From Octopus vulgaris (taxonomy: Eukaryota), in the NCBI GenBank assembly GCA_951406725.2, contig OX597827.1, positions 51,770,001 through 51,834,000 of the forward strand: a DNA stretch of 64,000 nucleotides. The letters are read 5' to 3'. The notes below the pieces were generated by a model. That model did not search any database, had not been told where the DNA came from, and saw only the letters and a program-made list of their open reading frames with translations. Shown here piece by piece: positions 1 to 64,000 of the stretch (the stretch's first letter is position 1; each line of letters opens with the position of its first letter). The translations under genes and the position numbers were made by a program.

Positions 1-1480
1 CTAAGGTAATTCAGTATGTGTGTTTATTAAAGTGTATGATTACCAACTAATATATCTTTGTTACCAGTATCAATGGCCAAGGCATTTTAATTCTCACTCT
101 CTCAAAATGCATAGATTTGAGTAGTTAGAGATAGATGTTGTTTCAACTCAAACTACCGTGTAGAGGTCTCTTTTGTTGGCTCATACACATATACATACAT
201 AACAGGAAGATGTGATATGAAGGAGATTTAACTATTTTGATCATATCTATCATGTAGAGGTCTCCTTTCTTAAATTATAAATAAATATGTACAGACATAA
301 GACAGTAGGTATGGTTTGAGGATTTGGCTGCTATTTCTACTAGGTCTTGCTACAGTTCCTCACTAGATAGTCCCTCATTGGCTCACATGCACACACACAC
401 ACACACACAAAAATATATTTGCTAACAAGATGATTCAGCTTCACATCACTTAAAGTTTCATGGGTTCTGAACACATCCATACCAAATGTTTGCAATCAGA
501 TGGGCAGTTTCACCATGGCATATGAGGAAATTACCTGTAGAGGTGATTTTGGGCTGACACAAGAGTGGGATGGGTTTGATGTATTTTTTGTGGGATGTAA
601 GGATGGGAAAAAGTGCCACTTTAAACATCATGTATTGGTGTGTAGGTACGAGTGTATGTGCAGGTTTGTATGTAATAAAGTGGGGTGCAGCAAACCTTGC
701 ACCAAATCCTTGGATGGTGACGAGGAGATATTCTGATTTTGGAAGCTCTAATATTTATTATTTATGATGAAGTTCATCAGTATCCAGTTTGGCTGCCAAT
801 TTGTGCTCATGAGGGCAGAGAACTATATACCCATAAATATATATATGCACATACATAGGTAAATATATACACATATTTATATAACATACACATGTGTTGT
901 AGCATAGAAGAAGCCTTTTTTTTTACGTAAAAGAAATTCTTTGAAAATTACCATGCATCTTCCATGATGCAAGTTGAAAAACTTTTAGCAGTGTTCTTAG
1001 AGTCAAATAAAATCAGCCCCTTACAAAGATTTACTATTTGTAATATAGATAAAATCAAAAGACAAAGAATGTATACACAACCAATTGTATACATAAAAAA
1101 GGAGTATTATTTTCAAGCTTTCTGTGGTTGCAAATGTATACCTGTGTACATTTTGAAGAATTGAAAAATTCCACCTATACCTGATTAACTTGTAGATACC
1201 CTTTCCAGTCCAGCATTATAATTTAAAGTCTAAGGGAGACTTTATCTCTCCATATTCTGAAAAAGTGGGACTGTATTATACAAGTTTCCAGTTCTGTTAG
1301 ACTTCCATCAGAAAAAGAACACTCATGTTCTGTCCACTGCAAGATTAGTAACTTATAGCTATTTTTAGTGTACGCAGTCTTGGACTTGGCTAAGGTAGTT
1401 GATCATATGAACTCCAGTACTATTTCAAAATTGTACTAAATTTTATTGATCTCTTTTCATTGACACAGTTAGCACTCCAG

Positions 1481-1860
1481 GTGAAATGCTTAGCGGTATT
1501 TCGTCTGTCTTTACGTTCTGAGTTCAAATTCCGCCAAGGTTGACTTTGCCTTTCATCCTTTCGGGGTCGATTAAATAAGTACCAGTTATGCACTGCGGTT
1601 GATATAATCGACTTTATCCGTTTGTCTGTCCTTGTTTGTCCTCTCTGTGTTTAGCCCCTTGTGGGTAGTAAAGAAATAAGTGAAATGTTTAGTGGCATTT
1701 CATCTGTCTTTATGTTTTGAGTTAAAATTCCAAGGTCAACTTTGCCTTTTGTCCTTTAGGGGTCACTAAAATAAGTACCTGTTGAGCACTGGGTCAATTT
1801 AATTAACATAGCCCCTCTCCCCAAACTGCTGGCCTTGTGCCAAAATTTGAAACCAGTATT
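1481..1860 (+). mobile_element. Two tandem 5'-truncated tRNA-derived SINEs (family with Deu/Nin-like central domain)
   Basis: B-box gagttcaaattcc followed by gcctttcatcctttcggggtcgattaaataagtaccag; same family as 32832-33062, 59750-60125, 56519-56708 and 20424-20640. Confidence 0.85.
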
Positions 1861-2058
1861 AGAAAGTTAGAAAGAAACATCTAATGACATAATTAGCAGC
1901 AACTGAATAAAATCTATTTTAGCAAACTACTACTGTCTTATAAAATACTTTAAACCAATGCTAACCCAAGAAAACTTGTTAAAATTAATTGAACTTAGAG
2001 ATAAAAAGATGTGAAATGTTTATAATTATTCAGATTTTCACTATTTTCTCTTCTTCAG

Positions 2059-3807
2059 ATCTATGAAAATCCAGATAATGTCACTACAGAGAGGAGGAAC
2101 AGTGCAAAAGTGGAAAGTGATCTAGAATACACGAAGACTGTCCAGGAATCTCCTGAGTCTGACTCAGAGAATGTAACAAATTCTGTGAAGGAACATGAAT
2201 CAGATAAGAATTTCACTGATAAGCTTCAATCAAAACTTAACCGCAACAGTGCTAACATGAATGCAGCTGGTAAAAATAATAGTGCAATGCGACCAAAATC
2301 TATACCACCACCTCCTCCTAAATATCCAGATGCTATGGCTCCTAAGAAAAAGATTCCTACAAAAGTAACAAATGAGCCTGGAAAGAAATCGGTTAATCTT
2401 CCAAAACCACTGCTACACAATAATGTTCCTCCTTCTGGTGTTGAAACTGTAAAAGTGATGCCAAATGCAGCAAGTGAATCAAACTTTACTGATGAGCTTC
2501 AGTCTAAATTGACCAAATTAAAACCCCAACAACAGGTGTCTAAACCAGACTCTACAGCACCTGCCAGCAGTCAACCTCCAAAATATAATGTAAGGCAGTC
2601 AAGTCTTAAGAAATCACTCGTTCCAAAAGAGAAACCTACGCCAATGTCACCACCACAACCATCTTCATTATCATTGGCTAGTGCACTAAAACAGAAACAA
2701 AACAGCTCAAATAATTTTCAACATGACATTACTGAATCAAAAGGGAGAGAAACTGAGTCAAAAGAGAAAGATACTGCACGTTATAGTGGATCTAAACTTT
2801 CAGATAGGATTGCTAAATTTCAGAACCAGAGTGAAAACAAGGATGCAAACATAACCACAGGAAATAACCGAGGTCTGAATTTGTTGAAACGGCAACAGGA
2901 AAAATTTAAATTGGATGACCCTAATTTACAAGACAACAAAAATAAAACAGGTTTTTCTAGCTCAAAGCCAAGTCCTGCCATACCTCAGAAACCACCAGTA
3001 TTCAGCAAAGCTGCTCTGAAACCCACGGTTAAGAGTTCTCAAGAGAGTGTCCCTGCTAATGTGGGTCTTAAACCTAAAGTGTCATTCACAAAGCCAAAGT
3101 TAAATCAGAATGTTACTCAGAGTAATCCCCAAACAATTGCTTCAAAATATCCCCAGTTTCAAGCCCAGAAAACAGCACCTGTATCAAAACCAGCACAAGT
3201 TGGTCATAAGTCGACTCTTCAGCCACCATCCACTCCAACAAATAAACCTAATTGGAAAATTGCAGATAGTGCTGAAATAAAGTACCAGGCTTCTCATAGC
3301 TACCAGGCAGAAAATGCTGAAGAGATTAGCTTTGTCCGTGATGATTCCATTGAAGTGTTGGAGAAAGATGAGTCAGGTTGGTGGCTGGTGAGGGTTGGCA
3401 CAGAAAAAGGCTGGGCACCTTCAAATTACATTGAAGAAGTGAAACCAGTGACTAGCCGGAAGTTAAATCCTCCTAAGAAACCCCTTCCCAAACTAACACC
3501 AGGAAGCCCAGCCAAAAACACAACATTAGATTCCAGCAACAACAATAATTGTAATAATAACACTTCAACTCAATGCAGCGAGAATGACAGCAGCAAAAAG
3601 GATGGTAACAACAGAATCTTCAATGACTGCCTGTATATAGTCATGGAAGATTTCAGTGCTTTCAGTGACGAAGAGCTGTCAGTGGAGGAAGGAATGTATG
3701 TGAATGTAATAGATAATTCAAACAATGAATGGTGGTATGTTTCACTTCACACTGGTGAAGAAGGATGGGTTCCTGCAAACTGTATAAGCACTGTACATGA
3801 TGTCTGA
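2059..3807 (+). CDS. Terminal coding exon of a proline-rich adaptor/scaffold with two C-terminal SH3 domains (SH3PXD2/Tks-like or similar); upstream exons not identified in the window
   Basis: Polypyrimidine acceptor ttttctcttcttcag at 2044-2058 opens in phase 0 (IYENPDNV...) into the 565-aa ORF. It contains PxxP-rich stretches and two SH3 domains (YQASHSYQAENAEEISF...GWWLVR...GWAPSNYI; YIVMEDFSAFSDEELSV...WWYV...GWVPANCI). Stop TGA at 3805-3807. Confidence 0.88.
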   Translation: MYENPDNVTTERRNSAKVESDLEYTKTVQESPESDSENVTNSVKEHESDKNFTDKLQSKLNRNSANMNAAGKNNSAMRPKSIPPPPPKYPDAMAPKKKIPTKVTNEPGKKSVNLPKPLLHNNVPPSGVETVKVMPNAASESNFTDELQSKLTKLKPQQQVSKPDSTAPASSQPPKYNVRQSSLKKSLVPKEKPTPMSPPQPSSLSLASALKQKQNSSNNFQHDITESKGRETESKEKDTARYSGSKLSDRIAKFQNQSENKDANITTGNNRGLNLLKRQQEKFKLDDPNLQDNKNKTGFSSSKPSPAIPQKPPVFSKAALKPTVKSSQESVPANVGLKPKVSFTKPKLNQNVTQSNPQTIASKYPQFQAQKTAPVSKPAQVGHKSTLQPPSTPTNKPNWKIADSAEIKYQASHSYQAENAEEISFVRDDSIEVLEKDESGWWLVRVGTEKGWAPSNYIEEVKPVTSRKLNPPKKPLPKLTPGSPAKNTTLDSSNNNNCNNNTSTQCSENDSSKKDGNNRIFNDCLYIVMEDFSAFSDEELSVEEGMYVNVIDNSNNEWWYVSLHTGEEGWVPANCISTVHDV

Positions 3808-4529
3808 AGAAATATAATCTTTAGCATTATTGCACCTTGAATTTTAGCTTGTGACTTGGCACAAACAGTCAAATCAAACGAAACCTATGTATTTCATTTT
3901 ATTCTTTACTTTCTGAGTTAACTCTGACTTTGGGGTCAATAAAATAGCAGTAATATACTGAAGTCAAACTTACTGTACTTATACTCTATAAAAACTGGCT
4001 GTGTGAAAAGTGAGAAAAAAATTATGTTTTGAATATATTCTTTGTTTGGTTTATGCACAAGTTCTAGCCAGTGACATAAAGTGACCTATATCAGTTACAT
4101 GTTTAAAGTATATGGCCAGTTCTTATAAAGATTGTGCAGTAGTGTCATAATATTATTGTTTATCACTGTGGAAGAGTAAGTAAACTCCCAGTGATCCAAG
4201 TTATATTTTTCAGTTCTTTGATGTTAAGGTTATCATATGTATGTTTCAAAATTTGTCTCTTTACCATAAAGCTTTGTGGGATGTATGTAAAAAATGAGTA
4301 AAAATTAAATGAAAATAATGTAAAGTTAAAATTCACACACACACACACACACACATGTGTATGTCAACTTGTATTTTATGAGGCTGAAGATATTAAGTAG
4401 CACAGTTACTTGAGTTTCATCATTTGAATTATCAAATTGTAATGAAGTTTGAATTTTTTTATATATGGAGCTGGATAAAGGAATAAAGGAAGGAATTTGA
4501 GTATGATGCAGAGAAAATTGGGGGAAAGG

Positions 4530-6830
4530 GGAAAAGAGAGGGTGCATAGTAAGAAGAAAGCTGGTAAGAGAGTAATGATAGGCAAATTTGAAATATTGAA
4601 AGTAAAAATGATTAAAAATTAATAGTAAAAAGGTTATGTAAACTGGTAAGAGTTTAGATCTGATTATAGGAGTGAACTGGGGGTAAAATATATAGGATAA
4701 AAAAATAGAATAAAGTTTTGTTGGTATAAAATTTTAACTTGAGAAAAATTCTAATGAACAGAGAAAGGAAAATTACTATCTTTGATTAAATTTAATCATT
4801 GATTAAATTAATTTGATGTCAGGTTTTTATGTAAGCAAAGAAACACTGTCTTTGATTTACAGTTGAAGAGGGATTGCTTGGAGAATGGTATTTCTTGTGA
4901 TACAGTAATACGAAGTAGACACAACTTGTTACTGAGAAGGTTTGATAAAATATATTTTCCATTTTGATTTCAGAGTTGTTAGATTCAAGATTCTAAATGA
5001 ATTTGTGAAACTGTTATTTTTTTCAGTAGCACAGTGCGCCCACCCACCCCACCTATGACCTTTTAGAAGTACATTTACAATTGAGCAGGCAATCATTCGT
5101 GTGAATACAGTTATATGATTGGGAAGATTGGGTTAAGGAAGAATTATGAAATTTGATATTGTTAATACAATTTTATAAAATCAACTTAGACATCACTCTT
5201 GAACTTAATAACCTCCAGTTTTTTCTGTGTAAAAATCCATTGAATCTCTCCATTACATACATAAATTTTGTAACTACCCATGCAATATTTTGAATCATAC
5301 ACAGATATTTCTTTACACTTGTTTATCCTCTTTTCCAATGAATCTGCTTTCAGAGATGCTTCACCTTGTATATAATAAGGTGCACAAGCACAACTATTAT
5401 AATAAGGTGCACAAACACAAAACAGATTCACCAAAAATCTGTTAAAAACATCTCATTAACCCACAAAATACAACATGCATCACCAACTTCAATTCTCCAT
5501 ATAACCAACGAGTTTCTACACCTGTAGCTGATATCTTTGTGGAGCTCTTACAAAATATGTCCATATCACAGGAACCACTAACATTTCAAAATAAATTTCT
5601 GTAAAAGTTTCTTCAAAAAACTTTAACCTACACAAGTTTTCTCCAATGTGAAACATATGGAACTCAACTTATTCTTTCCAACTATGTAGTTGTATTCACT
5701 TGAATGATTGCCCACTCAACTGTCATTGTACTTCTGGAAGACTCTCTCTCTCTTTACTCTTTTACTTGTTTCAGTCATTTGACTGTGGCCATGCTGGAGC
5801 ACCACCTTTAGTCGAGCAAATCAGCCCCAAGACTTATTCTTTGTAAGCCTAGTACTTATTCTATCGGTTTCTTTTGCCGAACCGCTAAGTTACGGGGACA
5901 TGAACACACCAACATCGGTTGTCAAGCGATGTTGGGAGGACAAACACAGATACACAAACACACACATATATATATACATATATACGACAGGCTTCTTTCA
6001 GTTTCCGTCTACCAAATCCACTCACAAGGCTTTGGTCGGCCTGAGGCTATAGTAGAAGACACTTGCCCAAAGTGCCACGCAGTGGGACTGAACCCAAACC
6101 ATGTGGTTGGTAAGCAAGCTGCTTACAACACAGCCACTCCTGCGCCTATACAAGACTCCTGATTCTATTGTTAAAACTATCAAACTTTTAAATCATACAT
6201 TAAAGTAACATCAAGTTCTTTCAAAAGGCAATTTTACCAATATCCTTATAGCTTTCGCCACCAAATTAAATGTTTTTATTCCAATTTGTTTGAGTTCATT
6301 TAGAGCCTTTAACTTAATGACACATATTTTAAAATCAAGTGAAAAATAATGTTTTTCTATAAATCTTTTAATCTTTAAATTGTTTTAGCTTTAAGGCTGT
6401 GGACATGCTGAGGCACCATTTCCAACAAGCTGTCAATTTTGCAGTTCTGAATATCTAGAAATACTCTATCTCAACATCTCCTTTTTCAATTATAATTCAG
6501 CAGCAGTATCTGTAAACTTTCTTAGACATTCAAGATCAGTCAGATACTTTAAACTGTATTTTCAATCAAACCCACTAGATTTAGTCAATATGATCCACAT
6601 CCCTATCTATTCTCTTTACAATTTTTCTCAAACAGTAGCACAGTACCAACAAGGCTTATTCTAATTTTTATTTCATATCATTCAATTCATTCCTTAATTG
6701 CATAATCCTTTTCTCCTTTATCACTTTATGTACATTTTAATTCATTTTCCCACTATTGGTTACTCTCAATATTTCAAATTTGCTCATCGTAACTGATCTA
6801 TGTGCTTTGATCTTTGCTAACACCTCTTTT
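4530..6830 (+). mobile_element. Decayed Penelope-like element (RT end plus GIY-YIG) with an inverted partial copy on its 5' side; interrupted by a SINE
   Basis: Plus-strand remnants YIHKFCNYPCNIL (~5250-5290), LCSCIHLNDCPLNCHC (~5680-5730) and SFKRQFYQ..SFRHQ (~6216-6265). Segments ~4580-4605 and ~5065-5135 are diverged reverse complements of ~6760-6785 and ~5665-5735. Boundaries approximate. Confidence 0.6.
5750..6146 (-). mobile_element. Full-length CORE-type tRNA SINE (octopus OR-like)
   Basis: Reverse complement of ggcgcaggagtggctgtg...ggcac(c/t)ttgggcaagtgtcttctactatagcc...gactgaaacaagtaaaagag; near-identical to 61129-61592. Confidence 0.9.
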
Positions 6831-6867
6831 TCATTCATCATCTGTATGTGTGTGTATGTACATGAAG

Positions 6868-7930
6868 GGGGTCATACCTGATGATTGGAATAAGTCCATT
6901 ATTGTCAAGTGTTACAAAGCCAAAGGCGACACCTTAGAGAGAGGTAATTACAGGGGTAACACATTACTGACCAGGTTGTAAAAGTGATGGAAAGAAATAT
7001 AGTTCATATAGGAAGAAAGTTATCCTAGATGAAATGAATTTTTGGTTTTGTACAAAGAAGTACTATTCATTGCATCTTTCTTGTGAGACAACTGTTGGAG
7101 AAATGCCTGGCATTTGTCAACCTGAAGAAAGTCTTCAACAAAATTCCTCACTTGGTAATCTGGTGGTCACTTAAGTACTTAGGAGGAGATGAATGGCTTT
7201 TGAGAGCCATAAAAGCCATGTGAAAAGGTTCCACGAAATCTCAGAGCTTAGTCCCCATTCTATTCCTCATAGTTCATCTGGCTATAACAGATGAGTTTTA
7301 AAACTCAGCATCCATTGAAACTCTGATATGCTGATGACTTCATTTTTATAGTTGAATGTATAGTACAAAAGAAATTCCAGGCATAGAAGCAAAACCTGGA
7401 TTCAGAAGGTATCAAACTTAATTTAGCAAGGCCTAAAGTCTTTAATAAGTAAGAAAGCAGATAGGACCCCACTTTTCGCAGGAGAAGCTGAGGATAGAAC
7501 TTCTATATAGTGTACTCAATTCAAACTTTGGATACACAAGAGGTACAGTGGAATCAAAGGCGTGTTAATAGAGTAAGTAGAATTTGTATGGGGAAGATAT
7601 GCTGGAATAGTAAATTCTTAGCGCACATGGGGAAAACCTTATAAGTAGTTGATAGCTTCTGTTATCTGGGTAACCTAATCAGCATTGGAGGAGGATGTTC
7701 TCAAAATATAGTAGTCAGAGTAAGAACAGGATGGAGATCTGTTACCTTTGTTGGTAATAAAAGGTTTCTATCTCCGAGTGAAAGCACATGTATGATACTT
7801 GTGTATGAAAAGCAATGCTATACAGTAGGAAGACCTGGGTTCTGAATATGAAGGACTTTCAATGGCCAAAAAGAAATGCAACAAGCATGCTCTGCTGGAT
7901 CTGCAATGTCAGTATACATGCTTAGCTAAA
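6868..7930 (+). mobile_element. Degraded RTE-like LINE reverse transcriptase fragment
   Basis: Frameshifted VIPDDW..SIIVKCYKAKGDTLERGNYRG, FGFV, IFLVRQL, FVNLKKVFNKIP, YADD and FCYLGNLIS motifs. Confidence 0.75.
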
Positions 7931-8030
7931 TGTCAGTGCTTGATATATATAAAATGAGTAGGTAGGAACTCCATATGGTGTCCACGATGTGCACAAAAGG
8001 TGTATTGGGATCCTGAACAGACTGATGGTA

Positions 8031-9034
8031 TTGGGTTGAGTCATAAATAATTTCCTTCCTTTGGAAGCAAATTGTAATGACACATTTCAAACTTCAGATG
8101 TTTAAAATTGCAATGGAAACTACCATTTTTAAAAGACCCTCATCTGTTATTCGTATGTAAGCAGGGAAATTGTGCACATCATTGTTTAATATGAACTGAA
8201 AGTGCATATTCAACATGTGATACTGTGAGTGTTTAAGAATGGAAAAAATTCCACAGAAATAGCTAAGAAAATATGCTGTGTTTATGGCCAAGGTGTCATT
8301 ACTGTCCAGCAAGTTCCCCATATTCTTAGTGAGAAGAATAGGGAAGATCACATGTCCATGGGGACAAGTCTTCTATCAAAGTATAAAAATGACCCATTTC
8401 TCAATAATACCATTACAGGTGATGGAAAATGGGTCTTTTATGACAATGTTCAATGCAAAAGGCAGTGGACTGATAAGAATAAATCTCTACAACTTATCTC
8501 AAAGGCTGAGCTCTATGGAAGGAAGGTTATGCTGTGTGTACGGTGGAATCACCGTTTTGAGTTTTTAAACTGCATTCAAACACTAAAGCTGGCATATGCT
8601 CCCAACAGCTGCAAAATGTGCATGAAAATCTTTTAAGAAAATACCCTGTACTCGTTAATAGTAGAAACATTGTATTTCTCCATGATAACACAAGACCACA
8701 TTCAGCAAGGATCACACAGGATAAAATATTGGTTTTAGGCTGGTGTGTTCTACTCCATCCACCATTTTCACTGGACCTTGCACCAACTGATTTCTATCTT
8801 CTGATGGAGAAACATTTTTCCTCAAGAAAATCAGGTGAAGACGTGTGTGGATAGCTTTTTCATGTTGAGGCCAGCTTAATTTTACATGAGAGGAATCAAA
8901 AAGCTATCTAAAAAATAGCAAGAGGTCGTTCAAAATAATGGCAATATACTGATAATTGAAAATAATTCTTTGTAAAATTTTTTCATGAGTAAAGGTATTT
9001 AACAAAATCAGAAATCATTTATGACTCAACCCAA
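8031..9034 (+). mobile_element. Mariner (Tc1/mariner) transposon, defective transposase
   Basis: TIRs ttgggttgagtcataaat / atttatgactcaacccaa flanked by TA. Broken ORFs carry TITGDGKWVFYDN, LHDNTRPH and HPPFSLDLAPTDF. Confidence 0.92.
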
Positions 9035-9124
9035 TATATGAAGGCTTTGTATGTGATGCATGTATAGAAATAATTAGCAGTCAGTGCTACTAAACTGCTT
9101 TCCAATGCTTGTAATTCTCTGTAG

Positions 9125-9600
9125 TAGTAGTAGCTGATAGCTTCTGTTATTTGAGCAACCTAATCAGCAATAAAGGAGGATACTCTGAAAGCATACTGGC
9201 CAGAATAAGAACGATAGAAAAAGTTCAGGAAACAAGAGGATTATCTCTTCAAGCAAAGGGTAGATTATATTTTGCTTGTGTAGGAAGTGAAATGTTGCAT
9301 AGTAGTGAGATATGGGCACTGAATGCAGATGTGTGAAGGTTGGAGGTAATAAAGCAAACATGCTCCGCTGCACATATAATTTTAGTATGCATCACTGATG
9401 TGATACAGATAGATGAGAGATAAATTGGGCGTTAAGAGGAATCAGCTGTAATGTGCAAGAGGGGAAGCTACATTGGTATGGATGTGTGATGTATATGGAG
9501 GATAGCAAGTGGCTGAAGATGTGGCAAGATATCTCAGTGAAAGGAAACAAGAAGAGGAAAACCCAAAGAAAGCAGGACTGAGACACAAATGTTGGCCTCA
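9125..9600 (+). mobile_element. Second 3' fragment of the same RTE-like LINE family
   Basis: gatagcttctgttat...aacctaatcagca parallels 7651-7685; KGRLYFACVGSEMLHSSEIWAL motif. Confidence 0.65.
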
Positions 9601-9712
9601 GCAGTATTTGAGCTCGGACAAATGTGGCAAAACATTTTTTCCGGACACTTTAATGAGTTTGCCAACTGCCTCATGTATAGGCACAAAGCCTGGGATTTGA
9701 GGATAGTTGGGT

Positions 9713-10119
9713 TACTCTCTTTTACATGTTTCAGTCATTTGACTGTGGCCATACTGGAGCACTGCCTTTAGTCGAGCGAATCGACCCCGGGACTTATTCT
9801 TTGTAAGCCCAGTACTTATTCTATCGGTCTCTTTTGCCGAACCGCTAAGTGACGGGGACGTAAACACACCAGCATCGGTTGTCAAGCAATCCTAGGGGGA
9901 CAAACAGAAACACACAAACACATACACACACATACATGTATATATATACATATATACGACAGGCTTCTTTCAGTTTCCGTCTACCAAATCCACTCACAAG
10001 GCATTGGTCGGCCCGGGACTATAGCAGAAGACACTTGCCCAAGATGCCACACAGTGGGATTGAACCTGGAACCATGTGGTTGGTTAGCAAGCTACTTACC
10101 ACACAGCCACTCCTGCGCC
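9713..10119 (-). mobile_element. Full-length CORE-type tRNA SINE
   Basis: Near-identical to 5750-6146 and 61129-61592. Confidence 0.9.
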
Positions 10120-11369
10120 TATGTTAGTGACTAACCGTTAGATACATTGACACAATATTGGACTTCCTTTATTTTAGCCACCCCGGAGGGATGGAAAGCA
10201 AAGTTTGATCTTGACCTCGAGTTGTTGCGTTCTCAGTATTTGAACTCAGAGTGTAACGAGTCTGCTAATGCACCTCAAATATTAATTTTTTTTTTTTTAA
10301 ACATAAAGCGAGAAATTTTCGAGGGGAGAAGAACAATCGATTACTTCAACAGTAGTCTATGGACCCGGAGGTGAGAAACGCAAACTTGATCTTGGCGAAA
10401 TTTGAACTCTGGATGTAAAGAACCAGGAAAAATACTACAGGGAATTTTTTACAGTGCTCACAGTTCTGCAAATCTACTGCTCTTATAACTGTTTCTAAGA
10501 TAGGAACCAAGCCAGAAATTTGGTCAATCAAATCAAACTGGTAAAATCCCATTTTGGTACATCAGGATTTTATGACACTCTAACGATTCTGATATTCCAC
10601 CGTCTTATTAATGATATAATAATAAATATAATATCTCCACTTGACTTGCCAAAAGTGGATTCAATCTATTTCTTGGGTCTCAGAAATGGATACGTTATTT
10701 TATAATTAACGATTTTTAAAAATTGAAAGTCAGTCGAAGTAGAGTTAGCTCCCTTGAGCTATATTATGGAGTGATGAGTAAAGTGCATCAAATCGAACAA
10801 TAACAATTTACAAATGATTAAAATTTCTTTTGTAGCTAATTCTAATATCCTTCATTGGCGGTTAAGATTAATATATTTTAATACATTTTTATAAACACAT
10901 TGACTTTGGATAATACTTCTATTTTATGGTTAGTATGAGTAGATTCTATTCGTACAAGACTTGCTTTGTTATGCATTTCACATGGCAAAGCCTAAGTGTT
11001 TTGAAAACTGATAGCTTTTTCATCCAAAGCATACATCTGCTGGTATGATTGTATCCTCTCTTTTGATCCATCCAGTGAAATTTGTGGTCTCAATGGCATA
11101 TAGCATGAAATTAACTATTTGCCTTGTGTCATTGCATAGTTATGGCTGATCTAAATTCTGCTGCAGCATTATCGAGGATACTTTTCATACTGGAGTTTGT
11201 GTTGTAGTTTACCAGGATGTTTCAATTAATTTTGAAATCCTGCAGGATAGTAAATTATTTCTCTATGATCTACAACAGTGTCTTCTGATTTGTTGATTGA
11301 TTATGACATGAAAGTAGCTGCAGCAGCTGTGAACTGATGCTGCTGATCCAAGCATTATCCCCATACAAC

Positions 11370-11612
11370 ATCATCATCATCATCGTTTAGAGTCTGCTTT
11401 CCATGCTAGCATGGGTTGGACGGTTCAACTGGGGTCTGTGAAGTCAGAAGGCTGCATCAGGCCCAGTCTGATCTGGCAATGTTTCTACGGCTGGATGCCC
11501 TTCCTAATGCCAACCACTCCATGAGTGTAGTGGGTGCTTTTTACATGCCAGATAAGGCTGGCAAACGGCCACGATTGGATGGTGCTTTTTACGTGCCACC
11601 GGCACGGAGGCT
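11370..11612 (-). mobile_element. SINE-like retroposon with (GAT)n tail, 5'-truncated
   Basis: catcatcgttt...ttccatgctagcatgggttggacg is the reverse complement of the 3' end of 14148-14522. Confidence 0.75.
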
Positions 11613-12764
11613 CACCTATTTTCTTAACTATTGTATGCATAGAAGCTGGATTTATGGCACCATTACTGTTAGAGGGTAATCTCTCTAGTCAACCAGTAAT
11701 AAACTTTTAGCAAAGTTCATCAGACAGCTGATCTCCAAAATGATTGACTTTTATGCTTGTAGACAGTTTGAAGATTTTAACTTTGGTCACAATTTTAAAA
11801 GCATGAATTTCATAAATTTTTATTTTCTGGGATATCTGGTAGAATCTGAAAACATACTCACTACTCTGCCATTTAAAATCTATTGTCATGCAAGTCCTCC
11901 AGAGTGCAGCCTAGGGCCCCAGAGCTTCCTCGTGTGCCATTGTGTATTCATACCATTCAATCATTTGTAAGCGCTTAAGAACTTGTTTGGCTTCCAAATT
12001 CTTGGCTATGTTGCAAGCAGGTGTGTCATTTTTACCAAAGTGCAAAGGGAGCTTGAAAGCAGAATGTAGTGTACAACTCCTAAGAAAGAATGTGATGACA
12101 ACAACTGAAGTAACAACTGCAATAGCTATTCTGTTATGTTGATGGACTTTGGCGAAACTGATCAGGAATGTCTGTCATGTTCCACCCTGAACATCAAGGA
12201 AGCAAATTCTAGGTACTTGCAAAAATACAAAAGCAGACTGCCTTCTGATTTACACAGAATTTGCATTTATCATCTTTCTCATATGGTAGTAATATGTCAA
12301 TGTTAATAACATTTGCTGTATGATGTCTCTTTTAAATTGCTGTTGCTAGATTATTGACTTTAGTAATGTAGTTAGATTAAGGAGGTTGTTTTCATGAAAA
12401 TCATTTTACATCCTTAAGCTTGTTGATGAGGGCTGCATTGTTGATTTTATCTATATATTCTATATCAATGCAAAGATACATCTGTTGAGCTTGATGCTTG
12501 AAATCTTCAAAAATAGAATTGTGACACTTGAGCCAGTACTGACACACATTGGATGCTTCACAGACTCTTTGTTGGATATACAGAAGCTTCTGACAATGTT
12601 GTGTCCAACTGCACATCATTCTTCAACAATTCAAATACATAGTGTGTAGTGGTGCAAATTTTGACATTGAAATGGACTGGAATTTTCCATTTAATGGAGA
12701 AAAAAATCAAAGAGAGCTTATTTATGTTGATTGACATATACAGTAGACTCTCTTCCAATGACAC

Positions 12765-13336
12765 TGTTAAAACTTGTAGGGAATACGACTGTGCATAAGG
12801 AGTTGGTGATGGAAACGTCTCCTTTAAACTCCGCACGGTTTCCCTAACAAAATATGAAGCCAAATACATGATATAAAGAATATGTGCCAAAAGAATAAAT
12901 GAGGACAACAACCGTTCTACTGCTTGAGAGAGAAAGATTTTATTTACAAATGTGTACAATGAGAGTGTGTGTGAGTGCTAGCAAAGTGGAGTGTCTGTGT
13001 GCATGCGACAAGTGTTTCTATCTGTGTGTTCATGTGTGCAACAGAAGTACAAACAAGGTATAAAACAGAATACAGAGCATAGGATGAGACCAATAATAGT
13101 CTGTCGATCTCGCCTTTTTAAAGAGTTAAGGTGGCTCAGATGAAGCATAAGAAAAACAGTGTCACGAGACCTTATCTGAAGGCCGTGATTGGTTGGCTTA
13201 CACACTGGCATGAAATAAGTCAAAAGACAAACTGCACCAAATGCTAACCAATCGGAGCAGTGGACACAACAGGGTCAAAATAGCCAAAGATGGTTGTTAT
13301 CTACCACGAGATCATTTCTAATATATCTCTCAAACA
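12765..13336 (-). mobile_element. Probable solo LTR (572 bp) inserted in the Helitron ORF
   Basis: TGTT...AACA ends, internal AATAAA on the minus strand, non-coding; Helitron homology resumes on both sides. No clean TSD seen. Confidence 0.55.
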
Positions 13337-14147
13337 GTGAGGATATCACTCACATTACAAACTTATTCCAAGCTGGCCTTCAGCGGGGTCATCTTACATT
13401 CTTTGTCTCCATTGTTAATTGTTCCATGTACGTCAGACAAAATCTGATCATAGAGCTATGCTTTTACAAAGAGATCATACTAGAAGAGCTTAAAAAAAAG
13501 CTGTAAGCATTGTAGACTTTTTGCTTCTGTACAGCATTTACTTGCATAAATACGTGGGCTATTTTCCTAGTAAACAGCAACTTGTTGAATTCTTGGATAT
13601 CTTTATGATTGGGAAAGGCAAAAAGTGCAAGAAAGCTGTACTGCTGCATATTTGGGTAACATCATAACTATATTGCTGCATCAGAATAAACACTACAGTG
13701 TCAGTTCCTTTGACAACATTTGCAGATATATTTGATGAATTCTATTGAATTTCAAAACTCAGACTTTGTGCATTAAAGAAAATTTGCCATAGCATGCATT
13801 TTAATCTTGTTCACAAATTTGGAATTCAATTCCATTGGATTGATTCCATCTTATTTGTAGGACTCACTGCAGGGAGAAAGAGTGCTTTTATATTGTTAAA
13901 ATCTAGCAGTTCTTGGATTCTGTAATGCCCTCAACAGGAAGCAACTTTGCATGATAAACACAAATGCACCAAATGGTTTCCAAGGCCATTTATCAAGATG
14001 ATCCAGACAGGTGAATTTGGTTATTCCTCTTGCAAGAAGATGGAGGCTTCCAATCCCTGGTTGAGCAGTATGAAATTGGTAACTAGTGGATAATTCTTTA
14101 GTAATGGTTAAATGAGTTATTGATATTTGGTTACAACTTTTCTTTTC

Positions 14148-14522
14148 CATGGTGCCAAGAGCACCATCCAAGTGTGATTGTTGCCAGAGCAATCAACTGA
14201 CTTCCATGCCAGTGGCACATAAAAGGGCACAATTCGAGCGTGATCGTTACCAAAGTCGCCTTACTGGCATCTGTGCTGGGGGCATGTGTAAAAGGATTCG
14301 AGCGAGGTCATTTCCAGTACCGCCTGACTGGCTCCCGTGCCAGTGGCACGTAAAAAGCACCCACTACACTTTTAGAGTGGTTGACGTCAGGAAGGGCATC
14401 CAGCTGTAGAAGCTCTGCCAAATCAAGATTGGAGCCTGGTGCAGCCATCTGGTTCACCAGCCCTCAGTCAAAATCGTCCAACCCATGCTAGCATGGAAAG
14501 TGGACGTTAAACGATGATGATG
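14148..14522 (+). mobile_element. SINE-like retroposon with (GAT)n tail
   Basis: gtaaaaagcacccactacac...aggaagggcatccagctgtag...cgtccaacccatgctagcatggaaagtggacgttaaacgatgatga; a relative lies at ~21085-21440. Confidence 0.75.
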
Positions 14523-14876
14523 GTGTATTTGATGGAAACATCATTTGTAGCCAATTAGTTTGGAAAATCAGAGGCAGAAGCCACAGAGATCCATGAGAAG
14601 ACAGGTTTCTTGATTGCTACTCGATAAAGCTGTATTTTGTCATGTCCGTAGTTTGAACTCACATCCAGAATATTTTTCTTCTTGTTCTGATAAAAGTCAG
14701 CTAGTATGTCAATTTCTGTAGCTAACACATCTACTTATTTAATTAGCTTGCTTATAAGATTTCTAGAAAGAGAAAGAAAGAAAAAGGAACATAGAAATAT
14801 GGAAGAGGTATTGATAATATTAGTGAGGTAGACATAAAATAAATGGAAAGTGTGTGTGTGTGCACGTGTGAGGGTG

Positions 14877-14909
<33 letters not shown>

Positions 14910-15974
14910 ATATGTGTGTGTGTGAGAGAGAGAGTTGGAGTAGGAAGAAGGTAAAAATTATTTGATAAATGAAATGGTAAAGAAGAGAAGATAAAAAGGA
15001 AAAAATTAGACTGCTAGGTGAGAGAAAGAGAGAAAGGAAAGAAAATGAGTGAAAGTAGCGAAACTATCAACAAGGAGTAAGGAGTGAAGTAGAACAGTAA
15101 AGGAAATCAGTTACTATAGTAACTGACAGAGGAGGAGGAGGAAGAGGAGAAGGAGACAATAACAACAAACAAAAGAAAACTGGGAGACGATAAGGGTGGA
15201 TGTTATGGTTGGGTTTGCTCTCATACACACATTTTTGCACTATTTAGTTCCAATTGTGTTGTTTCTTTTTACACAAATGACAATTCACCTTCCTTTTCTC
15301 ATGAAATTAATAAAATTGAATATTTGACAAGGCTTTAGTGTTGATACAATTGACTAAAACCACTAATGATGATCCAGTATGACCATTGTCCATTGAGGAA
15401 TACTAGGAAATTAAAAGAATAGTGTCATTTTTTTGATAGCCAGTTATCCTTACACAACACAACTGGCATATTAAATGCTGTCCGTGCTAGTAAAACAGAA
15501 AGTAGGATATGATATAAACCTTCTAGAGAAACTTAAGCACAATTAGAAAATTTTACAATCCTCTTGAAATAAATATTATGAATGATGTGTATATGTGTGA
15601 CTAATACTAGAATTTGCAGATATATACTTTACTTTAATCCTTTCAAGATAAAATTGTATAAATGGCTGTTTGATAAGACAGAAATTTCTTAAATAAACTA
15701 CTATATACTAGAAGTCATTGCACTTCCATTACACAACCATTCTCTTATCTAAGACAAACAAAACTGAACCTTTGATATCATATCACATGTCTAATCTACT
15801 ATGTTTTAAAATACAAAGTTTATTTATTGTCACCCACTGTTATTTGAAAGAGAAATAGAAGCCAGCTGGTCAGTATATTAAATCTTACCAGTGTATTAAA
15901 TACCGGAGCATTATCAATGTAATAATTCTAAGAACAGCTTGAAATGAACATTTCTGTCAAAAAAATCTTAAAAA

Positions 15975-18143
15975 ATGTCATCAATAGATACAATGTTAAC
16001 TGAAATTTCTAATGGAAGTACATTTAACTGCAATAATACAAGTAGTGAGGATGTCATTTCTATTGCTTATAATTTTGCTTTTAATTCAGTAATATGGATT
16101 GTCTGTTTGATAATATTTTCAATCATACCAAAACTGATCCAAAACTATCGTCAAAACGAAGCTTCATGTATCAGTCCATCTTCTAATACTTTAACAGATT
16201 TATCATCTGTCAGTGAATTGCAGTTGAGTTGTGAATCAACAACAGCCGAGACTTCATTTCCAGAACATCTTCGTCAGACAGATCAATTCACTTCCTGGCT
16301 CCGAGTTTTCTGGCGACTCACCGACAAGGATATCACACAAAAATGTGGGCTAGATGCTATAGCTTATTTGCGCTTTCAAAGGTATTTGATTGGTTACCTT
16401 TTCTTCATATTATTTCTCACTCTTGTGATAATCTTACCTGTTAATTATACAGGAGGACAATTTACACCTAAGGATATTAGTAGTACAACAACAATTAATG
16501 TTCACTCCAATCTTCTTTGGCTACATGTCTCAGTTTCCCTTTTATATTTACTAGCAACCATATTCTTGCTGCTTCGTTTATCACAGCATTTATGGACAAG
16601 TAATAAATCAAATACCTTGCTGATAAGTAATATCCCTCAGGTTGAAAACAGCAAGAATTTGATTGAATTGCATTTGAACAGAGCATATCCAAATATAACT
16701 GTTAAGAAAATAGTAAATGTGTATGATACCAGAAAAATCTTGGAATTAGACCAAAAACTTCAAAAAATCCGTCATCTCAAAGAGCATTACCAAAATGTTG
16801 TAAACGCAGAAACCTATCAAGAATCTGACATCAAAGAAAATGTTGAGAGTACATGTTTTAGAAGTAATTATATAAACAACCTTGATGAAACAGAGGAAAC
16901 AATCTTATCGGAGAGAGCCATGGAAAGTGAGCAACTTAAAGAAAAATCACTGGGAATAGTATTTGTGAAATTAGCTTCAGTAGAAGAGGCAGAATATATA
17001 TATTCATCTTTTCATTCATTTTGCAAATGCAAACGTCCTGTCATCCCATCAGAATTTAGTGATGTACTAAAAGTCAAAAAGTGGCGAATGAGTTATGCTC
17101 CACGTAAGGAAGATATTATCTGGCAAAATTTGCCTACCTCACATTTTTCTAAATTTATTAGAAAAATAATAGTTGCAGCTATTTTGTTTTTTGCCTGTTT
17201 AGTTGTCACAAGTCCTGCTCTTGTTACATCTCTTTTTGAAAAAATTAACAAGACAAACTCTCCCTTCTTAGAAATTATACAAAGTCTTCTGCTTAAATTT
17301 ATGGTTAATCTACTACCAATGATTGTAACTGCTTCAATTGCCTTTCTAAGGAGTTGGACTAAAAGTTTAAAACAGAAAAAAACCATGATAGCTTTGTTTA
17401 CAACACTTTTATTTGCGGTTCTAATCTTACCATCACTGGGTCTGACAACATATGATTTTCTGTCCAAATCTGTGAATATACAATCAAAAATGCATTGTAT
17501 ATTCACAATGGGAAATAATTATTTGTTTGTGAACTATGTCATAGTTTCAGCACTCATTGGCACTGGTCTTGAACTTCTTCGAATTTCTGAATTACTAACG
17601 CTACTGTGGCGTTACTTGACAATCCGTTCAACCGTAAAGAGAAGGACATTAAGAGAATATGATACCATTGAATTTGATTTTGGTGAACAGTATGCATGGA
17701 TCCTCTGCCTGTTCTCTGTGGTCGTTACATACAGCATACTCTTCCCAATTATTTCAATATTTGGATGTCTCTACATCATTCTCAAATATTGCGTCGATCG
17801 TTACAACTTGTATTTTATTTACAGGAAGTCATATGTTCACAAAACCGTGCACTTGTCAGCAACAAACATAATGGTTTTAACGTCCATACTACCTCAATTC
17901 TGCATCTTGGAATTCACTCTCCTGGTAACTTCAGATAATCACTTGCCTCCACATGTATTTTACTACTCTTTAGCTGTATTTGTGCTCAGCTTGACTGTCT
18001 CTATATCCATCATTGTGTGGTTTTACTTTAAGCAACAGCAAGTCATCAGGTTTGTCAATCGTCTGACCAATGGATGTTGTTGTGTCAGTGAACCAAAACT
18101 AAACAGTACTAAATGCGACTATGGTTCAGTAAACAATTCTTGA
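15975..18143 (+). CDS. TMEM63: Intronless TMEM63/OSCA (CSC1-like) mechano/osmosensitive cation channel, 722 aa, divergent paralog
   Basis: Uninterrupted ORF with an in-frame TAA just upstream of the ATG. Family motifs occur in order: CGLDAIAYLRFQRYLIGYL, IILPVNYTG, LLWLH, TLLISNIP, GIVFVKL, WRMSYAPRKEDIIWQNL, LILPSLGLT, FVNYVIVSALIG, EFDFGEQYAW, KYCVDRYNLYFIY. About 11 hydrophobic segments. Confidence 0.93.
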   Translation: MSSIDTMLTEISNGSTFNCNNTSSEDVISIAYNFAFNSVIWIVCLIIFSIIPKLIQNYRQNEASCISPSSNTLTDLSSVSELQLSCESTTAETSFPEHLRQTDQFTSWLRVFWRLTDKDITQKCGLDAIAYLRFQRYLIGYLFFILFLTLVIILPVNYTGGQFTPKDISSTTTINVHSNLLWLHVSVSLLYLLATIFLLLRLSQHLWTSNKSNTLLISNIPQVENSKNLIELHLNRAYPNITVKKIVNVYDTRKILELDQKLQKIRHLKEHYQNVVNAETYQESDIKENVESTCFRSNYINNLDETEETILSERAMESEQLKEKSLGIVFVKLASVEEAEYIYSSFHSFCKCKRPVIPSEFSDVLKVKKWRMSYAPRKEDIIWQNLPTSHFSKFIRKIIVAAILFFACLVVTSPALVTSLFEKINKTNSPFLEIIQSLLLKFMVNLLPMIVTASIAFLRSWTKSLKQKKTMIALFTTLLFAVLILPSLGLTTYDFLSKSVNIQSKMHCIFTMGNNYLFVNYVIVSALIGTGLELLRISELLTLLWRYLTIRSTVKRRTLREYDTIEFDFGEQYAWILCLFSVVVTYSILFPIISIFGCLYIILKYCVDRYNLYFIYRKSYVHKTVHLSATNIMVLTSILPQFCILEFTLLVTSDNHLPPHVFYYSLAVFVLSLTVSISIIVWFYFKQQQVIRFVNRLTNGCCCVSEPKLNSTKCDYGSVNNS

Positions 18144-18550
18144 TAATGGATTAACTTTCATTCGGTGTGAGATTCTCTGTGTGTCATGGATGAGAATGTG
18201 TGTGTGTAACTTGTTTTAGTCAGTGTGGATACGAAATCGCATTCATACATATTTACATATATAATTTTGTTGGTTCCAGTCACTTAATTACAACCATAAT
18301 TAATCTGATACTCATTTCTCAAAATCTAAAGAATAGTTGCACAAACCGAGTTTAGAGAGTTATGTACCTTTAATGATATGAATGCCTGTGTGCGTGTGTG
18401 TGTGTGTGAGAGGGATCTATTTATCCATCTATCTGTCTGTCTGTCCACTCACTTGGCTTTCTCTCTGCTTGACTTCCTGCCAGCCTGTCTGTAAACGTAC
18501 ACACACACATACACACACACGTACACACACACACACGTGTTCAAGCCAAA

Positions 18551-18651
18551 ATGGTGCATAAATGTATGGTGGAGACTCATAAGAGAAGCAGGTTTTCCAT
18601 ATGAAAAACCTGTTTCTCTTATGTGTCTATAGCTTGCATTGAGTACACCAT
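18551..18651. repeat. Palindromic hairpin or tiny MITE downstream of the TMEM63 stop
   Basis: Near-perfect core cataagagaagcaggttttccat / atgaaaaacctgtttctcttatg (18578-18623), with looser pairing out to atggtg / caccat. Confidence 0.7.
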
Positions 18652-18736
18652 ATGGAGTTTCTCCTGATACCTTTTCTACATATCAAGCCCCACTTCCCCC
18701 AAAGTTTCAAGCCATGTGCCTGTAGTAAAAAAAAAT

Positions 18737-18898
<162 letters not shown>

Positions 18899-18949
18899 GG
18901 AGAGTATTGTAGTTCACTTGAAGCATTGTGTATTGTTAGTAAAGAATAC

Positions 18950-20356
18950 AAAGTTTTGAATGGTACAACAATGCACTATGATACAGACAATGGGCTATAT
19001 ACCTGTTGTAATTTAGACATCCATAGTCTGATATGATATTTTGGAATAATATTCCTTCTTCAGATATTCTTAGATGGAGTCGCTGCTATAATCGGTTTTC
19101 TAACGACTTTTCTTTTTTATGTTTTTGGAAGTGTCTCAGCAGTGGTCTCACGATGCTACTTCCAGAACTCCTCAAGAGAAGTGTGTGAAGTTGGCCATGT
19201 CTCAATCTCGTGCGGGCTGGTACATCCGTAGCGCTGCTTCTGAGATATGTATTTATACGTGCAGCCTCCTTTTTTTTTTTAAGTACCCAAAACGACCAAC
19301 ATGCTGAACACATAGAAAACCCAGCAATACATGCTTCCTTTAAAATACTCCATTTTAGCAAGAGGATAACTACATCCATCCGAAGAGCCATAAGAAGAGA
19401 AGGGCTAGATGTACAACAAGCCCACTCTGGCCCCTCTCTGAGAGGACACCTCACTAAGAAACGAACAAGGAACAACAATCAATGTACACTAACAAACTGT
19501 CCCATCCATGACACAGATTTATGCCAACGGGTAAATGTTGTGTATAGAATACAATGTAACAAATGCAACAAGTTCTATGTGGATAGCACAACAAGACCGT
19601 TACACATCCACATCAAAGAACATCTGCACATGAGAACTTCCTCCTTCAGAAAACATCTAGACAGATGCCGGAACACCGACAAAAGCATAACAATCTTAAT
19701 TGAGGCCAATGAAAGAAATTTGAGATGTACTTGCATAGCAAGTGATTTGATCTGAGATCGTGTGCTGAAACGAAAACAATTGCAGCGTGGAAGGTGTTTG
19801 TAAGCCATTTAAGAAACACACAAAAGCCATTCGAAGTGAAAGAAATTTGAGTAATTTAAGGAAGCTATACTCATACACAGACTAGGGCCCCAAATTAACA
19901 ACAGGCTAGAGGTTGGTAATCAATACATTATTTAGCTACATCTGGATGCGTGTAAGTTCATTTTTGATAATATGCTCATCTGTAGTTTATAACAAAAAAA
20001 AAAAGAAGAGAAGAGAGAAAAAAGAAGGGGAAAAAGGAAGCTGCATGTATAATAGGTACCTCAGAAGCAGCGTTACAGATGTACCAGCACACACGAGATT
20101 GAGAAATGGCTGACTTCACACACTTTGTCATGAGAAATTCCAGAAGGAGCATCGTGAGACCACTGCTGAGATGCTTCCAAAAAATAAAAAAGAAAAGTCA
20201 TTAGAAAACCGATTATAGCAGCGACTCCATCTGAGTATATCTGAAGAAGGAATATTATTCCGAAATATCGTATCAGACTATGGAAGACTAAATTACAACA
20301 GGTATATAGCCCATTGTCTGTATCATAATGCATTGTTGTACCATTCAAAACTTTTT
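18950..20356 (+). mobile_element. 5'-truncated Penelope-like element: GIY-YIG endonuclease remnant between inverted pseudo-LTRs
   Basis: ORF 19210-19755 contains CPIHDTDLCQRVNVVYRIQCNKCNKFYVDSTTRPLHIHIKEH. Segment ~18950-19265 is the reverse complement of ~20040-20356. (ATT)n tracts lie on both flanks. Confidence 0.88.
20226..20284 (+). ncRNA. Type I hammerhead ribozyme motif in the Penelope 3' pseudo-LTR
   Basis: CTGAAGA (20241-47), extra A, helix II GGAAT/ATTCC, GAAA (20262-65), helix III ATA-tcg-TAT, cleavage triplet AUC (C20274). Helix I is imperfect (tccat/atgga distal). The inverted copy near 19020-19075 has GAAA mutated to AAAA. Confidence 0.65.
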
Positions 20357-20360
20357 ATTC

Positions 20361-20415
<55 letters not shown>

Positions 20416-20423
20416 TATTATTA

Positions 20424-20640
20424 AGGCGGCAAGCTGGCAGAATTGTTAGCATGCTGGATGAAATGCTTAGCAGTATTTTGCCCATCGCTTTGTTCCAAAT
20501 TCAAATTCTACCAAGGTTGATTTTTATCTTTCATCCCTTTGGGGTTTATAAAGCAAGTACTAGTTGCACACTGGGGTCGATGTCATTGACTTACTCCCTC
20601 CCCGAAATTACTGGCCTTGTACCAAAATTTGAAACCAATA
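20424..20640 (+). mobile_element. tRNA SINE (Deu/Nin-like family), diverged
   Basis: ggcggcaagctggcagaattgttagc...tttcatcccttttgggg-like...ccaaaatttgaaacca. Confidence 0.8.
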
Positions 20641-22798
20641 TTACTGTAATTGTGATCTGTTTGGCATTTTTATTTCTATTAGTTTAATTGTTATTGTTAT
20701 TTTTATTGTTTTATTTTATTTTTATCATTATGGTTATTATTATTATTATTTTTGTTGATGTTGTTATAATTATTATTATTATTATTATTATTATTATTGT
20801 TGTATTGTTATTATCATTATTGTTGTTGTTGTTGTTATTATCATCATCATCATCATCATCATCATCACTATTATCATTGTTATTATCCATATTGGGTGAA
20901 ACATGGCCTTGATAGCCTTCCTTTCTCTGCTCCTGTTCACATTCTTCCTCTAATCTATTCTCCCATGATAATTCTAGCTCTGTTTATTTGCATACTGATG
21001 TTTATAAGGGCCTCCATCTTTGTGTTGTATTTTTTGTCAATAATGATGACAAAGTGAGCTGGCTTAGACATTGGGCCTTGGTGGGGATGACAAGGAATTG
21101 AGACTCATAGTGGTTTGCTGTGCTTGAGAAAACATGTCAAGCTAAGTAAAATCGTGGTTGTCTTTGCATACAGACATGTCCCCTGCCTGTCTCTCCAATC
21201 TTGCAGGCTTGTAGGTGCAGGTGCCACTTAAAAAGTACCTGTAATGGTGCCACATAAGCACTCCCATGCTGGTGCTATGTAAAAACACCCAGTGCACCCT
21301 ATAAAGTGGTTGGTGTTAGGAAGGGCATCCAGCCATAGCAAGCATGTCAAAACAAACATGGAGCCTGGGGAGCTCTTCATCTAGCCAGCTTCTGTCAAAC
21401 CACCCAACTCATGCCTACATGGAAAAACAGATGACAAAAGAATAGAAGTTATGTAATTATCCTCATAGCTTATAACAGTTTCTGTTATAAGGCTGGGTTA
21501 TGGGAATTCACTGATGTCCTCCATTTCAGATGATTTATAAAAATTCATAATATTAATTAATAAATGAAAAGAAAAGTTGTAATTACATAATCACCTTCGT
21601 TAACTTCAGCTATTTTCTTTATAAAACACCGTGTAATTATATTTGGGTACCAGCACAGCATTTTTTAGCATCATCAAAGCCTAAACCTTTCCATTACCTT
21701 GAAAATGTATTTCATTAAAAGATAATTTGTTCTGATTAAAAAAAATCATTACATGTTAGGTTAATGGGATTCAATATTACATGTTAAGTTAATGAACTTC
21801 AATATTATTATCTGATGAAATACGTTATCCTTGTCTGAAGTAAGTTTGAAAATATTGAAGAATTTATCTAAATAACTTTGACATTATTAAGGTGATGTTT
21901 GCAATATAAATTAACATAAAATTTTGATGGAAGGTTCTAAGACCCAGAGGCAATCTTGAATGGGTTGGTATCAAAAAGGCTAACATGATTATTCAGATAA
22001 AATATTGAAGTACATTAATTTAACATGTAAGGATTTTTTTAAAAATAAGGACAAATTGTCTTTTAATGAAATACATTTCCAATTATTTTTGTGCATGTTT
22101 TTTTGTGTGCATTATGTACAAACATTTAAACGTTCGAACATTTTTCAGTTATAATCGCAATTATAATAATTTCCAACACAGACACATGATCACAACCTGT
22201 AAGGACTAGACATCCCTAGTAATTTGCCTGCTACTTATTTTATCGGCCCCTTAAAGATGATTAGCAAAATTAACAACAGTGGAATTTCTCTGCTGAAGCT
22301 GAAGGGAAATAACTCTGTACTGCAAGCTATTTTGTTCATTGTCATGTTACCTGTTATGCTTATACAAATTACTTTTAACGTAATAGACACAGCCAGAACA
22401 AGTAATGGACACTAGCACTTATCTGATACTTGACTAATTTACCTCAGTTAATTATTTTTTTCTCTAGTATGTCCTTCTGAAGAATAACAATTATGTGACA
22501 CAAATGTCTATATTTTATGATTATCGCATACCTTAACCTGTCACCATTTTTTATAGGTTATGTATAAACTACAAATTATTATTTGAATGTTAAAAAATTT
22601 CTCAGTTTTGGGGTTAAAACATTACGACAGGTGATTCAATTAAAAATAAATCACTGCACTGCATCTTTCTATAGTTTTTAAGAATTTGTTTAAAAAATAT
22701 TAAAATTTCTACAATTATTTCACCTTTTCTTTCACAAATATTTTTTGATCAATTTATCTTTCTATGAATATATGTAGCCATTACGTTTTTCGCGCGCG

Positions 22799-22843
<45 letters not shown>

Positions 22844-23088
22844 GCGCACATATATGATTATTTTCTCGTATTCCTTTCTGTTGAAGAGCGTAGGCTTGAA
22901 ATGTAAAAGAATTTTTCATTTTTCCCGAGCGTCAAACTAATACACTTGTTTGTTGTTCATACACCTGTCTTTGTCTTTTGTTTTTCTATAAATTTCAGGT
23001 ATATGCATGCATGTATGTATGTATGTATGTATGTATGTATGTATGTATGTATACATGTGTGTATGTATGTATTTCAGATTCAGATTCC

Positions 23089-23170
<82 letters not shown>

Positions 23171-23416
23171 GCATACACACTTACATATGAATATGCATGT
23201 GATGTAGACCAACACCAGAGCTCTGCCAATATGTTCAATTAGAACATAGCTGCTCAGTTAATAATGAAGATGTTGAGTCATTATTGATGCACAGAACAGA
23301 CACAACTCTCAGACAGATGACAGAGGCCATACACATCGTAGCAAATAGACTGAGCTTCAACAGAAAACATGAATGGAATAATAACACCCCACCACTCCAT
23401 CACACTATTATAGCTT

Positions 23417-23733
23417 TGTTAAGCTATACGTAAACAAACGAGTGGAGACGAGTATACATTTACTAAAGGTTTATTACTTAAGTCGTCAGTTATTTTTGTA
23501 TAGTTCCCTCAGATTCGTTTCATGCACGCTCCTTTTGTTATCGTTCCCCACCCGGAAGTCCTTTTCTTTCCTGCTGACCAACTTCCTGGCTAGTCTGCAG
23601 CGAAGTATCTGTCTACAGTTCGTCTGCCACGAATCCTACCCTACACTATGCAACCTGATGACTAGAGATGGAATGAGAAGAGGAAAAATTGGATACAGAT
23701 ACAAACAGTGCAATACATAAATCCTTATACACA
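23417..23733 (-). mobile_element. Possible solo LTR
   Basis: TGTT...CACA ends, AATAAA on the minus strand near its 3' end, non-coding and richer in CpG than flanks. No TSD seen. Confidence 0.35.
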
Positions 23734-24099
23734 TAACTCACATACACATACTAAAGACAGGATGAGAATAAATAAATAAAAGATTCAGGTACAGTGTAAT
23801 AAGCAAACCCATATACACACACACAAAACATCGAGACACACAAACACACACTACACACAAACACACACACATACACACATGCGTGCGCCCACATGCAAAC
23901 ACATGTGCAGATAGGGCTACACACCAGAGAAAGATAAAATGGAATAAGCAGAACAAGAGGAGACATGTGGGATAGAGAGTCATTGAAGAGGATATGTGAT
24001 GAAAGAACTTTGACAAAAAACTAAAATAATAATAATAATAAAGCTGAAGGGAAGACCAAATATATTGTGAGTGTGTGTTTAATTTGCAAAATATTACCA

Positions 24100-25830
24100 T
24101 CCTCAACTATAAAAAATTCAAAATGTCTTTTACATGAACTTATTTAGACATCAATTCATCAGTTCAGGATACACGGATTCTTTAACTATCCTAACAACAT
24201 CTATTTTTTTCATTGCACACTTCACATGGTGGAGTAGAGAGGATGATAGCGTTGGTTAGTTGGCATTTTCCAGAGTGATTTTAGTTCCTTTATTATATGC
24301 TCCATGTTGTAGAGCAGACAACATGTGGACATCACTCTATTGGGTGTAATATTTTGATTCCAGTAACAATAGTTATCATGTAGAGAAAGTTGATGGTGTC
24401 AGGTTACATATGAGTTTGAATGATAAGTATGGCTATCAGGTAATGATAGGCTATAATATCTATGGACAGCAGGAATTATATACTTTGCCAGCTAGGCCTA
24501 GGATGATATTCCTGGATTAGCAGCAACCAATAACTTAAAACTCATTAACAGAGCCTGCTTCTTGCGACAACAGTAGGATAGATTGGTTTACACCTATCAA
24601 TGTATACTGCATGCTGCTGTTGTGCAGATTCTTAGGGACGTAGATTTAACAATTACTGCCTACCAGAATAAGGAAGAGCCATCTCAATGATGTTCCATGT
24701 AGCATTAGGGAAGTTATTTCCTTGATCACAGAGTCTCCAGATAAGGCAGGACTGGGAGGTTGAGTGTTCTATGATCATACACTTGAAGGAATGTAAGAGT
24801 TATGTGAAGCTTCTCTTAAAGTCATTGGCTGTTATGTCCGTGCAGTGTCCCTTGATGTGATCGGATTGCAAGAAGGTAGCTAAACAGATCACAATCTTTG
24901 AGTAACAGGATCTCTCAATGGGCATTTGGAAGGATTTCTGAGTTACAGACTGGAGTGTGAAGGGAAGACTGTGTAGAAGAGTGTTGGCTTCTCTTTTAGC
25001 ATGCAATGTTGGGAGTGATATTATCTATGCATAAGTGTCTAACCTTGACGTTATGGGAATTAAAGAGTTTGTGATAACTATGAGTTCTTAGGAAATGTTA
25101 TCTAATTAGCATCAGGAATTTCCTAGCTATATTAGTGGAAACATTTAGCTTGAATAGAGAATTAAACCAGATTACCTTTCTCCTTCTAGCTCTCTTCAGG
25201 CTTAGAAGTGGCATGAGGAATCTACATATAAGTTAACTTATCACTAAAGCCACTCCTTGCCAGTGCCTCGATAAAATGGCTGTGAATCTGTTGAAAATCT
25301 ATTTCTATTAATAAAGTGGAGATGCTTCTGCTACTACCTGAGACTAGATTTCTAATTACAGGAGGGAAATTTTATGGATATAAAAAGTTTTCTCGTTGGG
25401 CTTTTTGTAGGGGTAGTACTTGCTTTTTCTGTGGTCTAGGGTTATGTCCAGGAAGTCAATCGTTAAGTTGGTCATAAAAGTTATAGTTAGGCCGAATTCT
25501 TTAAAGATATTTATAAAATTCTTCCTGAACTTATCAATGGTGTGGTTATTTATTTGGCTTGAGAACTGCCAGGCCACCATCCCTGTACAGTGTGAATTGT
25601 GAAAGTGCATACTTTTTCAGGTATCCAAGACAAGTTACTTGAGAAGCCAGCAACCTTAAACCTGTTGAAGTTTCCCATGAATATGTCGAACAGTAGGTTG
25701 TTTTCCTTGTTTTACACAGTAAGAATCATCGTGAAATAAGGAGCGGACTTTCGCGTGATTATAATCATTCTAATATCGCGGTCACCAATCCTGGTAAACT
25801 GTCTACCGAAGTTTACAACATCCCAAAGAA
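24100..25830 (-). mobile_element. Decayed Penelope-like element (RT plus GIY-YIG)
   Basis: Minus strand LFDIFMGNFN, YRDGGLAV, IDKFRKNFINIFKEFGLTIT...DFLDITLD...YYPYKKPN, then NPSKCPL...IVI and WRLCDQGNNFPNATWNIIEMALPY. Boundaries approximate. Confidence 0.75.
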
Positions 25831-26723
25831 TGAAGAACTAGTTGTCTCGTTAATGACTGATGATGCTAGATTAACAGATAGAAATGATAATGATGACGAT
25901 CTGGTGCTATCTGTCTCAAATACAGGTGTTTGACTATCTGTCAACAGTGAGAATATTGTAGCAGGACGCGAACTCGCGTTACTACATTGCGGATTTCAAG
26001 TCACAACATAGCAACGGCTTGATTATGTGTACAGCCGAGTTATTGTCCAATCAGAAGCCAGACATCATGCGAAAGATCATTCCGGAAGGCCCTGGATTTT
26101 TACTCTCCAATGATTATAAATAGAGTTGATTTTAGGCATAGAGTGTTCAAGTCGTTCCAATAACTGCATGCTTAAACCGATATGCAGTTGTATTGGCATA
26201 TATTAAGCGGCGCATGTATACATGTTCCTGTGTTTATCCGGCCCCAGTGGTAAATTTTGATATCCAGCTACTTTGCAGGTTGCACTATATTTGTTTCGTT
26301 TTGCTAACTTTACGTGCAGCGATAATAATCATGTTTAACTGTATGCTTGGTGTGGTTAAATCACTATACGCAGCTTCCACAAACCAACTAACAACCAATA
26401 ACAACAACAGCAGCAATACATCTCAGCAACTTTGATGTGACCCAAGTAACAGATTCATTGAAAAGTTGATATGGCGGCTTGGTTGCATATGGGAACGATA
26501 TACAGCCTAACCAAATATCCATTGCCCACCTAATCAAGCCACAATATTCAACAGAAAAAATTTTGACAGTTTTTATGCCAGTGAGGGCTTGTTGAAATTA
26601 GTAGCAGTTAGAAATTGTAGACAGTAAGAAATGATTGAATTTTGCACAAACTCAGAAGTATATCGCTTGTCCAGAATTAAAACAAAAAAGAAAATTGTAT
26701 TTCAAGAAAACGTAAGGATTAGT

Positions 26724-26863
26724 CTGTTGTGTCTGGGGAGAGCAATTTTCTTTTTACACCTTATAATTTAACACACACACCGGTAAAATTTCCATTTATT
26801 TTTTATTTTTATTTTCCAAAAATTTTCGTTGCGTCTTGCAACCTTTTCAATAGTCTTGACTCT
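26724..26863 (-). mobile_element. 140-bp retroposed insert with 12-bp target-site duplication and a variant hammerhead-like motif
   Basis: gtaaggattagt is duplicated at 26712-26723 and 26864-26875. Minus strand reads TTGAAAA-G-GTTGC-aagac-GCAAC-GAAA-ATT. Confidence 0.65.
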
Positions 26864-29122
26864 GTAAGGATTAGTATATTAGATTTTTTTAGAGCAATTG
26901 CGGATCGATTAACTATATCATTTAAAGGTGAATCAGTTGATCTGTGGTAATTTTCCAATACATTAAACAAATGAATTTATTATTTCCTGGTCCACGAAAA
27001 TGACATTGTTTTCACGTATGAAGAAAAACAAGTTACACAAAACGTAATGAAAGCGAAAAACGTTGATCGTTTTATTCTTGTTATGTTATATAATCTAAAC
27101 ATAGTATCCGTAAGCTTATAATTGACCATATATTGAAATATTGTATTTTACTGTCTATTATGTGAATCCAGTTAATTGCATAACAATTTAATCACTTGCG
27201 CAATGCGATTAATTGCAGTTGACTGTACAAGAGTTGAAGCCATAACATCGCAATTAAACTCGTTATATTCCAAACAACCCACAGCACCATACATACTCCC
27301 AACCTGCCAACAACAACTGCTTTTCTTTTGCCATCCCTGTCTGCTCCAGACACCTATCCACCACAGCAATATGGCAAAAAATACTCCAACTCTCCTTTGA
27401 TCATTTGTCCATTATCATCACTCCACACTCAAACACCACTGACCAAAGCCGTACCGCTTTTACAAACTTTTACAATCATTAACACAGGCATTGTAACTCA
27501 TACATTCAACAATATAATGCAGTCGTTAAAAAAAAATCTCCCACAAAGCAACATTAAAAATATGCAACCTTAATTACTTGATAAAAATAGCCATTCTAAG
27601 TAATAGAAATAGCCATTCTGATTAGAGCTAAAGACAATCTCAAACACAATACACCAACAACGCAACATAAAACAGCTAAACAAAGAAACAAAGAAAATGA
27701 GCTATATAAAAACAGAAAACCTGCAAACTTTTGTATTTAACAAACTATTAAATAAACTCTGTGTGTGTGTATGTGCGTGCGTGCGTGTGGTTTGATGTTT
27801 ATTGATTAGCCACAACAACGTCGAGTCTATAGTCCATGCCTTAGTCGCTTATTTACATTCAATAATAAGCAAATGGCCTTAGATACCTCGGGAATCGGCT
27901 AGAAAGTAGTACACGAAGAAGACAGAAACACAAAATGAAACACATGCAACTTTCAGGCCTCATTTTTTATCCTTTCATTGCACCAGACACTAAAAGCAAT
28001 CGGGAAATCTAAGGACTTAAAACCCTCACAGAAAAATCTCAAACAAGCACCTAAAGACTTGCTTTAACTAACATCTACAACTACGTGCTAATACTGACAA
28101 GTTCCCAGAATCAAGAAGCTGGGCATCATAGCACTTCTAAAATCCAACAAAAACTTTTCATCAATTTGTGTACATTCTCGAAATTGTTAGATCAAGCCGT
28201 TTTTAGGTAATGTCTTGATATTCGTAATGTAGCGGCGCGAGTTCGAATCCACGCTACACGTCATGGTCGTGTTGAATATTGACACAAGTTTTAATGGCTT
28301 AAGCACGGTTGGCATCTCTTTTACTCCTTCTTTCAACATACACACAACCTGGTCAAGTGATACTAGCAACACATCTTGTTTCAACCAACTATATACACCC
28401 GCCCTTCGTATCTTTAGTCAACACTGCACAAAAAGAAAAGATAGAAAAAAGACTAACATTCTTACAAACGAAAACTGTTCAACCTCTTACATTCATCAAA
28501 TACTCTGCTACGAACTTTTTCCTTGAACAATTGTAATGTATATTTTGCATTTTGTATTTCAAATTTCTAATTGTCCATTTTGCCTTGTCATATATATCGT
28601 TGCTAATATGCATAAGTGTCTTAAGTCCAAAACGTTGCTTTTTCAGAATACGAAAAAATAGTTTCACCATTCCATTTCTTTTAACATTAGCAACAGTTTC
28701 AGCTCAACAATAATACTTTGTTCGGTGCATAACATCATAACTCCATGCATGTATGATATTTTAAGTCAGAAATATTTTTGCAGTAAACTGTTTGAAGCAT
28801 GCTAAACCGTTGTACTACACTTTGACAATTTTCATATCTTGGCATCTGAAGCAGCTGGAGATACGATAGTCTGACCAAAAGAACCGGCTATTGCAAGCAA
28901 AATTAGATTAAAAAAAAAAAAAACGAATTTAGCCAAATTTTCTTTCCTCAGTCGAGTTCCAGATTATCTTTGCGATTTCGGCTGGTTATACTCGAGATTG
29001 CTCCAGTCTGGCCAGCCCCAAGGAAAAACTAAGTTAAGAGCATTAGATTCCTTGGAAAAAAGTAGCGAATGTATACGAAAACAAGAACGGAAAAACGGAG
29101 AAATGGTACACAAATACATACG

Positions 29123-29191
<69 letters not shown>

Positions 29192-29353
29192 GTTGTATAA
29201 AGTCAACAGAACGTGACAGTCCCGTAGAGGGAATTACACCACCGCTATATAGCCCTAGGAAGCATCGACACTTCCTGTCGGCTTTGACACATTTGCTGTG
29301 TCCTTATATTTGCAAAGGGGGAGGCAAGCATCCCCACCAGCTAGAACTAGCAA

Positions 29354-29399
29354 CCTAGAGACATGCATGTTTATGGGTCTTGCCCGTCGGCAGTCCAGG
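29354..29399 (-). ncRNA. Decayed hammerhead ribozyme motif in a (TA)n-flanked short element (~29190-29440)
   Basis: Minus strand CCTGGA-CTGCCGA-cGGG-caaga-CCCa-TAAAC-ATGCAT-GTC-TCTAGG. Helix I, palindromic helix III and GUC are intact; two core substitutions. Confidence 0.5.
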
Positions 29400-29451
29400 G
29401 TAGCGTGTCCTCGCTAGCGGTGATACTTACCAAGCCTTCGTAAATATATAT

Positions 29452-30967
29452 GTATTTACAGTGAAATTTATTCACTGGTCACCGTAATTAGAAATATTGA
29501 ATTTCTAAATGTCTCAACGAGACATTTCACTTTAAGTTCAATGGCTATTGCTTTCACTATAAGTTTTCAATCGCTTTTACAAACAACAACAACAACAAAT
29601 TAATGACAAAAAGAAGTTCACAATTACTGATGAAAGTAATTTCATACATAATTTACTGACAGAAGTAACTTCATAAATTTCACTTCAATCTGTACACTTC
29701 GTTAAATTTGGCCACAAATTTCTTATTTATTTTTTGCAAGGTTTTTTTTTTGACGGAATTACTGATAAAGGTAATTCATAATTTACTGACAGAAGTAACT
29801 TAAAAAATGTCACTTAAATACGTACACTTAGTTAATTTCCCTAAAAACGTCTTATTTACTTTTGCAACGGATTTGTGTTTTCCTGTTGTTAACGGCATTT
29901 TTCTCGTTCCTTCGATACTGGCTCTTTGGTTCACTGACAAATTTCACTTCAACCAGAACAATTCTTTATTTTCCTTAAAAATTTCTTATTTACTTTCTTC
30001 CCGGTCATATTAAGAAATATAATTTCCGTTACCCAGTTATTTTCACTGTTTACTATCTTCTGCACCCGTGTATTTCTGTATACGCATATAACCATGCCCA
30101 GAAGGAAAGTGTCAAATTTGTCTACAATGTCAAGGTCAGCCAAAAGAATATCTCTGTCCAGGGAAAGGGAGATAGCTACAGAAACGGAAGCATACCAAGA
30201 AACGAACAGGCTATGCACTACAAAAAGCCAGTGCATCTCAAAGTGATGAACAGTGGTATGCACGGCTGACAAGGAATAGGATCTCCACTGCAGAACGAAG
30301 AGCAGTTGCAAAAGCTCAGAGAAGCAACTTCTATGAAGCAGCTTTCCATTATGATCCAGCAGTTCATTATACAGACGACACTAGAGTTTCCATTGGTGCA
30401 ACGACAACTGAGTGCATACATTGTAAAGCCTGGAGAGACACCTGCACTGTACTGCAGTGATGGAAAGGTTAAACTCCCTGCAATCTGCCAACCTCCAGAG
30501 CCATTGAAGAAACTGTTGTCATCAACTGACCAAGATTCCAAGCACTTCCAAAACAAAATTAGACAATACAATGCTGCACTACAGATGACATCATTTGGAG
30601 TCACAAGAGATTCAATTGAGCCAGGATTCATGCAAACTTTCAAGAGCCAAGATCAAATTTATCATCGGATTGGCTCTCTACTACTCTGTCAAATGAATCA
30701 TCAAAATCGGCCTTTCATTGTTTTTAACCTGTACTTGTTTTTTGGTTACGAAATAAGCTACACAAAACTTGCTTTTGAATTATGTGTATTTACTTTTTTT
30801 TAACATTTCACTTAACGTCTATATTCAATGCTGGCATAGGTTGGAAAGTTATTAATGTAGAAAGTTGGCATCTCAGCTACTAGCAGTTGAGACTTGCGTA
30901 ATCTAGACGGTAATTTTTAAATATCATTATTCTCTTTAACCCGGGAAACGCCGGGTATTTCTGCTAG
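29452..30967 (+). mobile_element. Internally deleted Helitron (N-terminal Rep region joined to an intact 3' end)
   Basis: ORF 30306-30803 has YCSDGKVKLPAICQPPEPLKKLL...SKHFQNKIRQYNAALQMTSFG...QIYHRIGSLL. The 3' hairpin acccggg-aaacg-ccgggt is followed by CTAG (30964-67) then T. The 5' boundary is uncertain. Confidence 0.85.
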
Positions 30968-30969
30968 TG

Positions 30970-31006
<37 letters not shown>

Positions 31007-31121
31007 CGGTTGTGTTAACCTCACGATGGGGTGATTTCATCCAAGGAAATACTGGTTCAATACCTAGTATTTTGGGGGAATTAATTTCTTTAAACTAATA
31101 GGTGTATATATATATATATAT

Positions 31122-31498
<377 letters not shown>

Positions 31499-31592
31499 TA
31501 AACATGTAGTTTAAATTTATATAAAAGAAGAAATAGAAAATGGAGAATGGGTAGTTAATAATTACTTATTATTAACAGCAAATTAATCATCA

Positions 31593-31679
31593 TCCCTTAC
31601 AGCTGTTTCAATGAATACTCAGTAAATATTAAGTAAATATTAAAACTATATAACCTGAGTATAATATCTTCAGTGAGAA
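31593..31679 (-). ncRNA. Hammerhead ribozyme motif, partly decayed helices
   Basis: Minus strand CTGAAGA...atactcag/ctgagtat...GAAAC-AGCT-GTA-aggga: intact core, palindromic helix III ACAGCTGT and GUA triplet. Confidence 0.55.
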
Positions 31680-31765
31680 AAAATGTACCTTTTGATGTCT
31701 TATATATGTTTATGGATTCATTACAGTAGACTGAATGATACGGCTTTTGATTTCTATATAGTAAC

Positions 31766-31902
31766 CACTAGCGTAGCTGGAGTGTGTGCTGCCCCAGACT
31801 CCACAAAAAACAGATATTGCCTACAACTGGCCCCAAAGTGGTGTTCCTTTAAAAGTGCCTCCCGGGCGGATCGCTCCTATCCGCTCCTCAGTTACGCTAG
31901 TG
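31766..31902. mobile_element. Small MITE, hAT-like
   Basis: TIRs cactagcgtagctg / cagttacgctagtg; the flanking 8-mers atagtaac and attgttaa match only partially. Confidence 0.6.
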
Positions 31903-32135
31903 ATTGTTAAATGTTTGGGCGAGGGGTTTACAGGTCGATTGAAGATAAGATAGGGTAGGTAAATAGAATTAGAAAAAGAAAAAAACCTTATCTACTCACC
32001 GTCAGACGAAGGGAAAAAAATCTGCGTGATTTCTTGTGAAATTTATGATAGACTGACACTAGAACAATTAAACAATGACAGACCGTATTCTGAAGTGACA
32101 GATACAACTACGAGCAGGATTGAGAATCGAATTAA

Positions 32136-32136
<1 letters not shown>

Positions 32137-32188
<52 letters not shown>

Positions 32189-32253
32189 CCATGTAGTTGG
32201 TAAGCAAGCTACCTTATTTCATTTTATTTACCATACACACACACACACACACA

Positions 32254-32334
<81 letters not shown>

Positions 32335-32377
32335 CCATGTAGTTGGTAAGCAAGCTACCTTATTTCATTTTATTTAC

Positions 32378-32434
<57 letters not shown>

Positions 32435-32481
32435 CCATGTATTTGGTAAGCAAGCTACCTTATTTCATTTTATTTACCATA
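32137..32481. repeat. Three tandem copies of (CA)n plus a ~48-bp unit
   Basis: accatgtagttggtaagcaagctaccttatttcattttatttaccata repeated three times, each after a (CA)n tract. Confidence 0.9.
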
Positions 32482-32831
32482 AAAGCAGTATACAGAGTAG
32501 CTGTGGGCTGGACAAACACATTAATGAATGAAAATGAACTAAAATGAGAGACGAAACCCAACACCCGCTGATAGGATTTTTATCGAAAACATATTTTCTT
32601 TTTTTAAAAAATCAATATGAGGTTTCAAACCTCTTACAAGAAGGAGGCACTAAAACCTCTTACTTAACATATATTATTTAAAAAAACACACACACATACA
32701 CAATTGAGGTTATAAACCACTACAAATAATGCAACAAGATGAGGTTTCAAACCCTCTAACGAGGCTTTTTCACCTCCTACTCATCGCTATATCTATCATT
32801 ATCTTCAATGCCGCTTGAGTTCCTATATCCC

Positions 32832-33062
32832 TATTTCTTTACTACCCACAAGGGGCTAAACACAGAGAGGACAAACAAGGACAAACACACGGATTAAGTC
32901 GATTATATCGACCCCAGTGCGTAACTGGTACTTATTTAATCGACCCCGAAAGGATGAAAGGTAAAGTCAACCTCGGCGGAGTTTGAACTCAGAACGTAAC
33001 GGCAGACGAAATACGGCTACGCATTTCGCCCGGCGTGCTAACATTTCTGCCAGCTCGCCGCC
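32832..33062 (-). mobile_element. Full-length young tRNA SINE (Deu/Nin-like) with 17-18-bp TSD
   Basis: ttgagttcctatatccc is duplicated at 32815-32831 and 33063-33079; 5' end ggcggcgagctggcagaa on the minus strand. Confidence 0.92.
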
Positions 33063-33079
33063 TTGAGTTCCTATATCCC

Positions 33080-33625
33080 GCCATTTCCCATGCCTCACAC
33101 ATGTAGGACATGTAAGTCGTGTAAGATCCACCCGGCCATATGCGACATTCCTCTTCAAATCTTTTAAGCTTTTCCCACACGGGAAACCTTATGACCTCCA
33201 AAGCTATCTGCGGAGGCCATTCGGGATCCCGTGTGAAGGCCATATCTACAGTGTTTTTAATTTCTTCTACTATTTTTTCCACTTCCCCGTCCTTGTAGAA
33301 AAAGATAATTAATTCATCATCTTTAAGGGTGGGGCTCGTTTCTTCCACCATGGGTGGTACAACTTCGGGACATTCAGACGGCACATCATCGTCCACCTGC
33401 AATGACCCGTTCTTCTTCTTTCTTTTTTTTTCTTTTCTTCCTGACTTCGGGAGAGCGGAGCTCTTCCGCTTTGTCCGTAGTCTCTCCTCCACCTCCCGAA
33501 GCCTTAGGGTCCTTCGGCGAGCAACCATTGTTGCCCGCCTTCTCAACCACATCCACCTCTCCCTTTGACCGGGTAGGGGAGGTGGCATCCTGTGACTGTT
33601 CCAGGACCTTACCACGGCCCCGGGA
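33080..33625 (-). mobile_element. Coding-like fragment, probably a LINE ORF1 remnant
   Basis: GC-richer open frame (part of ORF 32989-33615) with a basic KKRKKK tract and EVEKIVEEIKNTVDMAFTRDPEWP; interrupted by the SINE. Family not recognised with certainty. Confidence 0.35.
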
Positions 33626-33798
33626 ATGTCAAGCTACTTACCACACAACCACTCCTGCACCTATACATACATACATACATCAATTATAATCTGCTTCTGG
33701 TTTTATTACTTGTGTGGAGGCTAATAAGTGTTAGGCTCAATCCAATGTCCCCAGGAGAGTGTTCTTGTGCGTATGTCAGTGTGTGTTTATATATATAC

Positions 33799-33852
<54 letters not shown>

Positions 33853-33854
<2 letters not shown>

Positions 33855-34033
33855 GACAGTCGTTGTCGGACAGTTTTGTTATTTCAACAAAACTGTCCGA
33901 CGAACGGGAACGTGAAACTCCGAGTAACAGGCTTTGTTGAATTTATGCTGCTTTTAAGTAAAGCATATTACTCTAACCCTGGTATTTGAGTACTCTTTTT
34001 TCCACCTTGTTTCACATTTATGTGTTTACTCCG
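33853..34033 (+). mobile_element. Short (TA)n-embedded element with a minimal hammerhead ribozyme (PLE end or retrozyme-like)
   Basis: The 3' part 33935-34033 matches the reverse complement of 49070-49170. 5' fold-back gtcggacagttttgtt / aacaaaactgtccgac. Confidence 0.75.
33883..33941 (+). ncRNA. Minimal type I hammerhead ribozyme
   Basis: Helix I ttcaacaaa-a-CTGT / ACAG-gc-tttgttgaa; core CCGACGA (33897-903); helix II ACG-ggaa-CGT; GAAA; helix III ACTC-c-GAGT; GUA triplet (A33926). Confidence 0.75.
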
Positions 34034-34456
34034 GTATATACACACACATACATATAGATATATTTATACATAACAAAGGGGCACATCTAAACATACATAC
34101 TTGCTTATAAAACTCTACACACATGAATAAATTCTACGTAACAACATAATCCCAAATTTAATCAATAAAAATTTCTCCAAAACACCTTCCCATAACAGCT
34201 CACCCTAAGGTCTAATTACCAGCCCCACTCAAATCCATATGCACAAGGAAAACTTTAAGCCAACAGAGACTATATAAAGCAAAGATTAGCTCTAATGCAT
34301 CGCAGTCCAACTATGGCTTAACTGGCTGGAACTTCGAAGTCACTGTCAATAATATTCTGGTTTAAGTATACACTTGTACTCTACAAAAATATAGGGTAAC
34401 CCCTAAGATTAACGTAAAATTGTTTATATTATAACTAAACATAAAAACAAACATTA

Positions 34457-34508
<52 letters not shown>

Positions 34509-34512
<4 letters not shown>

Positions 34513-35639
34513 ACGAGGGTGGGACCTCCGATTCGAACTGTTACGGAAATCCTCACACAGGCCCGTTCGATGCAGCGAATAAGTTACGGAAACTCGTCGG
34601 AGAGAGGAGAGAGAGAGAGATATATACACAACAACAACAACAGCAGCAGCCCAGAGGCAATCGAGAGAGACGCAATGAGGCAAGGCACAACTGGCTTACA
34701 TTCAACAACTAGTTTATATGACAATCAATGGTTACAACATCAAAGCATTTAAGGCAAACATTTAAAGGAGGACATGCACGTGACAACTCAATACATCATA
34801 CAACAGATCAAAGCATTTAAACATGCATGTAACAATATAACAGTCCGGTAACGACACAACAAGGTCATATACAGTATTTCAAAGGTACATGTCCGAAGAC
34901 ACAGTTCTTTATAATCTTTTTCTACACATATCAACACAATTCAGAACATAAATACCACAACTCAATAATCGACACATCGACAAGTCCTCTACTCAATTCA
35001 CAATGTTCTTTATCGACTACATCAGAGTCCTTCTTTTCACTGTCTCTTTATATCGTGACACGTATCAATACATAATCAAATACCTTAATTCCTAATTGAA
35101 TCGCCAGTGTCCCATATTGCACTCCATCTCTCTCTCAATACTGCTAACTCCAGCCCGCCAGGCTCCTGAATCCAGCTGCTTGCTCCTAAGGTTCCAACTA
35201 CTCCCTTTGACTTCCAAAATCCGACTGTCTTCTTTGACGACCGAGTACCAACTACCAAAACCTCACTTCCTCTCTCTTCTTCCCACTACCCTCTCTATCT
35301 GCTCTGGTCCCCAACTGCCTATCTCTATCGCCCGCTGCTGCTACCCTCTCATGACAGCTCTGCCATACTCTCTGCCTGTCCTTCTCTGCCCCCTAATCCT
35401 CTCTCACTGCTAATATCCTCTCTATCTGCTCTCAGCCCTTACTCTATCTTTTTCTCACTACTGCTAGATTCTTCCTCTTCTTCAAGGGGTGTCTAGAACG
35501 ACCCCTAATTCGCCCGCACAAGGTCAGAGGTCCCATTAATCTCCCAGTAAACAAAGGACCGTCTCTTTTCTTCCAGACATGCCAGCGCCACCATTCCAAA
35601 GTGGGTCACCAAGAACTGCACTTAGCCAAACTCATAACA
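34509..35639. mobile_element. Solo LTR (Gypsy-like), 1131 bp, inserted in a (TA)n tract
   Basis: Ends TGTTACGAG...CTCATAACA (inverted, TG..CA) with ATAT on both sides; no credible coding capacity. Confidence 0.75.
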
Positions 35640-35665
35640 ATATATATATATATATATATATATAT

Positions 35666-35860
35666 CCTTTTACTTGTTTCAGTCATTTGACTGTGGCCAT
35701 GCTGGAGCTCCGCCTTTTAGTCGAGCAAATCGACCCCAGGGCTTATTCTTTGTAAGCCTAGTACTTATTCTATCGGTCTCTTAATCCGAACCGCTAAGTT
35801 ACGGGGACGTAAACACACCAGCATCGGTTGTCAAGTGATGTTGGGGACAAACACAAACGC
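35666..35860 (-). mobile_element. 3' half of a CORE-type SINE
   Basis: cttttacttgtttcagtcatttgactgtggccatgctggag...gaaccgctaagttacggggacgtaaacacacc. Confidence 0.85.
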
Positions 35861-35864
35861 ACAA

Positions 35865-35895
<31 letters not shown>

Positions 35896-35911
35896 TACAT
35901 ACATACATACA

Positions 35912-35976
<65 letters not shown>

Positions 35977-36064
35977 AATAATATATAAATATATGCATAT
36001 ATACATACATATATGTACATACTTACATCTATATGTATATATACATGCATATATCCAGCCATTC

Positions 36065-36503
36065 ATCGACACCTGCATTCCATCGAAAAACGACCGTCTT
36101 TGGTTTCAAGGCGAAAAGTGTTCTTCCATCAGGATAATGCACGGCCACATACAGCATGGATGACATTCCAAATGCTGGAGCAGTTTGAATAGGAAACGAT
36201 GCCCCACTGTCCATATCCGCCACACATTGCCCCATCTGATTATCATTTATTCCGCAGTCTTCAAAATCATTTGGACGGAAAAAATATGAATTCTGTAGAT
36301 GAGGTCAGAACAGTACTGAAGGAGTATTTTTCGTCACAGACAAGTGAATTTTGGAAGAGGGGCCTGACAAGTCTACCGATAGATGGAAGAGCAGTGTAGA
36401 AAATGAAGGAGAGTATATTTTAGATTAATAAATAGCTCTGATTATTTTAATTTCGAAAAATAAAAGAAGTATAAAAACTGCATTATTTATGGGATGACCT
36501 AAT
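36065..36503 (+). mobile_element. Mariner 3' fragment
   Basis: HQDNARPHTA and PHCPYPPHIAPSDYHLFRSLQNHL; TIR-like cattatttatgggatgacctaat at the end. Confidence 0.85.
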
Positions 36504-36989
36504 TCTTATACACATATACTCATACACATACATAAACAGACACACATATTTTTACATACACCCACACACATATGCATACACACACAACTATTAGTTTATG
36601 AAATAGAGTTTGTAACCATGGATACAATTCGTATCCATGGCACTTCAGTTAAGGTCATCTACTACTAATACTATTTACACGTGACCAAAATCTTGTGAAA
36701 GTAATTTGGTAGATAAATACTGTGTAGATTTCGGTACTGTCGCTATTTAAAAAGTATCTAATTAAGCCCAACATATCAAGAATCAGAAGAAGTACTAAAA
36801 TAAATTTAAACATTACATTGCCTCATAGTAAATTTTTTCTTAATGTAAACATTCTTTCTATGTTGTTGGTGTGCAGATAAATAATTCGGAAGTTTTCTGA
36901 CAGATTGTTTCATGATTTACTGATCTTTCAACTGAGAAGATGCACCCAGTTTCCTTCTCCAACCAATACTATATGACTACTGTAATATA

Positions 36990-38283
36990 CCAGGTTGAAT
37001 CAAAAGTTCTTTCATTGACCATTTTTGGCAACCTACATCTCCATGTTATATCATAAATTTGATACAAATTGTTTATTCTTTACTAGCACTATGACCTGGC
37101 AACGAGCCCTCTAACTGAAAAATTGTGGATTTGTATAAAGGACACACACACAGACATTTTGCCGTTTATATATAGAGAGATTTTCATATGTAACATACAA
37201 ACATTAATTGTTTATTCTTTATTTTACAGTTTTAATAACGAGAAGTGAAAAAGTGCGATTAAAACCATTTTACGCTACTCGCGGAAAAAATAGGACTGAG
37301 TGCAAGGGCAGCAGTAAATGAAATAAATAAATACGTTCGTTGACAGCTCCTTGGCTGTCAACGAACGTATGGCACAAAACTGGTTCAGACGTTTAAAGGA
37401 AGATGACACCAGTCACGAAGACAAACCAAGGTCGGAAAGACCTTCTGTTGTAGAAGAGGAGGCCTTGTTTGAAATGGTTGAATAACAACTATGCACAAGT
37501 ACACATTCAACGTTGGTACTTCACAAAGCACCATCAATCGACATCGCCATAAGTTCGGCCTCGTGAAAAGACGCCGTCGAGAAGCTCCTCATGAACTGAC
37601 CAATGACCAAGCTCAACTATATGTGAACATTTGCAAGCAACTACTGATAAATCCTCGAGATTTCGTGTCGATTGTGATCGTGGAAGAAAAATGAATCTAT
37701 TTTCATAATCTTGATGCGAGAAATGAGTGGCTTTGTTCCAGACAGGCTTCAGAACCAAATGTCAGACAAGAGCAGTTTGAACAGGTCGTGTGTGTTTGGT
37801 AGAATTTCGGGGAGGTTTTGCACTTTGAGCTTTTCTCAGATGGTCATGCTGTGAATGCTAACTTTTATGCTCAACAACTGCAGTGAGTATATGATGCTTT
37901 GAAAACCCACTACCCAGTATTGGTCAGTCAAGGAAGCGCACTCTTACAGCGTGACAATGCACCAGTACACACTGCCAATGTGACCAAGCACAAACTTAAG
38001 GAACTTGAGGGGTTGTAAGTGCTGCCTCACAGTCCAGACCTTGCACCAACAGATTACCATGTTTTCTGAGCCATGGCTCATTTGCAACATGGACGCGGGG
38101 TTCAACAATGTGGCTGAGGTTGAAAACGGGGGCAGGAAATGGTATTAGCGTGGGATTGAACATCTGGTACAATGATGACAACAGACAATAGAATATGATG
38201 GGATATATTTTGATGAAATTTAGTTCAACAATTAATTAAAGCTTGAAATACAAAAAGAAAAAAAAACTTTTGTCTCAACCTGC
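36990..38283 (+). mobile_element. Mariner transposon, defective
   Basis: TIRs caggttgaatcaaaagtt / aacttttgtctcaacctg with TA flanks. Remnants QNWFRRFKEDDTSHEDKPRSERPS, APHELT, LQRDNAPVHTA and SPDLAPTDYH. Confidence 0.88.
37083..37180 (-). mobile_element. 98-bp mini-Helitron nested in the mariner
   Basis: Minus strand A|TCTCTCTATATATAAACGGCAAAATGTCTG...GTGCTAG|T: 5'-TC, 3'-CTAG, inserted between A and T. Confidence 0.75.
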
Positions 38284-38769
38284 TATAGTAGACATGAATA
38301 ATGTTAAAGCCATAGTGGACTGACTGCTTTATATAGCACCTAACACACGCTATTGACTGGATTAGGAAGCCACATACTTCTTAATTGATGAGTGGTCAAC
38401 AAACCATGAAATAGTCCATCAGGAGAACCCATTCCCTTCTTTTTGCTGCACATCACTATCATAGAAAGAATCTGTTTACGTTCTTACTTAATCGACAGTT
38501 AGGTTTTGTAATGTTTGAATTTATTTCAGGTTTTCTGATTTACACTGCATTGACATAAATGATTGGCGTTTAATTAATGATGAGCCATCAAAAGTACAAA
38601 TATGCAAATTAAACTGCGCACCATAGCACTTGTCTAATTCTTGACTGCTTTATATGCAACTAATTGAAGAAAGAATCCATGATACACCTTTGTGGAGTGG
38701 TCAACAAAACACGAAACAGTCTGTTAGGAGACTCCTTTTCCTCTACAATCAATAGCCAACAAAGAAGGT

Positions 38770-40700
38770 ACTTACATTCTAACTACCTCCACAGTGAGGC
38801 TTTTGTCTTTGTCAGACTGATTGGTCAAGCTGAAGTTTCGACAGGTTCTTGTAAGTTTGTCAATAAGGAGTCGAAGGTACTCCTCCAAGTATGTTGCCAG
38901 TGCTGCGTCATCTGCAAAGAACATCTTTCTGATGAATACCCCGCATACTTTGATTATGGTCCTCAATTGTTGGATAGCTTCCCATTTGACTGGACAGCTT
39001 CCCATTTGATTTTGCATGAGGATAAATACCATTAGTTGATGTTCCAAAGGCGAGCTTCAGTACGATGATGGAGAAGCTGCCGAATAGACGTAGGGGGCAG
39101 TCGCACAGACCTGAAGGATTCCGGGGAAAAGCCATCAAAATGAATCATGTCATTCGTGCCTTTTTGGAATGAAGGAACAACAGACTGAGTAAGCTCGGAA
39201 CATATCCAATCTTTATAAGGACTTTGAACAGGCCGTGTAAACTAACATTGCCTTTGTGAGTGAGACGAATGAAAATAATGTACAGTGGTTGATTTTGTTC
39301 TCTGCATTTTTCTTGCAGTTGAAGACGATCATGTCAATTGTAAAATGTTCCGATCTTAGGCTACATTGAGGCCAGATTATATTCTATCAGCGATTTTCTG
39401 CAGTCTGTTGAAGATCGCGAGCGAAGACAATGCAGTTGCTTGCAGTCATTTCTTGTTCTTGTTTGCAGTCGTTTTTTGTTCTTGTACAAGGTGACTATAT
39501 TGCAGTCTTTTGTATCCTGTGGCACTGTTCCTTCTTCCCAGTACTGGTATTTTGCGTAGGTGGCGTTGTAAGATGGCATTTGCACACTTCGTAGCATCTG
39601 GCATTCTGCCAACCAATCTGACTAGTGATAAGGCTGTCAATTGTTTGTTTTATTCAGCTATTCAGCAGTTGACAATTTATCTAGTTCTTATATTACAAAC
39701 AGGTATTCTCCGGCGCCTAGCGCACTGTTCGATTCGGAGTAAATGGAATAGACTTCAAAGTAATGCTGAATCCACTTCTCCATCCCTTAGAGTTTTAAGT
39801 AGTTTTATCCTCTTCATGGTTGAGGTGATTATTTTTTTTTATACCCTGATACACTCCATGGATTTAGCCTTTGCAAAGCTGTTGGTAATTGTGATTTGAA
39901 GTGTCTGGTCGTTTTCTGGACTTTACTATTTGCTGTTCTTAGTGCTTGCAGGGTTGCCTGGGTAGAGTAACTATTCTGTTCAAGCAGGATTGCAGTCTTT
40001 GCCTCGATGAGAGCTGTGAGCATACTTGAGCTTGCTTCAAACCAGTTATGCGTTTTGTCCTGCTTCCTCCTAAAGGCCTTCAGAATATTACTGTGGATGG
40101 TATTTCTAGGAGAGTCTCATAGTACTTATGAATGTCTTGGTAGGTCCGCAGCAAAGCATCTTCTAGTGACCTGATGAACTTTACCACTTTGTTATACTGG
40201 TATCAATGCGTTGCTTACTAGAAGGTTTCATACCGTGCGTCTTCTTTGACTGAAGTTAGCAAACCAGAGAATGACCTGTGTCGTAATCGGTGTTCTGAAA
40301 GGATCGACTTATAAATACATGTCTTAGATATCTTATAACAGATCTAGTTGATGCTGGTGCTTTGGAACGAAGTGTCACAAAAACACTTTATGCAAGGATT
40401 TATTCTGGAAGATAGGGTTTGTGACACACCACAGAGTCCATGGAGTGTGCAATGCTCAATCAATTCTTGTCCATCGTCATTTATGCTGCCAATTGTTGCA
40501 ACTCTAGGTAGCTCGGTCAGGAATCGTGATCAGCCCTCAATCTGGTGTTGGAGTCGCCAAGCAGTAGAAGCTCTTGTTGGTTGCGGATCCTGAGCTAGTT
40601 ATAGAAATCGTCGTTTGATTTTTGCGCATAGGATAGAGGCATAGACATTGATGAGGTTAGCAGGTCCGTCGGCTGTGGGAAGCAAAAGTGATGAAATCCA
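38770..40700 (-). mobile_element. Degraded RTE LINE (endonuclease through RT)
   Basis: WEEGTVPQDTKDCNIVTLYKNK and IRKMFFADDAALAT; many stops and frameshifts. Confidence 0.8.
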
Positions 40701-40949
40701 CTTCGTCCCTTTCTAATTAGAGTTCACAATCTTCAGCAGTTTTATAGCCTCTCTAACGAAGAGGTACTAATTCTACGAGATGTATCTTTGGAGAGTTTAG
40801 ATGTCTACTCTTATTAATTATTGGTGTGCTTTATGTGCCAGACCACAGAAGAATCTTCAGAAGGTTATCTAATAGTTCAGGGGTCATGGTTTGTAGATCC
40901 TAGCAGCCTAGCCTCTCTGTTGGCTTTTTCTTTTGTCTTCTTGTTATAC

Positions 40950-40991
<42 letters not shown>

Positions 40992-40993
<2 letters not shown>

Positions 40994-41860
40994 CAAATTG
41001 AGGGAATGAAACAGGTAATATGTAAGCTACATATGTTTCTTAACAAGATGAAGCTCAGGATGCAATTGTTATCAATGGGCTATGCTCAACGTAGCTAAAC
41101 ACCAGGCTAAGATTACCTTAATGAAAATTACATTTAGTCCATTATAGAATGGATTAAGCGGAGCAGGAGCACACACGAGGACCTTAAACCCTTTCGCTCC
41201 AACAACGTGAAAAACAAAAACCAAAAAAAAAACAACCGCCAATATCACACAAATACTTGCCACCACATATGAAATTAATTCAACAAACATTATTAAGAGA
41301 AAACATTGCCGCACGGAATTCCTAAGTCAGTCACAATGAAATGGTGAATTCAACTGAATAGAAAAGTCAATAGCAAAACTATATAGAAAAAAATATTTAC
41401 TCATAAATTCGAACGACATGATACCAGCAGTCTGCCAAAATCTATGGTCAATATTTTTCGAAAAGGTTTTTATTACCCCAATACATACCCTACCATTCTC
41501 CATAATAATATCAGTCTTTTTTTTTTCTTTCCTTCTCTTTCTCCTTTTCTTGCTACTCTTTGACTCTTAACCACATCCACTCCCTGCTAAAATACTCATT
41601 GGTTATCAAAACTTATTTTCTTTAAATATTTTTTTTTTCATTTTTATATTTTTTGCTATTGACTTTTCTATTCAACTTTTCTATTCATTGTGTTGTGGCT
41701 GACTTAGAACTTCTATGTAGCAACGTAAACTTCATTAAGGTAATCTCAGCCTAATGATTAGCTATGTTGGGTGGAGTTCATTGTGCAACACTTGCATAAT
41801 GAACTTCAGCTGAAGCAAATGTAGCTAAACATTTTAACTGTTCCTCTATCCTCAGTTTGG
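40992..41860. repeat. Diverged inverted repeat pair, probably PLE pseudo-LTR remnants
   Basis: ~41000-41135 and ~41318-41380 pair with ~41722-41860 and ~41650-41712, for example ggctaagattaccttaatgaa / ttcattaaggtaatctcagcc. Confidence 0.6.
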
Positions 41861-42079
41861 AATTTTATTCGCATTTTTATCAGCATTGGTTGCTAACAGT
41901 GAGCTGCATAGAAACTATCAGCTTATCGAATTTCTTTGCAACATCGATATGGGAAAGAGTGTGTAACTTTCGATGCCAATAAATTGCAATCGTATCTTAT
42001 TGTATATTGTTGACTTTTTGTTCTCGTCTACAGCTTGAAGCGTACAAACTTCCCACACTCAGATCCCTGGATCGTGTTT

Positions 42080-42137
<58 letters not shown>

Positions 42138-42221
42138 GGCGTTTCCCCCCATCAAAAAATATATATGTGTGTGTGTGTGTGTGTGAATATATATATACAT
42201 ACACTCACATACACTCACATG

Positions 42222-42255
<34 letters not shown>

Positions 42256-42599
42256 AACATATATTAATACATACATACATACGTACGTATATACATACAT
42301 ACATACATACATACATACATACATACATACATACATACATACATACATACATACATACATACATACATACATGCATACATACATATGTATGATGGATTCT
42401 CTCGTCGCGAACGACAAATGAGGATTTAGTAAAATCAAGCAGTAATCAGCCCTATGGACACGAATGTGTCTCTTGAAACCTGATGGTGCCTTGCAAACTT
42501 TTTGGCAAAGGGAACAAGTTGAGGAATCAGTTTACTCGAATACTATGTATTCGCTGGAGTGGACGACAAGGCCTGCTTTGCTTCGTGCCACGAAGCCAC

Positions 42600-43800
42600 A
42601 ATAACAGGTATGGTTTCTATTTAGAGGAGCAGAGTTTTGCCAGCATGTCTTCATGCTTGCACGAAGTTGGTCCTGATGTTGGAGTCGACTTTGCTCGAAT
42701 CTTTGAACTCAAATCTTTTAGGAGAAGCACGACTGGCACCAGGTCCTGCGTTCTGATGTTTTGTTTTCTCACGAAGAAAAGAGAATGTTCAAATTGTCTT
42801 TTAGCTTGTCTTTGAAGCGTAAGAGAGACCTTGCAACTGACATTCCTGTTGGCAATTGGCCAAAGAGAAGTTGATTTGGAATTCTGATATCACTCATACG
42901 TGAGAGATGACCTGACCATCTAAGCTGTATTTTGATGAGGATGGCCTTAATACTTGATATGTTGCATTTTGTTATCACCGTACTGTTACGAATGTGGTCA
43001 CTCGGTTTTATGTTGGATATAGTACGCAAGCATTGCATATGAAAAGCATCAAGCTGGTTGATATGTTTTCGGTACAGAGTCCAAGATTTAGCACCATATA
43101 GCAATGATGTCAAAACCAGTGACTTATATACATCGACTTTCACCTCAAACGATACGTCGTGGCTGTAAAGCTTACCGAAAGTGAAACAAGCCTTCTCGAT
43201 TATGGACTCAATTTCTTTACCCATCTTAGCATCATTAGACACAATGTAACCAAAGATGAGAGAGGGAGGAAACAGTAGAGGCAACATATATAGCAGAGGC
43301 AACAGTGGGAGGATGGTTATGGATAGCTTAGTTTTCTTGATGCTGATGGTCAGACCAAAAGCCTTCAATGCATGCGAGTTGTTTAGAATCCATTGCATGT
43401 CCTCAAGTATATATGCTACAAGTGCACAGTTGTCTGTGAAGAGTAAATCTGGAACTGTTTGTACCAAAGTCTTAGTTTTTGATTTGAAGCGCTGTTGGTT
43501 GAACATGCTACCATCGGTTTTGTGTTCAAACTTTTCTCCTTCTTTAACACTCTCGGACGCTGTTTCCAACATGGCGGAGAAATACAAAGCAAATAAGAGC
43601 TGTGCAAGAACACAGTCTTGTTTTGTCCCATTTGAGACTGTGAGTGAATTGGACACTTCCCTGCTAGATCTAACAGAAGCCATCATGCCCTGATGGAAAG
43701 AAATGATGACATTTCGGAAACACCTAGCTTTCTAAAGACAATCCAAAGACCATCCCTTGAAACGGTGTCGAAAGCTTTAGTTAGATCTATAAAAGTTCAG
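42600..43800 (-). mobile_element. RTE (BovB-like) LINE RT and 3' region
   Basis: ORF 42769-43686 has NGTKQDCVLAQLLF, DLLFTDNCAL, FGLTISIKKT, LLYGAKSWTLYRKH and LRWSGHLSRMSDIRIPNQLLFGQL; upstream FIDLTKAFDTV. Confidence 0.9.
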
Positions 43801-44819
43801 AAAGGTTAATCTTGCTATCTTAACGCCTTCCTGAACTTCCCTTCAGTTTCGCTCGCTCATTTCAAACGTAGTCGTTAGGAGGGACTGGGCTTATAAAGAT
43901 TTTGTTACGGCCAAATTCATCCTCTCGTACAGGTTCAACTAGAGTACTACGAAGAAAATTATTTATTTTTCCTGCTGAGAGGTTTATTGGTGAAATTAAA
44001 AGGGTTAGAAGTAAAAATTGCATGCTTTTTGTCCTTTCTCTTCGTCCTTGCGCCCTTCTACTTTAAGAAGGGTGATTAGCTTCTTTCTTAGGTATCAGGA
44101 TGTCTCCCAACATTACTAGTAATTGGTGTTCTTCACTGGTTCTATTGTACTGCTTCTCGAAACTCCTCGGCTCCTGCCGAAGTTGCAGTATTTTGGTGGC
44201 CATGTGGTTTTTATTGTACGGTCTTTTATTTTTTTATCTCCGTGAGGCAGAATCTGGTAGACGCATCGCTAAGAATGATTGTCGGTGTTACCCTTCGGTC
44301 TTGTCTGTAGGATCGATCCCACACACATCTTCAAACTGTTCACCGAAGACCGTTTCATCTGCTGAACTATTCTGCATAAGGGAAAAGGCACACGGAGTGA
44401 CTCAACATTGTGGTGTGAGTTCAGGCGGGGCTTCTTCTGCGTCCTAACGGATATGATCCTGTGCGTTGCACCTGTTTCTTGCTGTCCAGTCGCATCATTC
44501 TGGCCTGATGGACTTTTAAGCTGTGCAGATTCTTGCACTCTTCATCTCAGATGCATAATGTGCTCATCTTCAATTAAATTTGAACATTACAGCGAGAAAA
44601 CTGTTTCCTCGGTTTAGCTCATTATGATCAGGATTTCGAAATTTGATGATACTGTAATAAGATGAAGGAAGCAGTTAACCAAGTAAGATTGAAATCTAAA
44701 TTACTAAAAATATGTATACCTCTGCATTGAAATGGAGGAGTGGTCTTCTTAATCGAAAATATCAGATACATACATGTATGTGAGTGTATATACAGGCACA
44801 CATGTGCATTAATAATATA

Positions 44820-45190
<371 letters not shown>

Positions 45191-45541
45191 TAAAAGCATA
45201 CACATTAGATATCATATAGAATGAAACAATAAGAAATCATGTTGCTCTCGTGAACCACATTTTTTCGCAGTCTTCTGTACCATTGTTAACTGAAGTCACC
45301 ATTATGCTCCGCGTTAAACTGATTGCGAAACTTGAAGACTGCCTCTCTGTAGCAATTGACTAACTGGGCAATATGTAAAGCACTGAGTCTACTGCCAGGA
45401 CCAAAGAAGAGAAAGCTATCTAGTGATATATATTTAGCTGAACTTGGAACGACTACCACCAAACTTCAACATTAAGAGTCATTAAGAGTCAATCCTCCAG
45501 CAAATGTCCTGCTCGCACCCGCTACATTTTGGGCCATGTAC

Positions 45542-45882
45542 TGTAGCATGGCTCAGTGGTTAGAGCGTCGAGCTTACGATCGTGAGGTTGTGAGCTCGAA
45601 TCCCGGACCGGGCTGCGTGTTGTGTTCTTGAGCAAGGCACTTTATTTCACGTTGCTCCAGTTCACTCAGCTGTAGAAATGAGTTGCGACGTCACTGGTGC
45701 CAAGCTGTATCAGCCTTTGCTTTTCCCTTGGATAACACTGGTGGTGTGGAGAGGAGAGGCCAGTATGCATGGGTGACTGCCGGTCTTCCATAAACAACCT
45801 TGCCCGGACTGGTGTCTAGGAGGGTAACTTTCTAGGTGCAATCCCATGGTCATTCATGACCGAAGGGGGTCTTTACCCTTTA
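45542..45882 (+). mobile_element. tRNA-derived SINE of a third family
   Basis: A-box tggctcagtggttagagcg, B-box-like gagctcgaatccc, CORE-like ttgagcaaggcacttt, tail ctttacccttta. Confidence 0.8.
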
Positions 45883-46161
45883 CTGTAATAGTTTAGGATA
45901 TCATTTCAATCCACTAGTTTAAAAAAAAAAAGATAAGTGAGAGATCTATATAGGGTGAATGTAAAAAAACTTTCGAACAGCACTTGTACACACTAAGATC
46001 CCAGATAAATTTACGCCATAGCAACAACTATATACGAAGGCAACAGTGTCAAAATCACTTCTTCATCTACAAGCAACAACAGGAGGAGGAAGAGGGTAAT
46101 TGCAAGCGGAACAAAGGCGATGGGAGTGCTCCATTGCTAAATCTTGTAAAAGATGATTAGC

Positions 46162-46210
<49 letters not shown>

Positions 46211-46559
46211 ACATACACACATATACATATATGTGTGTGTGTGTGTGTGTATACTGTATGTTTGTATATGTGTACAACAAACATACATGTATGTACGGAT
46301 GAATGGATGGATGGATATGTGTGGGTGTATGAATTTACAAAGTAGAAAAGTACTCAATACTGAAACAGAGTGTAATTATTATCGCACTGAGATTACTGTG
46401 TTGTAACTCTGATCTTTCGAGTATATGGCATTTCACTTTGAGGGAATTATTAAAATATATATTAATATATATAAACATACAGACACATACGTACGTACAT
46501 GATGTAAAGCATGTATTTATGTACGTGCGTATGTGTGTGCATACATGCATACACAAACT

Positions 46560-46592
<33 letters not shown>

Positions 46593-46655
46593 GCATTCAC
46601 ATATATGTATATGTATATATATATATACACACACATATGTATATGTACATGTGTA

Positions 46656-46709
<54 letters not shown>

Positions 46710-46942
46710 CATGTATATGTACATATGTATGCATATATATATATACTCTATTACTCTTTTATATATATTTATATATATACACATACATATTTGTGTGTAT
46801 GTATATATATACATATATACACACATACATACTTGTGTGTATGTATGTATGTATGTATGTATGTAGGGAGAGATGGGAACTGCTAAAAAAGAAACAAAGG
46901 AAGAAGAGATAGAAATAGAAAATAGAGTAATGGAGAAGGAAG

Positions 46943-47322
<380 letters not shown>

Positions 47323-47564
47323 GAAAAGTGACGTGCAGAGAGAATAAAATTGTGATAAAGACAGTAATAAATAAATTCAAATAAAAATAAATAAAAGAAG
47401 TTGACAAGAAGCTGATTGCAATAATGGGATAGTGTTGGTGGTGGTAGGGGTGGTATAGTTTAAGATGATTGATGAAGAAAGAGAGAGAGAGAGAGAGAGA
47501 CGGAGACAAAGAAAGTATATGCGAGAGATAGCATTTGAGGAAGTGTATGTGTGTGTGTGTGTGT

Positions 47565-47608
<44 letters not shown>

Positions 47609-47776
47609 TGGGAAGAAAGATGGCAAGGATAGGGAAGTCAAGGAGATTGGTTATTGATTAGTGGTTTGGCATTGGTGGGTGTTCGTGATGGAATTAAGGA
47701 TGATGGAGGTGGCGGTCGTGGTGGTGGTGATGGTGATAACGGTTGCAGTAATGGTAACAACGATGCTGCGATGGTA

Positions 47777-47994
47777 ATGATGACGACGACGACGACGACG
47801 ACGACGATGATGATGATGATGATGATGATGGTGATGATGATGGTGATCATGATGATGATCATGATGATGATCATGATGATGATCATGATGATGACGATGA
47901 CGACGACGACGATGACGATGATGATGATGATGTTGATGTTGATGATGATGATGGTGATGATGATGATGATGATGACGACGACGATGACGATGAC

Positions 47995-48029
<35 letters not shown>

Positions 48030-48165
48030 CGACGATGATGATGATGATGCTGCTGCTGCTGCTGATGATGATGACGATGACGACGACGACGACGATGACG
48101 ATGACGATGACGATGATGATGATGATAATGATGTTGATGATGATGATGATGATGACGATGATGAC

Positions 48166-48197
<32 letters not shown>

Positions 48198-48204
48198 CGA
48201 CGAC

Positions 48205-48242
<38 letters not shown>

Positions 48243-48290
48243 CGATGATGACGATGATGACGATGATGACGATGACGATGATGATGATAG
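47777..48290. repeat. Long (GAT/GAC)n trinucleotide array
   Basis: About 510 bp; explains the poly-M, poly-I and poly-S ORFs. Confidence 0.95.
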
Positions 48291-48801
48291 TGAAGACAGA
48301 GAGGTAGTCGATGGTGTTGGTTGTTCGAGTATTGTTATGCTGCTGGAAAAAGGTGTAGTGTTTAGGTGGGAGGGAGTGAGGGTTAGTGGGAGATGGTGAT
48401 GGTGATGGCGACGGTGGAGGTTTAACGACGCATGAGTGTTGGGGGCAGGCGGCTGTAGGGGAGGAAGAATCCGAGAAGCCAACTAGAAGCATCAGTTGTT
48501 GCTGTAACTCACTGATGGAGGAGACTTCGAACCGCAGTTTGGTTATTTTGTATATCAACAACAGAGCTGCCTTTATGGAGTCGGACGGGTAAGAGTGCGT
48601 TTCATTACGCTTATAACTTGACATATTTGGTAGTCTCAGGCTCTCTCTGTGTGTCACTGTGTCTATCTATCTTATCTATCTCTTGTTATCGTCTTATCTC
48701 TTGGACTATCATCCATCCCTCCTTCGTTCTTCGTTCTTCGTTTCTCTTTTCATTCTCAATACGTGTGTATGTATGTATGTGTGTGTGTGTATGTATGTCT
48801 C

Positions 48802-48925
<124 letters not shown>

Positions 48926-49016
48926 CGAAGAAATGAGGTAATCAGAAATTCGGATGGTTTATATTTGAAGAAATGATTCTTCGAATATAAAATACCTGTA
49001 CATCATCTCCAAACCT

Positions 49017-49069
<53 letters not shown>

Positions 49070-49071
<2 letters not shown>

Positions 49072-49199
49072 GGAGTAAACACATAAATGTGAAACAAGGT
49101 GGAAAAAAAGAGTACTCAAATACCAGTGGTAGAGTAATATGCTTTATTTAAAGCAGCAGAAAATTCAAATTTGTTGAATTTTCTGCTGCTTTAAATAAA

Positions 49200-49200
<1 letters not shown>
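49070..49200 (-). mobile_element. Second copy of the 33.9-kb element, lacking the ribozyme core; perfect 27-bp hairpin
   Basis: Arms 49142-49168 and 49174-49200; (TA)n on both sides. Confidence 0.75.
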
Positions 49201-49249
<49 letters not shown>

Positions 49250-49441
49250 TTATCTATATACACATATTTGTATGTGCATTTGCCCATTACACGCATATAT
49301 ATATATAATATACATACATGATTAGACACACATGGGGCTTCGTGTACGTCTGCTCACACAAATGCAGAAATATGCATGCCTATGTGTGGCTGACTATTTC
49401 TTTACTACTCCCTTTGTGTGTATATGTGTATGTTTATGTGT

Positions 49442-49509
<68 letters not shown>

Positions 49510-50175
49510 ATGCATAAATGATAGATTTATTAATTCAACATGCATCAGTCACCCCCAAAGAGAATTATGTTCAATTAACGGAACAACTTGCTGTACGAAT
49601 CTGAAATAACAACCGCTGTGTGTATGCGGATATGTTTCTCGTGCTTTGTATGTGTGCATTTATGTTTATATGTTTATCTATTGAGTAGATATGAATGTAA
49701 GGTTTGTTTTTATTGGTCCAACAGGCACAATTCAGATGAGAGAGAGAGAGGAAGAGAGACAGACAGACAGATAGACAGAGAAAGAAAGAAAGAAAGAGAA
49801 AGAGAGAGAGAGAGAGAGAGAGACAACCGTGTGTGTATATGTGTGTTAGACAGACCATCAAATTTATAAATGCATTTATATTTATTTGAAGACGATGACT
49901 CATTGCACCGCGACCCGGAGTTTCTCACTATGTGTGGCCCCTTAAGGCGACACAAAGGTGAAATAAAGTCGGTTACGTGGATTGAATATGTTCACACATA
50001 CAATACAAATGTATAAAAGTGTTACACACACATAGACACATACGCGCGTGCAGGCGCGCGTGCACACACACACACACACACACACACACCACATGTAAGT
50101 ATGTATGTGTATACACATACATATATATATATATAAAGTATATACATACATATATGTATATACGTTTGCGTATGT

Positions 50176-50271
<96 letters not shown>

Positions 50272-50274
<3 letters not shown>

Positions 50275-50638
50275 CGGTTCGTATAGAATAGATTCGGAAA
50301 TTATCGAGTACGCCAAAGACCGTAATTTCTTCGACTGTGCCTATTTTAAATTTCGTAGATTCCGATTCGGCGAGAAAGAAAAACAAAAAAATAAAAATAA
50401 ATAAATAAAAAAAAATTAAAAAATAAAGAAAATTTAGAAACTGGGGGGATTTTTGCTTTCCCCCCCCCCCATATATTGCCCTTTTTCCATAATTCAACAG
50501 TTTTGATTTTTTTTGTTTAAATTTTTTTCAGATTTATGTGTTAAAAAATTACGCATATTTATTGAAGAATCATCATCTCAAAAAATTCAAAACTGAAAAA
50601 TTATGGGAAAGGTTGAGGTTCAAAAATTCCACCCCTAG

Positions 50639-50677
<39 letters not shown>

Positions 50678-50810
50678 CTTTTTTAATTAATTTATTAATT
50701 GTTTTAGCTCTGCAGAAACATTTTCTATGATACCCAAAACATACACGTCCGAAGAAATTACGGTTTTCGGCGCACTACATAATTTCCGATTTCGTGCCGT
50801 AGGAACGGAG
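50272..50810. mobile_element. Non-autonomous DNA transposon (MITE) with ~60-bp diverged TIRs
   Basis: tcggaaattat...accgtaatttcttcg at ~50294-50333 versus cgaagaaattacggt...ataatttccga at ~50750-50789. Confidence 0.6.
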
Positions 50811-50818
50811 TATGTATG

Positions 50819-50904
<86 letters not shown>

Positions 50905-50913
50905 TTTGTATGT

Positions 50914-50958
<45 letters not shown>

Positions 50959-51071
50959 TAAAATATACATACATACATGCATACATACATACATACATAC
51001 ATACATACATACATACATACATACATGCATACATACATACGTATGTATATGTGTACGTACAAATATGTGTG

Positions 51072-51144
<73 letters not shown>

Positions 51145-52513
51145 GGTGTGTAAGTGAATGAGAGTGGTAGTATTTCAACCGGGGTAGGGTGGGGAGTGAT
51201 TTTAAAATTCTAAAATGGATCCACCATTAATCGTATGATTTGCGGAAAAGGCCAAATTGAATTGTTAGTTAATTGTATTTGTTTGGAGCTGCGAGGTGGG
51301 GGTCCGTCCTAATTCCTCGAACCCCACCTGACCAAGGGGCGGGAATTACATCTATATTCGTTTATGTGTGTGTGTATTTCTATACAAAGTACATACTGTC
51401 TTACACGCTGTGTAAATACATGCAGCTTTTTTGCTTAGGTGCTGAGATAGAAAAACAGGGTAACTGGAGAAATTGAGATGGAAAAACTCAATGAAGAAGA
51501 CAGCGCTTTGTAAGAGGTGAGTCAAAAAGCAAACTGAAGACAGATTAGTATCAGAATGAAAGCGAGAAAAGAAGAGAGTTGGGGGGAGAGGTATACGCGA
51601 TAGTGCGAAAGTGAAGGAGTTAAGAGAAAATGAAATGATGAGGGGGGAAAGCGAAAAGGCAGTAAAAATAAATAGATGGAATAGAAGGGGGGGGGGTTGT
51701 AAGGAAAAAAATGGGAGGAAGAGAAGGAGAAAGAAACCAGAAATAACGCAAAATGATGCTGGAACGCGGTTTTAAGTGCTACTTTGGTTACAATTAACAA
51801 ACCACGAGGTTATTTTATTGATAATGTCTAAATGAAGAAATCACTGCTTCGCTCTCAGTCATTGGAAGTAAGCTTAGTTCAAACCAAGCAGACACACACA
51901 CACACACACATACATACACTCACACGCACACACACACACACATTCGCTCACACATACACATGCATACACACATACACACACACATAGTCACACATGCCTG
52001 AATTTTTATATTTACATATATGTTTGTTTTTTTTTATGAATTACGCTATCTTATATCGATTCATTTTAATTAAATTTGTTTGTCGTGTAAGCTGACAGTT
52101 GCTCAGCAAATATCGTCTGCGTGAAACATATGTTAGAAGATTCAGTCGTTATTGTCATGTGCCAGTTATTTTTTTGATCGACTGGATTTTCTATTTTCCT
52201 GGAGATATATACACCTCGGTGTTTATGTGACATTTACAAGAAAGTCAGCGAACATGATTTCACATATACATCGTAAATCAGTAGAGTATTATTATTCCAC
52301 TGTAAGTTGTTCTTCATTTGGAATATTTGGGTAGGGATACGGCATATAAGAAAAGATGGCGATCTTTTTAATGGTCCTTACAGGCCTATGTTATTTGCAT
52401 GTTTTAGAATATTTAGTCTTACGAAGAGGCGCAATGTATTTATGTTCTTCATATATTGGTGAAATCGATTGGTTGGCATGCAGTGGGTTTTGAGAAGTGT
52501 GTATGTCTGTGTC

Positions 52514-52576
<63 letters not shown>

Positions 52577-52612
52577 CTATATATATATATATATAATATA
52601 AATAACTCTCTA

Positions 52613-52644
<32 letters not shown>

Positions 52645-52655
52645 ATAGACAGATA

Positions 52656-52790
<135 letters not shown>

Positions 52791-52795
52791 GATAG

Positions 52796-52831
<36 letters not shown>

Positions 52832-52947
52832 TAGATAGATAGATAGATAGATATATTTCTTGGGGCTAAATAACAGTAATATTCGCCCTAACTAGGACTG
52901 CCACATTATGTTGGCAAATAATCATTATTATAATAATAATCTTTAAA

Positions 52948-53367
52948 GTGCAGGAATGGCTGTGTGGTAACTTGCTTCCCAGCCACATGGTTTCGGGTTC
53001 GGTCCCACTGCGTAGCACCTTGGGCAAGTGTCTTCTACTGTAGCCTCGGGCCGACCAAAGACTTGTGAGTGGATTTGGTTGATGGTAAGTGAAAGAAGCC
53101 TGTCGTATATATAAGTGTGTGTGTGTTTGTGTGTCTGTGTTTGTCCTCACCATCAACACTTGACAGCCGATGTTGGGGTGTTTACGTCCCGGTAAATTAG
53201 CGGTTCGGCAAAAGACATCGATAGAATGGGGTCGATGGTTTCGACTAAAGGCTGTGCTCTAGCATGGCCATAGTCAAATGACTGAAACGAATATAAGTAT
53301 ATATATATATATATATATATATCCTCGTGAGTGGATTTGGCAGACGGAAACTGAAAGAAGCCCGTCG

Positions 53368-53420
<53 letters not shown>

Positions 53421-53623
53421 TTGTGTGTGTGAGTTCCCCAACATCGCTTGACATCGATGCTGGTGTGTTTACGTCCCCGTAACTTAGCGGTTCGGCAGAA
53501 GAGACCGATAGAATAAGTACTAAGCTTACAAAGAATAAGTCCTGGGGTCGATTTGCTCAACGAAAGACGGTGCTCCAGCATGGCCGCAGTGAAAATTACT
53601 GAAACGAATAAAAGAATAAAAGT
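52948..53623 (+). mobile_element. Two CORE-type SINEs in tandem, the second 5'-truncated
   Basis: Family motifs caccttgggcaagtgtcttctac and gtgagtggatttgg (twice); gactgaaac-type tails. Confidence 0.85.
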
Positions 53624-53661
<38 letters not shown>

Positions 53662-53690
53662 TTTTCTATCTAATCTTTTTAATTTTTGGA

Positions 53691-53793
<103 letters not shown>

Positions 53794-54318
53794 CATATAT
53801 AAAAAAATATATATATATATGTATATATATAACAATTTTTCTAATCTTTAAAATTTTGGGATATATATATATATATATATATATAATCTGAGTGTGTGTG
53901 TATTTATGTGTAAGTGTGTGTGTTCTTTTAGTTAGTCAAAGAAGGCTAGGAGATTCCTATGACCTTTTCTAGCTCTGGCAAACTGTTGCAGCTGATGTTC
54001 AGTCTAAGAATCAATAAGGTCGATGTCATCATGGAAAAATATCTGATAACAAGCAATTTCTTGTGGCTTTGTTTTTTCTGGGAAGAAAGAATTAGGTAGT
54101 ACTTAGGACGGATCTGAGTGTCGAGACGCAGTAGGTGAGACGAGGAGAAACGACCGTGGCTGGACCTGATGAAAGAAGAATGGAGAAAAACCAGTTCAGA
54201 GGAGCATAACTCGTTGCAGTAGCACAACAGAGGGCAACACCTGTAGGCTGAATGTTGTATCTTGGAGAGTGAGGGAATCATTCTCAATCAGTCTTCTTTT
54301 TTTATATAACATCTAATA

Positions 54319-54971
54319 TACATACATACATACATACATACATACATACATACATGTATTCATTCATTCATTCATACATACATACATACATACATACATA
54401 CATGTATTCATTCATTCATACATACATACATACATACATACATACATACATACATACATACATACATACATACATACATACATACATACATACATACATA
54501 CATACATGTATTCATTCATTCATACATACATACATTCATACACACATACATACATACATACATACATGTATTCATTCATTCATACATACATACATGCATA
54601 CCTACATACATACATACATGTATTCATTCATACATACATACATACATACATGCATACATACATACATACATACATACATACATACATACATACATGTATT
54701 CATTCATTCATACATACATACATGCATACATACATACATGTATTCATTCATACATACATACATACATGCATGCATACATACAGTACATACATACATACAT
54801 ACATACATACATACATACATGTATTCATTCATTCATACATACATACATACATTCATACACACATACATACATACATACATACATACATACATACATGTAT
54901 TCATTCATTCATACATACATACATGCATACATACATACATACATACATACATACATACATACATACATACA

Positions 54972-55005
<34 letters not shown>

Positions 55006-55010
55006 CATAT
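54319..55010. repeat. (CATA)n array with higher-order unit catgtattcattca
   Basis: The interruption motif recurs about 9 times among CATA runs. Confidence 0.9.
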
Positions 55011-55412
55011 GTAAGTATATACATACACAGACACAAGCACATACACATGTACACATGTGAGTGGAGCATGTTTCTTCGTTGAAACGAAAACCATCAACTT
55101 TATTTTAATACCAAGTTAGAATATACTATAGCGTCTGTCTATATATCTATATCTATGTACTGTGTTTATGTATATACATTACAGATAAACATACGTACTT
55201 GTGTGTATGTGTGTGTGTTTATACACGCACACATACACACGTCTTTATCTTACGTGTTTAAGTCATTGAACTACAGCCATGCTGGAGCACCGCCTGCATT
55301 GACTTCAGTACTTATTTAAAAAAAAATTAAGTCTACTACTTATTCTATTGGTCTCTAACCGCTAAGATACAGATATGTAAACAAACAAACACCGGTCTCC
55401 AAGCGACAAACA

Positions 55413-55615
55413 GCCGTTCAAGAATTTGGACCTGGAGATCTCCATTTCCAGCGACTTCCAGGGCCACCTCCCAGTGGTGTCGGGTGTCAACGAAGAGCCC
55501 TCGACTACAACAAGACGACCAAAGTTTTTTTTTCCAAGGTCTGGGATCTCCCGCCCCTATGCCCAAGACCATCACCTTATCACCCTTACCCGCCTTGTTG
55601 CTTAACAATAACAAC
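55413..55615 (+). mobile_element. 5'-truncated retroposon with (AAC)n tail and 11-bp TSD
   Basis: agcgacaaaca at 55402-55412 and 55616-55626. Confidence 0.7.
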
Positions 55616-55673
55616 AGCGACAAACACATCACACACACACACACACACACGCACACACAGACACACACACACA

Positions 55674-55738
<65 letters not shown>

Positions 55739-55842
55739 GTACGCACGCACGCACGCACAACAGGCTTCCTTTGATTTCCGCCAACCAAATCCATTAATAA
55801 GGTCCAAAGCTATCGTTAGCCACTTGCCCAAGGTCCCGCCTG

Positions 55843-56336
55843 CGAAATTTTTTTTCCACCAGAGTTCCGGACCCCAGTAATAAACTCATTTGCATATAGC
55901 CACTTAAAGCTCAACTATCAAACTAATTTATGAGCGCATGACAAGTGATGGGCGATAAGATGAGTTCACTTGGGTAAGGAATGATCATGCTTCTTTTCTC
56001 TTTCAAGAATGCTTGCTGGCTGCTTCTGCATAGTTATTTGTGTTGTTGTTTACTTTGCAAAATAGTAGGGGGAAGGGTTGCTAGCACATCACCCTCTACC
56101 CACATTTTTCTCATCCACATCGATAATTGGTATAGATGCAAATCTAATTTCTTGTCTCCTTCTAAAATCAGGCATAACTTGGCGATCGGTCGAATTACAT
56201 CACCGTTCTTCGTCTTGAGTTTACTTCATCGAGTGTGTTTGTCAACTTGACAACAAGGTCAAGGTGAGCTCTGATTGGCTGTATGCAAATGAGGTCATTA
56301 CTGGAGTCCGGAACTCTCGTGGGGAAAAAAATTTCG
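55843..56336. mobile_element. MITE with ~60-bp TIRs each containing ATTTGCAT
   Basis: cgaaattttttttccaccagagttccggaccccagtaataaactcatttgcatatagcca pairs with its reverse complement at ~56277-56336. Confidence 0.8.
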
Positions 56337-56518
56337 AGTCCGCACAGCGTGACGGAACTTATGACCACATAGATGGGAATTATGCTCTGTGTGTGTGTGT
56401 GTGTGTGTGTATTGCAACTAAACATATTGAATAGTAACTTAAATTTCATTCTTGATCAGTCGCAAGACGAAACTTATGTCAGTTCTCAACAGATTTAGTA
56501 GTAATATGTGTTCTGCAG

Positions 56519-56708
56519 GCCGCGAGCTAGCAGAATCGTTAACACGCCGGAAAAATATCCTTAGCGGCATTTCGCCCGTCTTTACGATCTGAGCACAAAT
56601 GCTGCCGGGATTAATTTTGCCCTTCATCTTTGAGCACTGGGGTCGATATAATCGACTTACCCCAAGCCCCGAAATTGCTGTCCTTGTGCCAAAGTTTGAA
56701 ACCAGTAT
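56519..56708 (+). mobile_element. tRNA SINE (Deu/Nin-like), internally deleted
   Basis: gcgagctagcagaatcgttaacacgccgg...gtgccaaagtttgaaacca. Confidence 0.75.
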
Positions 56709-57070
56709 ATATGTGTTCTGTTACAGCACTGCATTTCAGTGATGTTCTTAGACTGTTCTTGGAATAATTCGTTGTTAAACGTATTAGCTTTTCTATGAGG
56801 AAGTTGCAAGCCCTCGCTCAAACTTTATTTCAAGAGAAATGAATGTTATGAGTGATCTCCAACAACCTTTGTTACGGCGTAGTAAAGCCGATTGGGGAAC
56901 TGAATTGGTGGGAGAGAGAGAGGGAGAGAGAGAGAGAGAGAGAGAGAAAGGAGACATCAAGACAGACGGACAATGTGTGTATTTGTGTGTGTGTGTGTGT
57001 GTGTGCACGTTCGTGCGTATATGTGTGTGTGTGTATGTGTGTGTGTATGCATGCATGTGCGTATATGTGT

Positions 57071-58089
<1,019 letters not shown>

Positions 58090-59399
58090 TGTGTCTAAAT
58101 ATATAAAAGATAATTACTTTGGCAGCTGGAAATGCACCTGGGGCTAAGAGCGAATTGTAGTTTTTTATATTTTTTAAATTTATCAAAATACAATACTGGT
58201 ATCAACAATTTTTTCTACGTTTCTCAAAGGTAAATAAAAAACGAAAGAATAAGATAAAATTTTAGAAGAAAGAAATGCACAGGAAAAAGTTCCATACTGA
58301 TCAAACATGCTCGAAAAACCAATGTTAAACAGGTTTCATAGCAAAATCGTATGTATGTATGTAACACATAAATACATACATACATAAGTTGTAATTATTG
58401 GTGGGGAGGCATGATTATGAAACTAAGAGTTTCAATACCAGTCTTCACAGAAGTTGGATTTCACAATATGTATAATTAGAGAATTATAAGTCATTAAAAA
58501 TATGTAAAAACTATCCAAAAACTATGTACATACTAGCCACTTTAGTGTATAGTATGTACATACAAATGGTAAGCCATACAAATATATGCATATCCGTATA
58601 CAAAGTTTAAAACAGCATAGATTCACACTCGCAGTGATATACATCTACCCAAATATACATGCATATTTTTTCAGTGATGGGTTCTTTGATGAATCTAGCT
58701 TCCTTTTAAATTGTGGTTCTTTTGATGAAGGATTGTTTTAAAGAGCAGCAGCTGCGGAAAATACAGCTACCCGGGCGCCCAGACAATCGCGACTGTTGCG
58801 CCTATGCTAAACTTATTGCGCGAGGAAAGTGTTGATGTGGCGGTATTTCATTGCAGGAGTTGTGCGAAATTCAAGGCCACCGCAATGACAAAGACCAGTT
58901 CTGAGATCCGAGATCGATGTTGCAGGAAAAGATAGCTACGCAACGATGAGTGTGGTATCAGACTGCGCATTTCCACATTTCTCAGTATCATTATCTTCGC
59001 TGTGAAGGAGATACCGAAAGTGCCAAGAATAACCCAAAATGACAGGTAACTACTCCCAACTATAAAAAGTTACCGGGAATCTAATCAACCAGAAACCGTC
59101 GTCAAGCCGACAGTTGTAGATTTCTTTTTCTCTCTCGAACTCTACTTCTCTAACCTTGGTCTTTCTTGACTAACACGCCGGGTAGCAAGGTAGCAATTGA
59201 GAAGTGTCAGCGCGTATTCCCAAGGGTAGCCCAGCATCTATAACTCTGGGGGCCCAATGATGCTCCGAGTTCCCTGACAAGTTAATTTGACACAAAACAT
59301 TCAGGTAAAGTTTGAATCTGCAAGAAGTCTTAGTCAAGGAGAAGCTAAGTTATATTAGGGAAGACTATCACACGGAAGGTTGCCTCCTGCATCAGCACA

Positions 59400-59620
59400 T
59401 GTATGAGCTACCGGCAGTAAGGTGTATCCAAAATAGTTGTAGGTATTACTGCACTATATGCACCTCATTACCATACATACATACATACATACATACATAC
59501 ATGATGGACCAGTAGCCGGATTACTACCTCTCATTTTGAAGGGTATGCATTTGCAGTCCAGGAACAAGAAATATCAAACAAGTACCTGATGCACAAAAGG
59601 GATAGAGATGCAGGATGTGG
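59400..59620 (+). mobile_element. Fragment of an RLE-type (R4/Dong-like) LINE
   Basis: WTSSRITTSHFEGYAFAVQEQEISNKYL resembles the post-RT EG.I.A.QDQ motif. Confidence 0.5.
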
Positions 59621-59749
59621 TCGTAGGGAGGCCGTTGTGACATACGACGTGTCTAAGGCATTTTTTAGAGCTGGCGAAGCTCATCCCTCTACAGGAATAC
59701 ATGCATGCACTTCATAAGAGCTACTGCTCTTTAATATATAATTAAATGA

Positions 59750-60125
59750 AAGCGGCGAGGTGGCAGAATAGTTAGCACGCCGGGTGAAATGCGTAGCGGT
59801 ATTTCGTCTGCCGTTACGTTCTGAGTTCAAATTCCGCCGAGGTCGACTTTGCCTTTCATCCTTTCGGGGTCGATTAAGTAAGTACCAGCTACGCACTGAG
59901 GTCGATGTAATCGACTTAATCCGTTTGTCTGTCCTTGTCTGTCCCCTCTGTGTTTAGCCCCTTGTGGGTAGTAAAGAAATAGGTATTTCGTCTGCCGTTA
60001 CGTTCTGAGTTCAAATTCCGCCGAGGTCGACTTTGCCTTTCGGGGTCGATAAGTACCAGTTGCGCACTGTAGTGGATCTAATCGACTGGCCCCCTCCCCG
60101 CCAAAATATTTCGGGCCTTGTGCCT
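59750..60125 (+). mobile_element. Full-length Deu/Nin-like SINE followed by a truncated copy
   Basis: gcggcgaggtggcagaatagttagcacgccgg...gtaaagaaata, then a repeat starting at ggtatttcgtctgccg. Confidence 0.9.
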
Positions 60126-60240
60126 AGAGTATGCAACGTGCATACATAAACATGCATACATATATACCTACATGCATACATGCATACATAAATGTATACA
60201 TACATACATACATGCATACATGCATGCATACATGCATACA

Positions 60241-60271
<31 letters not shown>

Positions 60272-61128
60272 GTATATACATGCATCATTAAGCAGTTTAT
60301 GTCTGAATTGTTTCTTTGTTGGAGTCCAGTTCTTTTTCTATTGGAGAGACATTCGAAAGATTTAACAAAAAAAAACAAAAAAAACTACATATATGCATGC
60401 TTAGATACATACAAATGCATCCGAAGTCGGACTACGCAAAATTTCCAAGAATAAATAGTTCGTCAAAAATACGGGCAGCTGTTGCCAGAATTGGTAGACC
60501 GCCTTGTATTTAATTACGTTCTATTATGTTCTGTATTCAAATCACACTGGGTTTCGTCTTTCTGGAATTGATAAGTCAAGCACAGGAGTCAGTTTAATCT
60601 ACTCTACCACTCTCTCCAAAACTGCGTGGCCTTGTGCCAATGTTAGAAATCAATATTATGCCGAATATATATTTCGCTTGTGCAAGAAACTATCAAACAC
60701 ATTTACAAAACATTCTGAACTGCTTCTGCAGTTTGACACACAGCTGACTCATACTAGATGTTCACGGCACACTGCTGAGTTTCATAATGACCTACAACAC
60801 ACGCTTGAAGATGATTGTTCTATGATTGCCAAATAATTGTTCCGTAAATTGAATTCACCTCTTTTCATCATCGATCTACATAGCTGTACACCGTTAAAGT
60901 GTCCAGTTTGATAAAATATCCAGATTTTTTTTTCATACACACGCCAACAAAACAGACGGAATGTTGTTCTTCATTTAGTCTGGCACGCTGTTACAGCTAG
61001 TTCCATATATCACTATTGTACACTTCACATGGCCTAACCATATCCTTATGATTAATACTGGTAATATCCATTCTTTTTTTAAGCAAATAAGTTAACTTGA
61101 AGATACTCTTTATTCAACTGGAACATAT

Positions 61129-61302
61129 GGCGCAGGAGTGGCTGTGTGGTAAGTAGCTTGTTTACCAACCACATGTTTCCGGGTTCAGTCCCAATGCGTG
61201 GCACCTTGGGCAAGTGTCTTCTACTATAGCCTCGGGCCGACCAAAGCCTTGTGAGTGGATTTGGTAGACGGAAACTGAAAGAAGCCCGTCGTATATATGT
61301 AC

Positions 61303-61367
<65 letters not shown>

Positions 61368-61592
61368 TGTGTGTGTTTGTGTGTCTGTGTTTGTACCCCT
61401 AGCATTGCTTGACAACCGATGCTGGTGTGTTTATGTCCCCGTTACTTAGCGGTTCGGCAAAAGAGACCGATAGAATAAGTACTGGGCTTGCAAAGAATAA
61501 GTCTCGGGATCGAGTTGCTCGATTAAAAGGCGGTGCTCCAGCATGGCCGCAGTCAAATGACTGAAACAAGTAAAAGAGTAAAAGAGTAAGAG
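61129..61592 (+). mobile_element. Full-length CORE-type SINE
   Basis: ggcgcaggagtggctgtgtggtaag...gactgaaacaagtaaaagagtaaaagag. Confidence 0.92.
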
Positions 61593-62189
61593 TATATGTG
61601 TTCCTCGTACAGTTAGGATCGATTTGAACTGTGATTCTTAAGGACAGTTGATTCTTATGAGCGTTATGAGGCGTTATGAGGTGTTATGAGGCGTTATGGT
61701 GCTATAGGGGAGCTGGGTGTTTAGAGAGGTCACGATTTTTCTTAGAAATAACACATTTAAAACCAAGCGCGATACTTAAAGTTAGTTTTCAATAATTGCA
61801 TCCTTCAAAACTTCCATGCTTCCTGAGATTCGTCAACACTACACCTGATTTTCTCCCCTCCATACACACGCAAGCATGTATCTGACTCATACACTGTTCA
61901 CTTCCCAGACATTTGTACATTACTGCATATGCTTTGTACGCACTTTTGGCAAGTTGTGGTGTACCTGAGCACTATATACAATAATTTCATTATCATTTAT
62001 TATTATTATAAACATAGTCTTTGAAATATAATAATTCATTAAATACCCTAAATTATTTTCCATTTGCTTTTAAGGTAACCAAATACTTATGTGCTACATT
62101 TCTTAAGACCAGTTATAAAGCTAATAATTCATTAATTTAAATTTAAATTTAAATGCGTAAATAACGGTAAACCCAATATATTCACCCTG

Positions 62190-62671
62190 TTCCAGCAGGG
62201 TCATCTGCGTTTGCTCAGTCATATACATTGCATGCCGGACGGGAGGATCCCAAAAGACCTCCTGTACGGGGAATTGGCCACCGGCACAAGAGCATGAGGA
62301 CGATCTCATCTTCGCTTCAAGGACGTCTGCAAGAGAGATATGAAGTCGATTGATCTGGTCGACCTGAGACGGGAGGAGGACGCAAATGATCGCGCACGCT
62401 GCAGACAAATACTGCGAAAGGGGATGAAGCGAAGGGAAGGGAAACAAGGACTCGCCACCAAAGAAAAGCGCACTCGACGGAAGGAAAAGCCAATAGCGCC
62501 GGCAGAGAGCTCCTTTAAATGCAGTATTTGTATGCGTGAGTGTCACTCCCGCGTGGGGCCTCTACAGCCACATCAGACGCTGCACCACCATCCGCAGATA
62601 ACACGATTTCTTCGGGTGCAGATCCATGGCCTCTCGAGACCGACGGATGCTTACTACTACTACTACTGCTG

Positions 62672-62721
<50 letters not shown>

Positions 62722-62722
62722 G
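62190..62722 (+). mobile_element. 3' end of an RTE/BovB-like LINE with (TAC)n tail
   Basis: MPDGRIPKDLLYGEL, RFKDVCKRDMK and zinc-finger-like FKCSICMRECHSRVG, followed by (tac)n. Confidence 0.85.
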
Positions 62723-62728
62723 CATGTA

Positions 62729-63122
62729 GGCGTAGGCGTAGCTGTGTGGTAAGAAGTTTGCTTCCCATCAGCATGATTCCAGGTTCAATCCCACTATGTG
62801 ACACCTTGGGCAAGTGTCTTCTACTATACCCTCGGGGCGACCAAAGACTTGTGAGTGGATTTGGTAGACAGAAACTGAAAGAAGCCTGTCATGCATGTAT
62901 GTATGTATATCTATGTGTTTGCGTGTGTTTATCCCCTACCACCGCTTGACAACCGGTGTTGGTGTGTTTACGTCCACGTAACATAGCGGTTCGACTACAG
63001 AAGTCGATAGAATAAGTACCAGGCTTAGAAAAAGTACTGCAGTCGATTCATTGGACTAAAAATTCTTCAACGTGGTGTCCCAGGATGGCTGCAGTCTAAT
63101 GACTGAAAAACAAATAAAAGAT
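62729..63122 (+). mobile_element. CORE-type SINE
   Basis: gtgacaccttgggcaagtgtcttctactata and the family 3' end. Confidence 0.85.
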
Positions 63123-63525
63123 AAAAAATATAATTATAGAAGTCCTCATCTCTTTTCGTATTCCATAAAGACTCGCCAAAAGAGGCACTAATACACAAAG
63201 ATATCTAAAGAGTGACAAATGATGTTTGGAATATAGTAAGAAAATATTAATAACGAACCATCGCGCTATATTTATTCGTTTGAATTGTTTTTTCTCAATT
63301 GTGAAAACATGCAGCGGGTGAAAGGAATCATAACATAATGGTTGAAACCCACTCAGTTTCATCTATTTAGGATGATTGTACTATTATCTTAATGATAAAT
63401 AAACATAGGATGATTGTACTATTATCTTAATGATAAATAAACAATCTTAATTATGCGTCTACTTTCGATATACCGAGGACGTTAATACACCTTTTTTTCT
63501 CAAATTTATAAACCTGATATTGGGA

Positions 63526-63885
<360 letters not shown>

Positions 63886-64000
63886 TATTTGTTCATGCGC
63901 ATTTGCAGATAGAAACGAAGTCGGTTAAAAATACCATTCGTTCGTTGACAGTGAGACAATAATAACTTCAAGAAAATACATATTTTCAATGTCTCATTAA

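Follow-up and report, generated by a model that had tools for sequence, protein, structure and literature searches.

The best solved relatives of the octopus gene described here, by both sequence and fold, are the mammalian TMEM63A, TMEM63B, and TMEM63C proteins (8ehw, 8ehx, 8wg4, and 8k0b). Plant OSCA1.1 and OSCA1.2 have the same fold, but they are far more distant in sequence (E value of ~1e-14), and the plant channels are dimers. According to PMC10319725, W473 of TMEM63A holds the plug lipid, and Arabidopsis OSCA1.1 has K436 at this position. In TMEM63B, the hook-1 cysteines are needed for scrambling (PMC11753361), and scrambling is kept off by Leu776 of the AQVLQD motif, a residue that docks on the IL2 beam (PMC13332465). 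Many invertebrates carry one TMEM63, and the coupling between conduction and scrambling is described as unresolved in PMC13494684.

Within cephalopods, the canonical TMEM63 is the likely parent of the copy and carries the same three domains in the same order. It differs in being alternatively spliced, located on another chromosome, and slow evolving, and it keeps the hook-1 cysteines, the TM4 tryptophan, the FFVNY gate, and the FVAxVL tail, all places where the copy has changed. Octopus chemotactile receptors are diverged, intron-poor ion-channel paralogs of the Cys-loop family, which are tandem expanded and have been shown in sucker cells. The copy belongs to a different family and is single in the stretch analyzed, and the parallel is an analogy only. 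Retrogenes as a kind of event and TMEM63 duplicates in other molluscs (Mya and Babylonia) are already known; the novelty lies in a TMEM63 paralog that has been kept for long, evolves fast, and has a systematically altered gate.

In the window, that is, the whole 64-kb stretch of Octopus vulgaris DNA analyzed, positions 15975 to 18143 of the forward strand hold one intact open reading frame (ORF) of 722 codons, encoding a 722-residue TMEM63/OSCA family member. The ATG at 15975 comes directly after an in-frame TAA, the TGA lies at 18141 to 18143, and 722 stop-free codons have a chance probability of ~4e-23 given the base make-up of the window. Three Pfam domains were identified in order on the forward strand, each above its gathering cut-off: RSN1_TM (residues 33 to 201, TM0 to TM2; 16071 to 16577), PHM7_cyt, or IL2 beam (residues 213 to 385; 16611 to 17129; also seen in the AlphaFold model), and the RSN1_7TM pore domain (residues 417 to 641; 17223 to 17897). 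The AlphaFold model (mean pLDDT of 82 and pTM of 0.85, from an alignment of 81 sequences) has the eleven-helix TMEM63 fold with the IL2 beam; hydropathy analysis gave 10 peaks above 1.6, and the eleventh helix is visible in the model. Its best structural match is mouse TMEM63B (8wg4; TM-score of 0.73/0.77), with TMEM63B, TMEM63A, and TMEM63C ranking above plant OSCA. By sequence, human and mouse TMEM63B are the nearest of the solved structures (E value of 3e-95), and in trees the protein groups among animal TMEM63. No further TMEM63 piece was found in the 64-kb window. These results bear out the preliminary description of an intact frame with the whole multi-TM architecture, and its wording "highly divergent" was correct, the protein being 34% identical to the octopus canonical paralog (34 to 35% across the cephalopod canonical proteins). 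A TATA-like heptamer, 318 bases 5' of the ATG (15657 to 15663, forward strand), is a candidate by pattern match.

For transcription, 24 sequencing runs, none with an RNA record, were compared with the stretch, and 20 of them contain it or part of it. Words of the transcript were present at 0.45 to 0.77, i.e., about half or more, in 13 runs that are probably RNA and come from four studies. Four runs (X1, X5, X9, and X21) were placed on the window as contigs, and RNA status was judged from a spliced neighboring SH3-domain gene and from uncovered intergenic bins. The contig of this neighbor enters the window at 2057 in both X1 and X5, with 1,932 and 1,168 upstream letters, respectively, that come from elsewhere, indicating that these two runs are spliced RNA. 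Over the copy, X5 provides one gap-free contig across 15877 to 18377, and X9 contigs span 16022 to 18377, with most intergenic bins empty. X1 covers 15850 to 18377 in four pieces, except for 17315 to 17338, at a depth close to the X1 background. The coding region of the TMEM63 copy is transcribed unspliced in three studies, so that the ORF, the Pfam domains, and the RNA contigs define a single-exon coding sequence for a divergent TMEM63 paralog, hereafter clade B. The gene is thus intronless in its coding region, as had been proposed, and the lack of expression that had been entertained does not apply. The transcribed 5' leader is collinear with the genome over at least 15850 to 15974 (forward strand; X1 contig from 15850 and X5 contig from 15877), and there may be an upstream noncoding exon, since contigs cannot mark the transcript start. 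The 3' untranslated region occupies 18144 to 18377 (forward strand; X1, X9, and X5 contigs), and record lengths suggest that it extends through masked microsatellites to ~18680 to 18720. In X21, from the same study as X9, the SH3 exon is covered and the TMEM63 ORF is uncovered, and several runs have almost no ORF words; this is compatible with restricted expression, yet it is not evidence of it.

A homolog search with the window protein returned 18 proteins. Four are orthologs, from Octopus sinensis (99% identity), Octopus bimaculoides (89%), a Logan protein (82%), and Argonauta hians (57 to 58%), and the other 14 have 28 to 34% identity. Of the 1.84 billion representatives searched, a single one gave a full-length match above ~37%. 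The frame is unbroken in five octopod sequences. The orthologs are already in databases (XP_029644775.1 in O. sinensis, XP_014790226.1 in O. bimaculoides, and GAB1603921.1 in Argonauta) as "CSC1-like protein 2," the same automatic name as that of the parent. A literature search, with subscription journals largely outside it, found no work on cephalopod TMEM63 and no paper naming these three accessions, and the few supplementary files covered from PMC8976471, PMC9712504, and PMC9068888 gave no match. As for the window protein itself, its exact sequence had no entry in the protein collection searched, and no protein named from O. vulgaris matched the copy, though the parent is annotated there; the copy may be absent from that annotation. 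Four residues differ between the window and O. sinensis proteins, and X5 has exactly those alleles, which puts the window within the Octopus vulgaris group. At 16351, the window encodes Leu126, a position occupied by Pro in the remaining Octopus orthologs and by Ser in Argonauta; X1 carries the window allele and X5 and X9 the Pro allele.

With a Sepia TMEM63 query, the canonical octopod TMEM63 was recovered, annotated in O. sinensis (XP_029637641.1), O. vulgaris (CAI9723836-39), O. bimaculoides, and Argonauta (GAB1599964.1); the Sepia pharaonis protein is CAE1276222.1. Its isoforms differ by in-frame cassettes of 12 and 13 residues, as expected of a gene with introns; its exons are deduced from these isoforms rather than from DNA. 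The canonical paralog and the copy lie on different chromosomes or scaffolds in O. sinensis (120.5 versus 68.4 Mb), O. bimaculoides (117.1 versus 60.6 Mb), and Argonauta (38.2 versus 30.7 Mb). Hence, the copy is not the only TMEM63 in the genome, and the presence of a spliced paralog on another chromosome or scaffold in three species supports the retroposed duplicate postulated in the preliminary description. Taken alone, an origin by retroposition is highly probable. Inspection of the sequence by eye revealed neither a poly-A remnant nor a target-site duplication, and survival of such marks is not expected at this age. The cassettes occur at the same two places in Octopus and Sepia (P0399/P0304/P0397 and P0252/P0251/P0254). 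One of them is just 3' of the WDYGR motif, a place at which an alternative exon also occurs in vertebrate TMEM63B. In clade B, the cassette loop is 48 and 43 residues long, versus 44 (skipped) or 56 to 57 (included) in the parent, which is uninformative as to the cassette-exon status of the copy.

A third group of sequences, clade C (P0010, P0021, P0028, P0029, and P0030), shows 44 to 47% identity with cephalopod TMEM63 and 42% with that of abalone. The completed mixture-model tree, built from 20 rows, had ((B,C),(octopod A, decapodiform A)) as its best topology; support was 98/95 for B+C and 92/93 for all cephalopod-type rows. This topology was also favored in AU tests of 14 topologies under both LG and PMSF, and independent origins, from octopod A and from decapodiform A, were rejected (p < 0.001). 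Under PMSF, a position of B+C outside the cephalopods was retained (p of 0.08 to 0.10), as was a successive branching of B and C (p of 0.10 to 0.24), and B as sister to octopod A was borderline (p of 0.052 and 0.010). Loop lengths agree with the grouping at four places. The loop N175-W182 has 8 residues in all eight B and C rows versus 9 to 13 in 73/73 canonical rows; P414-P448 has 35 to 37 versus at least 39, P486-C508 has 22 to 23 versus at least 26, and F647-F662 has 16 to 18 versus 11 to 15 in 69/72 canonical rows. No joint shift in length was found in three other loops. Because only three substitutions are common to and fixed in B and C, the grouping leans on the tree and the loop lengths, and long-branch attraction is a possible cause of it.

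P0028 and P0030 are two full-length clade C gene calls on one 652-kb ENA contig, whereas calls from the same source in canonical mollusc clusters are exon-sized pieces of 49 to 51 residues, suggesting that clade C, too, probably has no introns. In P0030, the end branch is long, IL2 contains a repeat insertion, and TM3 to TM5 are altered, so that gate-region divergence following duplication is seen a second time. From its place in the tree, our guess is that clade C is decapodiform, in which case the duplication would probably be older than the octopus-squid split, dated to 285 to 340 million years in PMC10925132. Proteins of B or C type that carry the name of a bivalve, gastropod, or annelid appeared neither in three homolog searches nor among the top 150 of 1.84 billion representatives. 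The recent origin offered earlier as one explanation of the intact frame is excluded, the Argonauta ortholog having diverged by 42%. The label "lineage specific" holds for octopods, but the probable sister clade C suggests a wider and older subfamily.

Next, we examined how the copy has changed, taking as conserved those alignment columns with at least 90% agreement in 73 canonical sequences. The Octopus and Argonauta copies agree in 111/135 conserved, 163/280 intermediate, and 133/286 variable columns (conserved versus variable, Fisher p of 1e-12). At the protein level, this agreement supports purifying selection on a TMEM63-like protein, in line with the preliminary description. Nevertheless, the copy evolves at ~9 times the rate of the parent between Octopus and Argonauta (0.78 versus 0.085 changes per site; identities of 58% and 91%), which also fits relaxed constraint. 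The coding differences in X5 (four nonsynonymous and three synonymous) are not distinguishable from neutral (p of ~0.2) and are too few for a test. In all four clade B sequences, 39 conserved columns are altered, 21 of them to a single residue common to the four. The alterations are concentrated in TM0 and TM3 to TM6a (27/55, versus 12/80 elsewhere; p of 3e-5) and also in TM3 to TM6a alone (17/42; p of 0.003), both regions having been picked after viewing the changes.

Residues of the gate and plug were mapped by alignment to human TMEM63A numbering, with roles from PMC10319725. Four of the six pore and plug residues are kept (F556, Y559, E571, and W613), while F555 is replaced by Leu and W473 by Lys. 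The W473 site of the lipid plug corresponds to K441 (17295 to 17297, forward strand); it is Lys in 4/4 clade B sequences, compared to Trp in 67/73 and Leu in 6/73 canonical rows. The Lys, as in plant OSCA1.1 (K436; PMC10319725), would be most simply read as convergent. The hydrophobic gate L517-F518-x-x-Y521 (17523 to 17537, forward strand) aligns with F555, F556, and Y559, and its first Phe is Leu in 4/4 clade B sequences and Phe in 71/73 canonical rows. A PDB title describes the F516A mutant of OSCA1.1 as open, and F516 corresponds to F555 as read from the numbering in PMC10319725. E533, equivalent to E571 (17571 to 17573, forward strand), is kept in three of four clade B sequences and is Gln in one ortholog. 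Within RSN1_TM, the surroundings of TM0 (G-I-P and R..AWDYGRxAL) are largely replaced, with 10/13 conserved columns altered.

We also observed changes in two elements that both touch the IL2 beam. The hook-1 loop, as defined in PMC11753361, is shortened (residues 283 to 300; 16821 to 16874, forward strand, by alignment) and contains one cysteine. Clade B has 0 to 3 hook-1 cysteines (3 in Argonauta), compared to 6 to 7 in three cephalopod canonical proteins and a median of 5 in the 73 canonical sequences. The short C-terminal tail (18042 to 18140, forward strand) is devoid of the [FY]V[AP]xVL motif, which by motif count is present in 0/4 clade B, 61/73 canonical, and 4/4 clade C rows; by pattern likeness, this mollusc motif may correspond to AQVLQD of TMEM63B. 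Relative to mammalian TMEM63, C126 of TMEM63B, four of the five hook-1 cysteines, and the tail motif are absent from the copy, and the extracellular loops are shorter.

Judging from the sequence, we give about an even chance to the full reading that this gene is a transcribed octopod retrocopy encoding a predicted tension-gated TMEM63-type cation channel with a re-tuned gate. Under this reading, a processed mRNA of a spliced cephalopod TMEM63 would have been inserted, probably before the octopus-squid split, and the protein is predicted to act as a monomeric cation channel gated by bilayer tension. The TM6b to TM8 core would be retained, with the hook-1 cysteines and the beam-docking tail motif largely lost, and because of these losses the copy may be uncoupled from palmitoyl-hook and tail control of the TMEM63B type. 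The plug Lys and the gate Leu might change the ease with which tension opens the pore, and the remodeled gate helices fit a changed function. A role in touch or osmosensing, as first suggested, is a conjecture. It is distinctly unlikely, in our judgment, that a single pre-split retroposition founded a second coleoid TMEM63 subfamily that octopods rebuilt as a mechanoreceptor of arm, sucker, or statocyst, with an OSCA-like Lys and free of the hook and tail control found in other animal TMEM63s.

With the same origin, the protein could instead be mainly a lipid scramblase or a nonconducting membrane-remodeling factor, for instance, in germ cells or secretory tissue. Retrogenes are often testis biased and fast evolving, which would suit this alternative. 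TMEM63B scrambles through TM3 to TM6 and does so constitutively once the tail Leu776 is removed (PMC13332465); clade B has no such tail motif, and its groove-lining helices are altered. However, the hook-1 cysteines that scrambling by TMEM63B requires (PMC11753361) are mostly lost in the copy, and a transcript found across the probable RNA runs of four studies, with tissues given as codes, does not suggest a single rare tissue. On balance, we consider a scramblase unlikely. We judge the same of a redundant duplicate that, under relaxed constraint and having gained no new function, performs a subset of the housekeeping of the parent (osmotic or lysosomal tension sensing). The high rate throughout clade B, the shortened loops, the X5 differences described above, and the duplicates of Mya and Babylonia all fit such a duplicate; nonetheless, change is clustered in the gate helices rather than even, clade B as a whole has fixed many of the new residues, and the frame has stayed intact among the octopods. 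Finally, the gene may not be a retrocopy at all but an older DNA-level duplicate that later lost its introns or an ancient paralog lost from other molluscs, a scenario we rate as very improbable. The retention of B+C outside the cephalopods under the mixture model is in its favor, as is the lack of any identified insertion hallmark, but the best trees join B+C to cephalopod TMEM63, and the homolog searches and top representatives mentioned above included no counterpart named from bivalves, gastropods, or annelids. Moreover, total loss of coding introns together with a different chromosome is most simply obtained by one retroposition.

Whichever activity the copy has, octopods have long retained a second TMEM63 altered at elements that mammalian work links to gating and lipid scrambling. 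The parent and copy of one animal form a natural experiment, in which the question is whether hook-1 cysteines, tail motif, and plug Trp separate conduction from scrambling. Should sensory cells turn out to contain the copy, cephalopod touch or balance would gain a new candidate.

The remaining window contains the last exon of the SH3-domain gene, microsatellites, and transposon fragments. The exon (2059 to 3807, forward strand) is a 1.75-kb last coding exon, proline rich and carrying a pair of SH3 domains (NCF1/Tks5- or myosin-I-like); it is spliced upstream at 2057 and transcribed, ends 3' at ~4300 to 4900, and could serve as a synteny marker. Direct comparison gave no relation between this exon and the channel gene. 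The neighboring transposon frames are decayed, as noted earlier: only fragments were found, and 2 of 132 short ORFs scanned (of 207 listed) match Pfam, a piece of a mariner-type transposase and a piece of a PIF1 helicase. The decayed pieces lie at 8229 to 8851, 11914 to 12174, 19189 to 19755, 30270 to 30803, and 42769 to 43731; apart from the two identified by Pfam, the other three, which are without a Pfam match, resemble, as judged by eye, fragments of GIY-YIG, Helitron, and LINE reverse-transcriptase type. At 6768 to 6786, one low-depth X1 contig shows five A>G differences in 19 bases, a pattern resembling clustered A-to-I editing.

Follow-up and report, generated by a model that had tools for sequence, protein, structure and literature searches.

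The OSCA/TMEM63 family and the model of its TM4 gate are already known, and lysines introduced by engineering are the basis of the gate model for the TMEM16/OSCA/TMEM63/TMC superfamily. W472 of mouse TMEM63A corresponds to F518 of TMEM16F and K435 of Arabidopsis OSCA1.2, S475 to L438, and A476 to A439 (PMC11534332). In the experiments described there, TMEM63A variants W472K and S475K showed spontaneous, punctate PS exposure, and A476K showed none, even after swelling; in all three the V0.5 moved from 122 mV to 92-97 mV (96 mV for W472K, 97 mV for A476K). Wild-type OSCA1.2 with its native K435 exposed no PS in the same study, neither at rest nor on swelling. Values at rest of 63, 31 and 10% were given for L438K, K435L/L438K and A439K, respectively, the last being an osmolarity-sensing scramblase with strong activity on hypotonic shock and little at rest. 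Stacked TM4 charges were additive, and TMC1 M412K, the equivalent of A476, is cited there as exposing PS constitutively (PMC11534332).

In a second laboratory, W472K and W472G raised annexin V labelling, W473 and Y559 of TMEM63A were described as the lipid gate with Y484 as the lower bottleneck, and wild-type OSCA/TMEM63 proteins scrambled in liposomes and under force (PMC13013810). These two engineering studies are the only ones on W472K that our literature search found (PMC11534332, PMC13013810). For TMEM63B, variant W485A is reported to have almost abolished induced scrambling, and TM4 to kink at P492 on opening (PMC11753361). In simulations of OSCA1.2, K435 holds a lipid headgroup, while L438 and F515 line the neck (PMC6235563); OSCA1.1 F516A is described as a slight gain of function (PMC11362595). 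The data behind the gate model are in conflict, as W472K gains scrambling in TMEM63A, W485A loses it in TMEM63B and K435 is silent in OSCA1.2. A single TMEM63 is reported for many invertebrates (PMC13494684). The octopod proteins described here are public under generic names; what is new, judged from their sequences, is that the engineered gain-of-function gate has a natural counterpart, and that the animal carrying it also has a canonical gene to serve as control.

A second TMEM63 gene in octopods

The window, a stretch of 64,000 nucleotides of Octopus vulgaris DNA, contains a single open reading frame of 722 codons (15975-18143, + strand), which according to the frame list and its translation encodes a complete TMEM63 protein of 722 aa without introns. 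RSN1_TM (67.5 bits), PHM7_cyt (65.3 bits) and RSN1_7TM (101.4 bits), all above the curated Pfam cut-offs, follow each other in the domain order of the OSCA/TMEM63 (CSC1) family. The protein is identical to 'CSC1-like protein 2' of Octopus sinensis (P0002) at 718 of 722 positions, leaving 4 differences, which points to DNA of that species or of a very near one. Its AlphaFold2 (AF2) model (pLDDT 82.5, pTM 0.85) has the 11-TM fold with the cytosolic IL2 domain, in agreement with Foldseek and VIA. Foldseek listed TMEM63A/B/C first and OSCAs next (E 2e-30 to 8wg4; TMq 0.60-0.75 to 10 TMEM63 entries), and VIA gave a Z of 39.1 and an rmsd of 4.2 over 562 residues against 9n95. HMMER matches to PDB sequences had E-values of 1e-78 to 1e-95 for TMEM63 and of 1e-16 or weaker for OSCA. 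The three Pfam domains and the 11-helix fold are shared with metazoan TMEM63 (human TMEM63A/B/C and the canonical octopus protein XP_029637641). The protein would probably carry a membrane-tension-activated cation current. In a tblastn search with five TMEM63-family queries, no further TMEM63 copy or exon was found in the 64-kb window. At position 16351 the window encodes Leu126, where P0002, P0003, P0004 and the contigs of runs X5, X10 and X14 have Pro; since the contig of run X1 agrees with the window, Leu126 is likely an allele.

Four group members were found: the window protein together with that of O. sinensis, one of O. bimaculoides (89% identity), one Logan protein (83%) and one of Argonauta hians (58-60%). 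Beyond this octopod group identity falls to ~35% in the protein searches, and the same gap appeared when 1.84 billion representatives were searched without an index. No squid or cuttlefish ortholog was among the matches of these searches, in which the next protein after the octopod group lies at 34-35%. A mussel-like TMEM63 query recovered P0290, the canonical octopus gene; clustered with it at 90% are the O. sinensis isoforms X1-X4 and proteins of O. vulgaris, O. bimaculoides and Argonauta, and a canonical Sepia protein falls in a separate cluster. The existence of this copy rules out that the window gene is the sole, merely divergent TMEM63 of the octopus; it appears instead as a second, extra TMEM63 of octopods. 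The two proteins share 34.4% identity and differ in that the paralog is intronless, ~70 residues shorter and, as estimated from sequence comparison, evolves ~tenfold faster. Between Octopus and Argonauta, identity is 91.0% for the canonical protein and 58.0% for the paralog, with tree paths of 0.10 and 1.09 changes per site, respectively.

All trees were quick trees. The paralog falls inside Mollusca with an SH-aLRT of 99 and a very long stem, and within the metazoan clade in a tree with two fungal rows; it groups with metazoan TMEM63 and not with plant/fungal OSCA, and match scores and trees rule out a plant origin or transfer. Its placement within Mollusca is not pinned down by the free tree. 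Constraining it with the cephalopod canonical rows gave an lnL 1.43 above that of the free tree (p-AU 0.825), and a constraint with the octopod canonical rows only was not rejected (p-AU 0.114). The canonical gene, with its isoforms X1-X4, lies on a 120 Mb contig, and the paralog, a single ORF with unspliced contigs, on a contig of 68 Mb, the arrangement of a retrogene with an intronless CDS and a presumably spliced parent elsewhere. The paralog is likely a retrocopy, possibly of the canonical cephalopod TMEM63; retroposition is suggested because it has no introns and lies on a separate chromosome. As the canonical octopus copy keeps the gate residues W-I-L-S-A, the paralog would be free to diverge. 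In animals whose tissue is as soft and as easily deformed as that of octopods, a duplicated mechanosensor gene deserves attention.

Four runs of four studies, guessed to be RNA, provided single unspliced contigs over 15854-18377, a likely transcript that we list on the + strand, the contigs themselves giving no strand. The contig of X1 spans 15854-18377 and runs on to 18700 past a repeat, that of X5 spans 15877-18377 and that of X14 16025-18376, and X10 covers the gene in two pieces; at 15480-15803 the depth was 0 in all 4 runs. At least 13 runs from 4 studies have contigs over the gene; they are likely RNA by the tool's guess, none being recorded as such. The unspliced contigs are a hint of transcription of the paralog.

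An open frame of 714-729 aa is kept in the 4 lineages down to 58% identity. Compared with run X14, a stretch of 317 bases has 9 nonsynonymous and 7 synonymous differences (ratio ~0.4, Fisher p 0.064 against neutrality). Among the 4 paralogs 362 of 705 columns are invariant, with 58 of 76 in TM6-TM8 and 11 of 29 in TM4; among the helices, conservation is lowest in TM3 and TM4.

The TM4 gate and other gating residues

TM4 of the paralog comprises approximately residues 430-458 (17262-17348, + strand; AF2 helix 430-456), of which residues 433-448 of the window ORF read EIIQSLLLKFMVNLLP. It aligns without gaps to TM4 of the solved human TMEM63A and TMEM63B. The HMMER alignments, from whose line ends the TMEM63A/TMEM63B residue numbers were counted back, pair K441 with the Trp and N445 with the Ala of QFFPTLLLWSFSALLP. 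Lys and Asn at the vertebrate Trp and Ala positions had been proposed in the initial annotation, and this exchange holds: the codons are AAA at 17295-17297 and AAT at 17307-17309, the gap-free alignment pairs them with W473 and A477 of human TMEM63A, and in the multiple alignment with metazoan TMEM63 K441 stays on the gate column. K441 is thus the lipid-gate position of W473 (human TMEM63A), W472 (mouse), W485 (TMEM63B), F518 (TMEM16F) and K435 (OSCA1.2). V444 (17304-17306) corresponds to S475 of mouse and S476 of human TMEM63A and to L438 of OSCA1.2, and N445 to A477 of human and A476 of mouse TMEM63A, A489 of TMEM63B, A439 of OSCA1.2 and M412 of TMC1. All four paralogs have K at 441 and V at 444, and position 445 is N, N, H and K across them. 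Further equivalences to human TMEM63A are T452 with Y484, Y521 with Y559 and W575 with W613, and to TMEM63B Q436 with P480, P448 with P492, E533 with D584, R536 with R587 and R546 with R597.

Between its anchored positions TM4 is gap-free in several alignments, which rules out an alignment artefact. A sequencing error is excluded by the Lys in 4 of 4 paralogs and by the codons of K441 and N445, which are unaltered in the contigs of X1 and X5 when all differences over the gene are listed. No A-to-I editing of either codon was seen in the X1 and X5 contig consensus, from which minority variants are dropped. With 362 of 705 columns and 21 of 39 Lys invariant, the invariance of K441 does not exceed the base rate and was discarded as a sign of selection.

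The TM4 of canonical octopus TMEM63 reads QFVPTFLIWILSAILP, with the gate motif W-x-x-S-A. Its P-T-F-L-I-W-I-L-S-A contrasts with Q-S-L-L-L-K-F-M-V-N in the paralog, and the Argonauta paralog (P0005, GAB1603921.1) reads LLKFLVKILP, with two stacked Lys at the W472 and A476 positions. All 4 paralogs thus carry the Lys of the engineered mouse variant W472K (PMC11534332, PMC13013810), and Argonauta also that of A476K (PMC11534332). In contrast to those mutants, the paralogs are natural, fixed and ~30% identical to the mouse protein, have Val at the S475 position and show both positions changed together. One animal with a canonical W-x-x-S-A and a natural K-x-x-V-(N/H/K), graded across species, makes the gate model testable in wild-type proteins.

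The Lys had also been called plant OSCA-type. It does occupy the position of OSCA1.2 K435: OSCA1.2 reads P-G-I-A-L-K-L-F-L-A-F-L-P, with the same 5+7 spacing around K435 as around K441, K435-x-x-L438 matches K441-x-x-V444, and the K435/L438/K439 of the A439K mutant matches Argonauta. Structural identity to OSCA1.2 is only 15-17%. The Lys is convergent and not plant-derived, since the protein groups with animal TMEM63s, inside Mollusca; basic residues at this site occur in rotifers and acanthocephalans too. The reported loss of the TM4 Pro applies to the FLPT proline (63B P480), replaced by Q436 (17280-17282) and present in 269 of 304 other rows, and not to the gating-kink proline (63B P492), which HMMER aligns to a retained P448 (17316-17318). 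The neighbouring exchange of Ser for V444 copies the OSCA1.2 pattern without resting PS exposure.

For the frequency of the gate residues, 304 other rows that are gap-free over 434-451 and have a Pro at 448 were used, after 40 of 344 rows had been dropped. Column 441 holds W in 198 rows, L in 64, V in 12, I in 8, M and F in 6 each, R in 5, K in 2, and S, N and Y in one each. A hydrophobic TM4 gate residue, mostly Trp or Leu, is a common trait of animal TMEM63 (W, L, V, I, M, F or Y in 295 of 304 rows), though no strict criterion given 7 rows with K or R, and K441 departs from it. The possibility that Lys is common here in invertebrate TMEM63s is refuted by these counts (K in 2/304, basic in 7/304), and in the mollusc/lophotrochozoan subset the column holds W in 51 and L in 4 rows, with K or R in 0 of 55. 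At column 445, Ala occupies 225 of the 304 other rows, Asn 3 and Lys, Arg or His none; at column 444, 293 rows have S, A or T and 2 have V or L.

The seven basic-gate rows are P0133, P0135, P0139, P0155, P0173, P0180 and P0208, the named ones being Seison, Didymodactylos, a Brachionus cluster and Pomphorhynchus. As these are rotifers and an acanthocephalan, a basic gate arose at least one more time in animals, and their TMEM63s form a second natural basic-gate group. With the paralog they share a basic residue, Arg or Lys, at the gate column; unlike it, they retain the FLPT proline, have a small residue at 444 and lack N, H or K at 445. The clade of the rotifer basic-gate proteins includes the bdelloids, which are desiccation-tolerant. 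A functional study of these proteins was not found in our search of article listings, nor was a paper on the octopod TMEM63 paralog.

Among the other gating residues, the kink prolines, the Tyr gate partner of TM6 and the charged residues of TM6 and TM8 are shared with metazoan TMEM63. All 4 paralogs keep the TM3, TM4 and TM5 kink prolines (P414, P448 and P486) and Y521, R536, R546, W575, K604 and D608, that is, gating residues used by TMEM63B and TMEM63A. In TM6, the acidic and basic pore residues E533 and R536 (17571-17582, + strand; 63B D584 and R587) are retained, with Q in place of E533 in P0004. In TM6a (L517 to Y521, 17523-17537, + strand), Y521 is the kept gate partner (human 63A Y559), and L517 replaces the Phe of the constriction (OSCA1.2 F515, OSCA1.1 F516), which is present in 89% of other rows. 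At 452 (human Y484) the paralogs have the small residues T or V. Unlike metazoan TMEM63, they have replaced the TM0 GIP motif, the TM3 Asn, the TM5 Lys and the TM6a Phe; A473 (17391-17393, + strand) stands in TM5 for a Lys (human 63A K505) found in 94% of other full-length rows. Family-conserved sites, at which 80% or more of the other rows share a residue, number 134; of these, 36 are lost in all four paralogs, including TM0 G29/P31, TM3 N401 and TM5 K473, a wide remodelling of the protein.

At only eight positions do all 4 paralogs carry a polar residue where 85% or more of the 270 other full-length rows have a hydrophobic one. With helix boundaries set in the present analysis, 441, 445 and 646 lie inside membrane helices and 393 at the start of TM3; 441 and 445 are one turn apart on the gate. 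In TM9, all four paralogs have gained a Glu (E646, 17910-17912) and lost an Arg five residues on, at 651; together with A473 (17391-17393), this rearranges the membrane charge pattern beyond TM4. In TM0 (residues 29-56, 16059-16142), which adjoins the lipid pathway in TMEM63B, the GIP motif and the R/W motif that follows it are replaced in all four. The V44/V53 disease position of TM0 was rejected as a paralog trait: the Asn there, at a position that presumably maps to V44, also occurs in the canonical copy and in 128 of 315 rows.

Gating of the paralog and its alternatives

Judged from mutants of homologues, the paralog is probably a channel that opens more easily and also scrambles lipids. 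The link to TM4/TM6 gating drawn in the initial annotation fits the position of K441 on mouse W472, whose Lys mutant exposes PS in two studies (PMC11534332, PMC13013810) and has a left-shifted activation in one (PMC11534332). Its further suggestion, that TM4 charge confers scrambling, finds a parallel in W472K; as wild-type TMEM63s already scramble under force in the published experiments (PMC13013810), scrambling by the paralog would be retuned rather than newly conferred. We give a probability of about 0.5 to a tension-gated channel-scramblase with a threshold below that of the canonical copy and mostly shut at rest. Family, fold, residue equivalences, paralog status and faster evolution are demonstrated above, and the functional steps are transferred from homologue mutants. 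K441 would remove the aromatic lipid gate of W473 and Y559 and supply a charge for lipid headgroups. The N, H or K at 445, one turn below, would give the groove face another polar stop, and L517 in place of Phe and the small residue at 452 (human Y484) would trim two further constrictions. Together, these changes at 441, 445, 517 and 452 may lower the energy needed to part TM4 and TM6 and ease headgroup passage. V444, bulky at the position of OSCA1.2 L438, may reseal the groove in a pattern K-x-x-hydrophobic-polar. In Argonauta, K441, V444 and K445 would reproduce the K435, L438 and K439 of OSCA1.2 A439K, a swelling-activated scramblase.

Several observations weigh against a simple transfer. 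The silence of wild-type OSCA1.2 with K435 indicates that a Lys at the gate is not sufficient in every background, the TMEM63B W485A variant that loss of the Trp can reduce function, and the loss of 36 of 134 conserved sites makes single-site transfer from mammalian mutants unsafe. Rotifer and acanthocephalan proteins that combine K or R at the gate with a small residue at position 444 speak against a lowered threshold. The paralog might instead be an ordinary high-threshold TMEM63 channel-scramblase, in which K441 and N445 are tolerated and offset by V444, the loss of K473 and other changes, any new role coming from expression or localisation and not from the gate. Such compensation, unlikely but to be taken seriously, would fit the ~tenfold faster evolution (path 1.09 vs 0.10, identity 58.0% vs 91.0%), the 36 of 134 lost sites, the position of TM3 and TM4 as least conserved helices, the tolerance seen in native K435 of OSCA1.2 and in K or R of Syndermata, and a K473A exchange that could balance the net charge. 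It fits less well with two of three mid-membrane polar gains hitting gate positions that experiments have defined and that lie one turn from each other, with a position 445 that stays polar throughout by way of three residues (N, H and K), and with the shifted gating of each tested Lys at the 441 and 445 positions in TMEM63A (PMC11534332).

A more far-reaching reading is that octopods turned a TMEM63 retrocopy into a dedicated lipid scramblase, natively ungated or hair-trigger, by fixing the TM4 changes that laboratories engineered in TMEM63A and OSCA1.2. We regard this as doubtful; if true, it would make the paralog a TMEM63 of animals with scrambling or low-force sensing as its speciality, with Argonauta carrying a Lys at the Beethoven position of TMC1. 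Improbable, too, is a natural W472K that flips phospholipids without stimulus, perhaps in an organelle or cell type needing exposed PS. W472K by itself led to spontaneous PS exposure in two studies (PMC11534332, PMC13013810), TMC1 M412K at the 445 position is cited as constitutive (PMC11534332), and the paralog has an extra polar residue at 445, T or V at the Y484 equivalent and L at the F555 equivalent. However, V444 mimics L438 of OSCA1.2, where K435 was silent at rest until L438K was added (PMC11534332), and a permanently open state is disfavoured because the Val recreates this arrangement. Contigs in at least 13 likely-RNA runs would fit a broad expression that is hard to reconcile with constant surface PS, and the AF2 comparison gave no wider groove.

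The structure prediction of the TM4/TM6 groove, proposed earlier as a check, did not separate the paralog from the canonical copy. The two AF2 models show the same open/closed preferences and give no support for a more open groove in the paralog: in Foldseek, open-state entries ranked 1st and 3rd for the paralog and took the top two places for the canonical control, and in VIA the closed 9n95 came first in either case. A non-conducting or decaying copy, with a broken pore and a drifting or structural protein, is highly improbable: the long stem branch, the loss of scrambling in 63B W485A (PMC11753361), the Q at E533 in P0004 and the 9 nonsynonymous to 7 synonymous differences in the 317 bases compared with X14 (ratio ~0.4, Fisher p 0.064 against neutrality) would agree with it, but the frame of 714-729 aa is kept in 4 lineages down to 58% identity, TM6-TM8 and the kink prolines are conserved, and AF2 predicts a confident TMEM63 fold.

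Surroundings of the gene

Upstream of the paralog, an open frame of 593 codons (2026-3807, + strand) is proline-rich and has two C-terminal SH3 domains; it is probably the last exon of an upstream gene. A fragment of a Mariner/Mos1-type transposase lies at 8229-8633 (+ strand; PF01359, PF17906). Two open frames, at 19189-19752 (+ strand) and 42772-43731 (- strand), had no Pfam match at 0.001, and by their look we take them to be remains of retroelements, GIY-YIG-like and LINE RT-like, respectively. A (TAT) x 54 microsatellite is located at 18736-18898, ~600 bases 3' of the stop codon of the paralog.
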